Positions 1 through 64,000 of a stretch of DNA of 64,000 bases are shown here, in pieces. Every line of letters begins with the position of its first letter. The stretch's first letter is position 1. The stretch lies in sequence record PP445229.1; one strand, 5' to 3'. Under the pieces are notes generated by a model. That model had not been told where the DNA came from and did no database searches. It was given only the letters and a program-made list of their open reading frames with translations. The translations under genes and the position numbers were made by a program. Source of the stretch: Escherichia phage EC.W2-6.

Positions 1-197
1 TTGAGAAAAGACAGGCTCTTCGGAGACTTGAAGCCAAGTATTTAATGCTACGGTGCAAAATCAATCGACATGAACGTTTCGTTGAAGCTGCACAATCTAA
101 AAACTTTGAATCATCAGTGGAGATGTTCAAGACCCAACTTTCTTTTTATAGGAAAGAACAGGAACAAGTGTGGGATGAAATTCGTTCGTTCTACTAA
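1..197 (+). CDS. hypothetical protein, 5'-truncated at window edge
   Basis: Frame-3 open reading frame running from the window edge to TAA at 195-197; preferred over the listed 70..258 ORF. Confidence 0.3.
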   Translation, partial: EKRQALRRLEAKYLMLRCKINRHERFVEAAQSKNFESSVEMFKTQLSFYRKEQEQVWDEIRSFY

Positions 198-223
198 GCT
201 CAAGGATTCCAAGGAGGAAGAGC

Positions 224-2014
224 ATGTCAAAGATCATTTTGGGAGACACAGGTTGTAAGGAATGTATCTCTCATGGTCGTGATAAAACCCACAACCACAT
301 GATTCTCTTCCGTAACGAAGAGACTGGTGAGGAGTGGGGAAGTTGTAACCGTTGTGGGAATTACGAAGTGTTCGAAAAGGGCACTACACCTACTCCAAAC
401 GAGAAGAAAGAGTTATCCCCTGAAGAGTTGAGAGAAGTCTTAGATGATTGCTTAGAGCTTCCTCAGGGTGAACTTACTCGCCGTTTAATCCCAAAAGCTG
501 TATCAGAGCGTTTTGAGTGTCGTATTGGCCTCAGTCAAACTGATGGTCAGACACCAGACAGTTACTTCTTTCCTCGTGAACGTGATGGAAACATTGTCGG
601 ATATGAGGTTAAGCTGCTAGATAGTAAGAAGTTCTATTACGTCGGCAGTGTGAAAGAAGCAGATTTGTTCGGTATGGCACAAGCTCAACGTGGAGATGTG
701 TACAACAAGAAGCTGTTCATTTTTGAAGACCCGCTATCCTGTATGTCAGGTTTCCATGTCCTTACAGCTTTTACAAATGCAACAAACATTAAACCAGCAT
801 GTGTTTCTTTACCGTTCGGTGCAGGTTCAATCTCTTCTGTGTTGTCTCGTAACCGAGACTTCGTAAATGGTTTTGAGGAGGTTGTGCTCTGCATGGACAA
901 CGATGATGCAGGTGAGATAGCTTTAACAAAAGGTCGTTCTTTATTCCCTCATGTTAAGTTTGCTCGTATTCCTAAAGGAACTTTCCCATACAACGGTGTG
1001 GAGAAAGAGATTAAGGATGCGAATGACATGCTTCTGTCTGGTCGTGGTCAAGAGTTATTCAACATTCTCAAGTACTCAGCAAAGCGGGAATCTCCTGCTG
1101 GAGCTGTAACAATCTTTGATTGTCTTGATGATGCTCTGAAGAAAGCGGAGTGGGGTATCCCATATCCGTGGAAGACTCTGAATGAGATGACCTTCGGTAT
1201 TCGATGGGGAGAGGTGGTAGCAATTGGTGGTGGAGTAGGGAGTGGTAAAACACTCATTGCTCACGAGCTGGTTGCCCATCTGTGCTTAGAGCATGGTTTT
1301 AATGGAGGTGGCTTCTTCTTGGAAGAGAAGGTAGGCATGTCTGTTAAGAACATTGCTGGTAAGTCAGCATCAATTCCTTTCCACCGACCTGATGTTGAAT
1401 ATGATGAGGAGGATTTGCGTAATGAAGCACTTCGTTATGCAGACAAATTCTTCTTGTATGACAACTTCGGACAGAACGAATGGGAAGACATTAAACAGTG
1501 TATCCGTTTCTGGGTAGTTGAAAACCAGTGTAAGTTTATCATCCTTGATAACATTACCGCTCTGGTATCTCATTTAACACCTTCAGAGATTAACACTGAA
1601 ATCAGTAAGATTGCTTCCGAGCTTGCTGGTATGTGTAAAGAGTTAGACTTTACCGCTTTCGTGCTATCTCACCTTAATGCTCCGGCAGGTGGTGCTCCTC
1701 ATGAAGAAGGTGGACAGGTACGTGAAGTGCAGTTCACTGGTTCTCGTTCCCTTATGCGTTGGTGTCAGTGTATCATTGGCTTTGAGCGCGACAAGCAAGC
1801 TGATGGCTTAGCTAAGAACCTCTCAGTCATTCGATTACTGAAAGAACGTAACTACGGTCAGACGGGTGTCTGCTATACTAAGTATATCAGTGAAACCGGT
1901 AGACTTGTAGAAAGGGAAGACTTTGAAGTTGATGAAGATAATCCATTCGTTTTAACTAACGGAGAGGATGCAGCTTCTCTCGTCAACCAAGCAGATGGAG
2001 CTTCACCGTGGTAA
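224..2014 (+). CDS. DNA primase/helicase (T7 gp4-like)
   Basis: N-terminal Cys4 zinc motif (CKEC...CNRCG), central TOPRIM-like region, Walker [10 protein letters not shown]; RBS AGGAGGA upstream. Confidence 0.9.
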
Positions 2015-2565
2015 AGAAAAAGAAGAAAGTGTTTGCATTCGATATCGAGAGTAATGCACTGTACGATGACATAACTAAAGTATGGTGTATTTACATCTTC
2101 AATGTTGAAACTGGTGAAAGGTGGGGCTATCGGCCTCACCAAATTGAAGACGGGATTCGTAAACTTACAGAAGCTGATGTGCTCGTTGGTCATAACATTA
2201 TTGACTTCGACTTACCTGCTCTGAAGAAGATGTATCCTTCTTTGATTAAATATCATTTTAACGTCTTTGACACTCTATGTCTTAGTCGATATCTTAAACC
2301 TGACCGTATTGGTGACAGTCCTGAGTATCCGAAAGGCGACCCTAGACATGGCCCAAGAGGTCATGGCTTGAAGCAGTGGGGTGAGTTCTTAGAGGAACTT
2401 AAAGGAGATTACGGTGAGCAAGAGGAAGCATGGGATGCTTTCACTGAAGATATGTTTGCTTATTGTGAACAGGACGTTAACTTAACCGTTAAGGTTTATA
2501 AATACTTGTGTGAACTCACAGGATTCGACCCTTACGACCCACCTTCATTATATTGGAAAATGTAA
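2008..2565 (+). CDS. 3'-5' exonuclease (DnaQ/PolA proofreading domain, stand-alone)
   Basis: DEDD motifs FDIESN (Exo I), HNIIDFD (Exo II), YCEQD (Exo III); start overlaps primase stop. Confidence 0.7.
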
Positions 2566-2566
2566 A

Positions 2567-3928
2567 ATGATTGTTATCCCGATTAACCAAATTGAAGATA
2601 AGGTTTCTCAACAACCTGATATCACTGTTGGTCGTCACTTCATTGAGCAATTGATTAATAACAACTTAATTCCAGACGGTATCTGTCCCATCATTACTGG
2701 TGGGGCTGTTCGAGATGCTGTGCTTAATAACACAGCTCCACATGACATTGATATCTTTATTGTCAGAGGACAAACACCAAGAACTCAAAACACATTCATC
2801 CCAACTGACCGTTGGCAAGCTCTTGGAAGAGAGATTGAAAGTAATGTGAAGGAATGGCTAGAGTCACAAGATATCGAGTATGCATCCCTTCTTGCTGAAG
2901 CTACGAACGAATCCTATGCTGGGGGTTCTCAATTAACATTCACTGATATTATTGAGTTTCAGTGGAATGGGGTTCGTATCCAATTCATGTTTAATTATCC
3001 TACTTCTATTGAAGAGGTATTGGATAATTTTCCTATGATGTGTCGTGGTGCGATGACTCTTGACAATTTATTCATGACTTCTCATGGGTATTTGGCTATG
3101 ACCGCCCCCTGTCCAGTGGTTGTTTCTAGTCGTGAAATCAGATACGTTCACAAGAAGTGGCCTAACTCGCAAGTATTGAGATTTTCCTCTCCAGCAGTTG
3201 CACATCAATACATGGCCCAAACTCGATATCTTCCCACACCCCAGCCGGTTAGTCATCTGGTTAATGGATTAGGTCAGGTTTCTCTTATTGAGGATACAAC
3301 AAGTGCTCAATATTGTGTTAACCGAGACATGAGTCGATTCTTTGGAATCCCTTATGAAGAGATTCAGTTAATGTCAAGCATTCATGGCTCTAGCCAGATT
3401 CGTGCATATTGGTCTGAAGGGTTGACAAACTTAACAACTAATACAGGAGGAGATCTCCTTGGTCGAGAAGATGAACCTAATCGGCACAATGCAATTGAAG
3501 GGGTGTTTGTAGCCCCTGCAATGCGCCGAGCACAAGAGTCACGAAGAGTAAGCCCTACTCGTAGAACATCTTTTGAAGAAGCTCTTGGTATTACAAGTGA
3601 TTCTATGGAGAGATGGATGGCTAGTCCTTCTCGTGGTCGTCCAAATGGTTTAACTGTTAGCGCACGTCAGTTCTCTGGTCAGGGTTTTGCTGTTGGTGAT
3701 ATCAACGCACCTGTTAGGGCTGTGTGGACTGATGAAGGTGTGGCCCAAGATGTGGCAGGTAGTCTTGATGTTCCTTCTCATGAGGAACTTGCTGAGACCA
3801 TCAGTCGAAATCTCGCTGACCGCTTTGTTGCTAACAACCCTGAAGTATTAGAACCTCAAACCCGCACAGTTCGGTTTGCCGATGAAGCGGGTCGTGGAAT
3901 CTCTTTTGACATGGAAACAAACAACTAA
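2567..3928 (+). CDS. nucleotidyltransferase, CCA-adding enzyme/poly(A) polymerase head-domain family
   Basis: GGAVRD...HDIDIFI matches the class II CCA/PAP head motif GGxVRD...DxD; ATG at 2567 adjacent to upstream stop. Confidence 0.55.
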   Translation: MIVIPINQIEDKVSQQPDITVGRHFIEQLINNNLIPDGICPIITGGAVRDAVLNNTAPHDIDIFIVRGQTPRTQNTFIPTDRWQALGREIESNVKEWLESQDIEYASLLAEATNESYAGGSQLTFTDIIEFQWNGVRIQFMFNYPTSIEEVLDNFPMMCRGAMTLDNLFMTSHGYLAMTAPCPVVVSSREIRYVHKKWPNSQVLRFSSPAVAHQYMAQTRYLPTPQPVSHLVNGLGQVSLIEDTTSAQYCVNRDMSRFFGIPYEEIQLMSSIHGSSQIRAYWSEGLTNLTTNTGGDLLGREDEPNRHNAIEGVFVAPAMRRAQESRRVSPTRRTSFEEALGITSDSMERWMASPSRGRPNGLTVSARQFSGQGFAVGDINAPVRAVWTDEGVAQDVAGSLDVPSHEELAETISRNLADRFVANNPEVLEPQTRTVRFADEAGRGISFDMETNN

Positions 3929-3937
3929 GGAATAAGA

Positions 3938-4471
3938 ATGAGTTTACTAGGAAGTGTTGAACTGCACGATGTAATTGACAATGGCTATCTGGATGCGGAG
4001 CATAAGTATGTTAACGCTGCTAGTGTGGATATCCGTATTGGTGATACTATCCTTGTTGAAGAACAGGCTGATGGCATCGTTGATATTGATGCGAAAGAGA
4101 ATCTTCAGTGGAAGGAAGTAAAGATTCCTGAAGAGGGTTTGGTTATCACTCCGGGTCAGTTCTTCTTGGCTCACTCTATGGAGGAGTTTAATCTTCCAGA
4201 TAACATCTCAAGTCTGTTTGTTCTGCGTTCATCTATGGCTCGTTGTGGTTTGAACCATCTCCACGCTGGGTGGGCAGACGCAGGGTTTAATAGCAGTAAG
4301 CTGACATTTGAATTCCATAACGTAACCAAGCATCATAGCTTACGAGTTCGTGCTGGTATGCGTGTTGGTCAGATGGTTATGTTTGAGCACTCTCATGCAG
4401 GGGAGCACTCCTATGCAGTGAAGGGTCGTTATAATAACTCTGAAGGTGTAGTTGCATCTAAAGGTGTGTAA
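3938..4471 (+). CDS. dcd: dCTP deaminase / dUTPase-family protein
   Basis: Motifs VDIRIGD, RSSMARCGL, GWADAGF and C-terminal KGRYNNSEGVVASK resemble Dcd. Confidence 0.8.
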   Translation: MSLLGSVELHDVIDNGYLDAEHKYVNAASVDIRIGDTILVEEQADGIVDIDAKENLQWKEVKIPEEGLVITPGQFFLAHSMEEFNLPDNISSLFVLRSSMARCGLNHLHAGWADAGFNSSKLTFEFHNVTKHHSLRVRAGMRVGQMVMFEHSHAGEHSYAVKGRYNNSEGVVASKGV

Positions 4472-4669
4472 ATGAAAAAGTGGATTGTTCGTGTACATGA
4501 TAACACGACTGGAGAGTTAGTAGCTGTAGATTTTGTTAAGACTCGAGAGCACGCACGTAGGGTCAAAAATCAATACAAATCTACTTTTAGACTTAATAAG
4601 GTTACACTAGGAAAAGCTATCGTGAATAGTGAAGGTGCTTTTTGTGTTAACAGTAAGGTTTATTATTAA
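4472..4669 (+). CDS. small protein, tandem paralog 1 of 3 (C-terminal KVYY)
   Basis: 65 aa; shares TR..AR..K core and C-terminal KV.YY with the next two ORFs. Confidence 0.45.
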   Translation: MKKWIVRVHDNTTGELVAVDFVKTREHARRVKNQYKSTFRLNKVTLGKAIVNSEGAFCVNSKVYY

Positions 4670-4878
4670 TGAGACCGATCACTATGAGACAATTTTGGTT
4701 AGCAAAGATTAAGTGGGCATCAGGTGGTATGACTATGACTGCACTACTCACTCGTCAACAGGCTCGAGATTTTAAAAAGTCTATGTTCAATGTAGACTTA
4801 ACTAAGAGCATCAGTATTCATAAGGCCAAGGAGTATTCTTCTGGTCGTGTTTATATCAGCGGAAAGGTACATTACTAA
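4669..4878 (+). CDS. small protein, tandem paralog 2 of 3
   Basis: 69 aa; TAATG stop-start overlap; ends GKVHY. Confidence 0.45.
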   Translation: MRPITMRQFWLAKIKWASGGMTMTALLTRQQARDFKKSMFNVDLTKSISIHKAKEYSSGRVYISGKVHY

Positions 4879-5087
4879 TGAAAAAGATGTGGGCTATTCA
4901 TGTTGTTTGGGATCTTGAGCAACACATGAGAAAAGATAACATCAAATTGTTTGACACTCGCAAAGAGGCTCGTATTGCTAAGAAACAGTTGAAGACTCTG
5001 GGCACAATAGTAAAAAGCGCTGACATACATCGCTGGTATGAAGACCCTAACACTGGTTCTTTTATGTCTAAAGTAATTTACTACTGA
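4878..5087 (+). CDS. small protein, tandem paralog 3 of 3
   Basis: 69 aa; TAATG overlap; ends KVIYY. Confidence 0.45.
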   Translation: MKKMWAIHVVWDLEQHMRKDNIKLFDTRKEARIAKKQLKTLGTIVKSADIHRWYEDPNTGSFMSKVIYY

Positions 5088-5111
5088 TTGGTAGTAGATA
5101 TGATAACTCTC

Positions 5112-5122
5112 AAATGTATATA
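5112..5122 (+). promoter_or_regulatory. candidate phage-specific promoter element (AATGTATA motif)
   Basis: AAATGTATATA about 40 nt upstream of ATG 5160. Confidence 0.3.
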
Positions 5123-5159
5123 GAGTACAATAAGAATTTGTATTTTACAGGAGAGAGTT

Positions 5160-5489
5160 ATGTTAGATTTGAGTAAAGTGGCCCCGCCCACTGAAGAGAT
5201 TACAAAATCCAAGGTGATGCAACAGTTTTATCATCGTGATATGCTTGGTCGCTTTATCAAGAATCGTGATGTTGTTGCTTGGTCTATTGGTAATCAGGGA
5301 TATCTGTTGAAGGTTCTTCAGGTTACAGGCTCAACTGCTAAGCGAGTTAAGGTGTATGACCCTGAAATGGGGCGTTCTAAGTCAGTAGACCCACAGAACT
5401 GCATCGTAATTACCCAGCAGGTAATGGATAATATTGCACGTAACGTTGCTAACTCAGTTGAACTTGATGGAGAAAACCCAAATGCATAA
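5160..5489 (+). CDS. hypothetical protein
   Basis: ORF with GGAGAGAG RBS; no recognisable motif. Confidence 0.4.
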   Translation: MLDLSKVAPPTEEITKSKVMQQFYHRDMLGRFIKNRDVVAWSIGNQGYLLKVLQVTGSTAKRVKVYDPEMGRSKSVDPQNCIVITQQVMDNIARNVANSVELDGENPNA

Positions 5490-6045
5490 GAATGTTTTTG
5501 ATTTACCTGAGATTGGTCGTGACAGTTATAGTATGTTAGACCGGTCTGATCTTTCAATCTCTCGCCTTGAAACAATGCAAGGCATGATTAGTGCAAACAG
5601 CCTAGAACACATCCTGAGCTGCTTACAAGCTAACATGGAACTATTGCATATCAAAGCTAAAAACTACCACTGGAACGTCTCTGGTGCAGGATTTCAGGGT
5701 GTCCATGGTATGTTTGATGAGCTGGAAGATTACGCACGACAGGTAGGAGATCGTATTGCTGAACGTATGCGTTACCACTGTGTTAAAGTGGATGCTACAG
5801 CAGCTAATTATCTTTCTCATGCTTGGTTCTCAGAGGGGAATGCTGATCTAGACATGGACGGTATGCTCTCTGATATGTGCATGACCTTGATGTGTATTAT
5901 TGAGAAGATGGATGAGTTTGATGGTGATTTAGCCTCCCACCCTGTCGATCAGAGTATGCTTCAAGAAATTAATGAAGGTCTTGGCAAGTATTGCTACTTC
6001 GTCAAGAGCAACATGTCCCATTCAAGTGGTGACGTGTCTTACTAA
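5482..6045 (+). CDS. Dps/ferritin-like protein
   Basis: KNYHWNVSGAGFQGVHGMFDE...DRIAER parallels the Dps ferroxidase region (HWN..G..F..VHE..D...AER); ATG at 5482 overlaps upstream stop. Confidence 0.55.
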   Translation: MHKNVFDLPEIGRDSYSMLDRSDLSISRLETMQGMISANSLEHILSCLQANMELLHIKAKNYHWNVSGAGFQGVHGMFDELEDYARQVGDRIAERMRYHCVKVDATAANYLSHAWFSEGNADLDMDGMLSDMCMTLMCIIEKMDEFDGDLASHPVDQSMLQEINEGLGKYCYFVKSNMSHSSGDVSY

Positions 6046-6105
6046 AACCTCCGCCCTGTCTCCTAACCCGAGGTGGGGCGAACTTATTTATAAGGATATA
6101 GATAT

Positions 6106-6285
6106 ATGTTATCAGCAATCGTATGGGGTATTTGGGCTATCTTTATTGGTGGTGGTATTTATTGGGCTTCTGGTAAGCTTATTGAAGAAACTCCTGATAA
6201 GAAAGGTGAAATTCAAACAGCATCAACCATCATGGTTATTGTAGCTGTTGTTATCCCGTTCCTACTTCACCTCCTGACTGCATAA
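6106..6285 (+). CDS. small membrane protein (two predicted TM helices)
   Basis: 59-aa ORF with AAGGA RBS, not in the supplied track; preferred over overlapping 5972..6244 frame. Confidence 0.35.
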   Translation: MLSAIVWGIWAIFIGGGIYWASGKLIEETPDKKGEIQTASTIMVIVAVVIPFLLHLLTA

Positions 6286-6293
6286 GGATTTAC

Positions 6294-6569
6294 ATGTCTA
6301 AAGTAATTAAGTTTTATAGCGATCAGTGTGCTCCATGTAAAGCAATGGCTCCTACCTTTGAGAAGGTTGTTAAGGAGTTTGATGTAGAAGTGGAAGAGAT
6401 TAACATCCTTGAAGGTGATGGTCGTGAACAAGCTGTTAAGTATGGTGTACGAAGTATCCCTGCTTTCGTTGTGCCTGACCGTAACAGTGGTGCGCACTAC
6501 AGCCTCTCCGGTATGCAGACTGAAGCAAACCTGAAAGCATTTTTGGACACAGCCCTGAGAAATAAGTAA
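6294..6569 (+). CDS. thioredoxin-like protein
   Basis: Active-site-like CAPCK (Trx WCGPCK) in a 91-aa protein. Confidence 0.7.
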   Translation: MSKVIKFYSDQCAPCKAMAPTFEKVVKEFDVEVEEINILEGDGREQAVKYGVRSIPAFVVPDRNSGAHYSLSGMQTEANLKAFLDTALRNK

Positions 6570-6584
6570 TAAGGATATTCACGG

Positions 6585-7241
6585 ATGAATGAACAACTAC
6601 AAGCAACATTAATCGAAGCTATGGGAAGTGATCGTAGCGTAGTAAACGCAGCTCGAGTTTCCTTTGGCGTAACCCGTGAAGGTGATTTAAATGAACGTGA
6701 TGAACGTCTCATCAACTTTCTCGCAAGAGAGAAGCATGTTACCCCATTCCGACACCCGCAAGTCAGTTTCCGATGCAAAGCACCTATCGCAATTGCGAGA
6801 CAGCTGGGCAAGCATCAGGTTGGATTCTCGTGGAACGAAATGTCCCGGCGGTATAAAGATGGAGCAGTTGAAGTCTTCATCCCTAAAGAGATTTTTGCGA
6901 GACCTTCGGACCTCCATGCAGGTTCAGGGATTCAACTCATCGACGGAGAGCGAGCTGAAGCATTAATGCTGATTAATGATGCATATGAAGCTTCTCTAGC
7001 AGCATATGACAAGTTGATTGAATTTATTGCACCAGAGCAGGCTCGATTTGTTCTTCCTCAGGGGATGATCACTGAGTGGGTGTGGACTGGTTCTTTGTAT
7101 GGCTGGTTTGAGTTGTGCCGTCAGCGACTCTCCTCTCACGCTCAATATGAAGTTCGAGTGTTTGCTAAATCTCTAGATGAAGAGATGGCTAAACTCTACC
7201 CAATCTCGTGGGCAGCTCTGAAGAAAACTTTGGAGAGTTAA
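6585..7241 (+). CDS. thyX: flavin-dependent thymidylate synthase-like (ThyX)
   Basis: AARVSFG N-terminus and ARQLGKH...SWNEMSRRY region resemble the ThyX signature (RHR...S.RY), with H replacing RHR. Confidence 0.6.
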   Translation: MNEQLQATLIEAMGSDRSVVNAARVSFGVTREGDLNERDERLINFLAREKHVTPFRHPQVSFRCKAPIAIARQLGKHQVGFSWNEMSRRYKDGAVEVFIPKEIFARPSDLHAGSGIQLIDGERAEALMLINDAYEASLAAYDKLIEFIAPEQARFVLPQGMITEWVWTGSLYGWFELCRQRLSSHAQYEVRVFAKSLDEEMAKLYPISWAALKKTLES

Positions 7242-7242
7242 A

Positions 7243-7491
7243 ATGGCTAGTAAAAGTATTTGGATTCTGAGTCGTGTTGAAGAGACAGACAGAGGGGAGT
7301 ACACAGAAGTGCTTTGCTCTTTCATTACATACCCCACAAAACAACAGCTTGAAGATGCTGGAGTAGAAATAAATCTTTCTCAATCTCTTTTTGATAAAAA
7401 GGTTTCCAAGTCAACAGCCCCATTCTTTGGTTATTACTACACACTTGATAGTTTGGAGCTACTGATGAATGATTCTTGTTTGGAGAATTAA
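7243..7491 (+). CDS. hypothetical protein
   Basis: ORF abutting thyX stop; no motif. Confidence 0.4.
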   Translation: MASKSIWILSRVEETDRGEYTEVLCSFITYPTKQQLEDAGVEINLSQSLFDKKVSKSTAPFFGYYYTLDSLELLMNDSCLEN

Positions 7492-7625
7492 TGTTGGAAG
7501 AAGATGACGATGTGTTCTGCACCAAGTGTGGGATGACAGTTGATGATGCATATGACCCAAGTGTAGAAATTTGTCCATGTTGCAGAGTATGTGAATATTG
7601 CTGTTCCCACAACTCAGAGGATTAG
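7491..7625 (+). CDS. small Cys-rich (zinc-ribbon-like) protein
   Basis: 44-aa ORF, CTKCG...CPCCRVCEYCC; TAATG overlap with upstream gene. Confidence 0.3.
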   Translation: MLEEDDDVFCTKCGMTVDDAYDPSVEICPCCRVCEYCCSHNSED

Positions 7626-7637
7626 CAGGAATTCCTT

Positions 7638-7871
7638 ATGAAGATAAAACATATTACAGATATTCAGGAGGCATTTAGAATGCTTCCTCGAAGAGAGAAA
7701 GATAAGATTAAGAAGCTTATTCAAGTCTATGGTCATACATCTGAAGGTGATGTAGATTATATGCCTGCCACTTTTAGAGAATGCGGAATTGCTCGTAATT
7801 TCACATTTGATCATAAAGTATTTCAGCAATTCGTTGACCACTGGAGAAAAGATGGAAAAGAAAGTCTGTAG
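7638..7871 (+). CDS. hypothetical protein
   Basis: ORF with RBS; no motif. Confidence 0.4.
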   Translation: MKIKHITDIQEAFRMLPRREKDKIKKLIQVYGHTSEGDVDYMPATFRECGIARNFTFDHKVFQQFVDHWRKDGKESL

Positions 7872-8037
7872 CTTCTGTAATAAAGAGAAGACTGTCGCCA
7901 ACTTTAAACCTAATCCTGTAACTGGTCTGACCCATGTCATGTGCCACTCTTGCAGGATATATCTTGAAACAAAACACACTATCAATAGATTGCATTATTA
8001 TCACCCAACAACATTCAAATTTAAGGTTGTGAAATGA
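7852..8037 (+). CDS. small zinc-finger protein
   Basis: CSFCN...CHSCR; internal ATG with GGAG RBS chosen over the listed 7789 start. Confidence 0.4.
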   Translation: MEKKVCSFCNKEKTVANFKPNPVTGLTHVMCHSCRIYLETKHTINRLHYYHPTTFKFKVVK

Positions 8038-8363
8038 TTGACAGTAATACATTTAGGACTTCAAATGGAAGTGAAATAAGTCCCGCTGAAGTAATCAATC
8101 GGCATAGAAGGCAATTGATCATCCATTCCTATTTGTATTACTGGTTGGATGACCCTATCTGGTCTGATGATAAATGGCAACAAGTTGCTAATGATCTAGT
8201 GGAGCTGCAAGCTCTGTATCCAGAGCCTACCGGAGTCTTTGACAGTGAGTTCAAAGATTGGGATGGTTCTACAGGGATGCACCTCCCACACAATGAGACT
8301 GTTGCTTGTATGGCGACAGCTGTTTACAGGATTCATAAAGATATGAACCATGAAGTGCTCTAG
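8034..8363 (+). CDS. protein resembling NAD-dependent DNA ligase N-terminal Ia domain (stand-alone)
   Basis: HSYLYYWLDDPIWSDDKWQQVANDLVELQALYPEP mirrors LigA Ia (HNYRYYVLDDPEISDAEYD...L.ELEA..PEL); no adenylation domain follows. Confidence 0.4.
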   Translation: MIDSNTFRTSNGSEISPAEVINRHRRQLIIHSYLYYWLDDPIWSDDKWQQVANDLVELQALYPEPTGVFDSEFKDWDGSTGMHLPHNETVACMATAVYRIHKDMNHEVL

Positions 8364-8535
8364 ATGTGAAGGAACAAACCTTCATTTAAGTAACAAGGTT
8401 ATCAGAGAGCTTGCCAAAGGCTCTCCAACCAAAGGGAAGAACAAACGATTTACTAACGTCAGGGTTTATACAGCAATCTGCAAAGACTGCTTAACTACTG
8501 AGTGTCATTACGAAGAAATTGGAGAGCGTAAATGA
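8350..8535 (+). CDS. small zinc-ribbon protein
   Basis: CSRCEG...CKDC; overlaps neighbours. Confidence 0.4.
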   Translation: MKCSRCEGTNLHLSNKVIRELAKGSPTKGKNKRFTNVRVYTAICKDCLTTECHYEEIGERK

Positions 8536-9269
8536 GTCGTCGTCAATCACGGAAAGAATCACGGAAAGACCTTCGTCGAGAAGCACTTGTTACTCGTAAG
8601 GGTAAGCGAGAGTATGAAGAGGTGGTTTTAGCAAAGCCTGTAGTCCCTCAGAACCAGTTTCAGTCTGAGCTACTCAATGCTATTAAGACTAAACAAGTTG
8701 TGTTCACAGACGCTCCTGCGGGCTGTGGTAAGACCTTTGTAATCACTTCCACGGTTATTGATGCACTGAAGAGTGGTAAGATTCAGAAGATCATCCTGAG
8801 TCGACCTTCAGTTGGCATGGGTAACTCTCTTGGGTTACTTCCGGGAGGAATGCGTGAGAAGTTTGAACCATACCTGATGCCTATCATTGATGTTATTACT
8901 CAGCGATACGGTAAGGGATTCTATGAATGCCAAATCGGAAATGGTAACATTGAATTTGTACCTCTGGAATATCTCCGTGGTCGCTCTTTCAACGATGCCA
9001 TTGTTATCGTAGATGAGTTCCAGAACACAACTAAGGATGAAGCCTTCTCCATCATGACTCGATTGGGAGAAACCTCTCAATTGTTCTGTATGGGTGATAC
9101 AAACCAGCATGATATGCGTGGTCGCGAGAGTGGTCTAACTTGGGCTACTAACTTTATTGATGAACACGATCTGTATGAGTTTGCTGAGATTGTAGATGGT
9201 GAATCAGATGATATTGTTCGTTCTGGTTTCTGTAAGGCGATTGTTAAAGCAATGGAAAAGAAAGCTTAA
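8532..9269 (+). CDS. phoH: PhoH-like ATPase
   Basis: Walker A DAPAGCGKTF and PhoH-like length/layout. Confidence 0.8.
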   Translation: MSRRQSRKESRKDLRREALVTRKGKREYEEVVLAKPVVPQNQFQSELLNAIKTKQVVFTDAPAGCGKTFVITSTVIDALKSGKIQKIILSRPSVGMGNSLGLLPGGMREKFEPYLMPIIDVITQRYGKGFYECQIGNGNIEFVPLEYLRGRSFNDAIVIVDEFQNTTKDEAFSIMTRLGETSQLFCMGDTNQHDMRGRESGLTWATNFIDEHDLYEFAEIVDGESDDIVRSGFCKAIVKAMEKKA

Positions 9270-9280
9270 ACAGTAACTTA

Positions 9281-9291
9281 TAATGTATACT
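9281..9291 (+). promoter_or_regulatory. candidate phage-specific promoter element (TAATGTATACT)
   Basis: Exact TAATGTATACT 35 nt upstream of ATG 9326, no sigma70 -35. Confidence 0.35.
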
Positions 9292-9325
9292 CCTTAGTGT
9301 ACACTGATATATTAAGGAGTTTTAA

Positions 9326-9643
9326 ATGGCAGATCATGTAGGAAAGAGAGATTATGCACAAGAAAGACGTACCGCAATTGCCCGTGGTGAGACAGGCGTT
9401 GGGAGCAAGAGCGGAGATGCTCAGCGCCACCGTGCACGTCGCATCGTTGAAAAGCGCGATGGAAAAGCTGCTGTCAGAGGTAAAGACGTTGGACACAAAC
9501 GAGCTGTCAAGTCTGGAGGCTCTAATGCGTCAAGCAACTTACGTGTTGAATCAGTCAGCTCAAACCGTTCAAACGGCGGCAAAAGTGGTGATCGAGCTGG
9601 AAAAGCAAACGGAGCTAGGAAGGGGGCGTTGAGTGGTTCTTGA
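9326..9643 (+). CDS. basic low-complexity protein (Gly/Ser/Arg/Lys-rich)
   Basis: AAGGAG RBS; codon pattern (cgt/ggt/gct/gtt) supports this frame over overlapping 9354..9632. Confidence 0.4.
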   Translation: MADHVGKRDYAQERRTAIARGETGVGSKSGDAQRHRARRIVEKRDGKAAVRGKDVGHKRAVKSGGSNASSNLRVESVSSNRSNGGKSGDRAGKANGARKGALSGS

Positions 9644-10124
9644 TGACACCTTATCTTACGATGCGGTCACAGGTAACCTATATTACACAAAATCTCCTAG
9701 CAAAGGAGTGATGTGGAACAAAAGCCACCCCGGAAAGATAGCTGGATGTATGATATCGAAAGGCTATATCGGTGTGTATTTCCAAGGAAGACGATGGAGA
9801 GCGCACCGACTTATAGCTACGCACTTTATACCAAACCCTAACAATTATCCAGAAGTCAACCACATCAATGGGATAAAAGACGATAATCGACTGGAGAATC
9901 TTGAATGGGTATCCGCTTCTGAAAACATACAACATTCCTTTGATACAGGGTTGAATAAAGGGCACACTCGTGACAATAACGGAATGACCAAATTATCCTC
10001 TGGAGATGTTGTAAAGATTAAACAGATGTATGTGAAGGGTTCTAGGGATTTTGGCTCTAGAGGTCTTGGTAAGTTGTTTGGCGTGAGCCATACAGCTATA
10101 CTCCATGCTTTAAAGGAGCTTTAA
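9633..10124 (+). CDS. HNH homing endonuclease
   Basis: AHRLIA...EVNHINGIKDDNRLENLEW...ENIQHS HNH-type motif. Confidence 0.7.
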   Translation: MVLDDTLSYDAVTGNLYYTKSPSKGVMWNKSHPGKIAGCMISKGYIGVYFQGRRWRAHRLIATHFIPNPNNYPEVNHINGIKDDNRLENLEWVSASENIQHSFDTGLNKGHTRDNNGMTKLSSGDVVKIKQMYVKGSRDFGSRGLGKLFGVSHTAILHALKEL

Positions 10125-10140
10125 GCTCATCGTAATATGA

Positions 10141-10168
10141 GGCTACCCAAATGGGTGGCCTTTTCTTT
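10141..10168 (+). terminator. intrinsic terminator
   Basis: GGCTACCC-AAAT-GGGTGGCC stem-loop followed by TTTTCTTT. Confidence 0.6.
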
Positions 10169-10203
10169 CATATAAACCAAAATAAACTTCTTAGGTAATA
10201 AAT

Positions 10204-10458
10204 ATGTCTATTGTAAAAATCGTAAATATTTTTGATGTAACCAGAGATGGCAAGATTGTTAAGTGGACTTTCACTAACCACCACAACAAATCAAACAAGA
10301 TCATCGAACGGATGATTGAGATTAACCCAAAAACAGCTCGCACTAACGTACTCCTTCGAGGAGCTGATGGAAAATTTATCTCTTATAAGAATAAGAACGT
10401 AGAAAAATCTTTCCGTGTTGCAGTAGAAAATCTCATCCCATTCCCTAAAGGAGTTTAA
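10204..10458 (+). CDS. hypothetical protein, tandem paralog A
   Basis: Shares KTARTNV(L/M)LR...GKFISY...PFP(K/R)G with next ORF. Confidence 0.45.
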   Translation: MSIVKIVNIFDVTRDGKIVKWTFTNHHNKSNKIIERMIEINPKTARTNVLLRGADGKFISYKNKNVEKSFRVAVENLIPFPKGV

Positions 10459-10459
10459 T

Positions 10460-10744
10460 ATGAATAAGTTAGCTATGGTTCAGATTCGAGACACATACCC
10501 TAACCGCCCGGAGCAGAAACCGCGTACTTGGTCTTATCTGTTGGCTGAAAGTAAGACTATTGACAAATACGCTGTAGGGATTGATGCTATTCCAAATAGT
10601 GTCACATTACTCCCTCACAAAACAGCCAGAACTAATGTAATGTTACGTGATAGCAAAGGTAAGTTTATCTCTTATCGTGATTCAAGAATCAATAATGAAA
10701 TTAAATCTGCTGTGGAATTTTTGATGCCATTCCCAAGAGGTTGA
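10460..10744 (+). CDS. hypothetical protein, tandem paralog B
   Basis: Paralog of 10204..10458. Confidence 0.45.
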   Translation: MNKLAMVQIRDTYPNRPEQKPRTWSYLLAESKTIDKYAVGIDAIPNSVTLLPHKTARTNVMLRDSKGKFISYRDSRINNEIKSAVEFLMPFPRG

Positions 10745-10747
10745 GTT

Positions 10748-10906
10748 ATGAAAGAGTATATTTACGTTGGTCAGCGGTGGTTCGGTGATGAATGGGAAGG
10801 TGGATACAGCGTTGTGAAAGCTTTTAAGTCTGAAGAAGATGCCAAGGCATGGGTCTTAAAAGATGACGTTGGCGAGAGAACTTACATTGAAGTAGAGGTG
10901 GAGTAG
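10748..10906 (+). CDS. small hypothetical protein
   Basis: 52-aa ORF, tightly packed between neighbours. Confidence 0.3.
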   Translation: MKEYIYVGQRWFGDEWEGGYSVVKAFKSEEDAKAWVLKDDVGERTYIEVEVE

Positions 10907-10907
10907 A

Positions 10908-11330
10908 ATGCCATTACCAGCTAGACACCAAAACCGTTTCTTAGTTCTTAAGTGGGATGATATCGAAATGAATCTCACTGAACATGAACTTGATTTGTTC
11001 CATGAACTACTGTCAGAGATTCGCTCTGGTATCCCTGAACGTCAGTATGTGGTTATCAGTGATAAGCACCCTCAAGAGTTTGAAGAAGCTTGGGGTATGA
11101 AGTTGGCTTACATTCAGAGAGCTATCCGAGAAAGAGAAGAAGTCGCTAACCAAAGGGTTGTGGCTCATTTAGTACGAGAGCAACCTCGTGAAGCTAGGGC
11201 TAACCATGCACCACCTCCACCTACTCCTCGGATAGTTGTTAACGGGGCGGTTAGGGCTTACAGTTATGAAGCTACCGCGTTAGATGTGATAGAAGATAAC
11301 CAAGCATTTACAGATTTACTTTACCAATAA
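10908..11330 (+). CDS. hypothetical protein
   Basis: ORF directly upstream of polymerase; no motif. Confidence 0.45.
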   Translation: MPLPARHQNRFLVLKWDDIEMNLTEHELDLFHELLSEIRSGIPERQYVVISDKHPQEFEEAWGMKLAYIQRAIREREEVANQRVVAHLVREQPREARANHAPPPPTPRIVVNGAVRAYSYEATALDVIEDNQAFTDLLYQ

Positions 11331-11346
11331 TTTAAAGGAGTATAAA

Positions 11347-13191
11347 GTGAGCAACCCGGACGCTCTTCCATTTTTGACAGAGATGACTGTCGCTGATATA
11401 ATCTCTAAGCAAGCAAAGCACGGAGTTAGTTTCAACCGAAGAAATGCTCGGTGGTATGTTCACCTCCTTAAAGAGATTATTGTTAATATTGACAGAGAGT
11501 TGATTCCTCTCTTACCTAAGATGAGATTAGATGGCTCTACTTATATGAAGCCGTTTAAGAAGTCTGGAGCTTTACAGAAGTGGCCTCAAGCTTATTGTGA
11601 TAGGGTTGGGCTGAAAAGAGAAGACATTGGTGGAGCATTCACCTGTGTCGAATATGTAGACTTTGATCCATCGAAAGATGCACGAGTTAAAGAAGCTCTT
11701 ATGGATGAGGGCTTTCTTCCTCCAGAGTTTAACGTATCTAAGAAGCCTTGGAATACTTTCGAAATTAAGAAAGATATGAGAAAGTATGGAACATACCAAG
11801 CATGGTATACTGCTTGGATGCGAGGTAATGCTAAACAGAAGCAGACAGCCGAGATGGTTGACGCTGATATTAGAAAGTTCTTAGAGAAGCATTTTCGGTT
11901 TAAAACTAAGAACTACATGAAGGCTTACGTATTTGGTTTGGGATTAAACCCTAATCGCCGTAATCCTGTAACGTTTGATGAGATTAAGAAAGCACTAGCC
12001 ACATCAAACAAGTGGCCTACAGCTCCTACAAACCTCGAGGAGACTCTTGAAGAAGGGTTAGGGGGTGAGCTAGGGAGTGTCGGAAGTTTGCTTAAGAGAC
12101 GCGTTGTGGCGGCTCACAGGCTAGGTCTTATCAGTGGACTCATAGCAAAGGAACGCGAAGATGGTAAACTTTCGGCAGAAGCTAACAGCTGCGCTACGCC
12201 GACTTTTCGATTCAAACATCGTATCGTGGTTAATATTCCCTCCCGTGGTCTGTTTGGTCACGAGTGTCGCAGTTTGTTTGAGTCTGACTATAACTCAGAC
12301 AGTGATCACTCTCGTCCTTTCGTTATTACTAACGTTGTTCCTGATGGTTGTTATATACGAAAAGGTACTAACGTAATTTACGAGAAAGGTAAGCCGGGGA
12401 AGAAAGACAAACCTGTAGGCGCTTACAAATATTACATACCCACTGGTAAAGAAGTATTCTTAGGGTATGATGGTTCTGGACTGGAACTTCGTATGCTCGC
12501 TCACTACCTCATTAAAGAGTGTAGGGATATGCTTGCTGAGGCAATTGAAGAGAACAACCCAGCTAAGAAAGCTCTGGCAGAACGTGGTTTAGCTTCTGCT
12601 ATTATGTATCGTGATATTCTCCTTGAAGGTGATATCCACTCCCACAACCAGAAACTTGCTGGTCTTCCTACTCGTGACAACGCTAAGACATTTATCTATG
12701 CATTCAACTACGGTGCTGGCGATGCTAAGCTTGGTTCAATTGTAGGTGGTGGGGCTGACGAAGGTTCAGTGATGCGAGCACGTTTCTTAGCAGAGAACCC
12801 ATGTATTGCAATCCTCATTGATCGTATGACAGAGAAAGCTGCTCAAGGATACTTGATTGGAGTTGATGGTCGTAAGATTACAATGAGACGGGATGCCACT
12901 GGTAAGGTTATGGTTCATAAAGCCCTTAACACACTCCTGCAATGTGCTGGTGCTGTTGTTATGAAATATGCTATGATGTTCCTTAACAAGTGGATTGAGA
13001 AAGATAAGGTTCGTTGTGCTAAGGTAATTGATATGCACGATGAAGGTCAATTCTCAGTAAACCGTAATGATGTACAGAAACTCAAAGAGCACACTGAGCT
13101 TTGTGTTAAGAAAGCTGGCGAGTATCTGAACATGGAATGTCCTCTGGCATCTGATTGTCAGATTGGACTTAACTGGATGCATACACACTAA
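11347..13191 (+). CDS. DNA polymerase, family A polymerase domain (T7 gp5-like)
   Basis: DGSGLELRMLAHY (motif A) and GDIHSHNQ...LPTRDNAKTFIYAFNYGAGDAKLG (motif B) closely match T7 gp5; GTG start with AAAGGAG RBS. Confidence 0.9.
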   Translation: MSNPDALPFLTEMTVADIISKQAKHGVSFNRRNARWYVHLLKEIIVNIDRELIPLLPKMRLDGSTYMKPFKKSGALQKWPQAYCDRVGLKREDIGGAFTCVEYVDFDPSKDARVKEALMDEGFLPPEFNVSKKPWNTFEIKKDMRKYGTYQAWYTAWMRGNAKQKQTAEMVDADIRKFLEKHFRFKTKNYMKAYVFGLGLNPNRRNPVTFDEIKKALATSNKWPTAPTNLEETLEEGLGGELGSVGSLLKRRVVAAHRLGLISGLIAKEREDGKLSAEANSCATPTFRFKHRIVVNIPSRGLFGHECRSLFESDYNSDSDHSRPFVITNVVPDGCYIRKGTNVIYEKGKPGKKDKPVGAYKYYIPTGKEVFLGYDGSGLELRMLAHYLIKECRDMLAEAIEENNPAKKALAERGLASAIMYRDILLEGDIHSHNQKLAGLPTRDNAKTFIYAFNYGAGDAKLGSIVGGGADEGSVMRARFLAENPCIAILIDRMTEKAAQGYLIGVDGRKITMRRDATGKVMVHKALNTLLQCAGAVVMKYAMMFLNKWIEKDKVRCAKVIDMHDEGQFSVNRNDVQKLKEHTELCVKKAGEYLNMECPLASDCQIGLNWMHTH

Positions 13192-13199
13192 GGTGAGTG

Positions 13200-13565
13200 A
13201 TGAAAGAAACCAATATCATCTACAGAACATTGAGATGTTTAGCTAAAGAGAGGGGGATGGAGGATTTCCTCCTCCAATATTATGAAATAACTAAGACTGG
13301 AATTTATCCAAAATGGTTTAGTGAAGATCACGGATTATGCTTCAACTTTCGCTGTTATAAGAGGTATTACTATTTCACAAAGCATTTAGATATTGACGAC
13401 ATGAAGAATATGTTTAATCAAGAAAAGTTTTTGGACCCAACATACCCATTCGGATGTTATCAATATTTTAGAGATAGGGAAAACGGGGCACATCATAAGA
13501 ATCCAAAACGACGGGCTTGGATTAAAGATACACTGAAAACTCTGTACAGTATTGAGGTTGAGTGA
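13200..13565 (+). CDS. hypothetical protein
   Basis: ORF with AAGGTG RBS. Confidence 0.4.
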   Translation: MKETNIIYRTLRCLAKERGMEDFLLQYYEITKTGIYPKWFSEDHGLCFNFRCYKRYYYFTKHLDIDDMKNMFNQEKFLDPTYPFGCYQYFRDRENGAHHKNPKRRAWIKDTLKTLYSIEVE

Positions 13566-13756
13566 TGAGTGTTCGTGGTTATTATGAATCTTGGGCCGTC
13601 TTCAGCGGTGGCTCCACTCTCGTAGCATTAAATGGTCAACTGTGTATCTTTGAGACAGAGAACTTAGCAATAACCAAAGCAGCAGAGCTAGTTCGAAAGT
13701 TTCCAAACAAGACATTCACAGTTAAAAGGATAGAAGTACCTGCATTGGTAGAGTGA
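13562..13756 (+). CDS. hypothetical protein
   Basis: ORF, ATGA overlap with upstream gene. Confidence 0.4.
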   Translation: MMSVRGYYESWAVFSGGSTLVALNGQLCIFETENLAITKAAELVRKFPNKTFTVKRIEVPALVE

Positions 13757-13820
13757 ATAAATAAGACGAATGAACTATTCTTATTGATTGGTTCGTAACA
13801 AGGAGATTGAAGTGGAAGAG

Positions 13821-13940
13821 ATGCCATCGGATTGGTGTTATCGTCAGAGCGCCATCTGTAATGAACAAGGTCGTCCTGATGAGGCTGAGTTCTATCTAGA
13901 GCTAGCCGAACTGTGGAAAGAACGAGAGGAGAAAGAGTGA
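13821..13940 (+). CDS. small hypothetical protein
   Basis: 39-aa ORF with AAGGAG RBS. Confidence 0.25.
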   Translation: MPSDWCYRQSAICNEQGRPDEAEFYLELAELWKEREEKE

Positions 13941-14107
13941 TGGAAGGTATTTACCGTAAACCGCCTCCAAAATATAACATCCTTTATACTGATGCAACAG
14001 GTGAGTTTAGAAGTGTGTTAGTTTACACGGATGAAGAACGAAACCAAATGGTTGCTGCTATTGAAGCCAATGGTGGTACAATCATGCGAATTTATAACAT
14101 AACATAA
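13940..14107 (+). CDS. small hypothetical protein
   Basis: 55 aa from internal ATG of listed 13913 ORF. Confidence 0.35.
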   Translation: MEGIYRKPPPKYNILYTDATGEFRSVLVYTDEERNQMVAAIEANGGTIMRIYNIT

Positions 14108-14116
14108 GGAATATCA

Positions 14117-14293
14117 ATGACTGCTTCTGAATTAAAAGAAACCCTATCCACTGAAGAAGGTAAAGCTTTCTTCTTATCTCAAGTACACTCTATGGGTAAA
14201 GATGCCCTTCGCCAAGCAGTCGTTGAGCTTACTGGTGTAGTGATTGACTTGAGTATTGAAAATGAAACACTTGAAGCTAAAGTGAACGGTTAA
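14117..14293 (+). CDS. small hypothetical protein
   Basis: 58-aa ORF with TAAGGA RBS, followed by terminator. Confidence 0.3.
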   Translation: MTASELKETLSTEEGKAFFLSQVHSMGKDALRQAVVELTGVVIDLSIENETLEAKVNG

Positions 14294-14298
14294 ATAAG

Positions 14299-14323
14299 AA
14301 GCTGCCTTCGGGCGGCTTTTCTT
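14299..14323 (+). terminator. intrinsic terminator
   Basis: AAGCTGCC-TTCG-GGCGGCTT then TTTCTT. Confidence 0.55.
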
Positions 14324-14339
14324 GTCTAAAGGATTTGAC

Positions 14340-14732
14340 ATGAATATTGGTTTAGATTATGATGACACTTACACAGCAGATAGACGTCTGTGGAGAGATG
14401 TGATAGGATTGATGAAAGGGTATGGACATGATGTAAGATTCGTGACTTTCCGTTTCTCAGAGCCTAATGGTTATGATAACGTGGATATCCTCTATGATGC
14501 AGAGACCCTGCAAATCCCTGTCATCTTTTGTAATGGTGTGCAGAAGGATGAGGTGTGTCGACAGTTAGGTTTCTTCGTCGATATCTGGATTGATGACTTC
14601 CCTGTTGGAATCCCCAAAAAGGACCACCTAGATGGTATGCTGAAGGGCGTAAGACTTAATGACCTTAGGGCAGCACCTCCTGTAGAAATAGCCGCTCCTG
14701 TGTACTCTGAAGAGCCTTTGGTGATTCGATGA
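14340..14732 (+). CDS. HAD-like phosphatase/nucleotidase (tentative)
   Basis: N-terminal IGLDYDDTYT (DxD motif I-like) and WIDDFP; AAAGGA RBS. Confidence 0.4.
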   Translation: MNIGLDYDDTYTADRRLWRDVIGLMKGYGHDVRFVTFRFSEPNGYDNVDILYDAETLQIPVIFCNGVQKDEVCRQLGFFVDIWIDDFPVGIPKKDHLDGMLKGVRLNDLRAAPPVEIAAPVYSEEPLVIR

Positions 14733-14896
14733 AGAAATATAGTGTATGGATTAACGAGGAAGAAGAAGGTTTTGATGAAGCTGGAGGGTGGGTGAATATC
14801 CTAAACACCGACGACATAGAAGAGGCCGAGAAGTGCGCCCTAAACTATAACTCTGGATATTATGAAAGAAATTGGGAATATGGGGAAGAAGAATGA
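14729..14896 (+). CDS. small acidic protein
   Basis: 55-aa ORF, ATGA overlap. Confidence 0.3.
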   Translation: MKKYSVWINEEEEGFDEAGGWVNILNTDDIEEAEKCALNYNSGYYERNWEYGEEE

Positions 14897-15114
14897 TTTG
14901 GGTTCACACTTATAGAATTGGAAAGAAAGGGCTTACTACTATTCATACCTCTGAAGACAGTGCTAAAGCATCTCAGGCTGTACTGAAAGGGAAGATCACA
15001 CCTTATGTAGTCGCTGAAGAAAAGAAGAGTCCTCCAGTTTTGGAATACTTAGGAACAGGTAAAGCTTATACAGCACTGGATGTTATTAACAACAAACAAG
15101 GAGATGTGGCATAA
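14893..15114 (+). CDS. hypothetical protein
   Basis: Internal ATG of listed 14872 ORF, ATGA overlap. Confidence 0.35.
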   Translation: MIWVHTYRIGKKGLTTIHTSEDSAKASQAVLKGKITPYVVAEEKKSPPVLEYLGTGKAYTALDVINNKQGDVA

Positions 15115-15116
15115 AA

Positions 15117-15332
15117 ATGGAATACATTGATAAATACTCAAGTGAAGACTCAACCAACGCTGAAGTTTTGTTCGTACTAAAAACAGACTGCCTCGAACAT
15201 GGTCAGCTCATTAACTTTATGGAGTTGGCAAAACTTAAAGAAGAGATTGATCAACTATACAGCGATGAGCAATCCAGATTACTTTCCCTGTCCCTGCTAG
15301 GTGACTTAACTTGTGATGGGTGTACTATCTAA
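15117..15332 (+). CDS. hypothetical protein
   Basis: ORF; no motif. Confidence 0.4.
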   Translation: MEYIDKYSSEDSTNAEVLFVLKTDCLEHGQLINFMELAKLKEEIDQLYSDEQSRLLSLSLLGDLTCDGCTI

Positions 15333-15341
15333 GAGGTCTTT

Positions 15342-15845
15342 ATGGCTGAAGTTTATTTTGCAGGGGATGGTCACTTAGGCCATCGCAACATCTGTAGTTT
15401 TCGTAAGCAATTTAAAACCATCGAAGAACACGACAAAGTAATCCTAGCTGCATTTGATCATGTAACTAAGCGTGATAAAATCTTCTTTACCGGTGATTGG
15501 GTGTTTGAAAAGTATGCCCTTGATATCATCGCTGAAGTAAGAGGAGAGAAGCATCTAGTCTTAGGAAACCATGACAGGTTAGAACTTCTCCCTGATATGA
15601 TGAAAGTCTTCCGTAGAATCTCTGGTGATTATAAATATAAAGAGTTTTGGGTAACTCATATTCCTATTCACACTGATGAGATGAGAGGAAAGTTTAACAT
15701 TTATGCTCATACACACAACCATGTAATTGATGATTGGAGATATTTCTGTACATCAATGGAGCAAATTGACTATAAAGCTGTTTCTCTGCAAGAGATTAGG
15801 AAGGTCTTTGATGAAAGAAGAAAAGAACAAGATCTCATTATTTAA
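15342..15845 (+). CDS. metallophosphoesterase (calcineurin-like)
   Basis: GDGHLGH, GDWV and GNHD motifs. Confidence 0.65.
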   Translation: MAEVYFAGDGHLGHRNICSFRKQFKTIEEHDKVILAAFDHVTKRDKIFFTGDWVFEKYALDIIAEVRGEKHLVLGNHDRLELLPDMMKVFRRISGDYKYKEFWVTHIPIHTDEMRGKFNIYAHTHNHVIDDWRYFCTSMEQIDYKAVSLQEIRKVFDERRKEQDLII

Positions 15846-16089
15846 AGAACCTGTAGTACATAAAGATTCTATCAGAGATCAATATAATGAGATGTTAAAG
15901 AAACAAGCTGATTCTAATCTTCGTTATCAGAGGATAGTAGAACAATCTAACTTTAAAGGTTTACTTGAATGGTAACTTATATCCTTTACTTTTTAGCTTT
16001 CTTAGGAATAGTCTTTTTATCTATTCTTATTGAATTTGGTTTAAGTAAGTTAGTTAATTATTTAGGTAATAAGTAATTAATATTCTTTT

Positions 16090-16155
16090 AAATAGAGAAT
16101 CAAAGTCCCTAGGAGTCCCTACAACCTAAATCAAGGATTCCTTAATTCTCTATTT
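16090..16155. repeat. inverted repeat (11-bp arms) in AT-rich intergenic region
   Basis: AAATAGAGAAT at 16090-16100 and its complement ATTCTCTATTT at 16145-16155. Confidence 0.5.
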
Positions 16156-16323
16156 TTATCTCGCAGGTGGCTCCTGCCCTTCGGTACTTGCAAGGGATTC
16201 TGTGAATTGCCCAATATACAAGCCTGCAATAACTTTATCAGCTATACAATATATACATTACTAGTGTGATATATCTACTACCAAAGATACTTATATTATA
16301 TAGTACTCTTATCGGTATAAGCG

Positions 16324-16334
16324 TAATGTATACT
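16324..16334 (+). promoter_or_regulatory. candidate phage-specific promoter element (TAATGTATACT)
   Basis: Exact TAATGTATACT 58 nt upstream of SSB gene. Confidence 0.35.
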
Positions 16335-16391
16335 ATACATAACCGCTCAAAGAGAGCAACAATCTTTCAAATTAAATAAGGAAATTAAAAT

Positions 16392-17138
16392 ATGTCTATG
16401 ATTCCAACTATCGCAACCGCTTCCCGTAAATCCAACTACGATGTAATCCCTGATGGTGAGTACGAAGCACGTATCGTTCGTGTAGTAGGTTTGGGTGTTC
16501 ACAATCGTGACCCTTGGATTGACCCGAAGACCAAAGCAGTGACTCCTAAGAATCCGGCTTTCCGTATGGATTTAGCTTTCGAGCTGATTGGTGTTGATGC
16601 TACTGGTAAAGATTCCGATGGTAAGGCATTAGAACCACGTCCAGCTTGCCAGTTCAAGAGCTATGATGTAAACCCACGAGCTAAGAACTCTGGTATTCTT
16701 GATCTTTGCAAGATGATTGACCCAAGTATTCAAGCACTGAAAGGTGATCTATCTTGGTTCAAGGATGTTCTGTTAGGTCAGCCTGTTAACATTCTGGTTA
16801 ACTCTTATACTAACAAAGCTGGTGAAGTTAAAAACTCCATCAAGACCATTTCTCCAATCCCAACCAAATATCGTGCAGCAGTTGGTGAAGCTCGTAGTCC
16901 TCTGGTATTCTTCGAACCATATGCTGAAACCGACGAGAACGTAGCATCCTACCAACTGATGTTCCCGTTCCAGCGCAACCTGCTTACTCAAGCTAATGAC
17001 GCTAAGAACATGCCTCTGGCTGGTCGTGAAATTACTCGTGCTTCTGAAACAGAGCAGAAAGAAGCTACTCCTTCAATCCCTACGATTGATAAAGAGCCTG
17101 CTTCTACTTACGAAGACGACAACGATAGCCCATTCTAA
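16392..17138 (+). CDS. single-stranded DNA-binding protein (T7 gp2.5-like)
   Basis: Acidic C-terminal tail ending in Phe (YEDDNDSPF), strong codon bias, own upstream region and terminator. Confidence 0.65.
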   Translation: MSMIPTIATASRKSNYDVIPDGEYEARIVRVVGLGVHNRDPWIDPKTKAVTPKNPAFRMDLAFELIGVDATGKDSDGKALEPRPACQFKSYDVNPRAKNSGILDLCKMIDPSIQALKGDLSWFKDVLLGQPVNILVNSYTNKAGEVKNSIKTISPIPTKYRAAVGEARSPLVFFEPYAETDENVASYQLMFPFQRNLLTQANDAKNMPLAGREITRASETEQKEATPSIPTIDKEPASTYEDDNDSPF

Positions 17139-17149
17139 TAACTCTCCTT

Positions 17150-17173
17150 GTTATAGCTTAGCCACCTCCGGGT
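17150..17173 (+). terminator. intrinsic terminator after SSB gene
   Basis: AGCCACC-TCCG-GGTGGCT then TTTTTT. Confidence 0.7.
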
Positions 17174-17195
17174 GGCTTTTTTCGTTGGAGACAAC

Positions 17196-17546
17196 ATGCA
17201 AAACACATTAAGTGATAACTTAGGGTTTATCGTTTTCTCAGCTCTTGTATTCTTTGGTGGTATGAAGTTTAACGAATATCAAACAGACAGCAGTAATCTG
17301 GACAAAGAGAAGCACCAGCAAGAGTTAGAGATTGAAAGAAGTAGAGCAGCTGATGAAGTTGCTCAGAGAGTTCTTACCGGTTTATCTAACTGGAAGAAGA
17401 ACACAGAAACCGTTTATAAAGAGATGCATTATGAGAAAACTAAACCAGTTTTTTATGATGTCTGCGCTAGTGATGACTATGTCCGCATGTTCAATGATCG
17501 ACAGCAGCAGGCAATCAATGCCCTTACCAACAAACCTAAAAGCTGA
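17196..17546 (+). CDS. candidate i-spanin (Rz-like)
   Basis: N-terminal TM helix then coiled-coil; overlaps next ORF in another frame. Confidence 0.45.
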   Translation: MQNTLSDNLGFIVFSALVFFGGMKFNEYQTDSSNLDKEKHQQELEIERSRAADEVAQRVLTGLSNWKKNTETVYKEMHYEKTKPVFYDVCASDDYVRMFNDRQQQAINALTNKPKS

Positions 17547-17690
17547 ATGCAGGGTTGACTTACCTTTTTTAGAGAGTGCTCAAGGAAAAGCACTAGCCAC
17601 TACGTTGGAGTGGTATCAGGACCAGTACACAGAATGTGCTGCCAATCACAATGGATTGTTAGAAGCTCTGAAAGAGCGTGGAATAGAATA

Positions 17691-17691
<1 letters not shown>
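17431..17691 (+). CDS. candidate o-spanin lipoprotein (Rz1-like)
   Basis: MRK...ALVMTMSAC lipobox-like signal; begins in +1 frame inside the preceding ORF. Confidence 0.4.
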
Positions 17692-19177
<1,486 letters not shown>

Positions 19178-19187
<10 letters not shown>

Positions 19188-20077
19188 ATGAAGAGGTAAA
19201 AGCTTTAAAGAAAGCTCTTGCAATTAAAATCAAACATTTAAATTTCGTCAGAGATGAGTTGGAGGAGCTATCCAACTTATCAGGATATGAGTTACAGAAT
19301 GAGCTTGTAGAGTTTCAAATCAATATTGATGGCGGTAAATACGTAGAAACAACTAGAGCGATTTTACCTAAAGTTACTGGTAACAAAACTTCTCCAGTAG
19401 ACTACTCACATGACCACACGGAGCAATTAGAAATGGAATCTCAAGGCAATCCAGCACTGACCAATATGGTGGGAGATTCCCATTATAAGCCTTTAGTAGT
19501 AATTCTTAATGGGCCTCCGGGTTGTGGTAAAGATACGATAGCCAATGCTTGGGTCAATGCCCATTCATACCATCACAATTATTCAACCAAATCCTTCAAG
19601 GAGCCAATGTACAAGGTAGCTGCTGCTGCACTAGGCATACCTCTAGAAAACTTTCTAGCACGCTATGAAGACCGTGAATGGAAAGAAAAACCTAGACCAG
19701 AATGGGGAGGGAAGTCTGTAAGAGATTTGATGATTTCTACAAGTGAAGACTTCTTAAAACCTATGTTTGGCAACAGCCATATGGGGGATCTTGCTGTAAA
19801 AAGCATCAAACAAGAAGGGTTAGGTCAGGATGATATTGTCATGTTTACTGACGGAGGTTTTGATGCAGAGGTACGAGAACTAGAAAAGAATTTCCATGTC
19901 CAAGTTGTACAAGTTCTTAGAGATGGTTGCTCTTTTGATGGAGACTCTCGCTCATATATTGAAGGCGAACAGAGAAAAACATATCTACTGTTTAATGACT
20001 CAACTATTGAATCAGCAGTATCAGATCTAGATTGGATTATTGCTCAAGCTCAGGATGATATTTATGGAAGAAGTTAA
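19178..20077 (+). CDS. deoxynucleoside monophosphate kinase (T4 gp1-like) with N-terminal coiled-coil extension
   Basis: P-loop NGPPGCGKDT and downstream blocks resembling T4 dNMP kinase. Confidence 0.6.
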
Positions 20078-20882
20078 GCTCCCTGAAGTTGCTATAGTGG
20101 ACGCTGACGTTCTTCGGTATGAAGTGGGCGCTCTTACTCAGGAGCATCCCTTTCTTGACACAGGACGTGTTCCAGTTGATTACAATTTCATGATTGAACG
20201 ACTTCAGTACAAGATCGATACAATCATAGCTCGCTCGGGTTGTAGTAAGGTTGTATTCTACTTCAGCGAAGGTGGTAACTTTCGTTTCGATGTTGCTAAG
20301 CAACAAGACTACAAGGCAAATAGACCTCCCGGAGAAAGACCTTTTCACTGGCAAAACGTTGGCGATTACATTAAAGCCAAGTACGAATATGTTGAGGTCT
20401 TTGGGAGAGAAGCTGATGATGCATTAGCTGAAAGGCAACGTAGGGATAAGAATACTATCATCTGTACTAGAGACAAGGATTTGTTGATAACTCCCGGATG
20501 GCATTATCGCTGGGCTTGTGGAGAAAGACAGAAAGAAGTACCTCCTCATTATGTATCTGACTTGGTATCATGGCAAAATTTCTTCTATCAAATGTTGATT
20601 GGGGATGGGACAGATAACATTCCCGGATGTGGTGAACGTAAAGAAGTTATGTGGGGCGGTAAGCTCCAGCTACGACGTCAAGGTGTCGGGAAGAAAGCAG
20701 CAGCTAGTCTGTTGGCTGGTGTTGCAGATAAGTGGACCATGTATCATATAGTACGAATGGAATATTATAAGAAGTTCGATACTGAAGATGAAGAGAAGAT
20801 GCTCGAGAATGCTCGGCTTCTCTTTGTTGGTCAGACTCCGGAAGACCTGTTCGACTGGACATGGTTAGATAAATCTTGGTAA
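20064..20882 (+). CDS. 5'-3' exonuclease / flap endonuclease (T7 gp6-like)
   Basis: VAIVDADVLRYE and IICTRDKDLLI resemble FEN motifs; start uncertain (20040-20064). Confidence 0.65.
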   Translation: MEEVKLPEVAIVDADVLRYEVGALTQEHPFLDTGRVPVDYNFMIERLQYKIDTIIARSGCSKVVFYFSEGGNFRFDVAKQQDYKANRPPGERPFHWQNVGDYIKAKYEYVEVFGREADDALAERQRRDKNTIICTRDKDLLITPGWHYRWACGERQKEVPPHYVSDLVSWQNFFYQMLIGDGTDNIPGCGERKEVMWGGKLQLRRQGVGKKAAASLLAGVADKWTMYHIVRMEYYKKFDTEDEEKMLENARLLFVGQTPEDLFDWTWLDKSW

Positions 20883-20895
20883 TAAGGATATTATA

Positions 20896-21075
20896 ATGGG
20901 TAAATTTGATTATCGTTCATATGATGAAAACTCCTCCAACCGTGAATCTCGTAAAGACCAAAAGATTAAACATCAACTGTTTGATCAGAGAACTGGTCGT
21001 ATTCCTCGTGAGGGTAAGGTGAGCCATCGTGTAAACAAACGAGTTTGGGAAGAAGCTGATTATGGCGAAGTCTGA
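20896..21075 (+). CDS. small basic hypothetical protein
   Basis: 59-aa ORF with AAGGA RBS; overlaps start of next gene. Confidence 0.25.
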   Translation: MGKFDYRSYDENSSNRESRKDQKIKHQLFDQRTGRIPREGKVSHRVNKRVWEEADYGEV

Positions 21076-21463
21076 GAAGACTCGCTGTAGTGGAATGTGG
21101 ACTGAAGCTCGTTACAACTCTTTCATCAAGTCAGGGATTCGTTCTCTGACTAGAAAGTGGAAGCCCATGTTCGATGCACTAGCAGACGCCAAGACAGAGC
21201 AGAAGATTAATCCAAAGACAGGAAGACTGGCAATGCACTTTAAATGTGCCATGTGTGGTTCTGACCACCCTGTAAAGGATATGGCTATTGACCACATAGA
21301 GCCTATAGTTCCCTTAGATCATGAAGCAACTTGGGATGAAATCATCTCTCGTGCTCTGTGTGAGAAAGAAGGTTTTCAGGTTCTATGTAAAGACCCTTGT
21401 CATAAGATTAAAACAAAAGAAGAGAATGATGCAAGAAAACAATTCAAAAAAGGAAATGAGTGA
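21062..21463 (+). CDS. HNH endonuclease
   Basis: CAMCGSDHP...DHIEPIV...LCKDPCHKIK HNH pattern. Confidence 0.65.
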   Translation: MAKSEKTRCSGMWTEARYNSFIKSGIRSLTRKWKPMFDALADAKTEQKINPKTGRLAMHFKCAMCGSDHPVKDMAIDHIEPIVPLDHEATWDEIISRALCEKEGFQVLCKDPCHKIKTKEENDARKQFKKGNE

Positions 21464-21683
21464 TGATCAAAAATCTACGCAACAAGTGCTTCGCTTTCGC
21501 TATCGCAATTGGAGAGGCGAGGTTGCTGACCGGTCCGTTATTCCACTCCGAACCTCCGTTGCTAGCTCCCGTTTTCATAACGGTGGCAAACCTTGTTGGA
21601 TTATGACAGCGATAGATGTAGAGAAAGATGAGATTCGAGAGTTCAAACTCTCTGACATTATTCAGTATTACGATTTAATCTAG
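21456..21683 (+). CDS. hypothetical protein
   Basis: Internal ATG of listed 21321 ORF overlapping HNH stop. Confidence 0.4.
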   Translation: MSDDQKSTQQVLRFRYRNWRGEVADRSVIPLRTSVASSRFHNGGKPCWIMTAIDVEKDEIREFKLSDIIQYYDLI

Positions 21684-22008
21684 GAACTGACATTATCACA
21701 CAAGCAGATAAAAATAAACTCTTCGACTTAATCCACGACCTATTAGAAGCTCAGAGCTTTATTGACAATGCCGATACTTGGGAGATGGAAGCAGCTGGAA
21801 AAGCTTTTGATGAAAGTGAAGAGAAACTTACTAATTTTATAAACACAATCTAGGAGGGTATATGAATGAAGAAGTTGTTATCCTTGGAAGTAAATCAGAT
21901 TGGTTCTATGGAGGCATCTCAGGATGCTTTGAAGATGAACATCCAGACTTCTGAAGAAAATTGGGATGTATGACGAATTTGATGGTTTTTAAAACTTAGA
22001 AACAAATA

Positions 22009-22041
22009 AAGCCCCTTCCTTTCGGTTGGGGCTTTTCTTTT
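22009..22041. terminator. bidirectional terminator between convergent blocks
   Basis: AAGCCCC...GGGGCTT hairpin flanked by A/T runs on both sides, at the junction of + and - blocks. Confidence 0.6.
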
Positions 22042-22042
22042 A

Positions 22043-25000
22043 TCACTCCTTAGGTCGAACTCTTACACGGAGTCTCGATTGACGCTTACTGCGTTCAAGC
22101 TTCTCTGACAATGAGCCACGTTTAATCTTAGGCTTCCCTTCGTCATTAAACTTCTCCAAGAACTGCAAGTACTCAGTACGATTTGTTGTCTTGTAAGAAG
22201 GAATCTTGATATCAGGGTTCTCTTCAATCACACGTCTCATCTTCGCTACATCATCCCTACCAAGCAACTTACTCTTAGCCTGTTCAGCTGTAGAACCAAA
22301 GATCTTCTCCAGTGCTCTGGATTTGTTACCACCTGCGGAAGAAGCACCAAGTTTAGCAATGGCAGAGTAATCATCAGCACTAAACCAAGCTACTGGATTA
22401 TCACCATACTTCTTCTTGTTTTCAGCAGCAGTCTGCAATGCACGTACAAAGCGACGGTTGTTACCAGCCTTATCTGCACCATGAACCCTGTCTAAAACTT
22501 CAGCCACACTAGCTAATTCATCCAAGCTCTTCCCGCTTAAGAAAGCTTTCTCTACTTTATCAGCAAAGACCTCTTCCTGTTGTTTAATGCTTTCCAAGAT
22601 ATCAGAATTTGCTTGAGATTTTTCATCATCAGGTAGAGCAGAACGAATCTTCTCCATCTCCAATTCTTCCTCTTGCAGTTTCTTAATATCAGAGTCAACC
22701 TTCTGAGCCTCCTCAATAGCCTTCCTAGTATCCGCATCCAAGTTATCAAGCTTACCTTCAGTATCTCCAGTAACCTTAACAATCTCTTTCTCGATAGGAG
22801 TCATTGATTCGTACTTCTTAGCAAACTTCTCAACATCAGCTTCGATACGAGAACGAGCATTCTGATGTTCAGTAGGAGTCATAGGTTTCTCAAGAAGTGC
22901 ATAACGGTTGTCCATATAGGAACCAGCAAACGCTTCAGCATCCTCTCTAGATATGCCCTTATCTTCCATAGTACGCATCAGGCGGCGATGAATGTCATCA
23001 CGTTGACGTTGTACTGCCATAAGATCATTCTCACGCTCTTGGGCCGCTTTAAGCTCTTCACTGCGCTTAACTCTCTTGTCCACATCAAACTTACGGTTCA
23101 TCTCTTCCGCTTGCTCGTACATCTTGTTCCACTTGGCCTGACGAGCATCTTCCTCTGCATCAGTTAAACGACGCTGACGATCAAGGTAATCTGACTCGGC
23201 GTTGTGGATACGTTCAATGTAACTACGGAACTTCTCTGGAGGAACTGGAGAGTTCTTGTCATGGTGAGCAGCCAACTGTTTCAATGTACGAGATTCCTGA
23301 GCCTCACGAACAGGTTTAGGTAAACCTTCCATCATCTTCTCAATCTCACTCTTCTGAGCTGCAATAGCCTCTAAAGTTTTACGTTCATTCTCAACAGCAG
23401 CCTTAGCATCTGAACGAGCCTGAGCCTTTTTCCTGAGGGTAGCAAGACGTTCTTCACGAGCCTGTAAGTGCTTAGCAGCAGCTTCGTACTGAGAGTTCTT
23501 GTTAGCTTTGTTGAAGGCATTCACTTCTCTGTTGTAGGTGTTAATAAACCCATCCCAAATATCCTTCATCTGACCAACTTCCAAAGCCTCTTCCCTACCA
23601 GCCTTCTCTGAAGATTTAAACTTCCCATCTACAAAGTCATTCATCAGCTTACGCATAGCATCTTTCTGAGCAGGACGTAAAGGTTCTGAATCAATCAAAG
23701 CATCAATCTCAGACTGAAGCTCTTTCTTCTGATCAACCAGTTTAGGAGCATCTTTCTTATCGAAAGCTTTGTTCTCTTCTAGAGCTTGTTGGTACAGTCT
23801 ATCAAACTCATCCTCACGCTGCTTCTGATACAACCTTTCAGCACGACGTTTCAGACTATCCAAGTTAGTTACGTTCCCACCTAAACCTTTCTCTTCAGCA
23901 CGTAATGCCTTAGTAGCAATGTCTTCTGGCAGACCACGTTCTTTAACCCATTCAGCAAAATTAGTTCGTACAGTGTTGTTCTTAGCAGTAGCAATACCTT
24001 GCTGAGAGGCCAGCTGGTTACGAGCCATTTCTTCATGACGTTCAGTGTTGATAGCATTATCTTCCTGACGAATACGACGCATCAGTTCCTTAGGATCGCC
24101 TTTATAAGCCAAGAAGTTTTCAGCAGTAGCTTTAGCTTTAGCAGCCTTAGAGTACAGAGAACGAGCAAAGCGTTCTGCACGATCTTTAGTAGCCTGACGA
24201 GCAGCACTAGACATAGCAGCTAAACGTTCTACACCACTTGCCGGTTTAACGTCCTGTACAGCTTCCTTAGGAGCTTTAGGAGCACGAGCAGGTAACGGCT
24301 CAGCTTTGACTGTTGGTTCCTCTACGGTTGGTTCTGGAGCCTGTGCGGCCTCTTCTTGAGCACGTTGCTGTTCCATTGCACGACGCTCCTCTAGAGGGTT
24401 ACGAGCAGGGAGAGGTTCAGCCTGTGGAGCTTGTTCGACCGGAGCTTCTTGAGCTGCTGCTGCCTCTTCTTCAGCTCGACGCTGTTCAGCCTGACGGATA
24501 GCGCGTCTTTGCGCAACTAAATCACGAGCTGTGAGAGGGGTTTCTTGAGGAGTAGAAGAAGGAAGATTTTCTTCCGTCACAGTACTAGAAGAAGGCTCCC
24601 GAACCGGTTCGGTTTCCACGTCATTTTGCGTCTTAAATTTAATGTCATCAACAACTGGTTCTTCTTCCATCTTAGCACGAGCTTCATCAGCAGTAGATTT
24701 AGCACGAGCAACTTCCAAATCACCACGAGCCAGAGAGCGGATAGCTTCACTATTAGACTCTTGTTGCTTAACACGTTGAGAACGGGCACGCTGAGAAGAG
24801 AAGCGATTCAGAGCATATTTAGCAGCACCGAGAGTGTTCATCACCAGACTAGGAGAAGAAGCCTCACGGAATCCATCATCAGTCAAGGAAGTCCAACCAC
24901 GATCTTGGTTGCTCATGAATTTAGCTGTATTGTTCAGAGTATAAGCATCTTGAATAGGATTAAAACCTTCAGGCATACCTTTCAGTTTCTTCAACCCACC

Positions 25001-26464
25001 AATAGCTTTCTTCATCTCTGGAGAAACATTATCAGCCATCTTCTGTAGTTCAGCAGCTTTCTCTACAAAGTTATTAAAGTCTTCGCCATCACGAGCTTTG
25101 AATCGATTTGCTTCATTGTAGAAAGTCTTGTAAGCATCAATGAAATCACGGTCGGCTTGTGTACGGTTCTTAATATCAATCGGACTACCAGTAAAATCAC
25201 CAGAAGCTCGGAGAGAGGTTAATTCACGATCTAGATTATCTAGAACATCTGTAAGAGCTTTCGTGTTGTCTTTGGTGTAGTCAGCCATTGCATCCTTCAT
25301 AGCAACAGCCTGCTTCTGGTTGTGCTCGTTATCAGCGAATGCTTTACCACGAGTCTTAGCAGGAGAAGCTAAAGGGTTGAGGCCCGGAATGTTGGAATGT
25401 TCTTTCTGAATGGAAGCAGCTTTCTCAGCACGAGCTTGGTCAGTATTAAGAATACGCTGAGCAGCAGGAGAGTCTACAGCAACAGCATCTGTAATACGGA
25501 ATCCATTCTCATCCAGAAGGTTCAGAGCAGAAGCAGCGTTAGCAGTTTCAGCTTTAGAGTAAGCTTCTTTCAGTTCATCAATATTCTTAGCACTACGAAT
25601 TAGTTCATCATCAGCAGCAATATCAGTCTTCGCATACTCTGGAGTGTTCTTGAAGACAGTAGAATCCGGACGGTTAATCAAACCATGAACCCCACCAACT
25701 GCACCACCGAATGCAGCACCCATAGCACCTTCTTCGATAGCACCTTCTAATACATTAGCAAAGGTTGTATCATCTCCATGCTTGTTCTGAGCTTCAGCAG
25801 CACCTACAAGAGCGCCACCTTTAGCACCAGCCACTGCGTTAGTAGCAACGTTCTGACCAATACGTCCAAGTGTGGACTCAGCTGTACCAACAGCGCCCGG
25901 AAGGATTCTCTGAGCCGCATAGTTAGCACCACCAACTAAGGCTGCATCTAGAATAGATTTATCTTCCCCCTCTTCAGGGGTTTGGTCTGCATATGCACGA
26001 CCTGTCTCACGACCTGCGATGATAGCAGCAGCAGCCAATGGGTTAGCAACAGTCATACCAATATCACCAGCAACGCCAGCATACTGACCTACAGTTTTAC
26101 CAATCCCATCCTCAATCTTATCCATACGTTCTTTCAGAAGATTCTGAGAGTTCTCTTGGATACGCTTACCATAACTAGTTTGTGCTCCAGCTAGATTCTC
26201 ACCAATCTCAACTAAACCACCAATACCTTTAGCAGCACTAGCTGCAATATTTGCACCACCAGATTGAAGAGCATTTGACACACCTTGAGCAAACTCACCT
26301 ATAGCACCACGTTCTTCTTGTTGTGGTTGTGCTACTGGCTGTTCCTCAGGAATAGAGCCACCTGCTGCCTTATATTGTTCTCTCATTTGAGCTTGTTGCT
26401 CCGGAGAGGCATTCAGATACGCAGGAGCTTTGGAAGCTTCTTCCCACGGTTTAATGTTAGCCAT
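22043..26464 (-). CDS. large internal virion/ejection protein (1473 aa)
   Basis: Gly/Ala-rich N-terminus, long coiled-coil, AEPLPAR repeats; AAGGAGA RBS before ATG at 26464; last gene of late operon. Confidence 0.6.
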   Translation of the reverse strand: MANIKPWEEASKAPAYLNASPEQQAQMREQYKAAGGSIPEEQPVAQPQQEERGAIGEFAQGVSNALQSGGANIAASAAKGIGGLVEIGENLAGAQTSYGKRIQENSQNLLKERMDKIEDGIGKTVGQYAGVAGDIGMTVANPLAAAAIIAGRETGRAYADQTPEEGEDKSILDAALVGGANYAAQRILPGAVGTAESTLGRIGQNVATNAVAGAKGGALVGAAEAQNKHGDDTTFANVLEGAIEEGAMGAAFGGAVGGVHGLINRPDSTVFKNTPEYAKTDIAADDELIRSAKNIDELKEAYSKAETANAASALNLLDENGFRITDAVAVDSPAAQRILNTDQARAEKAASIQKEHSNIPGLNPLASPAKTRGKAFADNEHNQKQAVAMKDAMADYTKDNTKALTDVLDNLDRELTSLRASGDFTGSPIDIKNRTQADRDFIDAYKTFYNEANRFKARDGEDFNNFVEKAAELQKMADNVSPEMKKAIGGLKKLKGMPEGFNPIQDAYTLNNTAKFMSNQDRGWTSLTDDGFREASSPSLVMNTLGAAKYALNRFSSQRARSQRVKQQESNSEAIRSLARGDLEVARAKSTADEARAKMEEEPVVDDIKFKTQNDVETEPVREPSSSTVTEENLPSSTPQETPLTARDLVAQRRAIRQAEQRRAEEEAAAAQEAPVEQAPQAEPLPARNPLEERRAMEQQRAQEEAAQAPEPTVEEPTVKAEPLPARAPKAPKEAVQDVKPASGVERLAAMSSAARQATKDRAERFARSLYSKAAKAKATAENFLAYKGDPKELMRRIRQEDNAINTERHEEMARNQLASQQGIATAKNNTVRTNFAEWVKERGLPEDIATKALRAEEKGLGGNVTNLDSLKRRAERLYQKQREDEFDRLYQQALEENKAFDKKDAPKLVDQKKELQSEIDALIDSEPLRPAQKDAMRKLMNDFVDGKFKSSEKAGREEALEVGQMKDIWDGFINTYNREVNAFNKANKNSQYEAAAKHLQAREERLATLRKKAQARSDAKAAVENERKTLEAIAAQKSEIEKMMEGLPKPVREAQESRTLKQLAAHHDKNSPVPPEKFRSYIERIHNAESDYLDRQRRLTDAEEDARQAKWNKMYEQAEEMNRKFDVDKRVKRSEELKAAQERENDLMAVQRQRDDIHRRLMRTMEDKGISREDAEAFAGSYMDNRYALLEKPMTPTEHQNARSRIEADVEKFAKKYESMTPIEKEIVKVTGDTEGKLDNLDADTRKAIEEAQKVDSDIKKLQEEELEMEKIRSALPDDEKSQANSDILESIKQQEEVFADKVEKAFLSGKSLDELASVAEVLDRVHGADKAGNNRRFVRALQTAAENKKKYGDNPVAWFSADDYSAIAKLGASSAGGNKSRALEKIFGSTAEQAKSKLLGRDDVAKMRRVIEENPDIKIPSYKTTNRTEYLQFLEKFNDEGKPKIKRGSLSEKLERSKRQSRLRVRVRPKE

Positions 26465-26531
26465 AACGTCTCCTTTTATAAATAAAAATGTCCTACCCCC
26501 TATATACATTATAGAAGGCAGGACTTAGGTC

Positions 26532-28187
26532 TTATTGAGTAAACCAGCTAGTGTCTTCGACAGCTGATAAAGCACCATTGAGCTTAGGATTGGTTGCTGC
26601 ACCACCAACTGCTTCTTCTGCTTGTTCAGAGAAAACACCTAGAGGGTCATAGAAACCACCAGAAGGGATTGCACGGTTAACCAATGCAGTAGCTCTCTTC
26701 TTATCCATACCAGAACCGATGTAAGCTTCAATCGTAGCTCTCTTAGCATCAGCAACACCTTTCATTGCAGAGGTGTGACCAACGTTAGCTTGCTTACGAG
26801 CATAAGCAAGAGCAGAATCAGTAGGACGCCATCCAGATTTCAGTGCAAACTTGTTGCCAACACGAACGAAGATTGATGGGTCTTCTGCAAAGTGCCCCAA
26901 GTCTTCTTCGGTAAGAGAACGAGTAGCACCGATTTCAGCCCTTGCGGAGTTCATGATAGCCTGCATGTAAGCAGAACGAGCTGTCTGATAGTCTTTATCC
27001 TTAACAGCCTTATCAGCCAAATCCAAGTCTTTGTTAGACTGGTTAAACAGGCCACCTTTCTCTGCCCACTGCTTAGCAACCGTACCTTCAGCTGTATTCT
27101 GAGCAAGACGAACTTCTTTCGGGTTAAAGTTAAAACTCTGAGCAGCTTGTTCAGCACGTTCAGCCTTAACCTTATCACGATAACCAATCAACTCTTTCTG
27201 ACGTTCAAAGTTCATGTTAGCTCTTTCTTCAGCGGCACGACGAGTTTCATCAGCACGCTCACGCATAGTTTGCTCTTGAATCTGTTGACGTCTATCCCAT
27301 TCAGCATTTTGTCGTTCTTCACGAGCAGCATACAACGCTTCTTTCTGAGCAGGGTCTACAGCTCTCATCTTCAGTAGAGATGGGTCTCCGTTAGCAATAG
27401 CAGCTGCAATCGAGTCTTGAGAGAAGCCTTGTTCAATCAGAGCATCACGGTTAGCTTCCAGTTGCTTCTTAGTCTCATCTTGATTAGCCATTCCCTGACC
27501 AATCTGGAAAGCTTCAATAGGAGACTTACCTGACATAATGGAAAGACCTACACCCATCAAACCTGTGTAGAAACTAGAGTTCTGATAGAATGGTTCTTTC
27601 TGTAGCTTGTTCCAAGCTTCCGAAGGGTCTTTAGCTTTCGCAACTTGCAAGATATCATTGTTAACACGTTCCTGATCTTTAGCACGAGTAGCAGCAGCCA
27701 TTCCATCACCAGTATCTTGTCCTTGAGCAAGAGTATTAATCACACCTTGTGCCTGTTCCACCTGAGAAGGAGTAAACTCCATAGGACCAGCTTCTAACGG
27801 TTTAGTAGGAGGTGTTACCGGAAGAGGGTCACTAGGCATAAGCCCAGCATCCTGTAAACCTTGATCAGTGGATAGGTTAGGGTTAGACGCTACAGGGGCC
27901 GGTGCTCCAATATCAATACCTTGAAGACTTGTAGGAGTTCCTTGATTCTGCTGTTCCATAAGACGTTGCTGGAATCCCGGATTAACCATAGCAGTCTGAT
28001 CTTCTTCTGCCTGAGAGACAAGACCCGCAAGAGATGAAGGTACAGCAGGACGTTGATACATAGAAATATCTGCTGTCTGAGTTGGTCTAGCCATATAAGG
28101 AGAGGCCGAAGCCGCTCCCGGATTAACACCATAGAAAGTATTTCTCGGGTCACGACTTCTGACCTGAGCGTAAGTTGTCTGTTGCAT
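26532..28187 (-). CDS. virion structural protein (551 aa)
   Basis: Late-operon ORF with AGGAGA RBS; coiled-coil central region. Confidence 0.5.
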   Translation of the reverse strand: MQQTTYAQVRSRDPRNTFYGVNPGAASASPYMARPTQTADISMYQRPAVPSSLAGLVSQAEEDQTAMVNPGFQQRLMEQQNQGTPTSLQGIDIGAPAPVASNPNLSTDQGLQDAGLMPSDPLPVTPPTKPLEAGPMEFTPSQVEQAQGVINTLAQGQDTGDGMAAATRAKDQERVNNDILQVAKAKDPSEAWNKLQKEPFYQNSSFYTGLMGVGLSIMSGKSPIEAFQIGQGMANQDETKKQLEANRDALIEQGFSQDSIAAAIANGDPSLLKMRAVDPAQKEALYAAREERQNAEWDRRQQIQEQTMRERADETRRAAEERANMNFERQKELIGYRDKVKAERAEQAAQSFNFNPKEVRLAQNTAEGTVAKQWAEKGGLFNQSNKDLDLADKAVKDKDYQTARSAYMQAIMNSARAEIGATRSLTEEDLGHFAEDPSIFVRVGNKFALKSGWRPTDSALAYARKQANVGHTSAMKGVADAKRATIEAYIGSGMDKKRATALVNRAIPSGGFYDPLGVFSEQAEEAVGGAATNPKLNGALSAVEDTSWFTQ

Positions 28188-28200
28188 ATTTATCTCCTAA

Positions 28201-29169
28201 TTAAGTACTAGCCAACCCACCGATTACACCCCCAGCTAATGCACCCCAAGGCCCAAAGGAAGAGCCAGCTGCTGCACCACTCATAGCTCCACCAAGGAAA
28301 CCACCTTTGCCACCAGATGTTTTAGTAGTTGTAGTTTGTCCGAGAGCACCGTTAAGTACACCTGCTGCACCGAGTTGGTTATTGATATCTTGCCATCCCC
28401 AATTAGCTGCGTTCTGAGCATTCTGGTAGGCATTATCATATTCATTCTGTTGTTGCTGTTGTTGCTGCAACCCTGCATTCCATTGATTCATTATTTGCTG
28501 TTGAGACAAATTAGCACCCTGCTGACCTAGGTTAGAAAGGTTAGAACCAATATTAGAAAGACCAGAGAGAGCAGCTGCCTGATTCTGTCTATTACCAGAG
28601 AGGATGCTTTCAGCTTGGCTAATAGCCGAGTTATAGGCACTATTGGTAATATCTGTTGCTTGGCCTTGCATCTGATTCAGAGCATCACCTTGGGCAAAAG
28701 ACTTAGCCATACGAGCACCTGAACCTTGTTGACCAGCAAACTGTTGAGCTAACTGAGGAAGAGCATTACGTGCCAAGTTCTGTTGAACCTGTTCATTATT
28801 AGCTGTAATGGCTGCTTGCACAGCGTCATCATCATACAGTTGACCAGCGAGAGCACCAATCTGCTCTCCAGTAATCCCACCTTGTCCAGAGAGGCTCTGA
28901 TAACCTTTATAGGCATTATCTAGATAACCCAAGCCTTGACCTGCTGCATCCATATACTGCTGTGAGAGAGTACCTAGAGCGCCAGATTGTGCTAGGTTGT
29001 TAAGTGCCTCTGTCTGATTGTTATTAAACCCTACATTGTCACGATAAACATAATCCCCTGAACTAGTATTACCAATCTGTTGGTTAAGCTGGTCAATATA
29101 CTGTTGAATGTATTCAGGGCGAATCATTTGGGAAGTAGTTTTACTACCCCCGCCTCCGAAAAGTCCCAT
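28201..29169 (-). CDS. Gln/Asn-rich virion protein with C-terminal Gly-zipper segment (paralog A)
   Basis: Starts MGLFGGGGSKTTSQ, Q/N-rich, ends GGAMSGAAAGSSFGPWGALAGGVIGGLAST; AAGGAG RBS. Confidence 0.5.
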   Translation of the reverse strand: MGLFGGGGSKTTSQMIRPEYIQQYIDQLNQQIGNTSSGDYVYRDNVGFNNNQTEALNNLAQSGALGTLSQQYMDAAGQGLGYLDNAYKGYQSLSGQGGITGEQIGALAGQLYDDDAVQAAITANNEQVQQNLARNALPQLAQQFAGQQGSGARMAKSFAQGDALNQMQGQATDITNSAYNSAISQAESILSGNRQNQAAALSGLSNIGSNLSNLGQQGANLSQQQIMNQWNAGLQQQQQQQNEYDNAYQNAQNAANWGWQDINNQLGAAGVLNGALGQTTTTKTSGGKGGFLGGAMSGAAAGSSFGPWGALAGGVIGGLAST

Positions 29170-29181
29170 ATCAAATCTCCT

Positions 29182-30234
29182 TTAGTTTGCTCCAAATGCC
29201 CCTAAGACACCACCTAAGATATTACTACCTGCTGTGGATAACCAGTTAGACTGACCTTTCTGTTGAGAAAGATTAGAACCACCAATCATAGGACCAGCCA
29301 TTCCAGATTGCCCACCTGAGTTGTTATAGGAACTCCAAGCATTCTGAGTCTGTTGATTAGGAGAGAAAGCACCCATACGACCTGCAATACCTAATCCAGT
29401 GATACCAGCACCTAGGAGCTGTTGTCCAGTATTAACCCCCGGAGCAGCATTCTTAATCGTGTACCCAGCCATTGGGCTTACACTATTTAATACATTAAGT
29501 TGGTTGTTAAGCTGATTCCACCTATACTGTTGAGAGCCAATAGCGTTCTGCCAATTAATATCAGCTTGAGCTTGGGCTTGTTGCTGTTGTAGATTACCAG
29601 CCATGAGTTGATTCTGGATAGCTTGTTGAGTTGCCTGAACACCTTGAGCACCAAGATTGAGATTCTGTCCAGCCAATCCTGACTGAGCACCAAGTAAGCC
29701 CCTCTGGAAGTTTTGGTCTTGTTGAAGAGCACTGATTCCCATATTCTTGCCACTGATAGTACGAGCTAAGTTTGTATTAGCACTGTTCAGAGCAGCACCT
29801 TGAGCAGCAGCTCTACGGAGAGAGCCTGAATCAGAACCATTTCCGAGGGATACATTGGAAGCTGCCTTACTAGTCGCTTGAGCAAGAGCTGAGTTATTCA
29901 ATCCTTTACTAAAGTTATTAACACCATCAGCAGTTAGACCACCACCATTGACAATATTCTGATACTGCTGTGCAAGAGAGTTTAATTGGTCCAACCCTTG
30001 CTGTGTACGAGGCGTGTACATATCAGCCAATTGCTTCTGAGTAGTAGAAGCTGCTAAGTTGTTCAGAGCACCCTGTTGGTTGCCATTAAACCCAGCCAGT
30101 TGTTGGGAGATGAATCCCGGATCGTTGTTCTGCATATTCTGAGCATTAGCAACAATCTGCTTCAGCAGGGCATCAACCTGAGAGGAAGGGGCCACTGTGG
30201 TTTTGCTAGAAGCTGATTTTCCAAATAAAGACAT
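29182..30234 (-). CDS. Gln/Asn-rich virion protein with C-terminal Gly-zipper segment (paralog B)
   Basis: Starts MSLFGKSASSKTT, Q/N-rich, ends AGSNILGGVLGAFGAN; AAGGAGG RBS. Confidence 0.5.
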   Translation of the reverse strand: MSLFGKSASSKTTVAPSSQVDALLKQIVANAQNMQNNDPGFISQQLAGFNGNQQGALNNLAASTTQKQLADMYTPRTQQGLDQLNSLAQQYQNIVNGGGLTADGVNNFSKGLNNSALAQATSKAASNVSLGNGSDSGSLRRAAAQGAALNSANTNLARTISGKNMGISALQQDQNFQRGLLGAQSGLAGQNLNLGAQGVQATQQAIQNQLMAGNLQQQQAQAQADINWQNAIGSQQYRWNQLNNQLNVLNSVSPMAGYTIKNAAPGVNTGQQLLGAGITGLGIAGRMGAFSPNQQTQNAWSSYNNSGGQSGMAGPMIGGSNLSQQKGQSNWLSTAGSNILGGVLGAFGAN

Positions 30235-30253
30235 AAGTCCTCCTTAAAGATTA

Positions 30254-31036
30254 TTACTTTACACCAATGCTAGCCAGACGTCTGAGCACTGCTTGTGTTT
30301 GTGGACTGTACTGAGAACCTGCTGCATGTGGTGCACTTGCCCTCTGAACTGTTTGAGAAGTGGGAGGTTTACCAGCAAGCATAGCAGCTACCCCTAATAC
30401 TGCATTACCAAAGTTCTGTTGAGGTTTCTGATTTTCGCCTTCCTGCACTTCATCAGAGTAAAACTCTACTGGATTTCCACCTAAAGCACCTGTCTTAGAA
30501 GCAGCAATCTCTGCCTGAGTTGGAGCTTGTGCGGCCTTCTCTCTATCTAACAAGTCAGGACTAAACTGATTGACTGGTTGAACAGCTTGCAAAGCTCCAA
30601 CAGGGTTAGCAATCTGAGAAGCTGCATCACCATAGAAAGGAAGAAAGTGTTTATTGTTCATGGAGTCAAGAGCTTGTGGAGTAAACCCCTTTTTACCAGC
30701 GAACATTTGCTTAGCTCCACCGATACCTTCTGAATAACCAACCATTGCTTTCTTAACATCACCATTAAAAGCTTTTAAGTTATCTCTTATGTAACGAGCG
30801 CCCATATCAATATTCTTTGCTGGGTCAAGTCTATCTTCTAGTTTGTAACCGTAATCTTTAGCCAACCCTTTACTGATCTGCATTAAACCTACAGGACCAG
30901 TTCCAGAGGCCACTGTAGGACGACCACTGGACTCTCTTTGGATGACAGCATGAATCAAAGCAGCAGGAATCCCATACTTCTTTGAAGCTTGCTGTACCAT
31001 TGGGTCTAGTTCTTCGATACCCATTCTGATTGCCAT
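30254..31036 (-). CDS. lytic transglycosylase (SLT domain) virion protein
   Basis: RESSGRP...GLMQIS SLT motif. Confidence 0.75.
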   Translation of the reverse strand: MAIRMGIEELDPMVQQASKKYGIPAALIHAVIQRESSGRPTVASGTGPVGLMQISKGLAKDYGYKLEDRLDPAKNIDMGARYIRDNLKAFNGDVKKAMVGYSEGIGGAKQMFAGKKGFTPQALDSMNNKHFLPFYGDAASQIANPVGALQAVQPVNQFSPDLLDREKAAQAPTQAEIAASKTGALGGNPVEFYSDEVQEGENQKPQQNFGNAVLGVAAMLAGKPPTSQTVQRASAPHAAGSQYSPQTQAVLRRLASIGVK

Positions 31037-31045
31037 AATATCTCC

Positions 31046-32080
31046 TTATTGTATACTCCTGAATATCTTTCTAGCATCTAATATTGGAATACTTAACCCG
31101 AGGGCACCACCCCCTCCTAAATCATATTGACTACTCCAAGAGTAAATCATCCTTCCGAAACCTGTACCGAAAGAAGAGCCATTCATCATGTGAGATCTTG
31201 TGTGTTGAAAATACCAACCACTAGCCTTGCCTCTTATTGCTCCTGCTCCGTAAGATAGTGGTATCATTGGATAGGCCAGAGATGTGTTACCGCCACTCAT
31301 AGGCATAAATCCCTCAACACTAAAAGGGGTTCTATATGTAGAAAATACACACTGAGACCCATTTGGAGAGAAGATATTTAAACCACCATTGTGGGTTGGT
31401 ACTCCAGAACCATCACAGAAGACGGCAATTCTAACACCACCAATGTATCCTGTTTGGTTTGTGTTACCATTATCATGAGACCTGTTCTGGTACACATAAA
31501 CAACCCTATTGGATGGATTGTATAGCAGCCCTGCTCCACCGTTACTCCAATTCGCGTAGACAGTTGCTCGGCTCATATCAAAACCACCAATATCTGGTAT
31601 TTGAAGAGAACCATTTATGTCACCCTCCCAAGCCCAAATACATTGACCAACAACCCCAGAATCGGATATTGAGAAATAGTCAGCAGAGTTGGAGAATGTG
31701 ATTCCATAATTCCTGTTAGCTCTAGGCCATATTTGATACACATTAAAAGCCATATCAAATACCCAACCGTTTACATTATAGTCCATAGTAACTCTGAAGG
31801 TTGAGTTATTAATAACAGATATATCCGTTATCCAATACACATCAGACGTTACGTTAGGAGGTATGTATCTCTCCCAAACAACAGACCCTGTTGGAACTAC
31901 AACTATCTGACCACTACCATCCCAACCACTTATAGGCAAGTCACAGGTATTTCCACTAAAAGAGAAATTCCCACTGACTCTATTTCTGAGTTGAGGGAAT
32001 GTGCTACCACTATCGATGTAAATATCAGCAGGTGCCGCTGGACCCGGACCAACCGGGCGTGTCCATATTCCATATGCCAT
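31046..32080 (-). CDS. virion/tail-associated protein
   Basis: Late-operon ORF with GGGAG RBS; Gly/Asn/Ser-rich. Confidence 0.5.
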   Translation of the reverse strand: MAYGIWTRPVGPGPAAPADIYIDSGSTFPQLRNRVSGNFSFSGNTCDLPISGWDGSGQIVVVPTGSVVWERYIPPNVTSDVYWITDISVINNSTFRVTMDYNVNGWVFDMAFNVYQIWPRANRNYGITFSNSADYFSISDSGVVGQCIWAWEGDINGSLQIPDIGGFDMSRATVYANWSNGGAGLLYNPSNRVVYVYQNRSHDNGNTNQTGYIGGVRIAVFCDGSGVPTHNGGLNIFSPNGSQCVFSTYRTPFSVEGFMPMSGGNTSLAYPMIPLSYGAGAIRGKASGWYFQHTRSHMMNGSSFGTGFGRMIYSWSSQYDLGGGGALGLSIPILDARKIFRSIQ

Positions 32081-32081
32081 G

Positions 32082-33050
32082 TTACCAACTCCCTATTCTT
32101 ATGCGAAGAGTTCCACTCCCATCATAAAAATCTATTCTATTACCATTCATCCACAACTGAGAACCACCTGTACCACCCATAACAAAATCACCACCAACAG
32201 TAAGTCTCCAGTTAGAACCCCACATAGAACCAGCAGTGATTTTATCCGCTGATAAGTTCTGAATCTGAGCATTGGAGATAGATACGTTATCAATCTGTGC
32301 CCATTGGATCCTAGCGTTGGCAATCTGAGCAGTTGTGATGTTGACGTTCTTTATGTCAGCGAATTCCATCCTAGCTCGCCCACCCTCAAATACGAAGGGG
32401 GTATTCCCAGAGCTGCCATCACCAACAATAAATTTGTTAGCTGTTACTTGGAATTGACTGTTTGTTCCGTTGTTAGTTAACTTGACCCCAGCATATCTTC
32501 CGTTGACTGTAGAGTTAACACCCCACGTAGCTTCATACTCAGAGAGTTTCATATACTGAGAAAGGCTTCCGTTGATATTTTGCAGTTCTGTCTGAACAAG
32601 AGCAATCTCTTGACCTTGATCGTTAACAATACCTTCTACTGTCTGAATTTTAGTTGTGTTACCTTCGATGCTGGTCTTAAAACCAGATACAGTGCTTTCT
32701 AGCTTCACAGGGGGTTGAACAGAATTATCCCAAATGTCCTCAGTGGACAGGTTCCCCATCTGGGTTTGGATATCTGCAATAGCTGTTTCTATCTCTGTAG
32801 TAATTCTATTCTCAAGCTCATCAAATTGTAGATTCATTGCATTAAGAGCTTTAATACGAACATCAATCTCTTCGTGAATTTCATCTATAGCTTGGAACAT
32901 TTGGTTAGTAGCTGTGCTAACTTTTTGTAATTCATCATACACGGCTACGTTATATGTTTCTGTGTCCTGTACATTATTGAGAAACCCAACGTTGTACGGG
33001 AGTGTGGTGTTGTTGCGACCAGTGTTCTTACGAAAACCACCTGCACCCAT
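32082..33050 (-). CDS. tail-fibre-like protein
   Basis: Coiled-coil N-half then beta-rich repeats (ISNAQIQNLSADKI); start at internal ATG 33050 with GGAGGA RBS. Confidence 0.5.
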   Translation of the reverse strand: MGAGGFRKNTGRNNTTLPYNVGFLNNVQDTETYNVAVYDELQKVSTATNQMFQAIDEIHEEIDVRIKALNAMNLQFDELENRITTEIETAIADIQTQMGNLSTEDIWDNSVQPPVKLESTVSGFKTSIEGNTTKIQTVEGIVNDQGQEIALVQTELQNINGSLSQYMKLSEYEATWGVNSTVNGRYAGVKLTNNGTNSQFQVTANKFIVGDGSSGNTPFVFEGGRARMEFADIKNVNITTAQIANARIQWAQIDNVSISNAQIQNLSADKITAGSMWGSNWRLTVGGDFVMGGTGGSQLWMNGNRIDFYDGSGTLRIRIGSW

Positions 33051-33093
33051 AAGTTCCTCCAAAACAATAAAAGGGGCACGAAGCCCCTTGTTG

Positions 33094-36000
33094 TTATCTC
33101 CGCCCGCCAACAGCAAACTCTATCGTTAAACCATTGATAGCAGCATTACTATTAACATCATTATCTATAACATTATAGAAAAGGTATGGATGGTTCAGTC
33201 TCACCGAGACATGCCTGTCAACACCGATCGTATATGTCTTAGATGTGTGTGGGTGTCCATATTCATTTGAGAATTGACTACCACCAGCTTCAAATATGTA
33301 AGTACCTGAACCAGTTGTCTGAGGTCGGAACCTGTTAATATGCTTCTGATTCCACTCATTCGTCACATTATCAAAATCTATACCAGTCCTCTCCAACCTC
33401 ATTTCCAGAGGCTTCTCTATAACAACATCATTTAGCCTGTCATAGAAGTAATCAAGAGCACCTACATCCACTTGATAGAATCCCTTCAAGAATGAACCTA
33501 CTATCGTAACCCTCTGTCTAAAGTTTGTTGCATCCTTTCTCCAAACGAGTTCTTTAATAGATGGGTCATCCCAAGTGATTTCTTGGAAGTCAGACCAGAT
33601 TGGACCTCTTTCTAAAACAGGAGGATCAACCAGACCAATACACTGAGCATATGGGATAGTACGGAATGACCAAGTATCAAACTCGTAGTTCCATACAGCA
33701 GCTTTAGTACAAGCGAAGCTTTCTTTTGGCTCTCCCGGACCTACGTACAGAACCCAAACTTCTTTCTTATCCTGATGCAAATGCACTCGAGTTGCTAGAG
33801 GGTTAACCAGACATACCTCGTTAATCAGCATATTCTTAACACGGTTAGATGCAATTGACTTCTTAGTTGCACCGTTGTGTAAGATTACATCGTTCTGAGT
33901 AACTACGAAGTGACTACCTTCTACTTCAACCACACACTCAGGAGCAAGGATACCAGAGTCGTTAAAGAGCTTCTTGAACATTAGAGGTTGGTACGTGTTA
34001 TTAGTCGGAGAACCAATATACGTTTCAAACTCTGTATAAACGAACAAGTAATCTTTAAGAGGTAGGATATCAATCAAGCTACCATTAGAATCTGCTAAGT
34101 CAATGTAACCAGCATACCCATTCTCTAGAGCCTGAGTCTGCCCTACGATGTTAGAAGCTAAGTCCGAAGACACAACTCGATCATAGGCAAAGTCATCCCA
34201 CAGTGTAGGAGCCTTGTTCTCATTGGCAAAGTTAGACCAACGAAGACGAAGCGGGTAGTTAGTGGTAACACCAGAAGCATTAGCCTCTCTCATATTCAGA
34301 GCAAAAAGACGGTTGTTAAAAGATCTTACTCTCTCACATTTCCAGTTAAACTTCTTGACTGAAGGGTTTCCATCACTATCCACCACTGTTTGCTCACCCC
34401 ACCCCGGAAGGTCTACAAAGTATTCTGATTCGAATTCTTTTACCTGAGGAGTTTCATAGTGAGTTGTAGCAACTGCACAGTTAGAGATAACAGCGTGATA
34501 CCAAGGGTAGTCATCAAAAGCATCGTAATCCTTCTGAGTCATCTGACTGACAGTACATGTTACGTTAATCTCTCCTTTACGAAGAGCAACCAGTTTGATA
34601 GATTTACCAGTGACTGAAGTTGTAGAAACATAACCAGTTTTATCAACAGACCACTGATAAGAGTACTCACCTTCTGGAGAAGCTGTGGCTGTAATGACAA
34701 CCTCTTCACCAACATCAAGAGAAGCGCTGACAATATCTAAGGTTACAGATGACAAAGGGGTTGCCAGTAAAGAAGCTCTTGCAAAACCTTCAATGTCATT
34801 CACGTTAGAGTAGTCATAGAAGTTATTACCTTCGTACATCCCTGACGTATCAATACCGGATGTAGGCTCAGCAAAATAAACCGTCTCTTCACTTTCAGGA
34901 GGAGTTACTACTTCTTCCTCTTGAGTTTCTACTGACTCTGACACAGGAGCAGCAAATGCCATAGAACTTGTTCTCATTGTTCTTCCAGCTAAATCTACAC
35001 GTACAGTACAGACAGCAACCCTGTTGCCTTCTTCAGTGGTAGCTGTAATCTCAGTAAAGCCAGCAAGTAAAGCGTTGATCGTCCCTTGTGTGCTAGTCCC
35101 TGATACTGTTGCAATATTTGGATTAGAAGAGGTCCAAGTAATATTTTGATTAGGGGCGTTAGCAGGAGAAAGGGTAGCAGTTAAGATATACTGAGAACCT
35201 CTACTCACAATAACATCTGACTGGCTTAAAGAGATACTATCAATCTGAGGGATGGAAACAACCTCACAAGAAGCAGTCTTAGTTCCGTTATCAGCAGTGA
35301 TTGTTACATTACCTTCTCCATTCGCTGTAATGACAGCAGTTAAAGAATTGGCGTTAGGGGTTACGGATACAATAGAAGCGTTATTGCTGGACCAAGTTAC
35401 AGGAGTCTTGCCAGTAACAGCCGTGAGAGTAGTAGTCCCTCCTTTACGAATTGTAACAGTGTCTTGACTCAAGAAGATGCCTGAATCACCGTCGATGATA
35501 TTAACAGCAATCTGAGCCACTACGGATTCGTTGGCAGTAGAGATAGTTACTACAAGATTACCTTCTTTCTCAAAAGATGTTAGAGTAGCAAGTTTAGAGT
35601 CACTAGGGTCTACCGTAATACTTCCATAGGATGAGTTACTAACCTCCCAAATAAGATCAGTATTGTTAGCATCAGCAGGGAGAAGAGAAACCTCTAGATT
35701 CTTGGTCTGATTGAAGTTCATTGAGATAGTTGATTCTTTAGGAACGATCTGAGAAACAACTGGATAAATCTTAATTGAGGCAGAAGCCTTCTTAGTGACT
35801 GTAGCAACCTTACGGCTAATATCAGTCAAGCTTTCATCTGTCAGTTTATATAACTTCTTATCCGTACCTACAACAAGAAAGCTATTACCTGCGCTATAAT
35901 AATCGAAAGGCATAGAAACGAAAGACAGAGGGGTTAAATCCTTATCTTCATCTACATAAGAAAGAGGGGCATTGCCCCCCGTCTTAAATACTCTCTGCTC

Positions 36001-36111
36001 AACAAATCGAGCATTTATAGCATTAGTGAAAGCATTAGGAGCTAAGTCTGTCGGAGCCTGATCAGCGATAATGCCTACAGCACCTAGTGACTTTATTGGA
36101 TACAGCGCCAT
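33094..36111 (-). CDS. large structural protein with Ig-like (Big_2-type) repeats
   Basis: 1005 aa with several Thr/Ser/Val-rich Ig-like repeat units; AAGGAGGA RBS. Confidence 0.6.
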   Translation of the reverse strand: MALYPIKSLGAVGIIADQAPTDLAPNAFTNAINARFVEQRVFKTGGNAPLSYVDEDKDLTPLSFVSMPFDYYSAGNSFLVVGTDKKLYKLTDESLTDISRKVATVTKKASASIKIYPVVSQIVPKESTISMNFNQTKNLEVSLLPADANNTDLIWEVSNSSYGSITVDPSDSKLATLTSFEKEGNLVVTISTANESVVAQIAVNIIDGDSGIFLSQDTVTIRKGGTTTLTAVTGKTPVTWSSNNASIVSVTPNANSLTAVITANGEGNVTITADNGTKTASCEVVSIPQIDSISLSQSDVIVSRGSQYILTATLSPANAPNQNITWTSSNPNIATVSGTSTQGTINALLAGFTEITATTEEGNRVAVCTVRVDLAGRTMRTSSMAFAAPVSESVETQEEEVVTPPESEETVYFAEPTSGIDTSGMYEGNNFYDYSNVNDIEGFARASLLATPLSSVTLDIVSASLDVGEEVVITATASPEGEYSYQWSVDKTGYVSTTSVTGKSIKLVALRKGEINVTCTVSQMTQKDYDAFDDYPWYHAVISNCAVATTHYETPQVKEFESEYFVDLPGWGEQTVVDSDGNPSVKKFNWKCERVRSFNNRLFALNMREANASGVTTNYPLRLRWSNFANENKAPTLWDDFAYDRVVSSDLASNIVGQTQALENGYAGYIDLADSNGSLIDILPLKDYLFVYTEFETYIGSPTNNTYQPLMFKKLFNDSGILAPECVVEVEGSHFVVTQNDVILHNGATKKSIASNRVKNMLINEVCLVNPLATRVHLHQDKKEVWVLYVGPGEPKESFACTKAAVWNYEFDTWSFRTIPYAQCIGLVDPPVLERGPIWSDFQEITWDDPSIKELVWRKDATNFRQRVTIVGSFLKGFYQVDVGALDYFYDRLNDVVIEKPLEMRLERTGIDFDNVTNEWNQKHINRFRPQTTGSGTYIFEAGGSQFSNEYGHPHTSKTYTIGVDRHVSVRLNHPYLFYNVIDNDVNSNAAINGLTIEFAVGGRR

Positions 36112-36120
36112 AATTCCTCC

Positions 36121-36924
36121 TTAGCTAATACGTCTCCAAATGTGAGCTGCTCTGAATGGTGGCAAAGTGTTAATAGGTTGACGAGAGATATCATCACGAC
36201 CAAGACTTACACTACCAGAGATTGTATGAGTGTGAGTATCATTATCAGTTCTCTGACTGTATCCACCACCCGGACTATACCAGTTTGGCGAGCTGTTATG
36301 ACCACTAGCATCTCCACGACCAAATACCATGTTGTGACTGTGAGTATTACTGGATAGAGAGAAGCTGGAGCCATTAACTGTCATCAAAGGTACGTTCTCA
36401 GTTCGAATAGTATTGAAGACACGACCACCAGTACCACCTGCTTGGAACTCAACTCTCTGAGCATTAGGGACAGAACCATCAGGGTTTACTACACCAGTAC
36501 CCATGATAACACCAGTCACTTTAGCCCAAGAGCCAAACCCTAAGGAGATGGAATCACCGGGGTTAATATCTTCTTCAGTGATGTAGTAAGAACCAATTCG
36601 ATAGAGCTTATTCTCCATCCAGTTCTTCATGAACGCTTCCATCTGGCCTTTAGTAACAACATCCTTGTCACCAGTTCCCGGAGTAACGTTCTTGATCATA
36701 AGACCACCAACATCCATTGAATCACCAGTAAACTTGAGCTTCTCTGACATAATCTTAAAGGTGTCAGAATCTATATCAACTGGTTCTGTAACATTGGGGA
36801 ATGTGTTCTGTAACGTTTGTTTAATGAGGCGGATTTGAGCCGCCCCTTCGTAGATGTAATCCCTGTCTCTAGGATAGAGCGGGTTTAAGTCGGTAATAAC
36901 TACCGCATTAGTTTCGATAGCCAA
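36121..36924 (-). CDS. virion protein (apparent TTG start)
   Basis: Reading frame begins with TTG preceded by GGAGGTG RBS; no ATG at this position. Confidence 0.45.
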   Translation of the reverse strand: MAIETNAVVITDLNPLYPRDRDYIYEGAAQIRLIKQTLQNTFPNVTEPVDIDSDTFKIMSEKLKFTGDSMDVGGLMIKNVTPGTGDKDVVTKGQMEAFMKNWMENKLYRIGSYYITEEDINPGDSISLGFGSWAKVTGVIMGTGVVNPDGSVPNAQRVEFQAGGTGGRVFNTIRTENVPLMTVNGSSFSLSSNTHSHNMVFGRGDASGHNSSPNWYSPGGGYSQRTDNDTHTHTISGSVSLGRDDISRQPINTLPPFRAAHIWRRIS

Positions 36925-36936
36925 AAGGCACCTCCA

Positions 36937-37428
36937 TTAATATTTACCTTCGGTGTAAAGATTAGCTTCTGCAACTCTTCTATTATGAAGACCCTGACTT
37001 CTCTGCTTCTCTCCCTTGACCGTTATTTTATCCCAACGAAGAAATTCGGAATAAACATCCCCCTTAACATCTCCATTGATTACCTTCCTTAACTTAGATG
37101 TGCTCAAAGCCCCACTGCCAACATTGAAGTTGAAAGAAGTGAGTGCATCAAACTCATGAACTAGTAAAGGAACCTTTATGTTCTTCTGAGTAGCACGAAC
37201 AGAGTCTTGTGTGTCTCTATCTAGCAGAGCTAGACAATCCTCTATAGAATACGTTAATCCTTGTCTAACCGGATAACCATTCATATCGCGCGTAGCCCCT
37301 ACACATATAGTCCAGATACCTGCGGAATCTTTATAAGCCTTGGTTCTCATACCCTCATGCTTCATGATGAATTCCATTCCAGCTGGGCTTAAGTTTAATT
37401 GTACAGGTGGCAATGCGGCGTTATCCAT
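36937..37428 (-). CDS. endolysin, GH24 (T4 lysozyme-like)
   Basis: MKHEGMRTKAYKDSAGIWTICVGAT matches the lysozyme E...D...T catalytic block. Confidence 0.8.
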   Translation of the reverse strand: MDNAALPPVQLNLSPAGMEFIMKHEGMRTKAYKDSAGIWTICVGATRDMNGYPVRQGLTYSIEDCLALLDRDTQDSVRATQKNIKVPLLVHEFDALTSFNFNVGSGALSTSKLRKVINGDVKGDVYSEFLRWDKITVKGEKQRSQGLHNRRVAEANLYTEGKY

Positions 37429-37457
37429 TTCTAACCTCCTTTTGTAGTCCCTTTAAA

Positions 37458-37676
37458 TTAAGGTAGTATCTTTCTCAGAGCGTTAGATTCAGCATCAGGG
37501 CAAATAACAACTAAGTTATTTTGAATTGTTCTCTGCTTGCATTGAGAGCTAAGCTTCTCTACTGGAGCAGGGACAGTTACTAATGGATGAACTGCGCCTA
37601 CAGGAACTGCGGTGGATACCACAACACCTGCGCCTAAACATATTAAACCATATGCAGCTTGTTTCATCATTTTCAT
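37458..37676 (-). CDS. small membrane/secreted protein (possible holin or lysis accessory)
   Basis: N-terminal hydrophobic segment AAYGLICLGAGVVVSTAV; adjacent to endolysin. Confidence 0.4.
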   Translation of the reverse strand: MKMMKQAAYGLICLGAGVVVSTAVPVGAVHPLVTVPAPVEKLSSQCKQRTIQNNLVVICPDAESNALRKILP

Positions 37677-37688
37677 TTGAGTGTCTCC

Positions 37689-37697
37689 TATATATTA
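37689..37697 (-). promoter_or_regulatory. candidate late promoter element (TAATATATA, minus strand)
   Basis: One mismatch to TAATGTATA; between terminator 37747-37766 and gene start 37676. Confidence 0.25.
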
Positions 37698-37746
37698 ACC
37701 TCTTGGGATATAGTAGTTTCATTACTTATTCACCAGTTTTACTCCT

Positions 37747-37766
37747 AAAAGCCCCCGAAGGGGCTT
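37747..37766 (-). terminator. intrinsic terminator after tail fibre gene
   Basis: GCCCC-CGAA-GGGGC hairpin; T-run on minus strand. Confidence 0.6.
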
Positions 37767-37769
37767 ATC

Positions 37770-39938
37770 TCACTTCTCTGCTAACTTCGCTTCTAGAACT
37801 TCAATACGCTTCAGCAGATCTTGAACAACCTGCATGGTATCTAAAAGCATTGGAGTTGCATCCAACTCTTTCTGTTCCTGCTCTACCCCATCGTTGTCAT
37901 GGAATTTACGAGTTTTAACATAAAGAGGTTCAACTTTCTCTGCCTGCTGTGCAATGATACCACGACGAGTTCTTCCTTGATTATCATTGTTGTACACAAA
38001 CGATTTGAAATCCAAACCTTTTATCGCACGAATTGCTTCATCAGGAGAGATATCTTGGATGTTATGTTTCAACTTTTCATCAGATACAGGATTCATAGCA
38101 AGAGTATAAGTTCCGGTTGAACTTGGCTGCCAAGTGTAGTAGTAAATCTCGTTCCTGTTTGGTCGGAGAGTTAAACGACAACCATATTTGTTGTCTTCAT
38201 CTCCCGAAACATGCCAACAGGAATCAGCAAAAGATCCAGCATCATTGTGAATCATCCCTACATGGGTAGTAGTTTTGTATCCACCTTGGGATGCTTGGGA
38301 AGCACTCAGTATAGAGTTAAAAGAGTAGTTAGCACCAACCCCTTGGTTGTCTATAGAAAACGTCCCTCTGCGACTTCCTGTTTCACTCCAAGACATCAAT
38401 GTTCTAGACCGAGCAACATATCTATCAGAGTTCAGGGTTCCAGAATCGTCAAAAGCTAATTGCTTGGTAACTCCTTTGGTTTTATTATAAACATTGATAA
38501 TCCCATAATAAGCTCCGTCGATATAAGCATCAGTTTGGAGCGTAGTAGAGGCTTCTACTTCTGAACCTATTTTATATTCAGAAACAACTGAACCGCTAGT
38601 TACCCTAGTTCCACCAGCAGGACGGTTTGCATCACTGTTAATAACTGACCAAGAGGTGTTAGCAGCAGTAAAACCTCCATGAGCACGAATAGTCCAAACA
38701 CCTACAAAGTTACGGGTCAGAATCTCCTCAGTGGAGCGACCATAAATAGGACTGGAACGCGATGCGTCAAAGTTTGTGGATATGTATTTACCTCCAGCCC
38801 CCACTGGAGCCACATCGTCTGTAGAGGTGATTGATTGAATTGCCCCGTTAGTCGCCACCTGCCCCGGAGCGGAGGCTAGTGTTACCATTGTGTGAGGGGA
38901 CGCATATGTGATATTCGGTGCAGCAGAATCAAACACTTGGCCATTTGCAGCAGAATTACCACCATCACCACGGCCATATAAAGCTCTCAGTGACCCCTCT
39001 TGGATACCATTTCGGTCAGGAACACGGAAAGTTGTTGTACCATTTCCGGTAGAATACCTACCCCTCTGATAGATATTAGACAACCAAAGAGAGTCTTCAA
39101 TTGGGGATAGCAGTTGTGCATAAGCCCATAAATCTGGGTAGTCAGCACGATTCAAAAGCTGCCCATCCGACACAACCTCAAAAGCTGGGATGAAAGCTCG
39201 ACTGTCACGTAAATGGAAATCACCAATACCAAAGTTAGAGATACCGCTCATCGTAGGACCACCAGAGCCACCACCACTGTTTCGAAGCTGTCTCAAAGTA
39301 ACCGCATCATAATCACCAACTGCATCAGGGACAGTTACTGGTTGAGTGAAAGTAACTTTCTGTGTGAGCTGTTTGATATCAGAGTTAATCCCTGTACGAG
39401 TAACACCTACCGTACGACCTTTAGAGTCTTTAACATAAGAACCAATTGCAGCAAAAGGCAAATCCTCAATCTCAGGACGGTAACGTTTAGAATAAACTGG
39501 ATACTTAGTTTCTACCCCAGAGTCATTCTGGTCAACAACCTGAAGACGACCAGCAGAATGAATCTCTACACCTTGAACTGAAGAGGCATAACTACCAATC
39601 TTGATTGAGTTATCAGTAGTAACTTTCATCATATCAACTGATTCTACACCATTAGCTCCAGTAGAACGGAATGGGGTATCATTAACAACCCAAGGGTCTT
39701 CTCGGAACAGCGCACCAGACATAATAGGTTGAATCGAATCCAGCACAAAATCTTTAGATGCACCCTCTGTTTTAGTTTGATAGGTAGCAGCTGCGTCGGT
39801 TTTCTGTAAATATTTTCCGGTGAGGTTAATAGCTCCAGTCTGTCCATCTACAGTAGAAACCCCAACAACAGCCGCGTCTCTGGTTACAACCACATGAGGC
39901 ATCATTATACCAGATTTGGGCATTAATTCTCTAGACAT
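37770..39938 (-). CDS. tail fibre/tailspike with C-terminal S74 intramolecular chaperone domain
   Basis: C-terminal SDEKLKHNIQDI...GLDFKSFVY matches the self-cleaving chaperone (S74) motif. Confidence 0.8.
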   Translation of the reverse strand: MSRELMPKSGIMMPHVVVTRDAAVVGVSTVDGQTGAINLTGKYLQKTDAAATYQTKTEGASKDFVLDSIQPIMSGALFREDPWVVNDTPFRSTGANGVESVDMMKVTTDNSIKIGSYASSVQGVEIHSAGRLQVVDQNDSGVETKYPVYSKRYRPEIEDLPFAAIGSYVKDSKGRTVGVTRTGINSDIKQLTQKVTFTQPVTVPDAVGDYDAVTLRQLRNSGGGSGGPTMSGISNFGIGDFHLRDSRAFIPAFEVVSDGQLLNRADYPDLWAYAQLLSPIEDSLWLSNIYQRGRYSTGNGTTTFRVPDRNGIQEGSLRALYGRGDGGNSAANGQVFDSAAPNITYASPHTMVTLASAPGQVATNGAIQSITSTDDVAPVGAGGKYISTNFDASRSSPIYGRSTEEILTRNFVGVWTIRAHGGFTAANTSWSVINSDANRPAGGTRVTSGSVVSEYKIGSEVEASTTLQTDAYIDGAYYGIINVYNKTKGVTKQLAFDDSGTLNSDRYVARSRTLMSWSETGSRRGTFSIDNQGVGANYSFNSILSASQASQGGYKTTTHVGMIHNDAGSFADSCWHVSGDEDNKYGCRLTLRPNRNEIYYYTWQPSSTGTYTLAMNPVSDEKLKHNIQDISPDEAIRAIKGLDFKSFVYNNDNQGRTRRGIIAQQAEKVEPLYVKTRKFHDNDGVEQEQKELDATPMLLDTMQVVQDLLKRIEVLEAKLAEK

Positions 39939-39978
39939 TTAAATCTCCTTAAAGCCCCCCGAAGGGAGCATTGTTAAA

Positions 39979-42537
39979 TTACTCAGAAGGCATTTCAACA
40001 CGAACTGAAATAAAAGCATCACTCGGGATATCAATAGGATCACCGTCAGAAAAACCTTCTATCTCATTTCTAGAAAAAACCGGAGAGGTTGGATGGGTTC
40101 TGTGATAGGTTTTAACTAAAATAGAACCATCTTCTTTAATCTCATAGTCCAGCCAAACCCTAGGTTGTTTGTTGCGGTCAGTAGGGATTTCAAAGCCGCC
40201 GTCAATGCCTCCCCATTTTGCATCTGCGTTTAAGCCAAGGCAACCGGTAATCAAGTACTCACCAACACCTTGCCGAATGACATTAACCCCCTCAGATTCC
40301 TCGTTCGTCTCATATCGACCGTCGGAGTAAATATGAACTACCGGAGATGCCGCTTTGATAAATCCGTTTACATCAACAGTGGTGTTTTTGTTTGTAAGAC
40401 AATGGACATATTTTATTGTTCCGTCTGCAATCTTTATTGCGTAAGATATGCGACCGTATTGTGAGGCTTCGCCACCAGACCCTGCATATGACACACCGTG
40501 GGCAATCCAGAAGTTAGTATCCTCTGGCTGCATATACCAGTAGCAGTTAAACAAGTCTAAAGTAAACAGGCCGTTCCCGGAGGCATGTTGGACACGATCC
40601 CCAGTACCACCTACGCCTGAATTTGCTGGGGTGTTACTTAGCGCTCCAATATTGAACCTTGCACCAGCAGCATCTCCAGCCCCTGTCCCACCATTAGCAA
40701 TAGGTACATTATCCAGAGTAGAAACACTTCCCAACCCTAGATTAGAACGAGCACTAGCAGCATTTTTAGCTCCAGTGCCTCCTCTTTCAACACCTAGAGC
40801 CAAATCGCCAACTCTTCCAGGCGAGGTACTGTAACATCCCCACCCATTATTATCCACAAAGAGGTAGGTTTCTTTGTTAGGAGATAGTAATCTACTCTCC
40901 CCAGAGGCTTGATCAACTCTATCTATAGATAAATTGGAACGAGCAGCATCAACAGTAGTTGCCCCTGTACCACCATTAGCTATAGGAATTGTGTTGAGTG
41001 TAGCTATGGAGCTTAGACCTAGATTAGAACGAGCACTAGCAGCGTCTTTAGCTCCAGTGCCTCCTTGTGTGACAGACAGTGCTGTAGTGAGTCCCGTGAG
41101 GGATGTTATATCAGAGTTTGTACCAGAAGCGGCAGCACCTAAAATTGATCTGGAGATGTTCACATTACCAGTAATCTCATCAGGAGCTTGGTTATTTACA
41201 GTAACAACATAAGGTTTCTGAGCCTGTACAGACCCATTGTACTGAGAGTCTTTATCAGAATCTGGTGCTCTTATTGCCTCCCCTCCAGTCCAATCAGGAA
41301 GTCGAATGTTGATAAAATTAGTAGAATCTGCATCGGTAATACCATCTGCCAATTTACCCCAAGAGAAGTATTGTTTAGCCCCTGCTTGCCATTCAGTTTC
41401 AGAAACAACAGGAAGTTGTCCACTGACAAGGGATGGGCCTAAATCTGAAGCAGACTCTTTAGACACTAGACGACCATCGGCTGGAAGAACGCCCGGATAG
41501 GAGATATTCTTTGTTGGGTCATAAGGGAACATTACCATCTCACCAAGATATAGAGAAGGGTTTCCTGTTGGAATGGTAATGTCAATATTACCACTGGAGT
41601 CTGGAGAACGGGAATTAACAGTAAGAATTCTACCTTCAGTTTTAACAGGAGTTAATGTTTTGTTAGCAGCAACAGTATAAAATTCATACTTAGTAGCTTC
41701 CCAAACTAAGACCTTCTCACCAACTTGGCGATACTGAGCGTCAGCATCAGCTTCTGCTTTAGATTGATATGTCTTGGTGGTTTTATCAAACTTGTCATTA
41801 ATCTCTTGACGACTGTACTGAGCAACGTTCAGAACATTTCCTAAACCTACCGTCTCTTTGTTAAGCGTTAGAGCAACCTCTCCATCAAGAGCTGGACCGC
41901 CGTTAATAGAGACAGAACGGACAGATGGGATTAAGTTAGCAATGTTATCTAGAGTAGTTTTGTGGACGGTGTTGTCATCTTTGTCAACATAGAAACCTAA
42001 ATCACCTAGCTCTGGAACACCTGTAGGTGCTGTATCCAAATCCTTAACAGAACCATCTTTTCCGGGATCACCTTCTGGAATACCTAAAGAGATTACACCA
42101 GTGTTAGGATTAAAAGAGCCAGTAGCTGGAGTTCCCGGAGGGAGAGTTGTTACATCAACAGACATTCCTAACAGAACATCAAGCTGATTCTGGACTTCAA
42201 TAAGTTTTTGGTTAATGAGAGCAACGGCATTATTAGCATCCGATACTGCTGCGTTGGTTTGGGCAATCAGAGTCATCAAACGAGCATCTTGATCCTTAAA
42301 ATCCTGCTTAAGATCTTCAATATCCTGCTTCATCAGAACACCCTGTTGATATAGACGCTCTACTTCAGCGATTAAATCATCAATTGTACCAAACTTAGAT
42401 TCTGCTAGCAGTGCCCAATATTTGGAGTCAGCTGCATATTCTGCTGCTTGCTTGTAAGCTCCGATAGAGCCTTCAGTAGCACCAAACTGCCCAACGTTAT
42501 TCACTGCATCAGGTGCTTGGTTATTATAAACGATCAT
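39979..42537 (-). CDS. tail fibre protein with internal repeats
   Basis: Two copies of GGTGAK.AASARSNLGL...IANGGTGA repeat; coiled-coil N-terminal region. Confidence 0.7.
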   Translation of the reverse strand: MIVYNNQAPDAVNNVGQFGATEGSIGAYKQAAEYAADSKYWALLAESKFGTIDDLIAEVERLYQQGVLMKQDIEDLKQDFKDQDARLMTLIAQTNAAVSDANNAVALINQKLIEVQNQLDVLLGMSVDVTTLPPGTPATGSFNPNTGVISLGIPEGDPGKDGSVKDLDTAPTGVPELGDLGFYVDKDDNTVHKTTLDNIANLIPSVRSVSINGGPALDGEVALTLNKETVGLGNVLNVAQYSRQEINDKFDKTTKTYQSKAEADADAQYRQVGEKVLVWEATKYEFYTVAANKTLTPVKTEGRILTVNSRSPDSSGNIDITIPTGNPSLYLGEMVMFPYDPTKNISYPGVLPADGRLVSKESASDLGPSLVSGQLPVVSETEWQAGAKQYFSWGKLADGITDADSTNFINIRLPDWTGGEAIRAPDSDKDSQYNGSVQAQKPYVVTVNNQAPDEITGNVNISRSILGAAASGTNSDITSLTGLTTALSVTQGGTGAKDAASARSNLGLSSIATLNTIPIANGGTGATTVDAARSNLSIDRVDQASGESRLLSPNKETYLFVDNNGWGCYSTSPGRVGDLALGVERGGTGAKNAASARSNLGLGSVSTLDNVPIANGGTGAGDAAGARFNIGALSNTPANSGVGGTGDRVQHASGNGLFTLDLFNCYWYMQPEDTNFWIAHGVSYAGSGGEASQYGRISYAIKIADGTIKYVHCLTNKNTTVDVNGFIKAASPVVHIYSDGRYETNEESEGVNVIRQGVGEYLITGCLGLNADAKWGGIDGGFEIPTDRNKQPRVWLDYEIKEDGSILVKTYHRTHPTSPVFSRNEIEGFSDGDPIDIPSDAFISVRVEMPSE

Positions 42538-42546
42538 ATTATCTCC

Positions 42547-43299
42547 TTATACACGAGAAGTACGAATACCATAAATATCAGGCAAGCTGCTCTGAAGCCG
42601 AGTCATGTTATTCGGAATTGCGATAGGTGAACCTGAGTACTCTTGTTTCTTATTCTGCTCTACCATTTCATCAAGGATAGCTTTTCCTAATGCTGACCAT
42701 TTCTGAACACCGTTATCATCTTGAACAAAGAGACAAGCATGACGTAGGGTGAAGTACAGAAGAAGTTCTGGTGCGATAGTAAGAATAGCACTGGTATCTG
42801 TATCTTCGTGGAATTCCGGTGGGTCTGCATAATAGCTAAGAATCACTGAGTTTTCTGCTGGAATTAAAGGGCTTCCATCATCAGGATAAACAGGAGTATC
42901 TGCTTCAATACTAGGGTAGAAAATGAAACGACTCCCGAAACGAGCAAAGTTAACAGGTTGGTTATTCCAGTGAGATGGATTAATTGTTCCATGCTGTCTA
43001 CGATAGCTAATCTCCTCAGGAGAGGTTACTTGGAAGATTGTACCATCTTTGGCTCTCATCATCCATTGAGCTTCTAAGTAATCAGGAGGAATATAAGCTA
43101 CTCCATCTTTGATATCTAAATACACTTCTTTTTCCAGAGGAGGAATACGTAAGTTACGATAAATCTCTTTCTCTGCAAAGTTAATAAAGTTTGGAATTTG
43201 ATTAACAAATTCATCGTCGTCCCTATCTGCCCAGAGGGCCACGGCCTTCTTTAGCCACCCATAGGTATTGATGGGGTATTGAACATCTGGCATTGCCAT
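42547..43299 (-). CDS. virion structural protein (possible adaptor/fibre-associated)
   Basis: Position between capsid and fibre genes; no motif. Confidence 0.45.
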   Translation of the reverse strand: MAMPDVQYPINTYGWLKKAVALWADRDDDEFVNQIPNFINFAEKEIYRNLRIPPLEKEVYLDIKDGVAYIPPDYLEAQWMMRAKDGTIFQVTSPEEISYRRQHGTINPSHWNNQPVNFARFGSRFIFYPSIEADTPVYPDDGSPLIPAENSVILSYYADPPEFHEDTDTSAILTIAPELLLYFTLRHACLFVQDDNGVQKWSALGKAILDEMVEQNKKQEYSGSPIAIPNNMTRLQSSLPDIYGIRTSRV

Positions 43300-43332
43300 A
43301 GGTTGTCCTCCTTGTTATATGTAGACAAAGAA

Positions 43333-43341
43333 TATACATTA
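43333..43341 (-). promoter_or_regulatory. candidate phage-specific late promoter element (TAATGTATA, minus strand)
   Basis: Reverse complement reads TAATGTATA, between terminator 43371-43393 and gene start 43299. Confidence 0.35.
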
Positions 43342-43370
43342 CACACTAGCTTGTATAGGTCTTAAAACGA

Positions 43371-43393
43371 AAAAACCCCGCCCGAAGGCAGGG
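43371..43393 (-). terminator. intrinsic terminator after capsid/decoration genes
   Basis: Minus strand CCCTGCC-TTCG-GGCGGGG followed by TTTTTT. Confidence 0.65.
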
Positions 43394-43400
43394 TCTGATT

Positions 43401-43913
43401 TTAAGCAGGTGTTACACCAGTAAAAGTGCATGTTGCATTGATGGACGGGTCAGCTGTCAAACTTGCTTGAACAGTAACTTCGCCACTTGCAGCAGCATCT
43501 AAGGTTAACGCACCAGCGGCGCTTACTGTACCGGCTTCTGTAGGAGTTACAACAAACGTGTAATCCGCAGCAGCAGAGTTAGTTACAGTAAACATGGTAG
43601 TGAAATTAGTGGAAGAACCACCAGTTTTACCCGTAATTGGACCCTTAGCTACAATAGTAGGAGCAGGAGCAACAATTTCAGAAATGGTTGCTGTACCAGA
43701 AACACCTTCTAAAGTTGCAGTAATGGATACATCAGTGGATTGAGACGCACTCGGAGCAGTATACAAACCAGACTGAGTGATAGAACCACCTCCTGTCACT
43801 GACCAAGTAAAGCCAGTTGTTTCGGTAGAACCATCACTTTTCTCCGCGCTTGCAGTGAACTGCCGAGTAGCCCCTGTCTCTAGACTTGCTAAAGACGCAG
43901 GGCTAACAGTCAC
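43401..43913 (-). CDS. Ig-like domain protein (possible capsid decoration)
   Basis: Thr/Ala/Ser-rich beta-strand repeats immediately downstream of capsid gene. Confidence 0.5.
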   Translation of the reverse strand: MTVSPASLASLETGATRQFTASAEKSDGSTETTGFTWSVTGGGSITQSGLYTAPSASQSTDVSITATLEGVSGTATISEIVAPAPTIVAKGPITGKTGGSSTNFTTMFTVTNSAAADYTFVVTPTEAGTVSAAGALTLDAAASGEVTVQASLTADPSINATCTFTGVTPA

Positions 43914-43924
43914 ACTGTCTACTG

Positions 43925-44983
43925 TTACGCCGCCACCTTTCCCGCAGCAGTGAACAGAACGCCGGAAGCATACGGGTTGCGGTGACGCAGACCAACTTCC
44001 ATTTCAATCATCCACTTCTCGTAAGAACCGTCTTTAGCCAGTTCAGTACGTTTCGGAGCACGCAGAACCATCTGAGTCCAGTCAGCGCTACGGAAGAAGT
44101 AAACTGCATCGGTAGGCATCCAACGGTTAACGATGATTTTGTAGCTCTGGCCCAGCGGGTCAGTGATGCTGTTAACTTCGTAGATGAACTGCTTGGTGTT
44201 CTCAAAGATACGCTTACGTGAACCCTGAGTATTTTCTTGCAGACCAGCAAAGATCTTAGCATGAGCCGGGTTAATCATGATGATATCTGCTTCAGAACCA
44301 GCGGTATACAGTTGCAGAGTCATATCAAAGATATCAGCTTCGTCGAAACCAATGTTAGTGGTCGGGTTAGAAGCATTCTGTGCAACTTTAACAGTTACTG
44401 CACCAGTGTCCGGGTCAGCAGGACCATTCTTGGTCTTGTCAACAACGCCACCAGCCAGACCACCGTGAGCACACAGGAACTGGAATGCACCAGTCTTACG
44501 AGCTGCATGGGTGTCATTCAGACCAACAACAGCAGGATCAGTTGCAGAGTTAGTCAGATACTGGTCAGCCAGAACGTCGGTACGAGCCTGACCGGACAGA
44601 AGGATTTTCTCGAGGTCACGCTTGATCTCTTTACCTTTCTTCTCCAGCTGATACATCAGTTCACGACCACGACCGTAGTTAGCGGTGGTGTTAGCAGTAT
44701 CAGAAACACGAACAACCTTACGCAGAATCTGAGTAACGTTAGATTTGATAACAGTCGGTTTCATTTCACCGTCTTCAGCACGAGAGCCTTCGACGTGTGC
44801 GTTATTACCGTCAACGCTTGCCAGTGCATCGGTCTGCCAGCTAAAGATAGTCTGGTTGATAGACTCTTTACCGGTCATAGATACGAACGGGGTATCCTGA
44901 GGGGACAGAACAGAAATCCAGTTAGCAAAAGAAAGTTTTTTACCATTCTGGTCATACGATACAAATAAAGTTGGATTAGCCAT
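43925..44983 (-). CDS. major capsid protein
   Basis: 352 aa, strong high-expression codon bias, located between scaffold and decoration genes. Confidence 0.65.
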   Translation of the reverse strand: MANPTLFVSYDQNGKKLSFANWISVLSPQDTPFVSMTGKESINQTIFSWQTDALASVDGNNAHVEGSRAEDGEMKPTVIKSNVTQILRKVVRVSDTANTTANYGRGRELMYQLEKKGKEIKRDLEKILLSGQARTDVLADQYLTNSATDPAVVGLNDTHAARKTGAFQFLCAHGGLAGGVVDKTKNGPADPDTGAVTVKVAQNASNPTTNIGFDEADIFDMTLQLYTAGSEADIIMINPAHAKIFAGLQENTQGSRKRIFENTKQFIYEVNSITDPLGQSYKIIVNRWMPTDAVYFFRSADWTQMVLRAPKRTELAKDGSYEKWMIEMEVGLRHRNPYASGVLFTAAGKVAA

Positions 44984-45024
44984 GTTATGTTAGCTCCTAT
45001 ACTATTAATAATTTAATTTGTCGA

Positions 45025-46101
45025 TTAATCTACGAGGAATTTGAATGCGTCTTCGTGACTAACGCGACCCTCTGCGAATGCCTTGGCAACCTTAGCGTTG
45101 TCGGGCTTATTGGAAGTGCGAGACTTTGCAGCATCAGACTTCACAACCTTGCGTGGAGCACCGGGACGTTTAATCTTAGCCATCACCTGTTGCTTACCTT
45201 TATCAAATTGGTATGCTTTGTGGAGAGCTAGGAAAATAGACGGACGGTTTTCCTTCAATACTTCTTCTTCAGTAGCACCTAAGTCAATTGCGTATTGCAT
45301 TAAGTTTTGATATAAGTTTTCATCCCAATTTGGAATCTCACGTTTCAGAATATTAACACATTCAATACTCTTGGCTTGGAAAGCTTCCTGCTCTTTAGCT
45401 GCTGCTTCCTGCTTAATACGGACCTGAGCCTGTTCAAGCTGTTGACGGCGAGCTGTGTACTTCTCTAGGAAACGTTTGTTTTCAACATATGCTTGAGGAT
45501 CTTCTACTGCAAGCTTGTCCCAATCAAAACCGTTATAATCTTCAATTACTCGGTCTGCTTCTAAAGACGCTAGTTCTAATACATCCTTCAAACCTACTAC
45601 ACGTTCCTCGAATGCTTCCATATGACGCTGAAGAGTTGATTCTCGTTCTGTCATATCAGCACCAGTAAGATAGCCATTAGAAAGTTCTTCAATAGTCATC
45701 TCACGTCCATCAGGAAGGGTGATAACGGTTTCGTAGTCTACATCAAAGACTTCACCTTCACCGTCAGCAGAATCATCTTCATACTCTGCATCGCTTGAAT
45801 CTTCTTCCTCTTGTTCTTCTGCTTCAGAGGATTCGTCTTCATCTTCTTCGACTTCGCCTTCCTCTTCACGATCTTCCCAACCATCTTCATCTTCGAACTT
45901 AAGCTCATCGCTTTCACCGAGAAGGTCGGTATCAAAGTCGAAATCGTCACCGTCTTTTTCCGGGAACTCATCGTCAATGTCCACTTCTGGTTCTTGTTCA
46001 GATTCTAATCGACCGAGTTCTTCTTTGAAAGAACCTTTCAGGTCATCCAGTTGGAGGAAAGATTTAAAATCGTTCGGGTCAATATAATTATCTTGTGGCA
46101 T
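45025..46101 (-). CDS. scaffolding protein
   Basis: Highly acidic Glu/Asp-rich N-half, helical C-half; between portal and capsid. Confidence 0.55.
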   Translation of the reverse strand: MPQDNYIDPNDFKSFLQLDDLKGSFKEELGRLESEQEPEVDIDDEFPEKDGDDFDFDTDLLGESDELKFEDEDGWEDREEEGEVEEDEDESSEAEEQEEEDSSDAEYEDDSADGEGEVFDVDYETVITLPDGREMTIEELSNGYLTGADMTERESTLQRHMEAFEERVVGLKDVLELASLEADRVIEDYNGFDWDKLAVEDPQAYVENKRFLEKYTARRQQLEQAQVRIKQEAAAKEQEAFQAKSIECVNILKREIPNWDENLYQNLMQYAIDLGATEEEVLKENRPSIFLALHKAYQFDKGKQQVMAKIKRPGAPRKVVKSDAAKSRTSNKPDNAKVAKAFAEGRVSHEDAFKFLVD

Positions 46102-46337
46102 TATGAAACATCTCCTGCACTATTGATAGCAGCTTTTATGACCTCTTTTAAGCTACCAACCATTTTATACTTTTGATAACAATCTTCGCGTTTCTTATTC
46201 TCATGAGGTTCTGTTTGAACTATCTCTGTCATGAGTCTTTCTTTCAATGCCTCTAATGCTGCGTCAAGACTGCCGTTAAGGTTGAGAGCCGCCAAAGCGG
46301 CGGCGTGCTCTTTATTAAATTGATGTCTAATGTTCAT
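46101..46337 (-). CDS. hypothetical protein
   Basis: 78-aa ORF overlapping neighbours. Confidence 0.4.
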   Translation of the reverse strand: MNIRHQFNKEHAAALAALNLNGSLDAALEALKERLMTEIVQTEPHENKKREDCYQKYKMVGSLKEVIKAAINSAGDVS

Positions 46338-46346
46338 TCGACGTCC

Positions 46347-48590
46347 TTAGTTTTTACTTCCAAGACGTTTGCCTGGAATCCGTGAATCTTTGAGAGAAGC
46401 TTGTTGCTCTTTCTTAGTTACATTAGCTTCTTTCTTTTGGAGTTCCAAAGTTTTATCCTGAACACGAGCTTGCTGAACAATCTTCTCTTGGTCTACCTGA
46501 TGCTCCATAACCATCTGCAATTCTTTCAGTACAGACTCATACTGACGGACCTGCTGTTGCATAAGAGCTAACTTGTGCTTAGCTTGTTCCAGAGTAGCAT
46601 TGTTATCCTCTTTACGGTTTTCCAGAGTCATAGCATCTGCTGCATTTTCTTGCTTGAACTGCAACTCTTCCTGACGCAGACTTAATTCATCCGCAGCTTT
46701 CTGCTGTTCGAATGTAGTACGTTCACGTTGGTCGAATGCATCAGCAATCATCTTCTGAGAAGAAGCCTGTACGTTCTCAACCTGTGCTTTAGTCATCTCG
46801 AGTTGGAGGATTTCCATTGGAGACGGCTCAGGAGGCTGATACTGTTCCAGAGGCAGTAAGTATTTATGAGTGTCCTTAATACCCATCAACTCAAAGATCT
46901 GTGCAGTCATGTAACGGTCTTGCTCCAAACCGAAGAGAGGTGCTAACTGTGCATCTGCTGCAATCAGCTGTTTCAAGCTAATCAGTTTCTGTGCACGTTC
47001 TGCTTTCTCATTAGGAGAGATAGCTACAACAACTTGAAGATTGTGACGAGCTGGCAATTGTTTCGGATTTACCTGAACCATACCACGAGGGGTTTGTACC
47101 TCAATAGGAACTTCACCATTTTCTCTGATAAGGCTGTAAATACCACGCATCAATTCAACCATACCATTGTGAGCAATGTTACGACATACCATACGGAGAC
47201 GGTTCTGTGCAGCATTCATCATCAAGCCTACAGTTGCATAAGCGTTATCATTCTTAAACACATCAGGGTTGATACCCATGCCTAGTTTGGTTACACCTGT
47301 ACGTGTCTCTTTAAGCTCCTCAGACATGCCTAGGAGGCCGTCAATACCTTGAGGTAGGTTATGGTATGGGAACAGGTCAATAGCGTCCTGACGTTCCATT
47401 TCAACCACTCCACCGGGACGGTTATCAAGCAGAGAGCGACGGTCGTATGCACCAACAAGAGCTTTGTATCGACCATAGTTAGCATTGTTGACGTTATCAA
47501 TATAACCACGAACTAACGCGGTACGTAAATCTTGAATATCTTTCGTAATGTCATAGACCGATTGACCATAGAAGGAACCCGGAATCGGATATGGGCAGAA
47601 GGTTACAAACGGAATGTGAGTTACTTCTTCAGTGTGAAGGATATGCTCACCAGCTTGGATAACCTGATAGAGTTTAGACTCTTTATTCTTATCTAGAACA
47701 CCAGTACGAATGTAGTGCTCGTAAACCCAAACCATAGAAGCGATATCTTCGGTATCTGTACCAATATCAGCATCAATATCTTGACGCCAGTCAGTACGAG
47801 ACCAAGCAACTGTAGATTGAGTAGTATCCATCGTGTCTGTCCAGTCGTTGAATGCTTCAATCTCATCTTTAGGGAAGCCCATAGCAACCAGATCTTCTTT
47901 AGAACGACGTACACGATGACAGAAGTATTGTGCATCTGCAAAAGAGGTAGCATGTTCATCAACAAAGATTTGCTCTGAAGGAACATATTCAACTTTCACA
48001 CGTTTAACAGTTTGTTCGTAAGTAACTTTAACATCGACTGTACCGTCTTCATTTTCTTCAGTGAAGACTTCCAGATTCTTGAGTCCACCAGCTTCTAATC
48101 CCTGAACATATGCAGCCAATGCTTCCGGTGGTACACCTTCAGCTTCTTCAGTTTGAGTAGAAGTTTGTTCATCCCAATAATACTTGATAAAAGAGTTACG
48201 AGTAACTAGACATTCTTGTGCAGCAGAAGAGATAATATTGTATCCCGGATTATCACGCAGAAGAATTTGGTTAACTAATTTAGTTGCTACATCAGCAGCA
48301 TCAGAATCCTGTTGGTTGTCAGCTACGAAAGTAACTGCTTCATCACCAGAACAGAATACGTTAATAATATCTTGCAATGTACCGTTAACAGATTCCCAAA
48401 CAGTACGATCTACCCAACTAGAGCTGCCAGCAGTTACTGGTGCAGGTAAGTTACCATAGAAATATTCCCAAGCTTCACGAGCATAGCCCTTAACAGCCAT
48501 GTCCACGTAACCTTGAGCGTAATTAAAACGACGTTGAAGGTCAACACGTAACTCGTCCAACACCTCTTCACTATATTTTTGCTTAGCCAT
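46347..48590 (-). CDS. portal protein
   Basis: 747 aa, directly downstream of large terminase, C-terminal coiled-coil with basic tail. Confidence 0.65.
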   Translation of the reverse strand: MAKQKYSEEVLDELRVDLQRRFNYAQGYVDMAVKGYAREAWEYFYGNLPAPVTAGSSSWVDRTVWESVNGTLQDIINVFCSGDEAVTFVADNQQDSDAADVATKLVNQILLRDNPGYNIISSAAQECLVTRNSFIKYYWDEQTSTQTEEAEGVPPEALAAYVQGLEAGGLKNLEVFTEENEDGTVDVKVTYEQTVKRVKVEYVPSEQIFVDEHATSFADAQYFCHRVRRSKEDLVAMGFPKDEIEAFNDWTDTMDTTQSTVAWSRTDWRQDIDADIGTDTEDIASMVWVYEHYIRTGVLDKNKESKLYQVIQAGEHILHTEEVTHIPFVTFCPYPIPGSFYGQSVYDITKDIQDLRTALVRGYIDNVNNANYGRYKALVGAYDRRSLLDNRPGGVVEMERQDAIDLFPYHNLPQGIDGLLGMSEELKETRTGVTKLGMGINPDVFKNDNAYATVGLMMNAAQNRLRMVCRNIAHNGMVELMRGIYSLIRENGEVPIEVQTPRGMVQVNPKQLPARHNLQVVVAISPNEKAERAQKLISLKQLIAADAQLAPLFGLEQDRYMTAQIFELMGIKDTHKYLLPLEQYQPPEPSPMEILQLEMTKAQVENVQASSQKMIADAFDQRERTTFEQQKAADELSLRQEELQFKQENAADAMTLENRKEDNNATLEQAKHKLALMQQQVRQYESVLKELQMVMEHQVDQEKIVQQARVQDKTLELQKKEANVTKKEQQASLKDSRIPGKRLGSKN

Positions 48591-48613
48591 CTATTCTCTC
48601 CCTCGGTTGATAG

Positions 48614-48644
48614 CTTAAATAAAAGAAGGGAGGACAAACCTCCC
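48614..48644 (-). terminator. possible attenuator hairpin between terL and portal
   Basis: GGGAGG-TTTGT-CCTCCC followed by T-rich run on minus strand. Confidence 0.3.
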
Positions 48645-48651
48645 CCTTACT

Positions 48652-50193
48652 TTAGTAACTCTGATTCCATCTGCTTACGTTTGCCTCATACAGAGAAGCA
48701 CTTCCGTAGCTAACGTCATGCTTAGAGCGACCACGATGTGTAACAGAGCACGCTGAATAGCGCATTGCATCCATTAAGTCATCATGTTCTTTAATAATCT
48801 TACCAACCTTACGGTGATATCTAGCTTTCTCTTCGAATAGCTTAGCATTAGCGGCTGTGTTAAAGATTTTAAAGCGTCCACTCATCATTCTTTCTCGGAT
48901 ATCTGTGATTCCCGGTTCTACAAAGAAGTTCTTTTTACCATCCATTCCAATTTTGTTGTAGAAGGTCTCACTCTGTACGTTAACTCCTGCATTCTTATAG
49001 AATTGAGCAACAGATGAGCCACTACCTTTCTCAATATTGTCCGCATCGTGCGGTAGGATGACAGGAATCCACTGACCACGACCATTAATAGCTGGAGCAT
49101 GATACACTGGAGTAAAGCCACCTTCTTTATATGAGTCGTAAACATAGATAGTATCCGTGTTTGCATCGTAAGCTGTCCAAACAGCAGCAGTTGGGTGATC
49201 AATACCAATATCAATTGCACAGACACGTTTCCACGTATCAGGAATTTCGAATGGTTCACATTTAATTGTGTCATCCGATACATCATAAATCAAACCACTT
49301 CCTAACAATGGCATACCTTTCGAACGCATCTCTAACTGCCACGCTGGAATACCTTCAGTCATATCTTTTATATCTTGGTCAGTGATATGTCCACCTAGGT
49401 CTGCATGAGCATCCCACCAAGAAGCGTTCTGGAAATATAGAGAACCTGTGTTCTCATCCCCTTCGCCTTTCATAAATTTATCTACCAGTTCAGTTAAACC
49501 GTTCTCTGGTGTAGCTGTAATTGTAACTAGACCTTTAGTTGTGAGTGTACGTGTGACGCACTGTGCGAATATAGCCATAGACTCGTATGGATCTTCTTCG
49601 TCTAACCAAATGTAGTCAACTGTTGCACCCATCAATGTGTGTTCACCCTGTTGGGTTGAACGGAATTCTAATGTACTTAAACCGTCAAACTCCCCTCTCT
49701 CATTTTGATGTTTGATTTGTACGATTTGAAGTTTGTTACCATCTCGTTCTATCGTGTCAATGACGATAGCATCACGAGGAATGACACCTGTCCCCAATAA
49801 GTTTGTATCCTTTCCGATAGGTGTACCAAACAATTCCTTTTGCAATACTTTCCTTGTGGAATCCCCTGTAATACCAACTGCCCATGCTAAGATAGGTCTT
49901 TTAAATTTATATCCTGTCCACCAAGTTGGGTAGCGACCTGTGACATGACAAGCAAACTCGTATGCCTCGCTATAAGATTTACCAACACGGTTCGCTGCAC
50001 ACAAGAATCTAAAGCGATGCTTCAATCCTGCTGCATAAAATTTCTTTTGGAAGTCATACGCCTTGAAAGACAAAATCTTATTATACTTCCTCCATTGGTC
50101 ACGCTCTTTCAACATATTCAATAGTGCTTTCTTTTCCTCTACACTAAGATTGTTACCAGTTAGAGCTTCATAAATTTGTTTATCTAATGACAT
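48652..50193 (-). CDS. terminase large subunit
   Basis: Walker A-like AANRVGKS, Walker B IWLDEE, C-terminal nuclease-like region. Confidence 0.85.
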   Translation of the reverse strand: MSLDKQIYEALTGNNLSVEEKKALLNMLKERDQWRKYNKILSFKAYDFQKKFYAAGLKHRFRFLCAANRVGKSYSEAYEFACHVTGRYPTWWTGYKFKRPILAWAVGITGDSTRKVLQKELFGTPIGKDTNLLGTGVIPRDAIVIDTIERDGNKLQIVQIKHQNERGEFDGLSTLEFRSTQQGEHTLMGATVDYIWLDEEDPYESMAIFAQCVTRTLTTKGLVTITATPENGLTELVDKFMKGEGDENTGSLYFQNASWWDAHADLGGHITDQDIKDMTEGIPAWQLEMRSKGMPLLGSGLIYDVSDDTIKCEPFEIPDTWKRVCAIDIGIDHPTAAVWTAYDANTDTIYVYDSYKEGGFTPVYHAPAINGRGQWIPVILPHDADNIEKGSGSSVAQFYKNAGVNVQSETFYNKIGMDGKKNFFVEPGITDIRERMMSGRFKIFNTAANAKLFEEKARYHRKVGKIIKEHDDLMDAMRYSACSVTHRGRSKHDVSYGSASLYEANVSRWNQSY

Positions 50194-50262
50194 ACTTCCT
50201 CCAGTTTAAAAATAGAAAAGGGAAAGTCCCTTCGTCAAAGAACCTCCCCTTCTTTCCTTTAC

Positions 50263-50736
50263 TTAACTCTCGTCCGCTTCCTCCCCCTTTTCAGCGTCCT
50301 CAGAGTTGTCTTCTTCTGGAGGCATAACGTCGATACCAAGTGCTCCAGTCAAGAAGTCCTTGATTTGTGCATTCAATGATTCTTCGTTGATTACATTCTC
50401 TTCCTCAATCTTAACTTCAACAGAGGCCGCCTTAGGATATACCAGATCTGCAACTTTTGATGCAGCCTTGAATCTAAGATCAGGTGGAATATTAGGATCT
50501 TCGTAAATTTGAATTAACACTTCATCAGGAGACAAATGACTTGCAGCAACACGGTCCAACATTAATTGTGTCAGTTTACCTCTACTACCTCTGGGTCGTC
50601 CGAATTTATTTCCCTTTTGAAACTTCCCATTGCTTGGGTTCATACCACGGCCTTCAAGTTCTTCCGTTACTCCGGGTAATCTTCCTGTAATCTCAGCTAC
50701 CTGTGCAGGCGTGAGTTCTCCGTTTTCTCCAAACAT
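50263..50736 (-). CDS. terminase small subunit (putative)
   Basis: 157 aa immediately upstream of large terminase; acidic C-terminus. Confidence 0.45.
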   Translation of the reverse strand: MFGENGELTPAQVAEITGRLPGVTEELEGRGMNPSNGKFQKGNKFGRPRGSRGKLTQLMLDRVAASHLSPDEVLIQIYEDPNIPPDLRFKAASKVADLVYPKAASVEVKIEEENVINEESLNAQIKDFLTGALGIDVMPPEEDNSEDAEKGEEADES

Positions 50737-50792
50737 TTTATACTCCTTCTACATTATCAACAACACAAAAAGCCTCCCAACGGAGGCAAATA

Positions 50793-51425
50793 TTACTTAC
50801 AATCACCAACGGACAGGTTAAACATCTTACCTAGAGCAATCGTCTCACCTTCCCACGGAAGTTCTGCACCCTTCTCTTCCTCTAAAAGAATAGAGCCGTC
50901 GACCAAAAATTTTTCGTAGTCTCGCAGTGCGTCGTCTACTAGCTCACTCTTGTGAATCCATGTAATTGTTTCTGTACCATCCTCTTCGATTCTAACATCA
51001 CGATGCCATTCATCTTTGGAGGTAATATAATCATGGAGCATTTCGTATTCAGCTTCTTCAATCATCTCAATCATTGCACGAGCATAGTCAGGGAGGTGAT
51101 CATGTTTAGTAGATTCGTATTCAACTACTTCCAGAGTAGAAGGCTTAGCCCGTGCAACTTCTTCAAGTACTTTTGAGCGATCTTTGTAGTAGTTCTCATA
51201 TTTATCACCAATAGTACCGACTTGAAGTCCACGGTATTGTTCTACTAAACTCATCATATCTTTCTTCTCCGTAATAGTTGGTTTAAGAATACTTCCACTA
51301 TATAAATCTTGTACAGCCAATCCTGAAACATTTCCCATAGTTTCTAAATGCTGTAAGCTACAACCAGATCGACATAGCTGTGAATTGTAATCGTTAAGGT
51401 CCATCGCTTGGATTAAATTATTCAT
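50793..51425 (-). CDS. hypothetical protein
   Basis: Start at internal ATG 51425 with AGGGAGA RBS. Confidence 0.45.
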   Translation of the reverse strand: MNNLIQAMDLNDYNSQLCRSGCSLQHLETMGNVSGLAVQDLYSGSILKPTITEKKDMMSLVEQYRGLQVGTIGDKYENYYKDRSKVLEEVARAKPSTLEVVEYESTKHDHLPDYARAMIEMIEEAEYEMLHDYITSKDEWHRDVRIEEDGTETITWIHKSELVDDALRDYEKFLVDGSILLEEEKGAELPWEGETIALGKMFNLSVGDCK

Positions 51426-51672
51426 TTGTATCTCCCTTGCTGTAATCTTTGTATGTTTCTTTTCTGTAAGTGCGGAATGCTCTGAAGAAGAGCCAACCAA
51501 AACTACTTACATCAATTGTAATATCGAAATCTGTTTCATCATCTAAATCAACAAGACGGCCTAAGCAAGTAGCTTCCATCCCTTCTTCAGAGTCACTGTT
51601 GACCACGAAAGCGTATGTCTCCGTTCTGAACCGAGGCACCATCTCTGATAAAAAGTCTAGTACTAAATTCAT
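51418..51672 (-). CDS. hypothetical protein (first gene of late operon)
   Basis: GAGGAGA RBS; acidic 84-aa product. Confidence 0.4.
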   Translation of the reverse strand: MNLVLDFLSEMVPRFRTETYAFVVNSDSEEGMEATCLGRLVDLDDETDFDITIDVSSFGWLFFRAFRTYRKETYKDYSKGDTNE

Positions 51673-51696
51673 AATTCTTCTCCTCTGAATAAGAGT

Positions 51697-51978
51697 ATAA
51701 AGGGCACATCATAAGACCTACCCGTAAAGGCCACCTCACATTAACACCCGTGAGAATACCTGTATTCATTTTCGTAGTCTTCTTCAGAGAAGCTACCGTA
51801 TTCATCTTCTGTCATACATCCCTCTGATAAAGTTAAGACATAAAGGGGACGTCATCTTTGATGACTACTTCACATTAAGGCACCCCCATAAAGGCCATGT
51901 CACGTTAAGGCCTATCCATCCATGTGCTGTGTTTAAGCTTACCACATTTACTACATCTCCAAGTGGACTTATAAAGGG
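51697..51978. repeat. three degenerate ~135-bp direct repeats (ATAAAGGG / CACATTAA units)
   Basis: ATAAAGGG at 51697, 51840, 51971, each followed by related CCCGTAA / CACATTAA segments. Confidence 0.5.
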
Positions 51979-52264
51979 TGTGAACTCTTTCATCCCCGTA
52001 AGCTTTGCGTATCCGATAGTACTCATGATCACATTTGAATTGCTTAATGATTAACTTAATTTTCCACATAAGTTCTCTTTCAACCTTATATATAAGAGTT
52101 TAAAATACAGATTTATAAAAAATAAAGATGTATATATCTGTTTAAAATTCTGATTTGACCGAGTGGGGCTAGCCGCTCGCCGCGCGTTTCCTAAAAGGGG
52201 GGAGTCCTCATTTAAAAAAGGGTTATTGGCAATGCCTTTACACCTCCTTCCACGTTCCAACCTT

Positions 52265-52327
52265 TCCCCGTGCCTACTCCCCGTTATTCTTTCCCCGTGT
52301 ATACCATCCTATTCATTAGCTACCCGT
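52265..52327. repeat. short direct repeats (T/C)CCCGT array
   Basis: TCCCCGT at 52265, 52278, 52292 and TACCCGT at 52321. Confidence 0.5.
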
Positions 52328-52636
52328 TTATTTAGTACCCCTTTAGAGAGTGAGAGAAAGGCTATACTCTGATAAGGCACAATCATAACAGGTCTAATAA
52401 TACCGTATTGTTACCGTTCAGCTCCCCATAGTTTGAATGTAAATAGTTTCAATAGTAATGATTATGAGTGCAATAATGATGTATGTATTAATTAAGTGGA
52501 TGATTGTAATTCTTTTAATAATTGCTTTTATTCTTTTCTTTTTCAGCGTGCCTTTGTGAGCGTAGCGAACGTCTTTGATGTTTGAGTTATACAATTATTT
52601 AAGTGGTATATTATTACCGCACTATCTTGCTATGTT

Positions 52637-52720
52637 TCCCCGTGGTCTACCCTGCGGTTGTATGCTCCCCGTGTCCTGGTCTGTTGGTCTGCTACCCGTA
52701 GCACCAGCGTAACACCCGTA
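52637..52720. repeat. short direct repeats CCCCGTG / ACCCGTA array
   Basis: TTCCCCGTG 52637, CTCCCCGTG 52665, TACCCGTA 52693, CACCCGTA 52713. Confidence 0.5.
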
Positions 52721-52836
52721 GGATTAGTGTTATAAAGTAACAATAGCTAGTAAGCTGATTCTCTGAGTATGGAAGGTTTAGTAAATTAAATTCCTTTAGT
52801 TTTCAGTGAGTTATAAGAAAGTTAGAAAATAAATGG

Positions 52837-52864
52837 TTGACAGGTTTTTCCTTTATTATATAGT
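52837..52864 (+). promoter_or_regulatory. sigma70-type early promoter
   Basis: TTGACA, 16-nt spacer, TATAGT; spacer TTTTCCTTTAT shared with promoter at 55090. Confidence 0.5.
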
Positions 52865-52908
52865 TGCGATTGTAATTTGTAGTTTTCATCAACCATAAGG
52901 AATATCAA

Positions 52909-53781
52909 ATGTCTAAAGTAGCAATTAACCACTTGAACAAAGCAAACGAAAGCCTTTCCTCTTTAGGCTTAACCGTTGGTAGTCCTGATGCGTGGATGGA
53001 AAACGAAAGCGCACGTAAAGGATTCAAAAACTCTGTAATGCTGGCTTGCTTGATCATTAATTCTACTGCGAACGCCTTACAGTGTGAAGATGAAAGCACG
53101 TTCAAAGAGAATGGCTTTACCGATATACAGGACGCTATCAACTGTTACATTCAGGCAAATTTGGATAGCTGGAATCAGAAAGATTGGCCTGAGTCATGCC
53201 GTGATGTGAAAGCTGAATTATCCCGCTTGTCTGTCATGGTTGAAGCATGGAACAAGAAAAACAAGAAACAACCAATCAAGCCTACTGTTGCAAGTAAGAT
53301 TATGAAGTCTGTTAATCTGGCAAGTTATGCACTGGTTGCAGCTATCGGTGTTAGTGCACTGGTCACGTCTCTTTCTGATAAGGCTATCGCTAGTCCTGCT
53401 CCTGCAACTGATGCGGCTAGTGTCTTCTCTAGTTCCATCAATAAGGGTTGGATGATTTGCAACGGTGCGGATAGTGACGGCAATAATATCGTGCTAAAGA
53501 TGAAATTTAGCAACGTAACAAATGATGGAGTTCTCTTTCAATCTAAAACGTTAGATAATCAGCCTAACAGTGATCTAGTTCTCAAGCGTACTGATAACGA
53601 TGCGGATATGGTGACATTTGGCACTGTACAACGTTATGAAGACGTTAAAGCTGTAACCAACCTAGTGAGCTATGGCCCGATCAATGAGTCGATGATCGCC
53701 ACCACGGTTTACAATAACGCTGATAATGCTGTTTATACTGTTCACGTTAATTTAGCCAACTGCATTAAGGCTAGTAAGTAA
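52909..53781 (+). CDS. early protein, unknown function
   Basis: First ORF downstream of a sigma70-like promoter; central hydrophobic helix. Confidence 0.5.
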   Translation: MSKVAINHLNKANESLSSLGLTVGSPDAWMENESARKGFKNSVMLACLIINSTANALQCEDESTFKENGFTDIQDAINCYIQANLDSWNQKDWPESCRDVKAELSRLSVMVEAWNKKNKKQPIKPTVASKIMKSVNLASYALVAAIGVSALVTSLSDKAIASPAPATDAASVFSSSINKGWMICNGADSDGNNIVLKMKFSNVTNDGVLFQSKTLDNQPNSDLVLKRTDNDADMVTFGTVQRYEDVKAVTNLVSYGPINESMIATTVYNNADNAVYTVHVNLANCIKASK

Positions 53782-53805
53782 ATAACCTATTTTGGGAGTG
53801 TAAAA

Positions 53806-54069
53806 ATGGCTATCAAAGAAATTAAGTTATCTAATGGCTTTTCTTGTTTTGTTGGTGGAAGCTCTATCCTGTTTAATACACTTGATGGTCAGATAACGTT
53901 ACCTGTTATCACTTTTTGCAGGATGGAATATCAGCCTCTTAAAGATTGGCTAGCCTTTGCTGATTTTGAAATTACCCGTGAAGACTTCAAATCAATCTAT
54001 ATTGACGGTGATTTATCACTGGCTAACCTGCTCAATCATGGACTAATTAAGGGTGATATTAATGGGTAA
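53806..54069 (+). CDS. early hypothetical protein
   Basis: ORF with GGGAG RBS. Confidence 0.45.
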   Translation: MAIKEIKLSNGFSCFVGGSSILFNTLDGQITLPVITFCRMEYQPLKDWLAFADFEITREDFKSIYIDGDLSLANLLNHGLIKGDING

Positions 54070-54316
54070 TGAAACAATCGCACTGATTGACACGCACAAT
54101 TACGGTGGCGTTACGCTCTCCTTTGATGAGTCAATCGACTACACTTATTTGTCCTTTCTAACTAAGGGTGAAATAAAAACTATTAGCTTTCCTGCGGTCT
54201 ATTTAGTACAGGATTATCTCACTATTGGGAAGTATTTAGCCCAACGCGGGATTCTTCTGTCGCTGGAAGAAGTGGAACAGGTTAGCGTAGCATTTTTTGG
54301 CGAGGATAGCAACTAG
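54062..54316 (+). CDS. early hypothetical protein
   Basis: ATG at 54062 preferred over GTG 54053. Confidence 0.4.
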   Translation: MGNETIALIDTHNYGGVTLSFDESIDYTYLSFLTKGEIKTISFPAVYLVQDYLTIGKYLAQRGILLSLEEVEQVSVAFFGEDSN

Positions 54317-54420
54317 TGATTCATGATTATTTTTGGCGTTGCTTGTTCGTTGTTACAGTGGCGTTATTCGTCGCTGATATGCTTTATTCTTATATTCTCT
54401 AACTATAGGTGATTATTATC

Positions 54421-54786
54421 ATGGGTATTATCAAATTTGTAGTAAAAGTATTCGTGGGCTTCTTCCTTGTCGTTCTCCTGCTGGGTGTGCTCCTATCGGC
54501 TATGGGTAGCGTTAAGGCTGCAACATTCTCCCCTGCTACGGTGGAAGGTTTACAGTGCACCTATTTGATAGAAAATTATGATACCGGTAAAAAGTCACCT
54601 AAAGTTATTATTTTGCATGTAAATGATTTCGATCATGTGCAATCAGATAGTAAAACTATTCTACTGGTAAATGAAACTACTGGTAAACAAATCACGGTCG
54701 ATCACTTGATGCGCTCATCGTTAACGCTCTTTGATGAGTCCATGAATGAAATGGCATCCGGTAATGGTCAATGTGTAAATCCATAG
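54421..54786 (+). CDS. early secreted/membrane protein
   Basis: N-terminal signal/TM (FVVKVFVGFFLVVLLLGVLLSA); followed by terminator. Confidence 0.45.
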   Translation: MGIIKFVVKVFVGFFLVVLLLGVLLSAMGSVKAATFSPATVEGLQCTYLIENYDTGKKSPKVIILHVNDFDHVQSDSKTILLVNETTGKQITVDHLMRSSLTLFDESMNEMASGNGQCVNP

Positions 54787-54863
54787 GCTTAATCTTTCTC
54801 CTGTATTGTGCCGTAGTCATGCCTATGGTCATAATTTATCTGATGCTTTAAATCCTTCCTGTA

Positions 54864-54890
54864 AGCCTCCTAGTGAGGCTTTTCTCTTTT
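54864..54890 (+). terminator. intrinsic terminator
   Basis: AAGCCTC-CTAGT-GAGGCTT then TTCTCTTTT. Confidence 0.6.
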
Positions 54891-55089
54891 ATGAGGTGAT
54901 TGTATGCCTTACTCCCTTTTAGCTCGTTGTGGTGCGTTACAGGCCGCTTATTATTGCTTTACAAGCCGTTTTCTATGATGTATCACGCGCCCCCGCTCTT
55001 TTACCTCCTGATTTCTTCCGGTGTCCTACCGACAATAAAATAAATTCCTTTATAAAACAGTGAGATGAAAAATAATTTGAAAAAAGGGT

Positions 55090-55117
55090 ATTGACATGAT
55101 TTTCCTTTATAGTAATA
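55090..55117 (+). promoter_or_regulatory. sigma70-type early promoter
   Basis: TTGACA, 16-nt spacer, TAATAT. Confidence 0.55.
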
Positions 55118-55296
55118 TGAATCCCGTAGTAAGCAGTAAGTAACAACAAGTAGTAAAAACTCCTCGATAGGTGATTAGCATCACGGTAAAAGGCTTCAAC
55201 GGGGAGCGGTAGGAATACCGACAGTAAGACGCACAATGAAGGTGCTACGCTCTTTAAAAATCAGGCTAGAAAGTGAAAATATTCTTAAAAAGAGTA

Positions 55297-55325
55297 TTGA
55301 CACCGAAAACAGCCTGATTCATAAT
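55297..55325 (+). promoter_or_regulatory. sigma70-type early promoter
   Basis: TTGACA, 17-nt spacer, CATAAT; near-duplicate of promoter at 55599. Confidence 0.55.
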
Positions 55326-55443
55326 AAGCACTCAGTCAGCGATGACTTAAAAAATCCCGCTCTTTAAAAACTTATCATCTTGCCTTTTCGCATAGATTCA
55401 CGCGAGATAAGGGAAAAGAATAAAAGAAGATGATAAAAAAGAG

Positions 55444-55472
55444 ATTGACAAGCTAACACGATGTGTTAAGCT
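55444..55472 (+). promoter_or_regulatory. possible sigma70-type promoter (weak -10)
   Basis: TTGACA with poor -10 (AAGCTG) at 17 nt. Confidence 0.25.
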
Positions 55473-55598
55473 GTAAATGCTACACCGCTCTTTAACAATA
55501 TGAATCATAAGTTAAGCATCACCGCTTAATCTTCAATCAAATAAAGCTGATTGATATATCCTCCCAATAGCGGGAACGACGAAAAAGATTAAAAAGTG

Positions 55599-55627
55599 GT
55601 TGACAGCGAAAACAACATGATTCATAA
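55599..55627 (+). promoter_or_regulatory. sigma70-type early promoter
   Basis: TTGACA, 17-nt spacer, CATAAT. Confidence 0.55.
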
Positions 55628-56549
55628 TGAGCACTCACTAAGCAAATCACCGCTTCAGTGAAAAGCGTAACAACGGCTAACAGTTGCATAGTGTGAGAAA
55701 GCACACTGATAGATTTACCGCTCTTTAATAATTTAAACATTCTCCTATATCGGTTGAATATGTTAGATGATAATAACCATCGGATAACATACCAGATAAA
55801 ACGGTGTAAGATTCTCTAAACTATCAGAGAAAACAATCTTATAATCCCTTGCTGGAAACGTCACCACTGATAAACGGATTCATTGAGTGTACGCAAAGAT
55901 TTAAGCTAATCGCCCACGGTTAAGGGTAGCGGCGGTCATCGCTAACAAGGCGCTACAGTGAAAGAAGTTAATCAGGGTAGGCAAGCCCGAAGAATTAACG
56001 CTCAATTGAGAGCGGCGGGGAGTGGTTAAAAAGTGGCAAATTGCTATTTAACAATAAGGTTTAGTGTGAACGTTTACGATGTGAATGATTTGAGGCCACT
56101 ATTGATGGCGTACATAGTCAGTTTATGTAGTAAACTTGCCGAAAGATATAAAACGTCAGAACATTAGACGGTCAATGACTCTTTCACAATAGCATCCCGT
56201 TGTGGGCGATGGCTAGTGATTGAGAGTTGATACAAAAGGATAGGCGAGAGCGAAAGCAAAGTAGACGATATTGCCGACGGTTACAATAAACGTAACTAAT
56301 TAGAGTCGGACGCACTGCCTTATTGTGATGATTGATCATCGCTATCAGGTCGGCTTCGTTTATAGCGACTAATTAAAGATACCAGATGAAACATCACGGA
56401 TAAGGGGGCGGCAAGGTTAACTCCTGATAAGACCGCCCCGCTTACCTATAACTACTTAACAACGAGTGGTTATAGTTAAGTTAATAGTGACTTAAACAAG
56501 CTCATAGAGAGCGGGGCAATAGCGCCCTTACAAGTGAAAGGTGAATATC

Positions 56550-57449
56550 ATGGCTAAAATCTTTACTCTGGTTAACGAATCCGGTTTTAATGCTCTGGCT
56601 AACAACATTCGCAGTAATAACGCGGCGATCAAACAAGATGTTTCTAACTTCCTGTTAGGGCACTTACAGCACTTCCGCAGTAATGGTAAGAAGCTGGACG
56701 TATTGCAGTCGGCGGTTGACTTTCTGTTAACTGAACGTTTCCGTGATATGGATGTTATTGCCACTGCAATTACTTTCTTAACTCCTATCAAGTTTAACAC
56801 CGATGCGGCAAATGGTCGTAAAAAGTGGATTAATCTGGAAGGTGAGGCGAAAGCTAAAGAAGACGCGAAAGAAGCGCAAATTAAAACCAAAATGGAACAA
56901 AACCGCGCTCGCTGGTCAAATGCTTTCGAGAATTTTGCTTTAGGCCGTGAAATTGAAGTTGATAATCCTAACTTTTACAAGGGTTGCAATGACAACGTGG
57001 CGGCACACCTGCAAATCCCGGCGAAAAACAAGGAAGATTTTAATCAGGATATTTACGCTTTAGTTGAACGCTTGAATGCAATCCGTATTGAAGCCAAATT
57101 ATTGGCTGATGAGCGCAATGGTGCTACCAGCGATAACACTATCGCCTTAAGTGAAGAAGTGGGCAAAGTTAAGAAGTCATTCGACTCGCTCATCAAGAAA
57201 GTCACGGCCTCAACGGTAGCGATCTCTGATAACTACCTGATGAACGCATCAAGCAAGGAATTAGAATCACTCGATTCATACGCTGATGAAATGGAAAAGA
57301 CTGTTGCAGCTATGCAGGAGAAGTTAGAAAGTCTGCGCGGTCGTATCTCTTCAACGGTTGCTACCCGTACCGAACAAGCTGCGAAAGCAGAAGAGGAAGA
57401 AGTATTGCGTAAAGCGGCTGAAATTATGGCGGCACGTCAAGCGGCATAA
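56550..57449 (+). CDS. early protein, unknown function (300 aa, helical)
   Basis: AAAGGTG RBS; first ORF after tandem promoter array and long leader; terminator follows. Confidence 0.55.
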   Translation: MAKIFTLVNESGFNALANNIRSNNAAIKQDVSNFLLGHLQHFRSNGKKLDVLQSAVDFLLTERFRDMDVIATAITFLTPIKFNTDAANGRKKWINLEGEAKAKEDAKEAQIKTKMEQNRARWSNAFENFALGREIEVDNPNFYKGCNDNVAAHLQIPAKNKEDFNQDIYALVERLNAIRIEAKLLADERNGATSDNTIALSEEVGKVKKSFDSLIKKVTASTVAISDNYLMNASSKELESLDSYADEMEKTVAAMQEKLESLRGRISSTVATRTEQAAKAEEEEVLRKAAEIMAARQAA

Positions 57450-57472
57450 GTAAGACAATTTAAATAAACATA

Positions 57473-57506
57473 AGGTGCTATCTTAACGGGTAGCGCCTTT
57501 TCTTTT
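57473..57506 (+). terminator. intrinsic terminator
   Basis: AGGTGCTA...TAGCGCCT stem then TTTCTTTTAT. Confidence 0.5.
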
Positions 57507-57560
57507 ATCAGTGCATTGATTCAGTGCATTAATCAAAGAATTTAATCAAAGGTGATGATC

Positions 57561-57779
57561 ATGTTAATTACGCATACCACGATTTATAGGAATCTTGTCA
57601 ACGGTCAACATTACCGCCTATCTAAAAAATATGGCGTTGAATGTAAATGTATTATTACCGGTGAATGGTATCCGTCACCAATGAAGATTGAAACATTGGA
57701 ACGTGAAGCGATCAGCTATATTATCACGCAAGAAACAACGTTAGGCCGTATCTTAAGAAAGTTGGGATTGAGAAAATGA
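57561..57779 (+). CDS. early hypothetical protein
   Basis: ATG at 57561 with AAAGG RBS. Confidence 0.4.
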   Translation: MLITHTTIYRNLVNGQHYRLSKKYGVECKCIITGEWYPSPMKIETLEREAISYIITQETTLGRILRKLGLRK

Positions 57780-58000
57780 TATTCAGTAATAATTTTGGCA
57801 AGTGTCCTATTTGTGAGAAACATCGCAGCACGGGAAACCATCGCAAATGTAGTAAGATATTACAGCGCCAACGTGATAACAACCATTGGGATACTGTACA
57901 CGCTAATCAGCGTAAAGAAGAAGTTAAAGAAATGGCTGTTAAAGCATCCTTTGCCCAATCCACCCGTATTGAACACATCCAAAGGTATCAAGCATTATGA
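57776..58000 (+). CDS. early small Cys/His-containing basic protein
   Basis: CPICEKH...HRKC; ATGA overlap. Confidence 0.4.
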   Translation: MIFSNNFGKCPICEKHRSTGNHRKCSKILQRQRDNNHWDTVHANQRKEEVKEMAVKASFAQSTRIEHIQRYQAL

Positions 58001-58206
58001 TCACTAATATTTCAGAGTTTAAGAAAGCGCCTTCTCGTCTGTTAGGTCGTCGTGTTGTGTATCTTTATAGCAATAAAGGTAAAGCTACAACTGGACGAAT
58101 TACAACAGTAAGTAGTGTTACTAAAGGTTTGCTCAAGTTATGTGTAGCTATGGACGATGGTACAATCCTGCTACGCAGTTGGAAGTCATTTAGTTTACTC
58201 GATTAA
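57997..58206 (+). CDS. early hypothetical protein
   Basis: ORF, ATGA overlap. Confidence 0.4.
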   Translation: MITNISEFKKAPSRLLGRRVVYLYSNKGKATTGRITTVSSVTKGLLKLCVAMDDGTILLRSWKSFSLLD

Positions 58207-58275
58207 GTTATTTGTTCAAGCCTGTCACCTTGATGGGCTTGCCCGATATAATTTATCACTAAAAGGAATAAGGTT

Positions 58276-58719
58276 GTGGCTAAATCTAAAATCAGCATGA
58301 AGGGCGGGCGTTGTTTTTCTATATCTGAACTGGAGAAAGAGAATCCAAAGGCAACCAATCACGTCAGCAAGCGTAGTTTAAAACGTCGTGCTGCAAAGGC
58401 TGAAGCTGAATCCCATATCCCTTCTAGTGTGGCAAAACGTGTAGGCCATCGTGTCCATCGTGCTGATGCGTTATTGTTAGCCGATCATAAACGTTCTTTG
58501 TTAAAGAGCGGGGGAGCAAAAACAGAAGAGGAGAAGAAGTTAGAAATCTTCTGTAATGGTCGCACCCGTGGTAAACAGAAGTTTAAGGGTAGCACGAAAG
58601 ACCCGCAGGCTTTTCCTAAGACAAGCCAGTGCGCACCTGATGTTTTCTACGCAGACAGTAAACACAAGTGGGGCGTTGAAAAATACATTGATCCCATCAA
58701 AGAGGCGAGGGTAAAATGA
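58276..58719 (+). CDS. early basic protein (GTG start)
   Basis: AAAAGGAATAAGG RBS then GTG; Lys/Arg-rich. Confidence 0.45.
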   Translation: MAKSKISMKGGRCFSISELEKENPKATNHVSKRSLKRRAAKAEAESHIPSSVAKRVGHRVHRADALLLADHKRSLLKSGGAKTEEEKKLEIFCNGRTRGKQKFKGSTKDPQAFPKTSQCAPDVFYADSKHKWGVEKYIDPIKEARVK

Positions 58720-58889
58720 TTTATTCAGAGATTCTAAATAAAGTCAGAGAGATGCGGCAAGGTGATGCAGTAGTTGATGTTCTGGTCCATCTGGTAGCAT
58801 CCTTGCAAGAAGAAAACGAATTGGTTAAACAAGAAAACAAGGCATTAAGGAAGGCAATAAGTAACCTCTCCAATAGCCTCTCTTTTTAG
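58716..58889 (+). CDS. small coiled-coil protein
   Basis: 57-aa ORF, ATGA overlap; two terminators downstream. Confidence 0.3.
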   Translation: MIYSEILNKVREMRQGDAVVDVLVHLVASLQEENELVKQENKALRKAISNLSNSLSF

Positions 58890-58945
58890 TACTATGACGC
58901 TCTTTCTGTCGCGTCGTGCCCTCTCCCCATTTGAAGCTTCCGCAT

Positions 58946-58968
58946 AGCCGCCTTTGAGCGGCTTTTTG
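58946..58968 (+). terminator. intrinsic terminator
   Basis: AGCCGC-CTTTGA-GCGGCT then TTTTTG. Confidence 0.55.
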
Positions 58969-59030
58969 CGTTGCTGTAAGTGCATTTGCGAGTGTATTTA
59001 TAGCAACGGTCATGTGTTGCTTTCAGGTTT

Positions 59031-59056
59031 GCCCCGGCTACGGCTGGGGCTTTTTT
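59031..59056 (+). terminator. intrinsic terminator
   Basis: GCCCCGGC-TACG-GCTGGGGC then TTTTTT. Confidence 0.7.
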
Positions 59057-59105
59057 ATGCCCGTAAAACAGGAGGTATCAAGTTCTGATAACAACGGCAC
59101 AGCTA

Positions 59106-59495
59106 ATGTTGACATTGACTATTTATTATGAGGCAGGGAATCAGCCAACCGCATGTAAGGCTTTAGTTGCGGATACCGTGATAAATAGAATGGCCCAACG
59201 AAAACTGACCGCTGAACAGGTGATAAGACAAAAGAACCAGTTTGAGTGGATTCCGGTACTATTAAAACAGGAGAAACCTTATAAACGTTATGTAAAGCTG
59301 ATTCGTGATAAAAATCCGATGACTAAGCAAGCCATTGGAGAAAGCGAGCGGCTGGCTAAACGTGCCCTTAAGAAGAATTATGTTCCGCTGTACAGTGGGA
59401 CTTACTTTCAGAGTAAGAGCGAAGGGGTGCCAAAATGGTATGCCAATCCTATGTATTGTGGTGATTTAGTATTTGATAATAGCTCTAGGGAATAA
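59106..59495 (+). CDS. SleB/CwlJ-like cell-wall hydrolase domain protein (tentative)
   Basis: YYEAGNQP...KALVADTVINR and ...KWYANPMY resemble Hydrolase_2 family blocks. Confidence 0.45.
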   Translation: MLTLTIYYEAGNQPTACKALVADTVINRMAQRKLTAEQVIRQKNQFEWIPVLLKQEKPYKRYVKLIRDKNPMTKQAIGESERLAKRALKKNYVPLYSGTYFQSKSEGVPKWYANPMYCGDLVFDNSSRE

Positions 59496-59694
59496 TCACT
59501 AGTGCCAGATTTGACAAACTAAATTCCTTTATAAACCAACCACTTAGTAAATTTATTGAAAAAGATGGTAGTATTCTGGGACTATGGGTAATGCTCTGTA
59601 TATAGACCCTTTGAAAATTTCTTAGAAAATAAGTTTACTAAATATAACTTACTTAAATAATATTACTTTTAATCTCTGATAAAGGGTAAATAAT

Positions 59695-59991
59695 ATGACT
59701 TTAGAAGTATATAAATTCCTTTTTGTAAGCTGTTTAACTATCAGCGTTCTAGGATTTATTGTTCTAAGAAACAAAGCAGCAAGCTGGGAAAGAATGTATA
59801 AATCCCTAGTCCGAGTGGATGAGATGTATAATGAGAAGGTTAAAGTAACACTCAACGATCTTATTATGCAAGTTGAGGACAGAAACAAGCGTCTTCAGAA
59901 CCTCAATCACGAAGTGTTACGCCTTGCTCGTGCTAATGAAGACTTGCGAATAGCTATTGCTAAGCAGCAGGAGATTAACAGTGATAATTGA
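59695..59991 (+). CDS. membrane-anchored coiled-coil protein
   Basis: N-terminal TM (FLFVSCLTISVLGFIVL) then heptad-rich region. Confidence 0.4.
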   Translation: MTLEVYKFLFVSCLTISVLGFIVLRNKAASWERMYKSLVRVDEMYNEKVKVTLNDLIMQVEDRNKRLQNLNHEVLRLARANEDLRIAIAKQQEINSDN

Positions 59992-59992
59992 T

Positions 59993-60217
59993 ATGAACAA
60001 CGCCCCAAAGGTTTTAACTCTTGGGGATTTAGAATCAGGTGATGTATTCCAGTTCCCTCTGGATGGGGAGAATTACTATATGTTATCTAGTCAGAAGTTT
60101 GGGACAACAGACAAGAGAAGTTATATCAATCTTTCCTGTGGCGTTATTGCAACGGATGAAGGTAATACAGTCATCAAGAAGGTCAGCAATGCTCGGCTTA
60201 CCAATAAGGTGGATTAA
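59993..60217 (+). CDS. small protein, GD(V/L)F paralog family member 1
   Basis: LTLGDLESGDVFQF; internal ATG fits family N-terminal length. Confidence 0.45.
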   Translation: MNNAPKVLTLGDLESGDVFQFPLDGENYYMLSSQKFGTTDKRSYINLSCGVIATDEGNTVIKKVSNARLTNKVD

Positions 60218-60219
60218 CA

Positions 60220-60456
60220 GTGAAAGTTAATATTAAATCCGATCGTACAATGCTTCGCTTAAACAACATGAAGCCGGGCGTTCTATTTGAGCGTAAAGAA
60301 TCCCTTTACATTAGAACCGACACATTGTACGCAGACAATTATGTCAACTGTGTTGATGTGGTAACTGGAAAGCTCATTCCTTTTAAACGGGATGAAGTCT
60401 GCCAAGTACGCAGCGATCTCCACATAACTAACATAGAGGCTAAAGATGAAGATTGA
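60220..60456 (+). CDS. small protein, paralog family member 2 (divergent)
   Basis: MKPGVLFERKESLYIRTDTLYADNYVNCVDVVTGKL. Confidence 0.45.
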   Translation: MKVNIKSDRTMLRLNNMKPGVLFERKESLYIRTDTLYADNYVNCVDVVTGKLIPFKRDEVCQVRSDLHITNIEAKDED

Positions 60457-60703
60457 TTTGAAGGTAAATGAACCATCTTTGTGTGTTGGTGATCTCAAAC
60501 TTGGAGATGTATTCCAAATCAGGGAAACACGAGCAGATTTCTACATGGTTGTTCAGCTATTTACCTCACAGATTGAAGAGACCAAGCCTTCTGATGGGGG
60601 TTGTGTCGTCCTTAGTCTGACAAATAAGCAAGTCCTTAAGCTTAGCTCGAAAAGCAAGGTTGTTCTTCTTCATGATGTTGTTATTACTAACAAGGGCAAG
60701 TAG
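60446..60703 (+). CDS. small protein, paralog family member 3
   Basis: LCVGDLKLGDVFQI. Confidence 0.45.
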   Translation: MKIDLKVNEPSLCVGDLKLGDVFQIRETRADFYMVVQLFTSQIEETKPSDGGCVVLSLTNKQVLKLSSKSKVVLLHDVVITNKGK

Positions 60704-60922
60704 ATGGAAATTAAAGTAGTTGATTATCCTAAATATGCAAATGCAGAAGATGTTAAAGGTGGTGATGTTTTCTCTTACGACAGACGTTTCTGGCTGATGT
60801 TAGAAGATAAAACTCCCGATGGTTTATGTAAGGCCGCCAATCTGAACAGCGGTTCTGTTGAAGTCTTCGGTCTATCAACCACTGTTATGCCACGCCCTGA
60901 TCTGTGTTTATCCCAAAAGTAA
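60704..60922 (+). CDS. small protein, paralog family member 4
   Basis: GGDVFSYDRRFWLMLEDKTPDGLCKAANLNSGSVEVFG. Confidence 0.45.
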   Translation: MEIKVVDYPKYANAEDVKGGDVFSYDRRFWLMLEDKTPDGLCKAANLNSGSVEVFGLSTTVMPRPDLCLSQK

Positions 60923-61280
60923 CATCGACTTATAGCCCTTGTGTTTATCAGAGGGCTATGTGAGGGTGTTCCTCATTAACTTATTAATTCAGGCATATGC
61001 CACACCGCTAGGGAGAGCTTGCTCGAACATCCGGTGTTAGACTAAAACCTGTTCAATTTCGGTAGACTTTCCACTACGTAGGGGTACGTATTGGTTTGGG
61101 ATTCAGGAGATCTCCTAGGGGTAGGAGGTCTTCACCAGTTGGGATAAGAGATAGCTCTAGAACCTGAACTCTTAGGCAGAGAGGGTCGGCAATGAGTACG
61201 AGGTCAGAATTAGCCTCCTGACTAGGGCTATCCCTTATATCAACTGGCAATAATGCCTCCACTAATAAAGAGAGAACGTT

Positions 61281-61421
61281 ATGAAGAAGTCAACCAAGAG
61301 TATGAACCGTCCTGAGCGTATGGATGCAGTAGCAAATGGTGCACTGAAGATCGAGTCTGCCATGCTGCGTCTGATGGGTAACATCCGTAAGCGTCAAGGT
61401 GGTTGGGTTTACAATAACTGA
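61281..61421 (+). CDS. small basic protein (46 aa)
   Basis: ORF with strongly biased codons after a 350-nt structured non-coding stretch; terminator-like hairpin follows. Confidence 0.3.
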   Translation: MKKSTKSMNRPERMDAVANGALKIESAMLRLMGNIRKRQGGWVYNN

Positions 61422-61634
61422 TTTAATAAAAGGCTGCCTAGAAATAGGTGGCCTTTGTTGTTTTAATTAAGGGTCAACTCTTACTTAAACTAACAACGGG
61501 TGTATGGTATTGACAGGCATCGGCACGGAACTTGTTACCAACAAGGTTGGCGAATCAAGACCTCTGTGAAGCTCCGAAGAAATCAAGGCAGGTTCGACTC
61601 CTGCTCCCCGACCAAATCAGCAAGAGGTGCTTAT

Positions 61635-61988
61635 ATGAGAAGCATGGTTAAAGATTGGGTAACTAAATCAGGTCTTCGTGCTGTGATTATGCACATGAAC
61701 GACTCCCACTTTTGTGGATATGTAGAGCTACCAGACAGCTTAAAACATAAAAACTTCACCGGATATAACGGGAATGAAGAAGTTTGTTATGTAAGTGTTC
61801 ATGGTGGTGTCACATGGCAAGATACCCTTGAAGAGATGGATGGTTTAGATACAATCGGATTTGATTGTGCCCATGCAGGTGATAAGACACGGTTCAACCC
61901 TAACGGGGTTCCAAGAACAGAAACGTTCTGCATCAACGAATGCGAACAAATGGCTGAACAACTAAGAGATCTCGAATCAAATGTCTAA
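61635..61988 (+). CDS. hypothetical protein
   Basis: Internal ATG with GAGGTG RBS preferred over listed 61500 start. Confidence 0.4.
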   Translation: MRSMVKDWVTKSGLRAVIMHMNDSHFCGYVELPDSLKHKNFTGYNGNEEVCYVSVHGGVTWQDTLEEMDGLDTIGFDCAHAGDKTRFNPNGVPRTETFCINECEQMAEQLRDLESNV

Positions 61989-62157
61989 GCAAACAATCAA
62001 ACATACGCAAGCTGGTTACTCTTATATCAACTCTCCTTGTTGTGGTGCTCGTGTGAATCTGGTTAAGGAAGAGGTTCGTATCGTTCAGCGTGGCGCTACT
62101 GTTGTTCGTTCATGCTGTGTCTGTGGTAATGACATTTTTATCAAAGGTAAAGTATGA
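61981..62157 (+). CDS. small zinc-ribbon protein
   Basis: 58 aa, CCGAR...CCVCG; overlaps both neighbours. Confidence 0.3.
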   Translation: MSKQTIKHTQAGYSYINSPCCGARVNLVKEEVRIVQRGATVVRSCCVCGNDIFIKGKV

Positions 62158-62405
62158 AAAACTTCCAAGCTGCACCAATAACTAAAGTGATCGAAGTTGA
62201 CGGTGTAATGATGACTGTTCCTCTGAACACTCGTTACATTGCAATTGACAAGATGGGCTATGTATGGGCTTGGAAGATCAAGCCTAGTTATAACGCACTG
62301 TTTGATGAGTTTGTTTGTACTGGTACTTACAGTCCTACATTCTTGGGTTTATTTGGAGAGTTTGATGGTAAGCATAAAATCATCACTCTCCCTGCTTGTG
62401 CTTGA
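62154..62405 (+). CDS. hypothetical protein
   Basis: ORF, ATGA overlap. Confidence 0.4.
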   Translation: MKNFQAAPITKVIEVDGVMMTVPLNTRYIAIDKMGYVWAWKIKPSYNALFDEFVCTGTYSPTFLGLFGEFDGKHKIITLPACA

Positions 62406-62412
62406 GGTTATT

Positions 62413-62577
62413 ATGTTCAAGTGGTTTAAACGTTTCTTCCATCTCCATGATTGGGAGACAATAAAAGAAATTCGTTTACACATATATAATGAGATTGGTC
62501 AAATAGAAGACACAGGTACTCGTTATATACTTCGATGTAAAACATGTGGTCATATCACCAAGCGAGATATGATCTAA
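62413..62577 (+). CDS. small zinc-binding-like protein
   Basis: 54 aa with GAGGT RBS; C-terminal CKTCGH. Confidence 0.35.
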   Translation: MFKWFKRFFHLHDWETIKEIRLHIYNEIGQIEDTGTRYILRCKTCGHITKRDMI

Positions 62578-62585
62578 ATAATTCT

Positions 62586-62661
62586 GCGCTCTTAGCTCAA
62601 TGGATAGAGCAGTAGCCTTCTAAGCTATTGGTTACAGGTTCGAGTCCTGTAGGGCGCACCA
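62586..62661 (+). tRNA. tRNA-Arg (anticodon UCU), CCA encoded
   Basis: Cloverleaf by hand: 7-bp acceptor GCGCTCT/AGGGCGC, D-arm GCTC/GAGC, anticodon stem GTAGC/GCTAT with loop CTTCTAA, T-arm ACAGG-TTCGAGT-CCTGT, then ACCA. Confidence 0.85.
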
Positions 62662-62801
62662 CATTTAGGGCTAGTATGGGTGCGGCACCAGAGTTAGTGT
62701 ATCCCTGTTGAGGCAAGTGCTTTTATAACAGTGGGAATTACTTTCTTAGTGAGCTTCTGGTTCGATTCCAGATAGTCCACCAAATCTAATAGGAGGTAAT
62801 T

Positions 62802-63101
62802 ATGAGTTGGGGTGGTGTAATATCCTTAATCTGTATCTTCCTTGTCTGTATAGCCCTTACAGGCTGCGTACAGAGTCGTCCTGATGGATGGTGTGCAGTA
62901 GCAGTGGAAGGTGTTTGTGTTTCTCGCTGGCATAAAGGTAAGAAGGTTCCTTCTGGTGAAATTGATATGCGCTGGAACGGAGCAACCTGCTCTAATGCTA
63001 ACCCTTCTATCAACGAAGAGAAATCTACACCGGATAATGTTGTGATTGATACAGCGTTGTGGTGTGGTGGCTCTGTAACAACAACCGGTAAGGAGTGGTA
63101 A
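62802..63101 (+). CDS. lipoprotein (Cys-rich)
   Basis: Signal peptide with lipobox IALTGC; TAGGAGGT RBS. Confidence 0.5.
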   Translation: MSWGGVISLICIFLVCIALTGCVQSRPDGWCAVAVEGVCVSRWHKGKKVPSGEIDMRWNGATCSNANPSINEEKSTPDNVVIDTALWCGGSVTTTGKEW

Positions 63102-63102
63102 T

Positions 63103-63351
63103 ATGACAGCTCATTATTGGAATACAAAGAAGCTTCTTGAGGAGATGGCTGGGGGTAGTAGAGTACAGCTAATCTCTATGCTTCGAATGGATGCTCGCTC
63201 TTTACGCTTTCAAGTGAAGATTGGTAACTTCAGCGATGGTCTTTATTATACCTTGAAGGAAAGAATTAAGAAAACTCACTTCATCATGTACGGAATCAAA
63301 CCGAGAACGTACGTTAACTACATGTATTGGGATACATGCTACGATAGTTGA
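63103..63351 (+). CDS. hypothetical protein
   Basis: ORF abutting previous stop. Confidence 0.4.
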   Translation: MTAHYWNTKKLLEEMAGGSRVQLISMLRMDARSLRFQVKIGNFSDGLYYTLKERIKKTHFIMYGIKPRTYVNYMYWDTCYDS

Positions 63352-63358
63352 GGCTATT

Positions 63359-63580
63359 ATGAAATTAGATTCTAAACAATCACTTAAAACTGTTGAACTA
63401 TCCACCCTTCCAAATGGAAGTATTTTTGGTCATGATAAACACTTCTGGATTAAAACAGACTACTTGAACGATGGGTATATCACCTGTGTCAATCTTTGGA
63501 ATGGCTCAGTGGATGGCTACCGCCCTAGTGCAAAAGTAGTCCCTCAGCCTGATGCAAAAGCTATAGGTTTGGTCTACTAA
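63359..63580 (+). CDS. small protein, paralog family member 5
   Basis: HDKHFWIKTDYLNDGYITCVNLWNGSVDGY parallels 60704..60922. Confidence 0.45.
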   Translation: MKLDSKQSLKTVELSTLPNGSIFGHDKHFWIKTDYLNDGYITCVNLWNGSVDGYRPSAKVVPQPDAKAIGLVY

Positions 63581-63589
63581 GGAGTTCAT

Positions 63590-63763
63590 ATGAGCTGTTA
63601 TGGTGGAGGTGAAGTTTATGATGACGATGATATGGAATCTAATGGGGAATGCCCTGATTGCGGGTGTGAGACGTTTGATGGTGTATCAGTATATCCTGCC
63701 TGTAGTTACTCACCAGTGATCTGTAAAACATGTGGTGATCAGCCATGTGACCAATCTTGTTAA
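63590..63763 (+). CDS. small Cys-rich acidic protein
   Basis: 57 aa with four CxxC-like pairs; AAGGAG RBS. Confidence 0.3.
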   Translation: MSCYGGGEVYDDDDMESNGECPDCGCETFDGVSVYPACSYSPVICKTCGDQPCDQSC

Positions 63764-63772
63764 GAGGTTAAT

Positions 63773-64000
63773 ATGGACGGAGAAATGGTTTCATATATAG
63801 CCATGACCTACTTGGTAGGTTGGTGGGTTGCAGTGTTGGTGGTGAAGTGGTGCTTCAAGAGAGGGAAGTTTAAAACTTTCCTACATACTCCTTGGGGGAA
63901 CCCTGACGAAACTGCAATGTGGGTTGTGATCTTCTTCTGGCCTGTTATCTTATTATTCTTTATCATCTTCCCAATCCTACTACTATTTGACACTGTATTA
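63773..64000 (+). CDS. membrane protein, 3'-truncated at window edge
   Basis: GAGGT RBS; two hydrophobic helices; open to window end. Confidence 0.4.
   Translation, partial: MDGEMVSYIAMTYLVGWWVAVLVVKWCFKRGKFKTFLHTPWGNPDETAMWVVIFFWPVILLFFIIFPILLLFDTVL

What the first reader, a model, noticed from the sequence alone, without database searches (positions are those of the whole stretch)
62802..63101. Early lipoprotein downstream of the tRNA gene: superinfection-exclusion candidate
The ORF has a clean lipoprotein signal (lipobox LTGC) and a Cys-rich mature part, with a strong RBS. Small phage lipoproteins expressed early are known to block the phage's own receptor, as T5 Llp does.
Basis: inference. 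Interest (0 to 1): 0.45.

Follow-up and report, generated by a model that had tools for sequence, protein, structure and literature searches.

The report
Phage lipoprotein that blocks LptD receptor
This small early gene of a phiEco32-like (Kuravirus) coliphage encodes a homologue of Rtp45, a phage lipoprotein shown to bind the LPS-export channel LptD from the periplasm and stop further phage attachment, and the same genome also encodes a homologue of the LptD-binding tail protein, which suggests that LptD is the still-unidentified final receptor of these phages.

Summary
ORF 62802..63101 (+) encodes 99 aa, with AGGAGG 5 nt before a unique ATG, lipobox LTGC (Cys22) and four further Cys in the mature part. 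It lies about 140 nt downstream of tRNA-Arg(TCT).

The window is 100% identical to Escherichia phage EC.W8-1 (Kuravirus). The gene sits in the sigma70-driven early cluster. Its phiEco32 orthologue, phi32_106, is already annotated "putative phage lipoprotein".

The superinfection-exclusion idea is supported, but through a different homologue than T5 Llp. The protein is a full-length member of Pfam PF24052 (E=9e-36). Its only meaningful PDB relative, by sequence (E=7e-14) and by fold (TM 0.79), is Rtp45. Rtp45 is the exclusion lipoprotein of siphophage Rtp, solved bound to LptDE-LptM (9RPS).

The late ORF 31046..32080 (-) sits next to the tail-needle gene. It is a DUF6453 homologue of Rtp44 and of the Oekolampad receptor-binding protein, solved on LptDE (9RPT). 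So this podovirus carries both halves of the siphovirus LptD module, 31 kb apart.

Most likely the lipoprotein blocks LptD against the phage's own tail-tip protein. Binding, lipidation, exclusion and virion incorporation of the DUF6453 protein are all untested. I found no paper linking Kuravirus to LptD.

Verdict: a new member of a known kind, of moderate interest.

The parts
62802..63101 (+). Gene for a 99-aa prolipoprotein of the Rtp45 / PF24052 family. Signal peptide is residues 1-21 and the lipobox is LTGC (Cys22). The family-invariant Cys pair is C31/C39. A Kuravirus-specific Cys pair, C63/C88, flanks a variable insertion. The C-terminal GKEW motif is conserved.
   Evidence: -: the ORF.
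- PF24052, E=9.3e-36, profile positions 1-80 of 80.
- 9rps_D, E=6.7e-14.
- alignments and invariant residues.
- model pLDDT 81.8; Foldseek finds only 9rps_D, TM 0.79 normalised to the target.
62791..62797 (+). Shine-Dalgarno sequence AGGAGGT, 5 nt upstream of the ATG.
   Evidence: Read directly.
62586..62661 (+). tRNA-Arg(TCT), immediately upstream in the same early transcription unit. In phiEco32 it lies 22 nt from the lipoprotein gene.
   Evidence: -: Rfam tRNA, 72 bits.
- phiEco32 layout.
31046..32080 (-). Late gene for a 344-aa DUF6453 protein, at the SU10 gp19 position. It is homologous to Rtp44 and to the LptD-binding receptor-binding protein of phage Oekolampad. It is the proposed cognate tail-tip receptor-binding protein that the lipoprotein would block.
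   Evidence: -: tblastn with Rtp44, E=7e-15.
- 9rpt_C, E=1.7e-9 over 280 aa.
- PF20051, E=1.2e-24.
- model pLDDT 85; the only significant Foldseek hit is 9rpt_C, E=6.7e-13, TM 0.81.
32082..33116 (-). Tail needle gene (SU10 gp18 equivalent) with a lambda-J-type 'Phage_Tail_Tip' domain. It is the likely attachment site of the DUF6453 protein, as the C-terminus of gpJ is in siphoviruses.
   Evidence: -: PF09327, E=1.1e-26.
- weak tblastn match to the C-terminus of Rtp43 (gpJ), E=2e-4.
- SU10 gp18 is the tail needle / tail tip fibre protein.
52837..55628 (+). Four strong sigma70-like promoters at the head of the early gene cluster that contains the lipoprotein gene: 52837-52864, 55091-55118, 55297-55325 and 55600-55628.
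   Evidence: -: promoter scan.
- The arrangement matches the one-plus-three early promoters described for SU10 and phiEco32 (PMC4281155; PMC8948821).

Best explanation
**What the gene encodes.** The product is a small outer-membrane lipoprotein of the Rtp45 family.

**Proposed mechanism.**
1. It is made from the host-RNA-polymerase-driven early operon.
2. It is exported, lipidated at Cys22 and sorted by Lol to the inner leaflet of the outer membrane.
3. There it binds the periplasmic rim of the LPS translocon LptD, between LptE and LptM. An edge beta-strand stabilised by the C31-C39 disulfide makes the contact.
4. It sends a long beta-hairpin up the LptD lumen. In Kuraviruses this hairpin is enlarged by a C63-C88-bounded insertion.
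5. The hairpin displaces extracellular loop EL4, so the phage's own tail-tip protein (the DUF6453 protein encoded next to the needle gene) can no longer engage LptD.

**Consequences.** Infected cells exclude superinfecting phage, and progeny are not wasted on envelope debris.

**Shown here.**
- Family membership, conserved residues and fold.
- Position in the early cluster.
- Presence of the RBP homologue in the same genome.

**Shown by others, for Rtp45 only.** LptDE binding and the EL4 displacement mechanism.

**Inferred.**
- The Kuravirus protein still binds LptD.
- Kuraviruses use LptD as terminal receptor.
- The DUF6453 protein sits on the needle tip.
For: **The lipoprotein belongs to the Rtp45 family.**
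- Pfam PF24052 scores 122 bits against a cut-off of 27, E=9e-36, full length.
- phmmer against the PDB finds 9rps_D at E=6.7e-14. 9RPS is SfLptDEM-Rtp45 (PMC12685063).
- In 95 family members C31, C39, G52 and G60 are invariant. The lipobox G-C and the C-terminal E-W are at least 90% conserved.
- The AF2 model gives strands 31-35 and 38-44 and a long hairpin 52-64/87-98, with the insertion at its tip.
- Foldseek against the PDB returns only 9rps_D (prob 1.0, TM 0.79 normalised to the target).

**A partner RBP homologue is in the same genome.**
- ORF 31046..32080(-) is DUF6453, E=1e-24. Rtp44 belongs to the same family at E=1e-113.
- It hits the LptDE-bound Oekolampad RBP 9rpt_C by sequence (E=1.7e-9) and by fold (E=6.7e-13, TM 0.81).
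- It follows the needle gene, which carries a gpJ-type tail-tip domain.

**The two families travel together.**
- In Rtp, mEp021, pSf-2, CEB_EC3a, A127 and 26174I the lipoprotein gene directly precedes a DUF6453 gene.
- The two families have near-matching taxonomic distributions in 50,697 phage records: 385 and 326 records.
- The seven experimentally LptD-dependent BASEL siphoviruses share this RBP module (PMC8594841). Two of them, Bas14 and Bas20, are among my DUF6453 hits.

**Timing and alternative roles.**
- The gene lies in the early cluster.
- A separate Rz/Rz1-type spanin pair exists at 17172-17691.
Against: - No experiment exists on any Kuravirus lipoprotein.
- The signal peptide has no basic residue in its n-region.
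- The gene is not adjacent to the RBP homologue, so the linkage that defines the siphovirus module is absent. Klebsiella Weberviruses show the same unlinked layout.
- The DUF6453 protein is only about 25% identical to Rtp44, so it could have changed receptor.
- That protein was not among the 34 proteins found by mass spectrometry of SU10 particles, although its neighbours gp16-18 and gp20-24 were (PMC4281155 Table 2).
- It is not mentioned in the SU10 cryo-EM paper or its supplement.
- Kuravirus-resistant mutants reported so far lose O-antigen, not LptD (PMC11990801). LptD is essential, however, and invisible to knockout screens.
- Divergence of the lipoprotein and of the DUF6453 protein across Kuraviruses is not tightly coupled. 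Examples are IMEP8 at 93% versus 72% and LAMP at 74% versus 88%.
- The 24-aa insertion sits exactly in the hairpin that does the work in Rtp45, so the details may differ.
Confidence: 0.62

Rival explanations
1. Heterotypic exclusion only. The lipoprotein binds LptD, but the Kuravirus itself does not use LptD. The gene serves to shut out competing LptD-dependent siphoviruses (Rtp-like, Dhillonvirus) that infect the same O-antigen-bearing hosts.
For: - The homology to Rtp45 is the same as above.
- LptD-predicted Dhillonvirus phages and Gordonclarkvirinae were isolated on the same O16-positive host (PMC11990801).
- The gene is unlinked to the tail genes and sits among early host-takeover genes.
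- gp19 was not detected in SU10 virions.
Against: - It leaves unexplained why a conserved DUF6453 RBP homologue sits next to the tail-needle gene in essentially all Kuraviruses.
- It also leaves unexplained why that protein is among the more variable late proteins, ranging from 100% down to 44% identity, as RBPs typically do.
Confidence: 0.13
2. Same mechanism, different target. The Kuravirus pair (DUF6453 protein plus lipoprotein) has diverged to recognise and block another outer-membrane beta-barrel, not LptD.
For: - The RBP homologue is only about 22-25% identical to the LptD-binding RBPs.
- The lipoprotein carries a 24-aa disulfide-bounded insertion in the functional hairpin, and that insertion varies between Kuraviruses.
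- Distant DUF6453 members occur in Klebsiella, Salmonella, Yersinia, Aeromonas and Pseudomonas phages whose receptors are unknown.
Against: - The N-terminal 45 mature residues are the best conserved part, at 43-50% identity to the siphovirus proteins. They include the strand that pairs with LptD 318-323 in Rtp45 and the disulfide.
- Among tested coliphages this RBP family correlates with LptD without exception (PMC8594841; preprint 10.64898/2026.04.02.716166).
Confidence: 0.12
3. Host-takeover role. By plugging LptDE the lipoprotein slows LPS and O-antigen export, changing the surface of the infected cell. This could reduce primary adsorption, for example, rather than blocking a protein receptor.
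For: - Kuraviruses depend on O-antigen for infection (PMC11990801).
- Rtp45 inserts a hairpin into the LptD lumen.
- The gene lies in the early cluster.
Against: - Rtp45 was co-overexpressed with LptDE in viable E. coli, and no LPS-export defect is reported.
- Pre-existing surface LPS would persist through a short lytic cycle. The BASEL authors make the same argument for O-antigen.
Confidence: 0.05
4. Lysis protein: an o-spanin (Rz1-like outer-membrane lipoprotein).
For: It is a small, Cys-containing lipoprotein encoded by a phage.
Against: - There is no match to spanin families in Pfam at E<=10.
- There is no adjacent i-spanin.
- It lies in the early cluster.
- The phage has its own Rz-like gene with an overlapping lipobox ORF at 17172-17691.
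Confidence: 0.01

Closest known systems
Rtp45, the superinfection-exclusion lipoprotein of Escherichia phage Rtp (Drexlerviridae); Pfam PF24052; PDB 9RPS chain D
   Same: - Homologous over the whole length: lipobox, RPDGWC...GVC motif with the disulfide pair, VP(A/S)GE(I/V)D.R motif and C-terminal GSV..GKEW.
- About 43% identity over 63 residues.
- Same predicted fold, with a long beta-hairpin.
- The phage also carries a DUF6453 (Rtp44-type) protein.
   Different: - It is in a podovirus with a prolate head, not a siphovirus.
- It is encoded in the early operon after a tRNA, 31 kb from the RBP homologue, instead of immediately upstream of it beside gpJ.
- A 24-aa insertion closed by an extra Cys pair (C63/C88) sits at the hairpin tip.
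- The signal peptide has an uncharged n-region.
- There are no experimental data.
T5 Llp, the lytic-conversion lipoprotein that blocks FhuA
   Same: It is an early-expressed small outer-membrane lipoprotein that binds the periplasmic face of the phage's own receptor and abolishes RBP binding. This is functional analogy only.
   Different: - No detectable sequence similarity. Llp is absent from the PDB search even at E<=10.
- The target is different: the TonB-dependent transporter FhuA.
- The mechanism is different: long-range allostery rather than steric loop displacement (PMC12685063).
Cor of T1 / phi80 / N15 (FhuA-directed exclusion protein)
   Same: It is a small lipoprotein-type exclusion factor encoded in the gpJ-proximal RBP locus of small siphoviruses, with a similar signal peptide.
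   Different: - Only the signal peptide matches the family profile (18 bits).
- There is no blastp similarity in the mature part.
- It targets FhuA.
phi32_106 of phiEco32 and the 'putative lipoprotein' of SU10, LAMP and FS2B
   Same: These are direct orthologues, at 76-97% identity, in the same position after tRNA-Arg.
   Different: - phiEco32 has the shorter 93-aa version of the insertion.
- phiEco32 lacks the 115-nt tRNA-like spacer.
- None of these has been studied beyond annotation.

Membership tests
Rtp45 / Pfam PF24052 'Phage lipoprotein family' | Profile HMM match above the curated threshold over the full domain | tested here: met
   122.1 bits against a cut-off of 27, E=9.3e-36, profile positions 1-80 of 80. 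PHROG 4281 matches at E=1e-34.
Rtp45 / Pfam PF24052 'Phage lipoprotein family' | Type II signal peptide with a lipobox Cys | tested here: met
   LTGC with Cys22. G21 and C22 are at least 90% conserved in 95 members. Caveat: there is no Lys or Arg in the n-region.
Rtp45 / Pfam PF24052 'Phage lipoprotein family' | Conserved disulfide pair (Cys30-Cys38 in Rtp45) framing the strand that pairs with LptD 318-323 | tested here: met
   C31 and C39 are invariant in 95 sequences. They lie in predicted strands 31-35 and 38-44. The disulfide itself was not tested.
Rtp45 / Pfam PF24052 'Phage lipoprotein family' | Fold similar to the solved Rtp45 structure | tested here: met
   Foldseek top and only hit is 9rps_D, prob 1.00, TM 0.79 normalised to the target, rmsd 6.4 A. 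The model is of moderate quality (pLDDT 82, pTM 0.44).
Rtp45 / Pfam PF24052 'Phage lipoprotein family' | Gene immediately upstream of a DUF6453 RBP gene next to gpJ (siphovirus locus architecture) | tested here: not met
   The DUF6453 homologue is present but 31 kb away, on the other strand. Klebsiella Weberviruses are also unlinked. This is a feature of the locus, not of the protein family.
Rtp45 / Pfam PF24052 'Phage lipoprotein family' | Binds LptDE-LptM at the periplasmic face and displaces EL4 | not testable with these tools
   This is known only for Rtp45 (PMC12685063). No complex prediction tool is available, and the authors report that AF3 complexes were wrong even for Rtp45.
Rtp45 / Pfam PF24052 'Phage lipoprotein family' | Confers exclusion of the cognate phage when expressed | not testable with these tools
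   This requires a wet-lab experiment.
T5 Llp family | Sequence or structural homology to Llp | tested here: not met
   No Llp chain appears among the PDB sequence hits at E<=10 or among the Foldseek hits at E<=10.
Cor (T1/phi80/N15) | Homology of the mature protein to Cor | tested here: not met
   blastp against T1 Cor gives no hit at E<=100. The weak HMM score of 18 bits is due to the signal peptide.
o-spanin (Rz1-like) | Paired with, or embedded in, an i-spanin gene in the lysis cassette | tested here: not met
   There is no i-spanin nearby and the neighbours have no Pfam hits. A separate Rz-like gene with an overlapping lipobox ORF lies at 17172-17691.

The most novel reading that the evidence does not exclude
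- Kuraviruses (prolate C3 podoviruses such as phiEco32 and SU10) use the essential LPS translocon LptD as their terminal receptor.
- The overlooked DUF6453 protein (SU10 gp19 position) rides on the tip of the gpJ-like tail needle and binds LptD. This triggers needle release and nozzle formation.
- The early lipoprotein is its cognate exclusion factor.
- The whole three-part module (gpJ tip, RBP and exclusion lipoprotein) has been exchanged between siphoviruses and podoviruses and then split between late and early operons.
Probability: 0.5. Interest if true: 0.65.

Novelty: new member of a known kind. Interest (0 to 1): 0.5.

Why it matters
**On its own the gene is ordinary.** It is an annotated 'putative lipoprotein' belonging to a Pfam family whose founding member now has a solved mechanism.

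**The value lies in what it points to.**
- The receptors of Kuraviruses are described as not yet identified (PMC10743462). What the tail needle touches is an open point in the SU10 infection model.
- An Rtp45 homologue and an Oekolampad/Rtp44-type RBP homologue in the same genome turn that question into a simple experiment.
- These phages are frequently isolated and are candidates for therapy against APEC and UPEC strains.
- An essential, conserved receptor such as LptD would affect how resistance evolves and how cocktails are designed, because of cross-exclusion with LptD-dependent siphoviruses.
- It would also show receptor-recognition and exclusion modules moving across tail morphotypes.

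Tried and rejected
**Alternative identities rejected.**
- T5 Llp homology: no sequence or fold hit.
- Cor homology: only the signal peptide matches.
- o-spanin: a separate Rz/Rz1-like pair exists elsewhere.
- The designed armadillo-repeat proteins in the PDB search are repeated weak matches, each domain i-Evalue above 60, to the low-complexity C-terminal 35 residues. I discarded them as artefacts.

**Searches that returned nothing.**
- NCBIfam has no model for either protein.
- The neighbouring small ORFs (61635-63763) have no Pfam hits.

**Papers that could not be read.**
- The phiEco32 primary papers (PMC3275717, PMC2587145) and the original Rtp paper (PMC1367250) are not held.
- The early classification and the original Rtp45 phenotype therefore rest on secondary descriptions.

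**Literature searches for a Kuravirus-LptD link.**
- Searches for any Kuravirus-LptD link, for DUF6453 or for PF24052 found nothing relevant.

**Co-variation.**
- Co-variation between lipoprotein and DUF6453 alleles across Kuraviruses was examined only from tblastn identities and is not tight.
- It neither supports nor refutes coupling.

**tRNA-like spacer.**
- The spacer was folded and scanned.
- It is not a confident tRNA.

Full report
**Observation**

- The window is 100% identical over the tested 3 kb to Escherichia phage EC.W8-1 (PQ030848) and EC.W14-3. These are Kuraviruses of the Gordonclarkvirinae, that is, phiEco32-like podoviruses.
- ORF 62802..63101 (+) encodes 99 aa.
- AGGAGGT lies at 62791-62797, 5 nt before the ATG. 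In-frame TAA and TAG codons directly upstream leave no alternative start.
- The N-terminus MSWGGVISLICIFLVCIALTGC contains a canonical lipobox with Cys22. Residue +2 is Val, so outer-membrane sorting is expected from the +2 rule (established knowledge).
- The mature 78-aa part has four more Cys: 31, 39, 63 and 88.
- tRNA-Arg(TCT) lies at 62586-62661.
- One blemish: no Lys or Arg in the n-region.
- The ORF is under purifying selection against phiEco32, with dN 0.06 and dS 0.20 over codons 1-62.
- It is one of only two lipobox-bearing ORFs among 131 six-frame ORFs of at least 60 aa.

**What the protein is**

- Pfam places it, full length, in PF24052 'Phage lipoprotein family' at E=9.3e-36. PHROGs puts it in phrog_4281, function unknown.
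- Against all PDB sequences the only genuine hit is 9rps_D 'Phage lipoprotein' at E=6.7e-14.
- 9RPS is the cryo-EM structure of Shigella LptDE-LptM with Rtp45, the superinfection-exclusion lipoprotein of siphophage Rtp (PMC12685063).
- That paper describes the Rtp45 mechanism:
  - It binds the periplasmic side of LptD near strands 5-8, sandwiched between LptE and LptM.
  - Residues 30-35 form a beta-sheet with LptD 318-323.
  - It has a Cys30-Cys38 disulfide.
  - It sends a long hairpin up the LptD lumen that pushes loop EL4 outwards by up to 20 A, making RBP binding impossible.
- An alignment of 95 family members shows C31, C39, G52 and G60 invariant. The lipobox, G29, G37, G46, V49, E53, D55, R57, G90, E98 and W99 are at least 90% conserved.
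- Relative to Rtp45 the Kuravirus proteins carry an insertion of variable length (93-, 99- and 108-aa versions exist) between RY.G.. and GGSV. It is bracketed by an extra Cys pair, C63/C88.
- An AlphaFold2 model (pLDDT 81.8) has strands 31-35, 38-44 and 47-50 and a long hairpin 52-64/87-98, with the insertion at the tip.
- Foldseek against the PDB finds only 9rps_D (prob 1.0, TM 0.79 normalised to the target). Everything else has E>2.
- T5 Llp does not appear in either search. T1 Cor shares only its signal peptide.

**Context and timing**

- The phiEco32 orthologue is phi32_106, 'putative phage lipoprotein'. It lies 22 nt after tRNA-Arg, in the leftward cluster of small genes. SU10, LAMP and FS2B carry similar annotations.
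- Four strong sigma70-like promoters sit at 52837, 55091, 55297 and 55600 (+). No phage-sigma promoter motif TAATGTATA occurs between them and the gene.
- This reproduces the 'one plus three' early promoters described for SU10 and phiEco32, where CDS 69-125 are the early genes (PMC4281155; PMC8948821).
- Early expression is therefore a good inference, not a measurement.
- The phage has a separate Rz-like gene with an overlapping lipobox ORF at 17172-17691. A lysis role for the 62802 gene is therefore unnecessary.

**The partner**

- In siphoviruses Rtp45 is encoded directly upstream of Rtp44, the RBP, beside gpJ. I therefore searched the Kuravirus for Rtp44.
- tblastn gave E=7e-15 at window 31136-31975 (-).
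- That ORF (31046..32080, 344 aa) has these matches:
  - Pfam DUF6453/PF20051 at E=1.2e-24, the family of Rtp44 (E=1e-113).
  - By sequence, the LptDE-bound RBP of phage Oekolampad, 9rpt_C, at E=1.7e-9 over 280 residues.
  - By fold, its AF2 model (pLDDT 85, pTM 0.87) has 9rpt_C as the only significant PDB neighbour, at E=6.7e-13, TM 0.81 and rmsd 3.9 A.
- It lies between two genes:
  - The tail-needle gene (32082..33116) carries Pfam Phage_Tail_Tip at E=1e-26 and weakly matches the C-terminus of Rtp43/gpJ.
  - The SLT ejection-protein gene is on the other side.
- This is the SU10 gp19 position.
- In six siphovirus loci the lipoprotein gene is immediately followed by a DUF6453 gene. In Klebsiella Weberviruses the two are unlinked, as here.
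- The two families have very similar distributions among 50,697 phage records, at 385 and 326 records. Each includes roughly 90 Kuravirus-type records.
- The seven BASEL siphoviruses shown genetically to depend on LptD share this RBP module (PMC8594841). A later screen found the family specifically associated with LptD (preprint).

**Interpretation**

- The most economical reading is that this podovirus owns the complete LptD recognition and exclusion module of small siphoviruses: a gpJ-type tip, a DUF6453 RBP and an Rtp45-type lipoprotein.
- The lipoprotein gene has moved into the early operon. This makes functional sense, because the receptor must be blocked before lysis.
- I put about 0.6 on the full mechanism and near-certainty on family membership.

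**Weak points**

- No experiment exists on any Kuravirus homologue.
- The DUF6453 protein is only about 25% identical to LptD binders.
- It was not detected in SU10 particle proteomics, although all its neighbours were.
- It is never mentioned in the SU10 structure paper or its supplement.
- GenBank calls it 'membrane protein/moron', 'hypothetical' or even 'exonuclease'.
- Reported Kuravirus-resistant mutants lose O-antigen. lptD is essential, however, and would be missed by knockout screens.
- Divergence of the two proteins across Kuraviruses is not tightly coupled.

**Novelty**

- The gene is a new, podoviral member of a known family, already annotated as a lipoprotein.
- I found no paper connecting Kuraviruses with LptD, Rtp45, DUF6453 or PF24052.
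- A 2023 review states that SU10's receptors are not identified.
- The 2025 BASEL paper discusses Cor/Llp-type factors only for porin-targeting phages. It models Kuravirus entry through long and short fibres.
- The finding is therefore ordinary as a gene but useful as a pointer to a testable receptor hypothesis.

Noticed in passing
window 62667-62782 (+): A tRNA-like element of about 115 nt lies between tRNA-Arg and the lipoprotein gene. It has a T-arm GGTTCGATTCC, an acceptor 3' strand and CCA. Default ARAGORN and Rfam do not call it. Relaxed ARAGORN calls 'tRNA-Asn(gtt) with a 22-nt intron'. Its folding z-score is -2.1. It is 92-100% conserved in 29 Kuravirus records including SU10, but absent from phiEco32. 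It could be a decayed or unusual tRNA, or a processing signal.
   Followed up: partly
window 31046..32080 (-): This DUF6453 protein is homologous to the LptD-binding RBPs of Rtp and Oekolampad. It is encoded right after the tail-needle gene. It is mis-annotated or unannotated in GenBank ('membrane protein; moron', 'exonuclease', 'hypothetical') and absent from SU10 proteomics and structure papers. Within the genus it varies from 100% down to 44% identity.
   Followed up: yes
window 32082..33116 (-): The tail needle protein carries a lambda-J-type Phage_Tail_Tip domain and weakly matches the C-terminus of Rtp43 (gpJ). This suggests the podovirus needle and the siphovirus central fibre tip are related.
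   Followed up: partly
window 17172..17691 (+): An Rz-like i-spanin gene (17172..17546) overlaps a +1-frame ORF (17332..17691) that has a lipobox (TMSAC). This ORF is a likely Rz1-type o-spanin, and it does not appear in the Bas90 feature table for this region.
   Followed up: partly
window 63099-63105: The stop codon of the lipoprotein gene (TAA, 63099-63101) is 1 nt from the ATG of the next ORF (63103..63351). The Shine-Dalgarno of that ORF (AAGGAG) lies inside the last codons of the lipoprotein gene, which suggests translational coupling. The downstream small ORFs have no Pfam hits.
   Followed up: partly
L004 (Klebsiella phage vB_KpnS-VAC11) 2995-3222; H39/H124 (FZ10): Klebsiella Weberviruses also encode a PF24052 lipoprotein, among replication genes. 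It is unlinked, by about 10 kb, from their DUF6453 protein. Some records name the lipoprotein 'PDDEXK-like family protein'. This hints that LptD may be a Webervirus receptor too.
   Followed up: no
window 9281, 16252, 16324, 26503, 43333: There are five exact copies of the phiEco32 gp36-sigma promoter element TAATGTATA, against 0.6 expected by chance. They mark middle and late promoters, and none lies in the early cluster.
   Followed up: no
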